32,000 bases of DNA from Candidatus Photodesmus katoptron Akat1. Its GTDB lineage: Bacteria > Pseudomonadota > Gammaproteobacteria > Enterobacterales > Vibrionaceae. The first letter of the stretch is position 1. Each line of letters starts with the position of its first letter. This document shows positions 1 to 32,000 of this stretch, in pieces. The DNA lies in assembly GCF_000478685.1 (NCBI RefSeq), contig NZ_AMSD01000002.1:394337-426336 (forward strand). The letters run 5' to 3'. The position numbers and the translations under genes are program-made. A model generated the notes under the pieces. That model saw nothing but the letters and a program-made list of their open reading frames with translations. It was not told where the DNA came from and searched no databases.

Positions 1-2
1 AC

Positions 3-362
3 TATCTTCCACCATATTGTCAACAAGCTAAAGGACAATTAATCTGGAATTTAGCTACAATAACATCTCCTTTCGGAGATTTAGATCTAGAAAAAATGAT
101 AATAATTTTGAATTGCCAAGATAATATAATTTCAATTTCAGGTCATCAGAAAAGCAATCAAGTAACAAGTGAATTCTCTGCTCATCTAAATAAAGAAAAA
201 TATATAGTTAATATTTTATTTGAACCAAAAAATAAATTTCCTAAAGAACTAAAAAAATACTTGCAATGGCTTCCTAAAAACAATAAAAATCATTATCAAC
301 TCAGTTATCAAGGAAATTTATTAATGAGTGATTTGTTAAAAGATAAACTATTGATAATCTAA
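3..362 (+). CDS. 3' end of a CDS that starts upstream of the window; C-terminal region loosely resembles type II secretion protein N (GspN/EpsN)
   Basis: Frame 3 is open from the window edge (YLPPYCQQAKGQLIWNLATITSPFGDL...) to TAA at 360-362. The 88-aa ORF in the track is only the ATG-delimited tail of this frame. The spacing of C..A.G.L.W and the terminal Y.L.YQG.L recalls the T2SS-N family from memory only. Convergent with nudE. Confidence 0.35.
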   Translation, partial: YLPPYCQQAKGQLIWNLATITSPFGDLDLEKMIIILNCQDNIISISGHQKSNQVTSEFSAHLNKEKYIVNILFEPKNKFPKELKKYLQWLPKNNKNHYQLSYQGNLLMSDLLKDKLLII

Positions 363-398
363 CTAGGGGAAATAACACTATTAATAATCTATTTAAAA

Positions 399-956
399 TT
401 AACATATTGCATTTTTTTCTAAATACCTTAATGAAAGCAATAATGCAGCTAAGCTTCTAGACTCACAAAAATTTATATGAGTAATTAACTCTTCACTTCT
501 CCTAATAGACCAAGGTATTACTTCTAATGGTTCTGGTTCATCACCCTTCAATCGTTCTGGATATAAATCTTTTCCAATAAAAATAATCATACGACCAGAA
601 AAATAAGAAGGTGCTAAAACAACTTCTTTTAAAAAAATAAGACAATTAGAACCAAAACCAATTTCTTCTTTTAGTTCTCTTATTGCTGCTTCTTCTTGAG
701 ATTCTCCTAAATCTACAAGACCTTTAGGGAAAGATAATTCATAACGTTCTGTTCCTACTGCATATTCTTGAACTAGCAGAAAATTTCCATTCATTATAGG
801 AACAATCATCACTGCGTCAACAGTTCGTGGTTTCATACGTTCATAAGTACGTTTCTCTCCATTCCCGAACACGAGTTTTATTGATTCAATAGAAAATAAC
901 TTTGACTGTGAGATAATTTTTTTTTCTAAAATTTCAGGTAAGCTTTTTTTTTTCAC
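399..956 (-). CDS. nudE: ADP compounds hydrolase NudE (Nudix family)
   Basis: 185-aa ORF with a Nudix box (GLVDLGESQEEAAIRELKEEIGF). Collinear by eye with E. coli NudE (YERM.P...AVMIVPI, EYAVGTE.YEL.F.KGL, GDEPEPL). GTG start at 956-954 is followed by an in-frame A10 run. Confidence 0.9.
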   Translation of the reverse strand: MKKKSLPEILEKKIISQSKLFSIESIKLVFGNGEKRTYERMKPRTVDAVMIVPIMNGNFLLVQEYAVGTERYELSFPKGLVDLGESQEEAAIRELKEEIGFGSNCLIFLKEVVLAPSYFSGRMIIFIGKDLYPERLKGDEPEPLEVIPWSIRRSEELITHINFCESRSLAALLLSLRYLEKNAIC

Positions 957-1038
957 TGATTGTACTCTCCATATTTAAAAGAAATACATGACAACTACTC
1001 TTTCACTTACAAATGTAGAAAAATAGAACTTATAACTA

Positions 1039-1626
1039 TTAGTAATAAGAAAGATCATTTGGATTATGATTAGTAATATCATGAACGGCAGTTAATTCAG
1101 TTGAAAATTTCTGCAGTAGTTCTTTTTCAATATTTTCTTTTAGAGTAATATTGACCATGGAACAACCGTTACAACCGCCTCCAAATTCAATAACTGCAAT
1201 TCCATCTTCAGTAATTTCTACCAATTTAATATGGCCACCATGATCTGAAAGATGAGGATTTAGTTGAGTTTGTATTACATAATTAACACGTTCCAATAGT
1301 GTGGCATCTTTCGATATTTTATTTTTTTTTGCATTTGGGGCTTTCAGTGTTAATTGAGAACTGATTTTGTCAGTAATACAATCAATTTCAGCATGTTTCA
1401 GGAAAGGAAGGCTTAATTCATCTACATAAGCAGAAAATCCATTAAATTTAAATTCAGTATCAGTAGATTCTACTGATTCTCTTGGACAATAAGATACTCC
1501 GCACTCAGCCTTTTCAGTTCCAGGATCAACAACAAATAAACGTATATTTGTATTTTTTTCTTTTTTATTTAGCAAACTAACAAAATATATTTGTGCAGTT
1601 TCACTAATAGAAATAAAATTTAACAT
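1039..1626 (-). CDS. nfuA: Fe/S biogenesis protein NfuA
   Basis: 195-aa ORF collinear with E. coli NfuA: [20 protein letters not shown], the Nfu-domain CXXC motif GGGCNGCSM, and a C-terminal ...SYY. Confidence 0.93.
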
Positions 1627-1803
1627 AATACATATCTTCTAAAATTATTGACTCTCCAATTCTCCATTGTACTACTCATATAAAGAAGATCTAGTTTTTT
1701 TCTAAAAAATAATCAAAGCCGATATGATAATGAAAAGTACTGTGCTGTATAGGCTAATAAGCAATATGTTTATTATCAATATCTTTAATATCTATAAGAT
1801 AAA

Positions 1804-2379
1804 TTAAGACATTTCTTTTTCAATCATTTGAATGATAATATGGATAATCTTTATATGCATTTCTTGAATGCGGTCTGCATATCTAAAATGTGGAATGCAA
1901 ATTTCAATATCTGATAAACCAGAGATTTTACCACCATCTTTACCTGTTAATGAAATAGTTTTCATTTCTTTTTTTTTAGCACTATTAATCGCTTTTAGAA
2001 TATTTTCAGAATTACCAGATGTCGATAAAGTGAATAATACATCACCTTTTAAACCTATAGCCTCTATATACCTAGAAAAAACAAATTCATAACCAAAATC
2101 ATTACTAACACAAGATAAGTAACTAGGATCTGAAATAGCAATACCTGGGTACCCAATACGATTTTCACGATAACGACCTGTTAATTCTTCTGCAAAATGC
2201 ATAGCATCACAATGTGAACCACCATTACCACAAGATAAAACTTTGCCATTTTGTTTAAATGAAGTGGCAATTAATTTAGCTATCATTTCCATACGAATCA
2301 TATTTTCTTCATTTTTAATAAATGCATTCAATAAGTTAACTGATTCGATTAATTCTCTTTTTATTAAATTTTGATACAT
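1804..2379 (-). CDS. gmhA: Phosphoheptose isomerase (D-sedoheptulose-7-phosphate isomerase)
   Basis: 191 aa. Long stretches are identical to E. coli GmhA ([46 protein letters not shown]). Confidence 0.95.
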
Positions 2380-2657
2380 AAAAACCCTTTTAATTGTCAG
2401 ATGGATAAATGAAATTATTTATAATAAATATCTACTAATAGTTAACTATTAAAATCAGCGGATATAAAAAATTATTTAGATAAAAAACTAATGTAAAATG
2501 TACAAAAATTCATTTTTTCATTTTACAGAAATAAAATAGTTGATTAAAATATCATTAAGCATAAAAAAATCATATATTCAATATATGATAAAAAAATAAA
2601 AATGCGTTACTACTATTCATATCAGGGAAAAAACTTTATTGGACATTCTAAGTAACT

Positions 2658-2906
2658 ATGAAATTTCCTTCAAAACATAAAACTCACACTCTCTCAATAG
2701 AAGGACTGCGCTGTCCAGAACCAATTATGATAATCAGGAAAACGATAAGAATTATGAAAGATGGTGATTTTCTTCTGATAAAATCAGATGATCCTTCAAC
2801 AAGACGTGACATTCCAAATCTTTGTCGGTTTATGGATCATAAACTCCTCATTATAAAAACTAACAAATTGCCATATAGATATCTAATAAAAAAAGGCATA
2901 AAATAA
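2658..2906 (+). CDS. tusA: Sulfur carrier protein TusA
   Basis: 82 aa with the active-site motif GLRCPEP, plus [10 protein letters not shown] and [10 protein letters not shown] as in E. coli TusA. Confidence 0.92.
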
Positions 2907-3003
2907 GGAATAGATGTTGTAAAAATGCTCTATTTACCAATATATTATTTATAATCTTATAATGATTGTTTTATTTTATTTGTATTATTATAGGAATAAT
3001 AGG

Positions 3004-3531
3004 ATGAAAGTACTTTTGCTTTATTCAACAAGAGAAGGACATACGAAAAAAATTATACAACATATTCATAAAGAACTAAAATGCTCAGAGTGTCAAATAG
3101 AAAATATACATAAATTGAAAGAAATAGATTTATTAAAATATAAAAAAATCCTCATTGGTGCTTCTATTCATTATGGTCACTTAAGTAAAGAGCTGTATGA
3201 TTTTTTAGAAAAAAATTATACACAGCTAAAAAAAATTAAAGGAGCTTTTTTTTGTGTGAATTTAACTGCTAGAAAAGAAAAACAAAAAAAAGATACCCCA
3301 GAAGGCAGTACTTACATAAAAAAATTTCTTAAAAAATCTTCTTGGGAACCTCAACTAATAGGAGTTTTTGCAGGGGAACTTTGCTATCATAAATATAGAT
3401 GGTTTGATCGAATTATGATTAAAATAATTATGTTTTTAACTGGTGGTATAACAAACACTAGCAAATCAGTTGAATATACTAACTGGAAAAAAGTATCTCT
3501 ATTTGCTAAAAAATTTAATAAATTACAATAA
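3004..3531 (+). CDS. hemG: Protoporphyrinogen IX dehydrogenase (menaquinone-dependent), flavodoxin-like HemG
   Basis: Collinear with E. coli HemG (MK.L.L.ST..G.T, IGASI.YGH, YRWFDR.MIK.IM, V.YT.W..V..FA). I use ATG 3004 (AGGA 8 nt upstream) rather than the track start at 2962, whose 14 extra codons (MIVLFYLYYYRNNR) have no counterpart. Confidence 0.88.
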   Translation: MKVLLLYSTREGHTKKIIQHIHKELKCSECQIENIHKLKEIDLLKYKKILIGASIHYGHLSKELYDFLEKNYTQLKKIKGAFFCVNLTARKEKQKKDTPEGSTYIKKFLKKSSWEPQLIGVFAGELCYHKYRWFDRIMIKIIMFLTGGITNTSKSVEYTNWKKVSLFAKKFNKLQ

Positions 3532-3626
3532 AATTATTTTATTTACTGATTATGGAATAATTGTTATAAACAAATTTAAAAAACAAAAAACCTTTGTATT
3601 TATTCTGAATTTTTGTCTAGCATTAT

Positions 3627-4991
3627 TCATTGTTTTGATGGACGCTGCCAATTATAAATCGTACGCTTCTTAGATCTCCTAGTCACTAATTCTCCCTTAG
3701 AAACATCTTTCGTAACTGTAGTACCCGCGCCAATAGTTGCATGATCTGCAATATGAATTGGGGCAACTAACTGACAAGAAGAACCTACAAAAACATCATT
3801 ACCAAGAATTGTTTTATGTTTGTTTGCACCATCATAATTACATGTTATGACTCCAGCACCAATATTGCTCAATTGACCAATTTCAGCATCACCAAGATAA
3901 GTTAAATGGTTAGCTTTTGTTTCTTTACCTATAGTAACATTTTTTACCTCGACAAAATTTCCTATATGGACATTATCAAACAACTTCGAAGTTGGACGTA
4001 AACGAGCAAAAGGACCAAGCTTACAATTTTTTCCAATGCTGGAGCCTTCAATAACACTATATGGTTTAATAATTGTATTATCATCGATAATACAATTCTT
4101 AATAATACTACCAGCACCAACAATTACATTATTACCTAGAGATACATTACCCTCAATTATAACATTAATATCAATTTTACAATTGATACCAAAAATTAAT
4201 ACACCACGTAAATCAAAACGATCAGGATCAAGTAGTATTAGACCTTGGTTAATCAATTTATAAGCTTGCGATAATTGAAATTCTCTCTCTAATTGGGTAA
4301 GCTGAACTAGATCATTAATACCTTTTACTTCAATTTTATCAACAGGATGCACTGTGTGCACCTGACATCCTTCATGGTATGCAGTTGAAACAATATCAGT
4401 AAGATAATACTCACTTTGTGAATTTTTATTGTTTAAATCAGAAATCCATCGTTTCAAGTCATCCCCTAAGGCAACCATTACTCCTGTATTAATCTCTTTA
4501 ATTATTTTTTGATTTTCTGTAGCATCTTTTTCTTCAATAATTCTCACTACAGCATTATCACAATCTCTTCGAAGGATCCGACCATATCCCATAGGATTAT
4601 CTAAAAAAACAGTTAATAAAGCTATTCCTCCCATTGGATAAGCATTTAATAACTTTCTTATTGTCTCTTCAGATATCAAAGGAACATCGCCATATAGCAC
4701 TAAAATTTTTTCATTACCCAAAAACTTTTTTGATGCTTGACTAACAGCATGGCCTGTACCTAAAGGTTCGGCTTGTAATACCCAAGAAACAGGCTCATCA
4801 AATAATGTTTTTTTTATTAGTTCAGAAGAATGTCCATACACTAAATAAATATTCTTCGCTCCTAATTTATTACACGTATCAATAAGATACCTAACTATAG
4901 GCTTACCAGCTAAAGTATGCAAAACTTTAGGTATATTAGAACGCATACGGCTACCTTTACCCGCAGCAAGAATAACAGCACTGAATTTCAT
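3627..4991 (-). CDS. glmU: Bifunctional UDP-N-acetylglucosamine pyrophosphorylase / GlcN-1-P acetyltransferase GlmU
   Basis: 454 aa with the N-terminal [10 protein letters not shown] motif, WVLQAE.LGTGHA, and C-terminal hexapeptide-repeat beta-helix with [13 protein letters not shown]. Collinear with E. coli GlmU and sits just downstream of atpC as in other Gammaproteobacteria. Confidence 0.95.
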
Positions 4992-5072
4992 TTAATAACC
5001 TGAAAAACTGTATTAAAAGAATGATTTTTCTAAATATTCTCAGATGTTTTGTTTTTAATAATCAGATTCCAA

Positions 5073-5489
5073 TTAACGAAATCTTTTACTTAATTCAAGA
5101 ACTCTTAGTTGAGCAACTGCTTTCTCAAGTTCACTGCTAGCTAATTCAATATCTACGCTTTCACCTTTTCCTGTCATCATCTTTTCAGCCTTTTTTTTAA
5201 CTGACTCAACTTTTTGTAAATCTAAATCCTGACCACGAATAGCAGTATCAGCTAATAAGGTTGAAATAGTAGGTTGAATTTCAAGTACACCACCAGAAAC
5301 ATATATAAACTCTTCTTGAAAATTAGCTTTTAATATACGAAGCCTTCCAGGCAATAGTTTAGTTAATAATGCTGTATGACCATAAAAAACTCCTATGTCT
5401 CCCATACAAGCAGTTACTAAAAAATTTTTAACAGAACCTGAGAAAATTCTACTTTCAGCACTAACTACATCGAGATGAAAAGTTTTCAC
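5073..5489 (-). CDS. atpC: ATP synthase F1 epsilon subunit
   Basis: 138 aa, collinear with E. coli AtpC (HLDVVSAE..IFSG, EEFIY.SGG.LE.QP, LADTAIRGQDLD). Last gene of the atp operon. Confidence 0.93.
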   Translation of the reverse strand: MKTFHLDVVSAESRIFSGSVKNFLVTACMGDIGVFYGHTALLTKLLPGRLRILKANFQEEFIYVSGGVLEIQPTISTLLADTAIRGQDLDLQKVESVKKKAEKMMTGKGESVDIELASSELEKAVAQLRVLELSKRFR

Positions 5490-5516
5490 TAAAATTTTTC
5501 CTTAAAATGTTTTAAT

Positions 5517-6929
<1,413 letters not shown>

Positions 6930-6959
6930 TTAATCCTCTAAACTATTTTCTTCTTAGAT

Positions 6960-7837
6960 TTAAACTGCAGCTGCACCTGATACTATTTCAGATAGCTCTT
7001 GAGTAATTTCAGCTTGACGAGCCTTATTATATAAAAGTTCTAAATCATCAATTAAACAGTCGGCGTTATCAGTTGAACTTTTCATAGCTAGCATTCTAGC
7101 TGCTTGCTCACATGCTAAATTCTCAACTAAACCTTGATATACCTGAAATTCTAGATACCGTATTAACAATACATCTAATAAGGATTTAGAGCTAGGTTCA
7201 TATATATAATCCCATGAATAACTTTTTTTATATCATTATTATTATCTTTATCCTCAGATAAAGGTAATAATTGTTTAATCTTAGGTTTTTGAATCATCGT
7301 ATTTATAAAACGATTAAATACTAAAAATAACTGATCTAACTCACCTGAATCATACTTTTTCAGCATAACACCGACCGAACCGATTATACTTTCAAGACTT
7401 GGTCTATTTCCAAGACCTGATAACTGGGCAATAACCTTAGCCCCAATATGTTTTTTAAAAAAGGAACTAGCCTTTAAACCAATTATAGACAACTGAATAT
7501 TGGCACCTTTTCTAGATTTTTTTTGTATATCTATAAGAGTCTGTTTAAATAAATTAATATTTAATCCTCCACACAAACCACGATCTGTAGAAATAACAAT
7601 ATAACCAACAGATCTAGCTGTTCGCTTTTCTAAGTATGGATGGTACAAGTCTAATCTATCAGATTGAGTAATATGATTAATAACTTTAGATATTTCTTCA
7701 GAATAAGGACGAGAAGCTTCCATTAATTTCTGAGAACGACGCATCTTGGAAGCTGCTACCATCTCCATCGCTTTTGTTATTTTTTTAGTGCTTCTAACAC
7801 TACTAATCTTAGTATGTATTTCTTTCGGATTAGTCAT
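6960..7837 (-). pseudogene. atpG: ATP synthase F1 gamma subunit, interrupted by one -1 frameshift in an A7 run
   Basis: Two adjacent ORFs, 7175-7837 (220 aa, N-terminal part: [26 protein letters not shown]) and 6960-7169 (C-terminal part: [20 protein letters not shown]). The C-terminal frame actually reads back to ...[32 protein letters not shown], matching E. coli K.[28 protein letters not shown]. The only stretch open in both frames (7178-7232) contains the run at 7223-7229 (T7 on the plus strand). One extra A restores a single gamma ORF. Confidence 0.88.
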
Positions 7838-7885
7838 AACTAAAAAAAGCTCCTATTGCTCACTTAACATTACTATCTTATTGGT

Positions 7886-9430
7886 TTACCAAATTTGAGT
7901 GTCTTGAAAAGAACTTAATATCTTTTGAAACTGTATTTCAATTTCTTCGTTATATTCATCAGTTGTATTTATCTTATCTACAAATTTTGAATATTCTAAA
8001 TGAGCATAAGATAATATAGACGATTCAAAAGATAAAATATCTTTTGCTTCAATTTTTTTAAAAAAAACACTTTCTGCTACAAAAAGAAGCAATGCTTGGT
8101 CAAAAACAGACATAGGAGAATACTGTTTTTGCTTCATTAATTCTGTAATTTTTAAACCATGCTCTAACTTCTCCTTAGTTATTGAATCTAGATCAGAAGA
8201 AAACTGTGCAAACGCTGCTAATTCACGATACTGAGCAAGTGCTGTACGAATACCAGATGAGAACTTTTTAATTATTTTATTTTGTGCTGCCCCACCTACA
8301 CGAGAAACAGATATCCCAGGATCTAATGCAGGACGAATACCCGAATTAAATAATTCAGTTTTAAGAAAAATTTGACCATCAGTAATTGAAATGACATTAG
8401 TTGGAACAAATGCAGATACATCACCTGCTTGTGTTTCAATTATAGGAAGAGCGGTTAAAGAACCCGTTTTCCCTTTCACCTGACCATTAGTGTGCCTTTC
8501 TACATATTCTGAACTAACACGAGCTGAGCGTTCTAGTAATCTTGAGTGAAGATAAAAAATATCACCAGGAAAGGCTTCACGACCAGGTGGACGTTTCAGT
8601 AATAAAGAGACTTGACGATAAGCAACAGCTTGCTTAGATAAATCATCATATACAATTAAAGCATCTTCACCACGATCACGAAAATACTCTCCCATTGTAC
8701 AACCAGAATATGGCGCTAGATACTGTAATGCAGCAGATTCAGAAGCTGTTGCTACAACAATAATAGTATTATCCAACGCTCCGTATTTTTCAATTTGATG
8801 CACTACACTGGCTACAGTAGAACTTTTTTGACCTATAGCAACATAGATAGAATAAACACCAGATTTTTTTTGATTAATAATTGTATCAATTGCCATCGAT
8901 GTTTTACCAGTCTGACGATCGCCAATTATTAATTCACGCTGTCCTAAACCAATTGGAATCATAGAGTCAACAGACTTATAGCCAGTCTGAAGAGGTTGAT
9001 CTACCGATTTACGTTCAATAACACCTGGTGCAATTACTTCGACAGGCAAAAAAGTTTTAGATTTAATTGGACCTTTCCCATCAATTGGTTGACCTAAAGT
9101 GTTTACAATTCTACCAAGCATTTCTTGACCAACTGGAACTTCAAAAATACGTCCAGTTCCTTTCACTTTCATTCCTTCCTTAAGATCAAAGTGAGGCCCC
9201 ATAACTACAGCTCCAACTGAATCACGATTAAGATTTAATGCTAAAGCATAACGTTGACCAGAAAGCAACTCAATCATTTCACCTTGCATTACATTTTCTA
9301 AACCATATATGGTAATAATACCATCACTTACTGACGCAATAGTACCTTGGTTGCAATTTTCTATAACAATATTAAAATCTTTAATGCGTTTTTTGATTAA
9401 TTCGCTAATTTCTGTGGAACTAAGTTGCAT
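7886..9430 (-). CDS. atpA: ATP synthase F1 alpha subunit
   Basis: 514 aa with Walker A GDRQTGKT. Full-length collinearity with E. coli AtpA. Confidence 0.97.
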
Positions 9431-9443
9431 ATTCCAATCCTTA

Positions 9444-9984
9444 TCAATAATTCGTCTTCAATAAATTTCTTAGACAATTTAAATAACCCATTGCAGAGCC
9501 ATCAATTAGTGTATCTCCAACTCGAATTGTAATGCCACAAATCAAATTTTGATTTATAGCACAATGTAGATTAACCTTATAACCAAAGCGCTTTTCAAGT
9601 TTATCTATAATAATCTTGCATTGTTTTTTAGAAAGTTTAACCGCAGATAATACATAAGCATCTTTACGTTTTTTATATTCATTTTTCAGATAAAGAAAAT
9701 TTTTAAAATGCCAGGAAGGTTCATGAGGCGTGAGTTTTTAATAATCATTTTTATAAAATTCTGAGAAAAATTGTTAAACTGATTTTTATAACAAGATAAA
9801 AAAAATCCTCCAGTCTATGAGGAGATAATAAGCGAGCATCTAATATTTTTTAATTTGCTCTTGTTCTAAAAGTTTAACAAAAAAATAAGCACTTGATTCC
9901 AATGTTCTACCTGATCATTTTCGAGAGCGAATTCAAAAACTGCATTAGAATAAATTCTTTCTATTTTTTATTTAAGTCAGACAT
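9444..9984 (-). pseudogene. atpH: ATP synthase F1 delta (OSCP) subunit carrying five single-base frameshifts
   Basis: No ORF of 60 aa or more lies in the 566-bp atpA-atpF gap. The minus strand from ATG 9984-9982 to TGA 9446-9444 nevertheless translates as delta in six successive frame segments. They begin MSDLNKK and end ...[43 protein letters not shown], compared with E. coli [41 protein letters not shown]. Position is exactly where atpH belongs. Confidence 0.85.
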
Positions 9985-9996
9985 TATTTTGTATAC

Positions 9997-10467
9997 TTAA
10001 AGCTTAGATGAAATTCTAGATATAATATCATCATGATCGTTCTTATCAATTGTACGCTGAAGAATTTTCTCAGCAGCTAATATTGATAAATCAGACAATT
10101 GCTCACGTAGTTTTAAGTTAAGACGACGTTGTTCAGCTTCTATTTCAATTTTAGCTTGAAGAAGAATTTTATTATGTTCAATTAAAGCTTCTTGACGAGC
10201 TTTATGAATAATCTGAATTTTACGTTTATTTGCTTGTGTAATGATTTTTTTTGCTAAGATCGATGCTTTTTTAATTTTTTTTGAAGCATCTAATTTTGCT
10301 AATTCTACATTCTTAGCAGCATCTTTAGCCTCTGATAAAGAGGAAGCAATATATTTTTGACGTTCTTCAATTGCCCGAATAATAGGCGGCCATACATACT
10401 TAACGCAAAACCAAACAAATAGAGAAAACGATATTGCTTGACCTAATAAGGTTGCATTTAGATTCAC
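9997..10467 (-). CDS. atpF: ATP synthase Fo subunit b
   Basis: 156 aa, the same length as E. coli. Has an N-terminal membrane helix (FVWFCVKYVWPPI) followed by a long charged helix. Operon position fits. Confidence 0.92.
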   Translation of the reverse strand: MNLNATLLGQAISFSLFVWFCVKYVWPPIIRAIEERQKYIASSLSEAKDAAKNVELAKLDASKKIKKASILAKKIITQANKRKIQIIHKARQEALIEHNKILLQAKIEIEAEQRRLNLKLREQLSDLSILAAEKILQRTIDKNDHDDIISRISSKL

Positions 10468-10537
10468 AACAGTTCTCCTTTATTCATCGACAATTAAATT
10501 TCAATCCAAAAAAAACTATTTTTTAAAATAGGTTGAT

Positions 10538-10795
<258 letters not shown>

Positions 10796-10847
10796 CTAAA
10801 ATCTCCAATCAAATTAGCAACAAGTTTCTCAAATAAAGGTTATAGAA

Positions 10848-11657
<810 letters not shown>

Positions 11658-11663
11658 TTAATT

Positions 11664-12056
11664 TTACTTAATAAATAAAACTGGAGTAAAAAAATTAATA
11701 GTTAATAAAAATAAATAGCTTGATACTAAAGGAATTAGTTCTACTTTCATATATATAAATACAATCGAGAATAATATAGCCGTAACAACTAATTTAATCA
11801 ATTCTCCAGCGTAAAAAGATATCAAAACAAACACTTTATGATTCGCTCCACTAAACAAGAAGGCGCATAATGAAAAAATCATATTAGCAAGAAAAAATAT
11901 TCCTCCACCAATAAATGATGCCTTTCCCCATTCAATTCCAAAAAATATCATTATCGATGAACTTAAAATAAGGAGAGCCGCTCCCTGAATCACTAATATG
12001 CGTTTAACAAGATTTTTTCCAAGTCTAGTAGCTAAAGGAGATATATTAATAATCAT
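11664..12056 (-). CDS. atpI: ATP synthase protein I
   Basis: 130-aa hydrophobic ORF immediately upstream of atpB. The call rests on position, size and hydrophobicity, since sequence conservation in this family is weak. Confidence 0.7.
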   Translation of the reverse strand: MIINISPLATRLGKNLVKRILVIQGAALLILSSSIMIFFGIEWGKASFIGGGIFFLANMIFSLCAFLFSGANHKVFVLISFYAGELIKLVVTAILFSIVFIYMKVELIPLVSSYLFLLTINFFTPVLFIK

Positions 12057-12235
12057 ACGCAGTACCTGTGTAAGATATATTCAATTTTAAATAGCTATAT
12101 CAAAGTCTAAAATTATACGATCAGATAAATTGATTGCAATCAAAATACTGTAAAAAAACAACTTTTCTTATAATCCTATATTTTTCATAAAAAATGTACT
12201 AACCTTTTAGTTTATCTATTTCGAATGATATTTAT

Positions 12236-12310
12236 TCTTTTTCTCGAGCTGAAGCACTATTAACTAATAGAATAGGCGTCTAATCCTTTTCCTAAACTAG
12301 GTTTAGACAT
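12236..12310 (-). pseudogene. parB: Remnant of chromosome partitioning protein ParB (N-terminal approx. 25 codons only)
   Basis: ATG at 12310-12308, 1 nt after the parA-relic stop. It reads MSKPSLGKGLDAYSIS**CFSSRKR, matching the conserved ParB N-terminus (M.K..LG.GLDALL...S..RE) but with two in-frame stops. Only about 250 nt separate it from atpI, so the roughly 290-codon body is deleted. Confidence 0.6.
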
Positions 12311-12311
12311 A

Positions 12312-13007
12312 TCAACTAGATTCCTTATAATAAATTGATTCATTTAGTTCTTCACGACGCAGGATTTCAGCAGCTAACACCAAGTATGCCTTAAGCACCT
12401 AGGATGAATGCTTATCATAATACATAGCTGATTTTCTATGACTTATTTGCTTCAGCTGAATGAATATTACAAGGAATGACTGTTCTATAAACTTCATTAC
12501 CAAAATGTTTTTTTAACTGCTCCGAGACTTCATTTGAGATTCTATTTCTTGGATCATACATAGTACGTAAGAAACCTTCAATTTTTAAATTCACAAGCAT
12601 TAATAGTAAGAAGATTTAAAGAGGGAGGACAAGCAATAAAAATAAAATCACAAACATCTCGAACTGAAGAAAGAGTATTTTTAAGACGATCTTCTCGAAA
12701 AAAAACTTCCATTAACTTTATTTCAGCAGCTGTAATATCACTATTAGCAGCAATGAGATCATAATAACCTGATATCTGTCTGTATCCTACTTTCTTGAAA
12801 GAAAGATTTTTAATTATAAGTTCATAATCTCTTGCATTTATTTTATATTTATCTATTCCACTTGCCATAGTAGCATTACCTTGAGGATCAAGAAGAACCA
12901 ATAATACTTTTTGCTTAATTACTATCATTGAGGCAGCTAATGTTTACACAAGTTGTAGTTTTTATAACACCACCTTTCTGATTTGTAATAGCTATAATTC
13001 TTCCCAC
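12312..13007 (-). pseudogene. parA: Decayed chromosome partitioning ATPase ParA/Soj
   Basis: The 116-aa ORF at 12578-12928 (LLDPQGNATM.SGIDKY, YDLIAANSDITAAEIKLMEVF, CPPSLNLLTINA) is the middle of ParA. The upstream frame from GTG 13007 gives GRIIAITNQKGGVIKTTTCVN. Downstream frames give KIEGFLRTMYDPRNRISNEVSEQLKKHFGNEVYRTVIP and SHRKSAMYYDKHSS*VLKAYLVLAAEILRREE. Lesions are listed in the findings. Confidence 0.85.
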
Positions 13008-13031
13008 AGATATATCTCGTAATTATCGTAA

Positions 13032-13664
13032 TTATCCTTGATCTAATAAGATTACAAGATGACGTCTACCTTCTAACTCAGGAACTTCTAACACTTTTAT
13101 ATCAATTACAGAACACCAATCAGGAAGTTGTTTAATTTCATCTACAGGTAATTGTCCTTTCATAGATAAAAATACACCAGAGTTTATTTTAGGTAAATGC
13201 CGACAACACTTTACCATTTTTTTTATTGAGGAAAATGCACGGCTCAAAACGGCATCAAATCTCTCTTCTGGTTGATAGTTTTCAACCCTACTATGGATAG
13301 GTATTGCATTTTTAATATTCAGTTCATAAAGAACGTGCTTAATAAAACAGATACGTTTCTTTGAAGAATCTAATAAATAAAAAGTCTTATCAGTAGCAAT
13401 AATAGCTAATGGAATACCAGGTAAACCTGGGCCAGTTCCTACATCAATAAATAGATTTCCTTCAAGATAAGGATTTATAGTGATGCTGTCTAATACATGT
13501 TTAATAAGTATTTGTATAGGATTGTTGATAGAGGTTAAGTTATAAACTTTATTCCACTTATTAAGCAATTCTGCATAAGAAACAAGTTGTTGTTTATGTG
13601 ACTTATTTACTATCAGGTTAGCTTGTCTTAAAAGATTATCAAGTTTGAGTCGTAAAGAATTCAC
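13032..13664 (-). CDS. rsmG: 16S rRNA (guanine527-N7)-methyltransferase RsmG (GidB)
   Basis: 210 aa with the SAM-binding motif [15 protein letters not shown]. Lies immediately downstream of mnmG. Confidence 0.93.
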
Positions 13665-13679
13665 TCTGTGCTTACATCC

Positions 13680-15572
13680 TTAGTTATTTTTAATTAAGTA
13701 CTGTTTTTTTAAATGTATAAGCAAAATTGAAATTGTCACAGGTGTTACTCCAGGAATTCTTGATGCAGCACCTAACGTATTAGGTCTTATAGTACTAAGT
13801 TTTTCTATTACTTCATTTGATAGACCTTTGATTTTTTTATAATCCAGTTTTTCATCCAAGATTGTATTTTCATAACGGATGGACTTTTCAATTGTTTTTT
13901 GTTGGCGATCAATATAACCTTTATATTTAATCTGAATTTCAATTTCTTGAGTAACTTCAGAATCTTTTAATCCAGGATAAAAAGGTTCTAATTTCATTAA
14001 CTTAGAATAGGTCATTCCAGGACGTCTTAATAAATCTTCACCGCTCATTGTATTGGATAAAGGATTTGTGAGCAGCTTATTGATAGCACGAATATTATTA
14101 GCATTTGGTTGTATTATTATTCCTTTAAGGCGTTGTTTCTCATTCTCAATATCATTTATTTTTTTATTAAATTTAACCCAACGCATTTCATTAATAAGAC
14201 CTAATTTATAGGATTTTTCAGTAAGACGAATGTCAGCATTATCTTCACGTAATAGTAAACGATATTCAGCACGTGATGTAAACATCCGATAAGGCTCTGT
14301 TGTACCTAAAGTAGATAGATCATCAATTAGAACACCTAAATAAGCTTCATCACGACGAGGTATCCATCCCTCTTTATCTTGATTATATAAGCTTGCATTA
14401 ATTCCAGCCATTAAACCTTGAGCTGCAGCTTCTTCATAACCAGTTGTACCATTTATTTGGCCAGCAAAAAACAAACCTTTAATTAATTTTGTCTCATAAG
14501 TTCCTTTAAGAGCACGTGGATCAAAAAAATCATATTCAATTGCATAACCTGGACGAATAATATGAGCGTTGTTGAATCCTTCGATGGATTGAATTAATTC
14601 TACTTGTACATCAAATGGCAAACTAGTAGAAATTCCATTTGGATATAATTCATTAGTAGTTAAACCTTCAGGTTCAATAAAAATTTGGTGGGACTCTTTG
14701 TTGTTAAAACGTATGATCTTATCTTCAATCGATGGGCAGTATCGTGGTCCAATTCCTGTTATATTTCCATTAAACACTGGGCTTTTAGAGAGATTTTTTC
14801 TGACTATATCATGAGTATGCACATTAGTGTGAGCAATAAAACAAGGTATTTGTTTTGGATGTTGTTTTGGATTTCCTATAAAAGAAAATACAGGTACAGG
14901 ATAGTCTCCATGCTGAATCTCTAAACTTGAAAAATCCACGCTTCTAGAATCAATTCTAGGTGGTGTTCCTGTTTTTAACCTATTTACCTTAAAAAGATAT
15001 TCTCTAAGATGCATAGCTAATTTACTTGAAGGGGATTCGCCTGATCTTCCTCCAGGTATAGTTTTTTCTCCTATATGTATTTTTCCGTTAAGGAAAGTAC
15101 CAACAGTTAAGATCACTGATTTAGCATAAAATTTATAGCCTATTTGGGTAACTACTCCAATGATAGTATCATTTTTTATAATAAAATCATCTACGGATTC
15201 TTGGAATAGAGTTAAATTTTCTGTATTCTCTAAAGTTTTTCGTATGTAATTTTTATAAAGCAACCGATCAGATTGAGCTCTTGTAGCACGAACTGCTGGA
15301 CCTTTAGAAAGATTTAAGATCTTAAATTGAATACCTGAATGATCAATTGCTTGAGCCATTAATCCACCCATAGCATCAATTTCTTTTACTAAATGACCTT
15401 TTCCAATCCCACCAATAGCTGGATTACAAGACATTTGACCTATAGTATCAATATTATGGGTTATAAGTAGTGTATGTTGTTGAGTGCGGGCTGTTGCTAA
15501 AGCTGCTTCTGTTCCTGCATGTCCAGCTCCTATTACAATTACATCAAATTGGTTTTTGTTTTTGTAAAGCAA
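13680..15572 (-). CDS. mnmG: tRNA uridine 5-carboxymethylaminomethyl modification enzyme MnmG (GidA)
   Basis: 630 aa with the FAD motif [14 protein letters not shown]. Long identical blocks to E. coli MnmG ([74 protein letters not shown]). Confidence 0.97.
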
Positions 15573-15639
15573 TCTGTTAATTCCTAATGTTTCTTTAAAA
15601 GAACTTGTATGATGTTATTTAAAGGTTTACGAACTTTTA

Positions 15640-15880
15640 ATATAAGATCTAAAAGATCTTATATATTTTTATTATTAAGGATTCTTAAGTACGTGGATAA
15701 CTGCTATATAATCAATAAGATCATGTTCTTCTCACCCATTATATAGTGTGATCAAAATTTTATTATGATGAGTGTTATATGTGTATAACTACTACTATTA
15801 TACATAACGTGGTTTTTTTCTCTACACATATAAATAAACACAGGTTAATAACTATATATCTATGTAGTTATATACAGACA
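15640..15880. promoter_or_regulatory. oriC: Candidate chromosomal replication origin (oriC core): GATC-rich AT-rich unwinding-type repeats plus DnaA boxes
   Basis: Located in the spacer next to mnmG, as in E. coli and Vibrio. Four GATC sites fall within about 110 bp (15646, 15655, 15719, 15750), the first two inside tataAGATCTaaaAGATCTtata followed by a T/A-rich run. DnaA-box-like 9-mers are cgtggataa at 15692-15700 (TTATCCACg), tgtgtataa at 15780-15788 (TTATACACA, the R2 type) and ttatataca at 15868-15876 (one mismatch). Confidence 0.5.
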
Positions 15881-16283
15881 TTAAAAAGCACCAAAATCAT
15901 ATCGTTATTGAATTCACGTTTATATACTTGTAAATTCCTTTACTAAGACAAATAACTTTGAATTTAAATAAACATAAGTCAATTATATTTTTATGAATAT
16001 GGCTTATTTTAAGAAAAAATCATACTTTTTTATACTCAAGTTTTCGCTCAATAACGGTTTCTATATTCATATTTCAAATATTAATAATCTAAAAGCAATA
16101 AAGTTTAATCTTTCCTAACTATAGAGGTTTTAAATAAAAATATTTCTAGAATAATGCTAGTATATAAAAGTTTACACCAATGATAAGTATGTATTATGTA
16201 AACTTATCTATTATTTTTAGATACCATCATTTATAATTGAATAAGATTCAACTTTTTTTAACTATTTAACTTTAATTATCACA

Positions 16284-16823
16284 ATGAAAATTCTTGCTTT
16301 TGCTGCTAGTAATAGTATCCATTCAATCAATAAAAAGTTTGTACAATATGTCACTGGTTTAATTCCTTTCAGTGATATTACAATATTAGATCTTAATGAT
16401 TATGAAATGCCCATATACAGTATAGATCGAGAGCAAAATATGGGTATTCCAAATCAATCTCAAATGTTTTTTAAACAAATAGGAAAAGCTGATGCAGTTA
16501 TTATTTCTTTTGCAGAACATAATGGAAGTTATACAGTTGCATACAAAAATCTGATTGACTGGACATCAAGAATACATCAGCTTATTTTTCAGAATAAACC
16601 TGCATTATACCTTTCTGCTTCTCCAGGAATAGGTGGTGCGAAAAATGTGCTGACTATTGCAGTTAACTCTGCTGCATCTTTTGGCGCAGTTTTAAAAAGC
16701 AGTTTTTCTATACCTAATTTTTTTAATAATTTTAATCTAGAAAAAAACATACTCACTAATCCTAAACTGGAAAAGGAATTAAAGTTAGCACTATCACAAT
16801 TGCTTTCATCTACTATTCCTTAA
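16284..16823 (+). CDS. NAD(P)H-dependent FMN reductase family flavoprotein (FMN_red / flavodoxin-like fold)
   Basis: 179 aa. N-terminal MKILAFAASNS... and the segment AEHNGSYTVAYKNLIDWTSR resemble the ChrR/YieF-SsuE family (E. coli YieF: PEYNYSVPGGLKNAIDWLSR). It is not MioC, given different motifs and the opposite orientation relative to the origin. Confidence 0.6.
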   Translation: MKILAFAASNSIHSINKKFVQYVTGLIPFSDITILDLNDYEMPIYSIDREQNMGIPNQSQMFFKQIGKADAVIISFAEHNGSYTVAYKNLIDWTSRIHQLIFQNKPALYLSASPGIGGAKNVLTIAVNSAASFGAVLKSSFSIPNFFNNFNLEKNILTNPKLEKELKLALSQLLSSTIP

Positions 16824-16827
16824 AATG

Positions 16828-16851
16828 AATATTATTAACGTTAATAATATT
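16828..16851. repeat. 24-bp perfect palindrome (possible terminator or operator) between the flavoprotein gene and the KAS gene
   Basis: aatattattaacgttaataatatt equals its own reverse complement and is centred on AACGTT. It starts 5 nt after the stop codon at 16821-16823. Confidence 0.4.
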
Positions 16852-17002
16852 ATTATAGACAAACTAACAATAATCTAGTTTAATGTTAATATGTTTTGGG
16901 TTAATAACAATTCCTGTTCCATATATTATTTTAAAATAGAACTTATGGCTAAGAGTTTTATAGTTGTTGACTTAATAGTAATTTTGGAGTTTTAGAAATA
17001 AA

Positions 17003-18289
17003 ATGAAACGAATAGTCATTACTGGTTTTGGTGCTATATCTCCTATTGGTTTAAATGCCAATGAAAGTTTTAAGTCATTATTGCAAGGAAAACATGGTTT
17101 TAGAAGAATTACAAATTTCGTTCCAGAAAAATTAGGATGTAAAACAACGTTTGCTGCTCAGATTTCTGAAAACTTTAATTTGATTCATCATTTCCCATTT
17201 AGCGAAATGTCCATTCAAGAACAAAAAAAACAAATAAAAAAACTTGATAGACATCAAGTTTTTGCAATGATAGCAGCTTCAGAAGCTATTAAAATGGCTG
17301 GTTTAGATTCAATACAAAACAAGAAACAGTTAGATCGTATTGGTGTTAATTTTTCTACTGGTGTTGGTGGCATGAATAGTTTTGAAACTTGTGTTGCTAC
17401 TTCTATAGCTGGTAAAAAACAATCACCATTTGGCAATTTAAAGTTTTTACCTAATATTGCTGCAGGATATATTTCTAATTATTGGAATTTTACAGGTCCA
17501 AATAATGCTCATTGTACTGCGTGTGCTGCAGGTGCTCATTCAATTGCGGATGGATATAACGCTATTTTTACAGGAGAAGCTGATATTATTATTGCAGGTG
17601 CATCAGAAGCATCTATTACCCCAGTAGGAATTTCAACATTTAATGCACAGACAGCATTATCTGTGAACAACAACTCAATTGATACTGCTTCTCGTCCATT
17701 TACAGTAGATAGGAATGGTTTTGTTATGGGTGAGGGTGGAGCATGTCTTGTTTTAGAAAGCTTTAAAAGTGCACAAGAACGTGGAGCTAAAATATATGCA
17801 GAATTATCGGGTTTTTGCAGAACGGCAGATGGAAATACAGGTCAAGCGATCACTTCCCCTCATCCCAATGGCAATGGAGCAAAACGAGCGATCTTAGGTG
17901 CACTAGAAAGATCTGGAAAATCTCTTTATGATGTGGATTATATTAATACCCATAGCACTAGCACTATTGCAGATTTTGTTGAAATTAAAGCGATTAAAGA
18001 AGTATTCAAAGAACATGCTATAAAAGTATTGGTATCTGCTACAAAAGCATCTACAGGACATTTATTAGGTGCATCTGGTGCTATCGAGGCTGTCTTTACT
18101 GTCCTTTCCATTATTAATAATACAGTTCCATATACTAGAAATTTAACAATGAAAAATATTGATAAAGCTTGTTTAGGTGTTAATCATGTAATGGAGAAAC
18201 CAAAAAGAACAAATATTAATTTAGCATTGTCAAATTCATTCGGATTTGGTGGAACTAATGTTTGTGTAGCAATTTCATCATATAGGTAA
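17003..18289 (+). CDS. fabF: Beta-ketoacyl-ACP synthase II-like condensing enzyme (FabF family, divergent)
   Basis: 428 aa with the N-terminal KRIVITGFGAISPIG. The Cys-His-His triad context is present: HCTACAAGAHSI, INTHSTST, ATKASTGHLLGASG. C-terminal NSFGFGGTN is also present. HLLGA is FabF-like rather than FabB-like (HSLGA). The usual HGTSTP is HSTSTI here. Confidence 0.8.
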   Translation: MKRIVITGFGAISPIGLNANESFKSLLQGKHGFRRITNFVPEKLGCKTTFAAQISENFNLIHHFPFSEMSIQEQKKQIKKLDRHQVFAMIAASEAIKMAGLDSIQNKKQLDRIGVNFSTGVGGMNSFETCVATSIAGKKQSPFGNLKFLPNIAAGYISNYWNFTGPNNAHCTACAAGAHSIADGYNAIFTGEADIIIAGASEASITPVGISTFNAQTALSVNNNSIDTASRPFTVDRNGFVMGEGGACLVLESFKSAQERGAKIYAELSGFCRTADGNTGQAITSPHPNGNGAKRAILGALERSGKSLYDVDYINTHSTSTIADFVEIKAIKEVFKEHAIKVLVSATKASTGHLLGASGAIEAVFTVLSIINNTVPYTRNLTMKNIDKACLGVNHVMEKPKRTNINLALSNSFGFGGTNVCVAISSYR

Positions 18290-18394
18290 TTAACTGCAAC
18301 TTTTAATAAGCTAAAAATACATTTGATATAAATTAAAAATAGTTTTTTTGCTATTGCAAATCTATTACTGCGATTCTAAGACTAGAAATTTAAT

Positions 18395-19753
18395 TTATTT
18401 TCCTATGCAGAATGAAGAAAAAATTTTTCCAAGTAAATCATCAGAATTAAATTCTCCTGTGATTTCATTGAGGTGCTGTTGTGCTATTCTTAGTTCTTCT
18501 GCAAGAATTTCTCTCTCTGTTGCATTTTCCTCTATCTGTGCTTTTCCAATCTTTAAATGTTGTTCAGCTTGTTCTAACGCATTGAGATGTCTACGACGTG
18601 CCATAAATCTCCCTTCATTCCCTCCTGAAAATTGCATGCATTTTTTTAAATGTTTTTTAAGTATATCAAGTCCTTGTCCTGTTTTAACCGATAAATGAAT
18701 TACTGTTGGTAAGCTAGCTGAACATATTCTTGGACCTTCACTAGTTTGATCTATTTTATTTCGAATAATAGTTATACCTGTATTATTTGGTAGGTGATTG
18801 AGAAAATCAGGATATATTTCTGTTATATTAGTAGAAATTGTATTACTAGCATCAATCATAAACAGAACATGATCGGCTACTTTAATTTCATCAAAAGTTC
18901 GTTTTATCCCAATTTTTTCAATCATATTTATAGTGTTACGAAATCCTGCAGTATCAATTAGCTGTATTGGCATACCATCAATATGTATGTTTTCATGAAG
19001 TATATCACGAGTTGTTCCAGCAATATTAGTGACAATAGCAGATTGTTTTCCTGAAAATGCATTAAGTAAGCTTGATTTCCCAGAATTAGGTAAACCAACA
19101 ATTGCTATTTTCATTCCTTCACGAATAATGATTCCTTGATTAGCTTCTTGTTTTACTTTTTTTAGATTTTTAAAAATAATTTTTAAATCAGATAATATTT
19201 TTTTTGTGTTTAAAAAATCAATATTATCTTCTGGAAAATTAATAGATGCTTCAATATCTATACGCAAATTAATTAAACTATTAACTAACATATTAATTCT
19301 CCTAGAAAATTCTCCTTGAAAAGATTGAAATGCTAATTTTGCTGCTTCTTCCGATTGTGCATTAATAAGATCAGCTATAGCTTCTGCTTGAGTTAGATCT
19401 AACTTATTATTTAAAAAAGCACGTTCAGAAAACTCTCCAGGTTTTGCTATTCTAATGTTAGAAATATGCAATATATGTTGGATTAACATATCCATTACAA
19501 AAGGGCTACCATGACCTTGCAATTCTAGTACATCTTCTCCTGTAAATGAGTGTGGTTCTGGGAAATAAATAGCAATACCCTGGTCTAGTATCATTTCATT
19601 TTTCTTAAAAGGAATATAAGTAGCATAACGAGGTTTCAGCATTTTCCCTGTAATTTCCCAAGCTACTTTTAAAGCTTGAGGTCCTGATACACGTATAATT
19701 CCAATACCAGAATAACCTCTAGATGTAGCCTGAGCAACAATAGTATCTATCAT
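18395..19753 (-). CDS. mnmE: tRNA modification GTPase MnmE (TrmE/ThdF)
   Basis: Start placed at ATG 19753-19751 ([25 protein letters not shown], compared with E. coli ..[22 protein letters not shown]), giving 453 aa. Has G1 [13 protein letters not shown], and the C-terminal FCIGK. The track ORF adds 50 upstream codons that overlap yidC and have no homologue. Confidence 0.93.
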
Positions 19754-19797
19754 TATTATTTCTTCATTTATAGAACAGTTATTTATTAAGTTGTAAT

Positions 19798-21384
19798 TTA
19801 ATATAATCCTTTCTTTGCTAATGTTTTGTAAATAAGCGTTTGCTGAATAACAGTGACAATATTCGATATTAGCCAATACAGAACAAGTCCCGATGGAAAC
19901 CATAGTAAGAAGCCAGTAAATATCACTGGTATAAATGTCATAATTTTTTGTTGAAGAGGATCTGTAATAGTAGTTGGGCTCATTTTTTGGATAAGAAACA
20001 TTGAAATTCCCATAAGTATAGGCAAAATAAAGTAAGGATCTGGAGCTGAAAGATCATGAATCCAACCAATAAATGGAGAATGACGTAATTCTACTGATTC
20101 CATTAAAGTCCAGTATAAGGCAATAAAAATAGGCATCTGTAGAAGAATAGGTAAACATCCACCCAATGGACTTACTTTCTCTTTCCTATATAATTCCATC
20201 ATTTCTTGACTCATACGTTGCCGATCATTACCAATACGTTCTTTCATGGCTTGTAATTTTGGTTGAAGAACTCGCATTTTAGCCATTGAAGTATATTGAG
20301 CTTTAGTTAATGAATACATAGCACCACGAATAATAAAAGTTAAAATTATAATCGATACTCCCCAGTTAGATGCAAACCTTTGAATAAAGGATAGTAATTT
20401 ATGTAATGGTTTAGCAATAAACCATAGCCAACCATAGTCAACTACTAGATCTAGATTTGGGGCAATTAATTCCATTTCATCTTGTAGTTTTGGACCTATC
20501 CAAAGTGTGGACTTAAATTTAGCAGAATCTCCATTTTTGATAGTTACATTTGGAAAACGAATACCAATATCAGCAAGATCGTCAATTATACGAGTATAAA
20601 GAGTTGAAGTAGAGTTATTTCTAGGAATCCATGCTGCTGCAAAATAATGTTGAATCATTGCAGCCCAGCCTTGATCATGAAAAATATTTAATGATAAATT
20701 GCGTTCTTTCATATTATCAAAGCTATATTTTTTATAGCGTGTATCTTGTGTTGAATAGGCACCACCTTGATACGTTGGAAGTGTAATACTACCACCTGAA
20801 TCCATCATGTTTTGACGTAAATGAGAATACATGCCTACAGTTGCATTCTTGCCTGATCGATTCATTATTTGAAATTCAATATCAAGAGCATAGCTGTTTC
20901 TTTTTAAAATAAATGTTTTAGTATAGTAAATGCCATTTTCTTGATATGTTAAAGGAATCCTCAATTCATTTAAACCTTCAGTTAATTGAAAATGATTACT
21001 GTTGGTTTTGTAATGAGGGCGATTATCTTTGGTTAAATCAATTCCATTGGGACCAATCAAACCACTTTGAGCAATAAATTGATGTTTAGGTGTATTTTTT
21101 AGTAAGACAAACGGGGTTGATGAACCAAGTTCTAATAAATATTTATTTAGCTTTGCTTCTATAATATCACCACCAATTGTAGTGATATTTAAAGTGAGAA
21201 CATCAGTTGTTGCTGTAATTGTCGATAATGAAGAACTTATAAATGATTTAGGTATTATTTCATTTGGTTCTATTGTTTCATGTTCATTATATGTAATCTC
21301 CTTTTCATTACTATTCCATTGTTGAAATAGTAAAAAAGAAACTAAACCTAAAGCAATTAATAGGATCTTACATTGATGATTCAT
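19798..21384 (-). CDS. yidC: Membrane protein insertase YidC
   Basis: 528 aa with an N-terminal anchor ([17 protein letters not shown]), a large periplasmic domain, and a C-terminal multi-TM core ([27 protein letters not shown]). Conserved rpmH-rnpA-yidD-yidC-mnmE order. Confidence 0.95.
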
Positions 21385-21646
21385 TCTGTTTATCTTCTTC
21401 GTTTAATTTAGATATTGATGGAATAGGATCGTATCCTCCTTTATTCATTGGGTTGCATTTTAATAGACGTTTAACTGCTAATAAACTTCCTTTTACAAAC
21501 CCATAAGCTATAATAGCTTCTATGGCATAAACTGAACAAGTCGGACAAAATCTGCAGCAAGGGGTCATTAAAGGACTGATAATCCATCTATAAAGACGAA
21601 TTATCGTAATAACTATCCAAGAGAAAAAAGAAATAGGCGAGACCAT
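21368..21646 (-). CDS. yidD: Membrane protein insertion efficiency factor YidD
   Basis: 92 aa with [25 protein letters not shown]...G..KG..L..KR.LKC.P...GGYDP.P as in E. coli YidD. Overlaps rnpA by 34 nt and yidC by 17 nt. Confidence 0.9.
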
Positions 21647-21972
21647 AGTTTATTAAACACTAAAAATGTTTCATTATTACTTAATTTTTGAAAATGTCGT
21701 TTAGCAATGACAACAAAATCCTTATTAGGAAGTTTATGTTGATTTTTTCTAAAACTTTCTCTAGCTAACCGTTTAAAATTATTTCGGTCTACAGCGTTTC
21801 CAATCTCTTTTTTAGGAACAGCTAATCCTAAACGAGGACTGCCAAGAAAATTTTCTCGAGAAAGTATAGTTAAATATAAAGAGTTAACACAATGAGCTTT
21901 CTGAAAAACACTATGATAGTGTTCAGAATTAGATAATCGAACCCTTTTATTAAACCTGTATCTAACACACAA
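21613..21972 (-). CDS. rnpA: Ribonuclease P protein component
   Basis: 119 aa basic protein with PRLGLAVPKK, the RNR-type motif AVDRNNFKRLARESFR, and DFVVIAK. Sits 11 nt downstream of rpmH. Confidence 0.9.
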   Translation of the reverse strand: MCVRYRFNKRVRLSNSEHYHSVFQKAHCVNSLYLTILSRENFLGSPRLGLAVPKKEIGNAVDRNNFKRLARESFRKNQHKLPNKDFVVIAKRHFQKLSNNETFLVFNKLWSRLFLFSLG

Positions 21973-21983
21973 AATATAAGCTG

Positions 21984-22118
21984 CTATTTAGAAAGATGTA
22001 CACGACCTTTTTTTCGACGTGCATTAATAATTTTACGACCATTTTTAGTTGCCATACGTGAACGAAATCCATGGGTACGACTTCGTTTCAGAACTGTAGG
22101 CTGAAAAGTGCGTTTCAT
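21984..22118 (-). CDS. rpmH: 50S ribosomal protein L34
   Basis: Not in the ORF track because it is too short. The minus strand reads [44 protein letters not shown] (44 aa), compared with E. coli [39 protein letters not shown].... Confidence 0.95.
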
Positions 22119-22476
22119 GATCGATACCTTTAATTACTGTTATCTAAAAGAGTTTCTGTTTTTTCTCTTGTATTTAAGCAATTGTAAAAATAAATTAAGA
22201 GAAACTAATTGTAAAAGTTCACGTTATTACGACTATATACCAATAATCGTTCCATCATAACTTAATTTTAAAAAAATGCAATAGATTATAATACTAAATA
22301 TAGATACTCAGAAATATGATAACAATCATATTTTCTATAATTAAAAAATTGCTATTGTAATATTATTCAGTTTAGAACTATTATCTAATATCAATTAAAT
22401 ATTTTTAATGCGTGATTATTCAATAGAATTGAAAATTACTATTTCAATTTTTTCCTTTCATTTTTGTGGGTTATTC

Positions 22477-22518
22477 TGTGAATAAATTCAGAAAAAAATA
22501 TGGTAGTATTGTGAATAA
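22477..22518 (+). promoter_or_regulatory. Pair of DnaA boxes upstream of dnaA (autoregulation or origin-associated)
   Basis: TGTGAATAA occurs at 22477-22485 and again at 22510-22518. Both are reverse complements of TTATTCACA, which fits the TTWTNCACA consensus. A third, weaker, inverted copy (ctattcact) follows at about 22527-22535. Confidence 0.55.
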
Positions 22519-22612
22519 CCATAATTCTATTCACTGGAACCATAATTAAATTCTAGTGAGTTAGATTATCGATAGATAATCTTCCAGAAATTTTCCTATT
22601 ATAAATAAGTGT

Positions 22613-24037
22613 ATGAGTGAGGTTACTGTGTCATCTTCTCTTTGGTTGCAATGTTTACAACACCTTCAAGAAGAGCTACCAATAACAGAATTCAGTATGT
22701 GGGTTCGTCCGTTGCAAGCGGAACTTAGTGATAACACGCTAACTTTATTCGCGCCAAACCGTTTTGTGCTTGATTGGGTTCGTGATAAATATCTTAATAA
22801 TATAAATAACGTACTGAAGGAATATTGTGGAGAAAATATTCCAAATCTTCGTTTTGAGGTTGGTAGTCGTCCCATTATTTCAAAACCATCTTCGTTAATC
22901 CAAACACCAGCCGATGTTGCAGCAATGTCTTCTGCACCTGCTCAATTAGAGGCTTGTAAAAGTTTAAATAAAACATTAGATGATAAAAAAGTAGAAAACA
23001 TAATAGATATTACTTATCGTTCTAATGTAAATTTAAAACATAAGTTTAACAATTTTGTTGAAGGAAAATCGAATCAATTAGGTTTAGCCGCAGCGCGTCA
23101 AGTTTCAGATAATCCTGGTGCAGCCTATAATCCTTTATTTTTATATGGTGGAACGGGTTTAGGAAAAACGCATTTATTGCATGCAGTAGGTAATTCTATT
23201 GTAGATAATAGACCAAGTGCAACAGTCGTATATATGCATTCTGAACGATTTGTGCAAGATATGGTGAAAGCACTACAAAATAATGCAATTGAAGAATTTA
23301 AACGTTATTATCGTAGTGTTGATGCCTTACTTATTGATGATATTCAATTTTTTGCTAATAAAGAACGTTCTCAAGAAGAATTTTTTCATACATTCAATGC
23401 TTTATTAGAGGGTAATCAGCAAATTATTTTAACTTCTGATCGTTATCCAAAAGAGATTAATGGTGTAGAAGATCGCTTAAAGTCTCGTTTTGGCTGGGGA
23501 TTAACAGTAGCTATAGAGCCACCAGAATTAGAAACCCGTGTTGCTATTCTAATGAAAAAAGCAGAATATCATAATGTTTATTTAGCAGATGAGGTGGCTT
23601 TTTTTATTGCTAAGCGTCTTCGTTCAAATGTTCGTGAATTGGAAGGGGCATTAAATCGTGTTATTGCTAATTCTAATTTCACAGGTAAATCTATAACTAT
23701 TGACTTTGTTCGAGATGCACTTCGAGATTTATTAGCGCTTCAAGAAAAATTAGTTACTATTGATAATATTCAAAAGACAGTTGCTGAGTACTATAAAATA
23801 AAAGTTGCTGATCTACTTTCTAAACGTCGTTCTCGTTCTGTTGCTCGACCTCGTCAGTTAGCTATGGCATTAGCTAAGGAACTTACAAATCATAGTTTGC
23901 CTGAAATTGGAGATGCTTTTGGCGGACGTGATCATACAACAGTATTGCATGCTTGTCGTAAGGTACAGCAATTACGTGAAGAAAGTTATAATATAAAAGA
24001 AGACTATTCAAATTTAATTCGTACTCTTTCTTCTTGA
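22613..24037 (+). CDS. dnaA: Chromosomal replication initiator protein DnaA
   Basis: 474 aa. N-terminus is [62 protein letters not shown]+ Walker A is [11 protein letters not shown], and the C-terminal DNA-binding helix region contains [11 protein letters not shown]. The true start may be GTG at 22628 (MSSSLWLQC), as in E. coli/Vibrio. Confidence 0.97.
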
Positions 24038-24108
24038 ACTGGTTTAAGTAGTCGATGGTAAGTATATATCAGTTAAGAAAAAAGTTTTTTTATTAAGAAG
24101 CATGCATA

Positions 24109-25212
24109 ATGAAATTTTCTATCCAGAGTAATCATCTAGTTAAGTCATTACAACAGGTGTTTGGTGTATTTGGAAGTCGTCCTTCATTGCCTATTCTTGG
24201 GCATTTGTTAATTAAGGTAGTGGATAATATTTTATGGATTATTACAACTAATCTTGAAGTCGAATTAATAAGTCGTGTAATCTTATTAGATAACGATATT
24301 AGAGAAGGTTCAGTAACTATTCCAGCAAGGAAATTTCTAGATATTTGTCGTAGTTTTTCTTCGACAGCAATGATTACTCTTACATTGGAAAAAAAACAAG
24401 TGAAAGTTTATTCTGGACGTGGTGTATTTTTTCTTTCAACATCCCCACCTAATAATTTTCCAAATATTAATGCATTAAAAGCTAATGTTGTAGTATCTCT
24501 TGCTCAAAGTGAGTTACGTAATTTAGTGAAAAAAACTCATTTTTCGATGGCTAATCAAGATATTCGCTATTATCTCAATGGAATGTTGTTTGAAATTGAA
24601 GGTAGTATACTGCGAACGATAGCTACCGATGGACATCGTATGGCTATTTCTAAAACTCAGTTAATTTCTTCTTTCCCTTCAACAAAGATTATTCTTCCTA
24701 GAAAAAGTGTACAAGAATTACTGAAGTTACTTGATATTTCAATGGATCCTGTATTACTAAAAATTAGTGATTCAATTTTGCGTATTGAAGTAGAGAATTT
24801 TATATTAACCTCTAAATTAGTTGATGGTTGTTTTCCAGATTATCGATTAGTATTTCCAGAAAATATTAATAAAGTACTTCAAGCATCATGTGATGATTTA
24901 TATCAAGCTTTTTCTAGAGTCGGTGTTCTTTCTAACGAAAAAATTCGTTCTGTTCGAATTAATTTATCAAATGATGAAATGCGTATTACAACAAGTAATG
25001 TAGAGCAAGAAAAAGCGGAGGAAATTATAGATGTTTCTTATAGTGGTGAAGATTTAGAAATTGCTTTTAATGTAAAGTATATATTAGATGTTCTTAGTAC
25101 ATTAAGGTGCAAAAAAGTTCGTCTATCGATGTCGGATTCTAATTCAAGTATATTAATTGAAAATGCTGAAAATAGTAATGCTATGTATGTTGTGATGCCA
25201 ATTCGTTTATAA
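24109..25212 (+). CDS. dnaN: DNA polymerase III beta sliding clamp
   Basis: 367 aa, collinear with E. coli DnaN (MKF.I....L...LQQV.G....RP.LPILG..L, ATDGHR.A, YVVMP.RL end). Follows dnaA. Confidence 0.95.
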   Translation: MKFSIQSNHLVKSLQQVFGVFGSRPSLPILGHLLIKVVDNILWIITTNLEVELISRVILLDNDIREGSVTIPARKFLDICRSFSSTAMITLTLEKKQVKVYSGRGVFFLSTSPPNNFPNINALKANVVVSLAQSELRNLVKKTHFSMANQDIRYYLNGMLFEIEGSILRTIATDGHRMAISKTQLISSFPSTKIILPRKSVQELLKLLDISMDPVLLKISDSILRIEVENFILTSKLVDGCFPDYRLVFPENINKVLQASCDDLYQAFSRVGVLSNEKIRSVRINLSNDEMRITTSNVEQEKAEEIIDVSYSGEDLEIAFNVKYILDVLSTLRCKKVRLSMSDSNSSILIENAENSNAMYVVMPIRL

Positions 25213-25227
25213 TTATAAAAATATAAA

Positions 25228-28793
<3,566 letters not shown>

Positions 28794-28986
28794 GTTAAAT
28801 ATCTATATTCTTATGGTGTAATATTTTTAGAAGGATGCTACATATGCATAATGTAGATTTCTCATCAACTAGCAGACTATATTAGATAACCGTAATTTAA
28901 TTAATGCCATGTGCTATGATAGAAGTTAAATTATTTAGATTAGTTAGATAGTTACTTAATTGACATGGTGGGTTTTTCAGAAAATT

Positions 28987-31077
28987 TTACTCTTTCAAGA
29001 TCGAAAAGTCTGCTATTCCTTGGAATAAATTAGATATATTTTTTAATATTGTTAAGCGATTCTGTCTTATTCTTTTGTCATTGCTTATGATAGTTACTTT
29101 ATCAAAAAAAGTATTAATTATTGGAGTCAATTGAGCTAGTTTTTCTAATTTTTTGCTGTATTTATTTAATATAAAATTTGAATTTAATTCTTGTTTTAAT
29201 ATCTTTATTTTATCAGATAGAATTTTTTCCTCATCTTTGCAAAGAAGGATTGGATTAATTTCTTCTTTTAATGTGAAGTTACACTTCACCAATATGTTAG
29301 TTACACGTTTAGTTACAGCGATAAATGATTTGCCTTTTTCTAATTCAATGAAATTTGATATTGCTTTTATTCGTTCATCAACATCTATTAATTTAGTGGA
29401 TTTTGTTGCTAATACAGATTGGATTATATGTAGATCAAAACCGGAATCTTTATACCATGCATGAAGACGAGCTAAAATAAATTCAATTACATGGATTTCT
29501 ACACTATTATTCGTTAATTTATTTTTAAATAATTCTTTAGATTTCGTAATGAGATCAGCTAAATCAAAATCATAACTATTTTCTATAATAATACGAAGCA
29601 CTCCTAATGATAAACGTCGCAGTGCAAAAGGATCTCCACCTTTTTTAGGGATTTGATTAATTCCAAAAATTCCTACTATAGTATCCAGTTTATCTGCAAG
29701 AGCAAGTGATGAAGCAATGCCTCGGCTTGGTAATAAATCACCGGAAAATCTTGGTCTGTATTGTTCATATAATGCTATAGCTACTTCTTTTTCTTCACCA
29801 TCGTAACTTGCATAATGCATGCCAATTATACCTTGCATTTCACTAAATTCGAATACCATAGATGTCATTAAGTCACACTTACTTAGAAGCGCTGCACGCT
29901 TGGTATTTTTAATATTAGCAGTATTTTTTTTTGCAATATAAGTAGAAAGTTCTACTATTCGTTCTGTTTTTTCTTTAAGTGTTCCAAGTTGTTTTTGGAA
30001 GATAGCCTTATCTAATTCTGGAAGATATTCAATGAGTTTACGTTTGCGATCTTTTATAAAGAAAAACTTAGCATCGGAAAGACGAGAATGAATTACTTTC
30101 TCGTTACCGTTTATTATTTGATTAGGATCTTTAGATTCAATATTAGCAACAAATATAAAGTTTGGTAATAGTTGTTTTTTCCTCTTGTTTTCATAGACAG
30201 GCAAGCATTTTTGGTGAGTTTTCATAGTATAGACCAAAGCATCTAAGGGGATTTTTAAGAATTGTGTTTTGAACTTTCCTATTAAAATTACAGGCCATTC
30301 AACAAGAGAAGTAATTTCTTCTAGTAAAGTATCATCTAAATCCAGAACACCTCCAATTTTTTCTGCAGCCTTGTTAGCATACAATAGAATTTTTTCTTTG
30401 CGTTCTTGAAAATCAGCAATTACTTTACCTTGTTCTTTTAAGATTTTCGGATATTGATTTGCAGATTGTATAGACAGCTTATGTTTACCAATAAAACGAT
30501 GGCCATGAATAGTACGGCTAGATGAAACACCTAAAATTTCTCCATGAATAAGTTCATCATTAAGTAGAATTGTTAGGGTTTTTATAGGTCGTATAAAACG
30601 AATATTAGAGTTTCCCCAACGCATGGTCTTATCTTTTGATAAATTAATGATACTTCTTTTAATCAATGGTATAATTAATTCTTGAATATTTTTACCTTCT
30701 ATTTCTTTTTTTAACACTAACCACTTACCTTTTTTTGTAACTAGGTGGTTAGCTTCTTCTAATTGAATATTATTACTTTTAGCCCAACTCAAAGCAGATT
30801 GAGTTGCTTTACCATTAGTATCAAATGCAACAGAAATAGAAGGGCCTCGTTTGTTTATTACTCTTGTAGGTTGAATTTCTAATAAATTTGTTACTTTCAA
30901 TGCAAGACGACGCGGTGTAGCATACCATTTAATTCTTTTATATGTTATTCTTTCCTTCTTCAATTCTTTTTCAAATATTTTTGAAAAAGATTCCCCTAAA
31001 GAACGCAGTTTTAATGATGGTAATTCCTCAGTTCCTAATTCAATTAAAAAGGTTTTTGCTATATTTTTTTCTTTCAT
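28987..31077 (-). CDS. glyS: Glycine--tRNA ligase beta subunit
   Basis: 696 aa beginning [11 protein letters not shown]. Size and collinearity match E. coli GlyS. Translationally coupled to glyQ by an ATGA overlap at 31074-31077. Confidence 0.95.
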
Positions 31078-32000
31078 TGTTTATTACTTTTATTTAAATG
31101 GCATAATGGAAATCCTAAAGCTTCTCGTAATTCATAGTATACTTCTGCAACTTTCCTAGTTAGTTTACCAATACGAAGAATATAGCATTGTCGTTCAGTA
31201 ACAGAGATTGCTTTACGTGCATCTAGTAAATTGAATACATGTCCTGCTTTTAAAATACGTTCATACGCTGGTATTGGAAGTGGTCTTTTTAGTGTAATGA
31301 GTTCATTGCATTCTTTTTCACACTGTTTAAAAAAATTAAATAAAAATGGAATATTTGTATGCTCAAAATTGTAAATAGATTGTTCAACTTCATTTTGGTG
31401 AAAAAGTTCACCATATGTAATTATTCTATCATTGGGTGCAATATTCCAAATAATCTCATAAACTGAATTAACTTGTTGAATAAACATAGCTAATCTTTCT
31501 ACACCATAAGTAATTTCAACTGTTACTGGTTTGCAATCAAGTCCACCAATTTGTTGAAAATATGTAAATTGAGTTATTTCCATTCCATTAAGCCAGACTT
31601 CCCATCCTAATCCCCAAGCACCTAAAGTTGGATTTTCCCAATTGTCCTCTACAAAACGGATATCATGAATTTTTAAATTAATCCCAAGAACTTCTAATGA
31701 ACCTAAATACAGTTCTTGTACGTTTTTTAAGGATGGTTTTAAGGCTACTTGAAACTGATAATAATGTTGAAGACGGTTTGGATTTTGAGCATAGCGACTA
31801 TCACTAGGTCGACGAGATGGTTGAACATACGCGATTGACATGGGCTCTGGCCCTATTGATCGTAGGCATGTCATAGGATGAGAAGTGCCAGCACCTACTT
31901 CAAGATCTAATGGTTGAATAATAGTACATCCATTTTTTGACCAATAATTTTGAAGAATAAAAATTATTTCTTGAAAGGTTTTTATACTATGTTTTTTCAT
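31074..32000 (-). CDS. glyQ: Glycine--tRNA ligase alpha subunit
   Basis: 308 aa. Long identical blocks to E. coli GlyQ ([64 protein letters not shown]). The ATG is the last three bases of the window (32000-31998), so the CDS appears complete. Confidence 0.96.

Follow-up and report, generated by a model that had tools for sequence, protein, structure and literature searches.

Homopolymer undercalling as the probable cause of five frameshifts in atpH of the 'Candidatus Photodesmus katoptron' Akat1 assembly

Introduction

'Candidatus Photodesmus katoptron', an uncultured member of the Vibrionaceae, inhabits the light organs of the flashlight fish Anomalops katoptron as a symbiont. In the genome assembly Akat1 of this organism, the gene encoding the delta subunit of the F-type ATP synthase (atpH) is interrupted by five frameshifts. 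Does the symbiont carry a decaying gene, a damaged gene that is corrected during its expression, or an intact gene that was misread in the assembly?

The DNA analyzed here, referred to below as the window, is a stretch of 32,000 nt of the Akat1 assembly with a GC content of ~30%. The products of the neighbouring genes gidA, atpF and atpA were matched by exact-sequence look-up to EPE375xx proteins of Akat1, encoded on a contig of 431,242 bp. The cumulative GC skew of the window has its minimum at ~16-17 kb and rises after ~22 kb. One gap (~15573-16283) is flanked by gidA and a gene for a mioC-like FMN reductase, and a second gap (22000-22612) by rpmH-rnpA and dnaA. The window thus covers the origin region of chromosome 1. 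A scan for DnaA boxes returned 19 matches compared with 11.3 expected, which is barely above chance.

The atpH gene as deposited in Akat1

Three-frame translation of the minus strand between positions 9999 and 9444 yielded collinear segments of a delta subunit in the frame order 0>2>1>0>2>1. All five frame shifts have the same sign, and each of them corresponds to one absent base within an A/T run. The stitched protein was recognized by the Pfam OSCP profile (PF00213), with residues 8-173 aligned to profile positions 1-171/172 (122.5 bits, cut-off 22.3; E=2.6e-35). The gene occupies the place expected from the gammaproteobacterial operon order atpIBEFHAGDC, between atpF (b subunit) and atpA (alpha subunit). 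A first-pass annotation, made from the letters of the window alone, had described atpH as readable only through five same-direction one-base shifts in homopolymers, and the translation and the profile match bear this out. The runs that it had named (T6, A7, T6, A8 and T5 on the strand as deposited, for lesions 1 to 5) lie exactly where it had placed them (Table 1), and the ATG at 9984 does follow the atpF stop codon by 12 nt.

According to the same annotation, the last ~84 codons form one clean frame. The frame is indeed uninterrupted, but its first ATG, GTG or TTG lies only 33 codons ahead of the stop codon, and it is therefore without an expressible ORF. The longest ORF within any atpH fragment is at most 35 aa. 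The deposited products of atpC, atpD, atpG (220 aa, truncated), atpA, atpF and atpE are numbered consecutively from EPE37543 to EPE37548; since EPE37546 (atpA) and EPE37547 (atpF) follow each other directly, no AtpH protein was deposited.

Comparison of atpH with related genomes

Proteins identical to AtpF and AtpA of the window are also encoded by contig JGVJ01000014.1 of GCA_000731785.2 (JGVJ01), a second P. katoptron assembly that is 99.85% identical to the window. JGVJ01 was obtained from eight pooled Vanuatu hosts using Illumina HiSeq 100-bp reads at 181x coverage, and represents a consensus of six Velvet assemblies (PMC4987116). Exact 46-mer searches of metagenome contigs and of genome contigs, the latter also scanned with intact AtpH, revealed no third P. 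katoptron sample.

In JGVJ01, atpH is an uninterrupted gene of 546 nt, encoding 181 aa plus a stop codon, and its product scores 147.4 bits on the TIGR01145 equivalog profile (cut-off 57.5). A base-by-base alignment showed that the copy in the window is identical to this gene except in five runs, each of which is one base longer in JGVJ01 (Table 1). Neither substitutions nor larger indels were found in this alignment, in agreement with the first-pass annotation, which had noted no substitution-type stop codons and no larger deletions, and the length calculated in the first-pass annotation for a repaired gene (541+5 = 546 nt) is exactly that of the intact JGVJ01 copy. The position of the fourth lesion had been given as a T5 run at 9783-9787 or, alternatively, an A8 run (lesion 4 in Table 1); the alignment discards the first choice and retains the alternative. 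The peptide at this lesion is ...RLEDFFLSCYKNQFNNF..., not ...EDFFYLVIK/QFNNF, and the true peptide local to it is EDFFLSCYKNQF. All lesions do lie in the N-terminal half of the gene, and this pattern arises because all four runs of at least 7 nt in intact atpH are located there.

Table 1. Genes, shortened homopolymer runs and reference features of the window (run lengths are those of the coding strand, compared with JGVJ01).
Feature	Position	Strand	Description
glmU, atpC-D-G-A-(H)-F-E-B-I, parA relic, gidB, gidA		minus	gene block of the window
dnaA-dnaN-recF-gyrB		plus	follows the minus-strand block
atpA	7886..9430	minus	intact, identical in both assemblies; A8, T8 and A7 runs unchanged
atpH (F1 delta/OSCP)	9444..9984	minus	541 nt; no CDS annotated in the record
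atpF	9997..10467	minus	intact, identical in both assemblies
atpH lesion 1	9964-9969	minus	A6 vs A7 in JGVJ01; codons 6-8, ..NKKI..; L001 position 3499
atpH lesion 2	9879-9885	minus	T7 vs T8 in JGVJ01; ..LIFFV..
atpH lesion 3	9846-9851	minus	A6 vs A7 in JGVJ01; ..IKKIL..
atpH lesion 4	9798-9805	minus	T8 vs T9 in JGVJ01; ..EDFFLSCYKN..
atpH lesion 5	9700-9704	minus	A5 vs A6 in JGVJ01; ..GILKNFLY..
atpG lesion	7223..7229	minus	A7 vs A8 in JGVJ01
Second cluster, three runs one base shorter	2482-2487, 2590-2596, 2628-2633	.	within 147 bp

The orthologous locus of a second species, P. blepharus, was reached via AtpA homologues; a search with AtpH itself recovered only the query and one JGI protein with 34% identity. 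Contig JGVK01000009.1 of P. blepharus (L005) carries the genes gidB-parA-parB-atpIBEFHAGDC-glmU, every one of which is intact, including an atpH of 179 aa. Thus, the comparison of orthologous loci that the first-pass annotation had suggested finds atpH intact in both JGVJ01 and P. blepharus, and the reading frame that is interrupted in the window is continuous in both. AtpH of P. katoptron and P. blepharus share 40% amino-acid identity, with dN of 0.50 and dS of 0.96 (dN/dS ~0.5, dS being near saturation). By these values, AtpH is fast-evolving between the two Photodesmus species; profile searches recognized both versions as full-length delta subunits.

Two observations were made on AtpA in the course of this search. 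The AtpA proteins of the two 'Photodesmus' species share 76% identity, and are no closer to each other than to AtpA of Photobacterium damselae. The top AtpA match (P0007, 724 aa, ENA opera_contig) was discarded as a partly duplicated atpA on an unrelated metagenome contig. In this contig (ENA ERZ13689413 opera_contig_144481; L004 10001-12435), the N-terminal and nucleotide-binding domains are duplicated within the 724-aa 'AtpA', and a C-terminal fragment of 87 aa comes after it; the duplication is probably a scaffolding or misassembly product, unrelated to Photodesmus.

These comparisons bear on the possibility that the frameshifts are real and that the gene is kept functional by transcriptional or translational slippage, as in Blochmannia and Buchnera. 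The location of the lesions in A/T runs and the undamaged state of the remainder of atpH agree with such a rescue. In the examples documented for these two genera, each gene carries a single indel, located in a tract of at least 9 nt (e.g. 11 A); about 30% of the transcripts are corrected at best, and populations or species often share the frameshift (PMC3017870). The atpH lesions depart from this pattern in that there are five of them in one gene, none lies in a tract of ~9 nt or longer, and they are shared neither with the other strain nor with P. blepharus, both of which are in frame. Five independent corrections on one mRNA would yield at most 0.3^5 = 0.24%, and far less for runs of 5-8 nt, and no start codon is available for a C-terminal product longer than 33 aa. 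We therefore give hardly any weight to a slippage-dependent rescue.

Single-base indels across the window

Contigs JGVJ01000014.1 and JGVJ01000003.1 were aligned to ~28.5 kb of the window. The differences comprised 29 SNPs, an indel of 17 bp that affects the 3' end of gyrB, and single-base indels, of which there were 12. Five of the latter are located in atpH, one in atpG, one at the end of gidA and five in intergenic DNA (three of these at 2482-2633), and in all 12 cases the run in the window is one base shorter. The SNPs behave like real strain divergence, with 16 synonymous and 6 non-synonymous changes and a 13:13 split between the lineages when polarized by AT mutation bias. The 12:0 sign of the indels differs from this symmetric split (Fisher p=0.0026). 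If the slippage were real, two lineages of equal divergence should show indels of both signs; the one-sided sign therefore points to a systematic undercall.

Several other differences between the strains were recorded. The gyrB indel (window 28729-28745) gives a product of 824 aa in the window and 805 aa in the Vanuatu assembly, and P. katoptron strains thus appear to differ in a GyrB C-terminal extension. In codons 32-34 of glyS (window 30976-30982), a stretch of 7 bp carries three substitutions (AAAAATATTGG vs AAATATTTTTG), and just upstream of dnaN (window 24100-24101) two neighbouring bases are changed. Either complex mutations or mistakes in the local assembly may underlie these two clustered differences. 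In gidA, the one-base difference falls in a run within the last codons (13687-13691), so that ...IKK* (629 aa) of the sister assembly reads ...IKNN* (630 aa) in the window.

The longer a run, the more likely it is to be changed: changes were found in 0/168 runs of 5 nt, 2/85 of 6 nt, 4/48 of 7 nt, 4/25 of 8 nt and 1/5 of 9 nt. Confinement to runs, a single sign and this dependence on length are what is expected of homopolymer undercalls. The changed runs are not evenly spread: among runs of at least 6 nt, 5/7 are changed in atpH compared to 11/164 over the entire 28.5 kb (hypergeometric P ~1e-5), and a length-stratified permutation gave 5e-6 for the clustering in atpH. A model of uniform homopolymer error was rejected on these grounds (P ~1e-5). 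In the corresponding segment of the sister contig (L002 9457-9731), all five runs of at least 6 nt are changed and none of the five 5-nt runs.

Such a tight cluster with an apparently deterministic threshold, affecting five of five longer runs and none of the 5-nt ones, is also what one real event would leave behind if error-prone synthesis or repair over ~270 bp had removed one base from each run of at least 6 nt. Nothing in the data supports this event. The sign asymmetry extends across the whole window, and a property of the assembly is a better explanation for both the second cluster and the scattered same-sign differences, so that a single episode of this kind is barely conceivable. The second cluster (Table 1) is intergenic, between tusA and a gene for a SIS-domain protein, in the part of the window with the lowest GC content (16-19%). 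A T7 run inside this cluster (L002 16866-16872) is unchanged.

More serious consideration is required for a pseudogene of very recent origin, confined to the Akat1 clone from one Philippine host. In this case the symbiont would have no coupled F1Fo ATP synthase, atpH and atpG having been inactivated by replication slippage at A/T runs, with neutral slippage deletions following. All of the lesions are mutations of a kind to be expected in reduced, AT-rich genomes (PMC3017870), and two subunits of one complex (delta and gamma) are affected. Furthermore, as would be the case under selection, indel differences are scarce in intact genes and enriched in non-coding DNA (4/22 runs changed in non-coding DNA vs 2/135 in intact genes, p=0.004). 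The depositors, moreover, kept atpG in its truncated form and left atpH unannotated.

The hit rate in atpH does not fit this scenario. Five changes in 7 runs would have had to accumulate at a strain divergence of only ~0.1%, compared to 4/22 runs in non-coding DNA (p=0.016) and 0/4 in the parA relic (p=0.045); at a per-run rate of 0.18, the binomial probability that at least 5 of 7 are changed is 0.003. In a genome with a dead complex, the remaining atp genes would be evolving neutrally as well, yet only 1/14 of their runs of at least 7 nt is changed, vs 4/4 in atpH (p=0.0016). The density of lesions in atpH is thus not compatible with the neutral rate of the same genome pair, and a simple neutral-decay model is disfavoured by comparison with non-coding DNA, the parA relic and the other atp genes alike. 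The absence of any substitution in atpH between the strains, the 12:0 sign of the indels set against symmetric SNPs, and the intact gene in both the other strain and P. blepharus point in the same direction. A young pseudogene is accordingly considered unlikely, although it is the main rival to an assembly error.

Condition of the neighbouring genes

A split in atpG, which the first-pass annotation did not mention, was observed in the window. The gene (6960-7837) is divided there, by the shortened run listed in Table 1, into pieces of 220 aa (7175-7837) and 69 aa (6960-7169), compared to 292 aa in JGVJ01, and only the 220-aa piece is annotated in the Akat1 record, as 'ATP synthase gamma chain' (EPE37545). 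On the other side of atpH, ~270-310 nt upstream of lesion 1, atpF has two A8 runs that do not differ between the assemblies, and they therefore set a bound on the affected patch.

Between gidB and atpI, a relic of parA/parB (12057-13031) is present in both P. katoptron assemblies, with a single SNP between them, at 12265. In P. blepharus both genes are intact at this place (L005 663-2351), with products of 259 aa for parA and 296 aa for parB, and the relic is much shorter than this region. On this comparison we take the relic to be a genuine species-level pseudogene or deletion.

Discussion

We consider it likely, from the comparison of the two assemblies, that the five atpH frameshifts are homopolymer undercalls in a low-quality patch of the older Akat1 assembly. 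The patch would be between 266 and ~580 bp long, and its technical cause might have been, for example, few or error-prone reads, or a gap-closure sequence. The real atpH of the organism would then be an intact gene of 546 nt encoding 181 aa, flanked by atpF and atpA within a complete atpIBEFHAGDC operon, and the frameshift of atpG, like the five one-base differences in intergenic DNA, would be an error of the same kind. What the alignments show directly is that the lesions are present in the deposited sequence, that they have one sign, cluster and depend on run length, and that an independent high-coverage assembly lacks them. A local low-quality patch accounts for the clustering, for the second, intergenic cluster, for the strict length threshold and for the single sign. 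Among the three explanations that the first-pass annotation had left side by side, a mis-called assembly is therefore the best supported; a young pseudogene is disfavoured by the hit rate and the one-sided sign, and a rescue by slippage does not stand.

The weak point of the undercall reading is that the errors are non-uniform, with a change in 1 of ~44 runs of at least 7 nt in other genes vs 4/4 in atpH, and that an ad hoc, locally bad patch is therefore needed. The enrichment of indels in non-coding DNA would favour real mutation filtered by purifying selection; AT-rich, low-coverage DNA would give the same contrast. It should be noted that real homopolymer indel rates are high in AT-rich reduced genomes, and that the 12 differences could therefore include genuine polymorphisms. 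The authors of JGVJ01 considered gene differences between the two P. katoptron assemblies to be probably due to methods and technology (PMC4987116).

As no fragment of atpH is long enough for ORF calling, the gene may have escaped curation. The ORF filter used for JGVJ01 removes ORFs shorter than 100 aa with weak hits (PMC4987116). If the filter of the earlier annotation resembled it, a gene broken five times could have gone unnoticed because its fragments do not exceed 35 aa.

The distinction matters for the use of both assemblies. If the lesions are artefacts, the Akat1 record, which lacks an atpH CDS and contains a truncated atpG, would cause the symbiont to be wrongly scored as missing ATP synthase subunits, and JGVJ01 is the assembly to use in comparisons of gene content and pathways. 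If the lesions are real, they imply that a vertebrate symbiont which is extracellular and environmentally transmitted has lost the coupling of oxidative phosphorylation, and that an unusual process has generated clustered indels. The evidence makes the latter reading unlikely. In particular, it is very improbable that the deletions are real and private to Akat1 in the sense of a population with broken delta and gamma subunits in one fish, living with no coupled F1Fo ATP synthase and struck by a 'shower' of clustered -1 indels at every run of at least 6 nt over ~270 bp, far above the neutral homopolymer rate of the same genome.

Compared with known systems, the atpH lesions resemble the homopolymer-length errors of draft and early next-generation assemblies. 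Like these, they affect only A/T runs, are always -1, depend on run length, are absent from an independent Illumina assembly, and cause apparent frameshifts in otherwise conserved genes; unlike these, they are clustered (5 in 266 bp) and not spread over the long runs. With the slippage-corrected genes of Blochmannia and Buchnera they have in common the AT-rich reduced genome of a symbiont and the position of frameshifts in homopolymers of otherwise intact genes, but the Akat1 gene has five indels in runs of 5-8 nt that are not shared with a sister strain or species. The parA/parB relic belongs to the same genome and adjoins the atp operon; it is common to both assemblies, whereas the atpH lesions occur in one assembly only. 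Finally, the gene itself is a member of the F-type ATP synthase delta family (AtpH/OSCP; PF00213, TIGR01145) by its position between atpF and atpA, its full-length profile match and its length of 181 aa, and differs from other members in its fast-evolving sequence and, in the window copy, in being interrupted five times.
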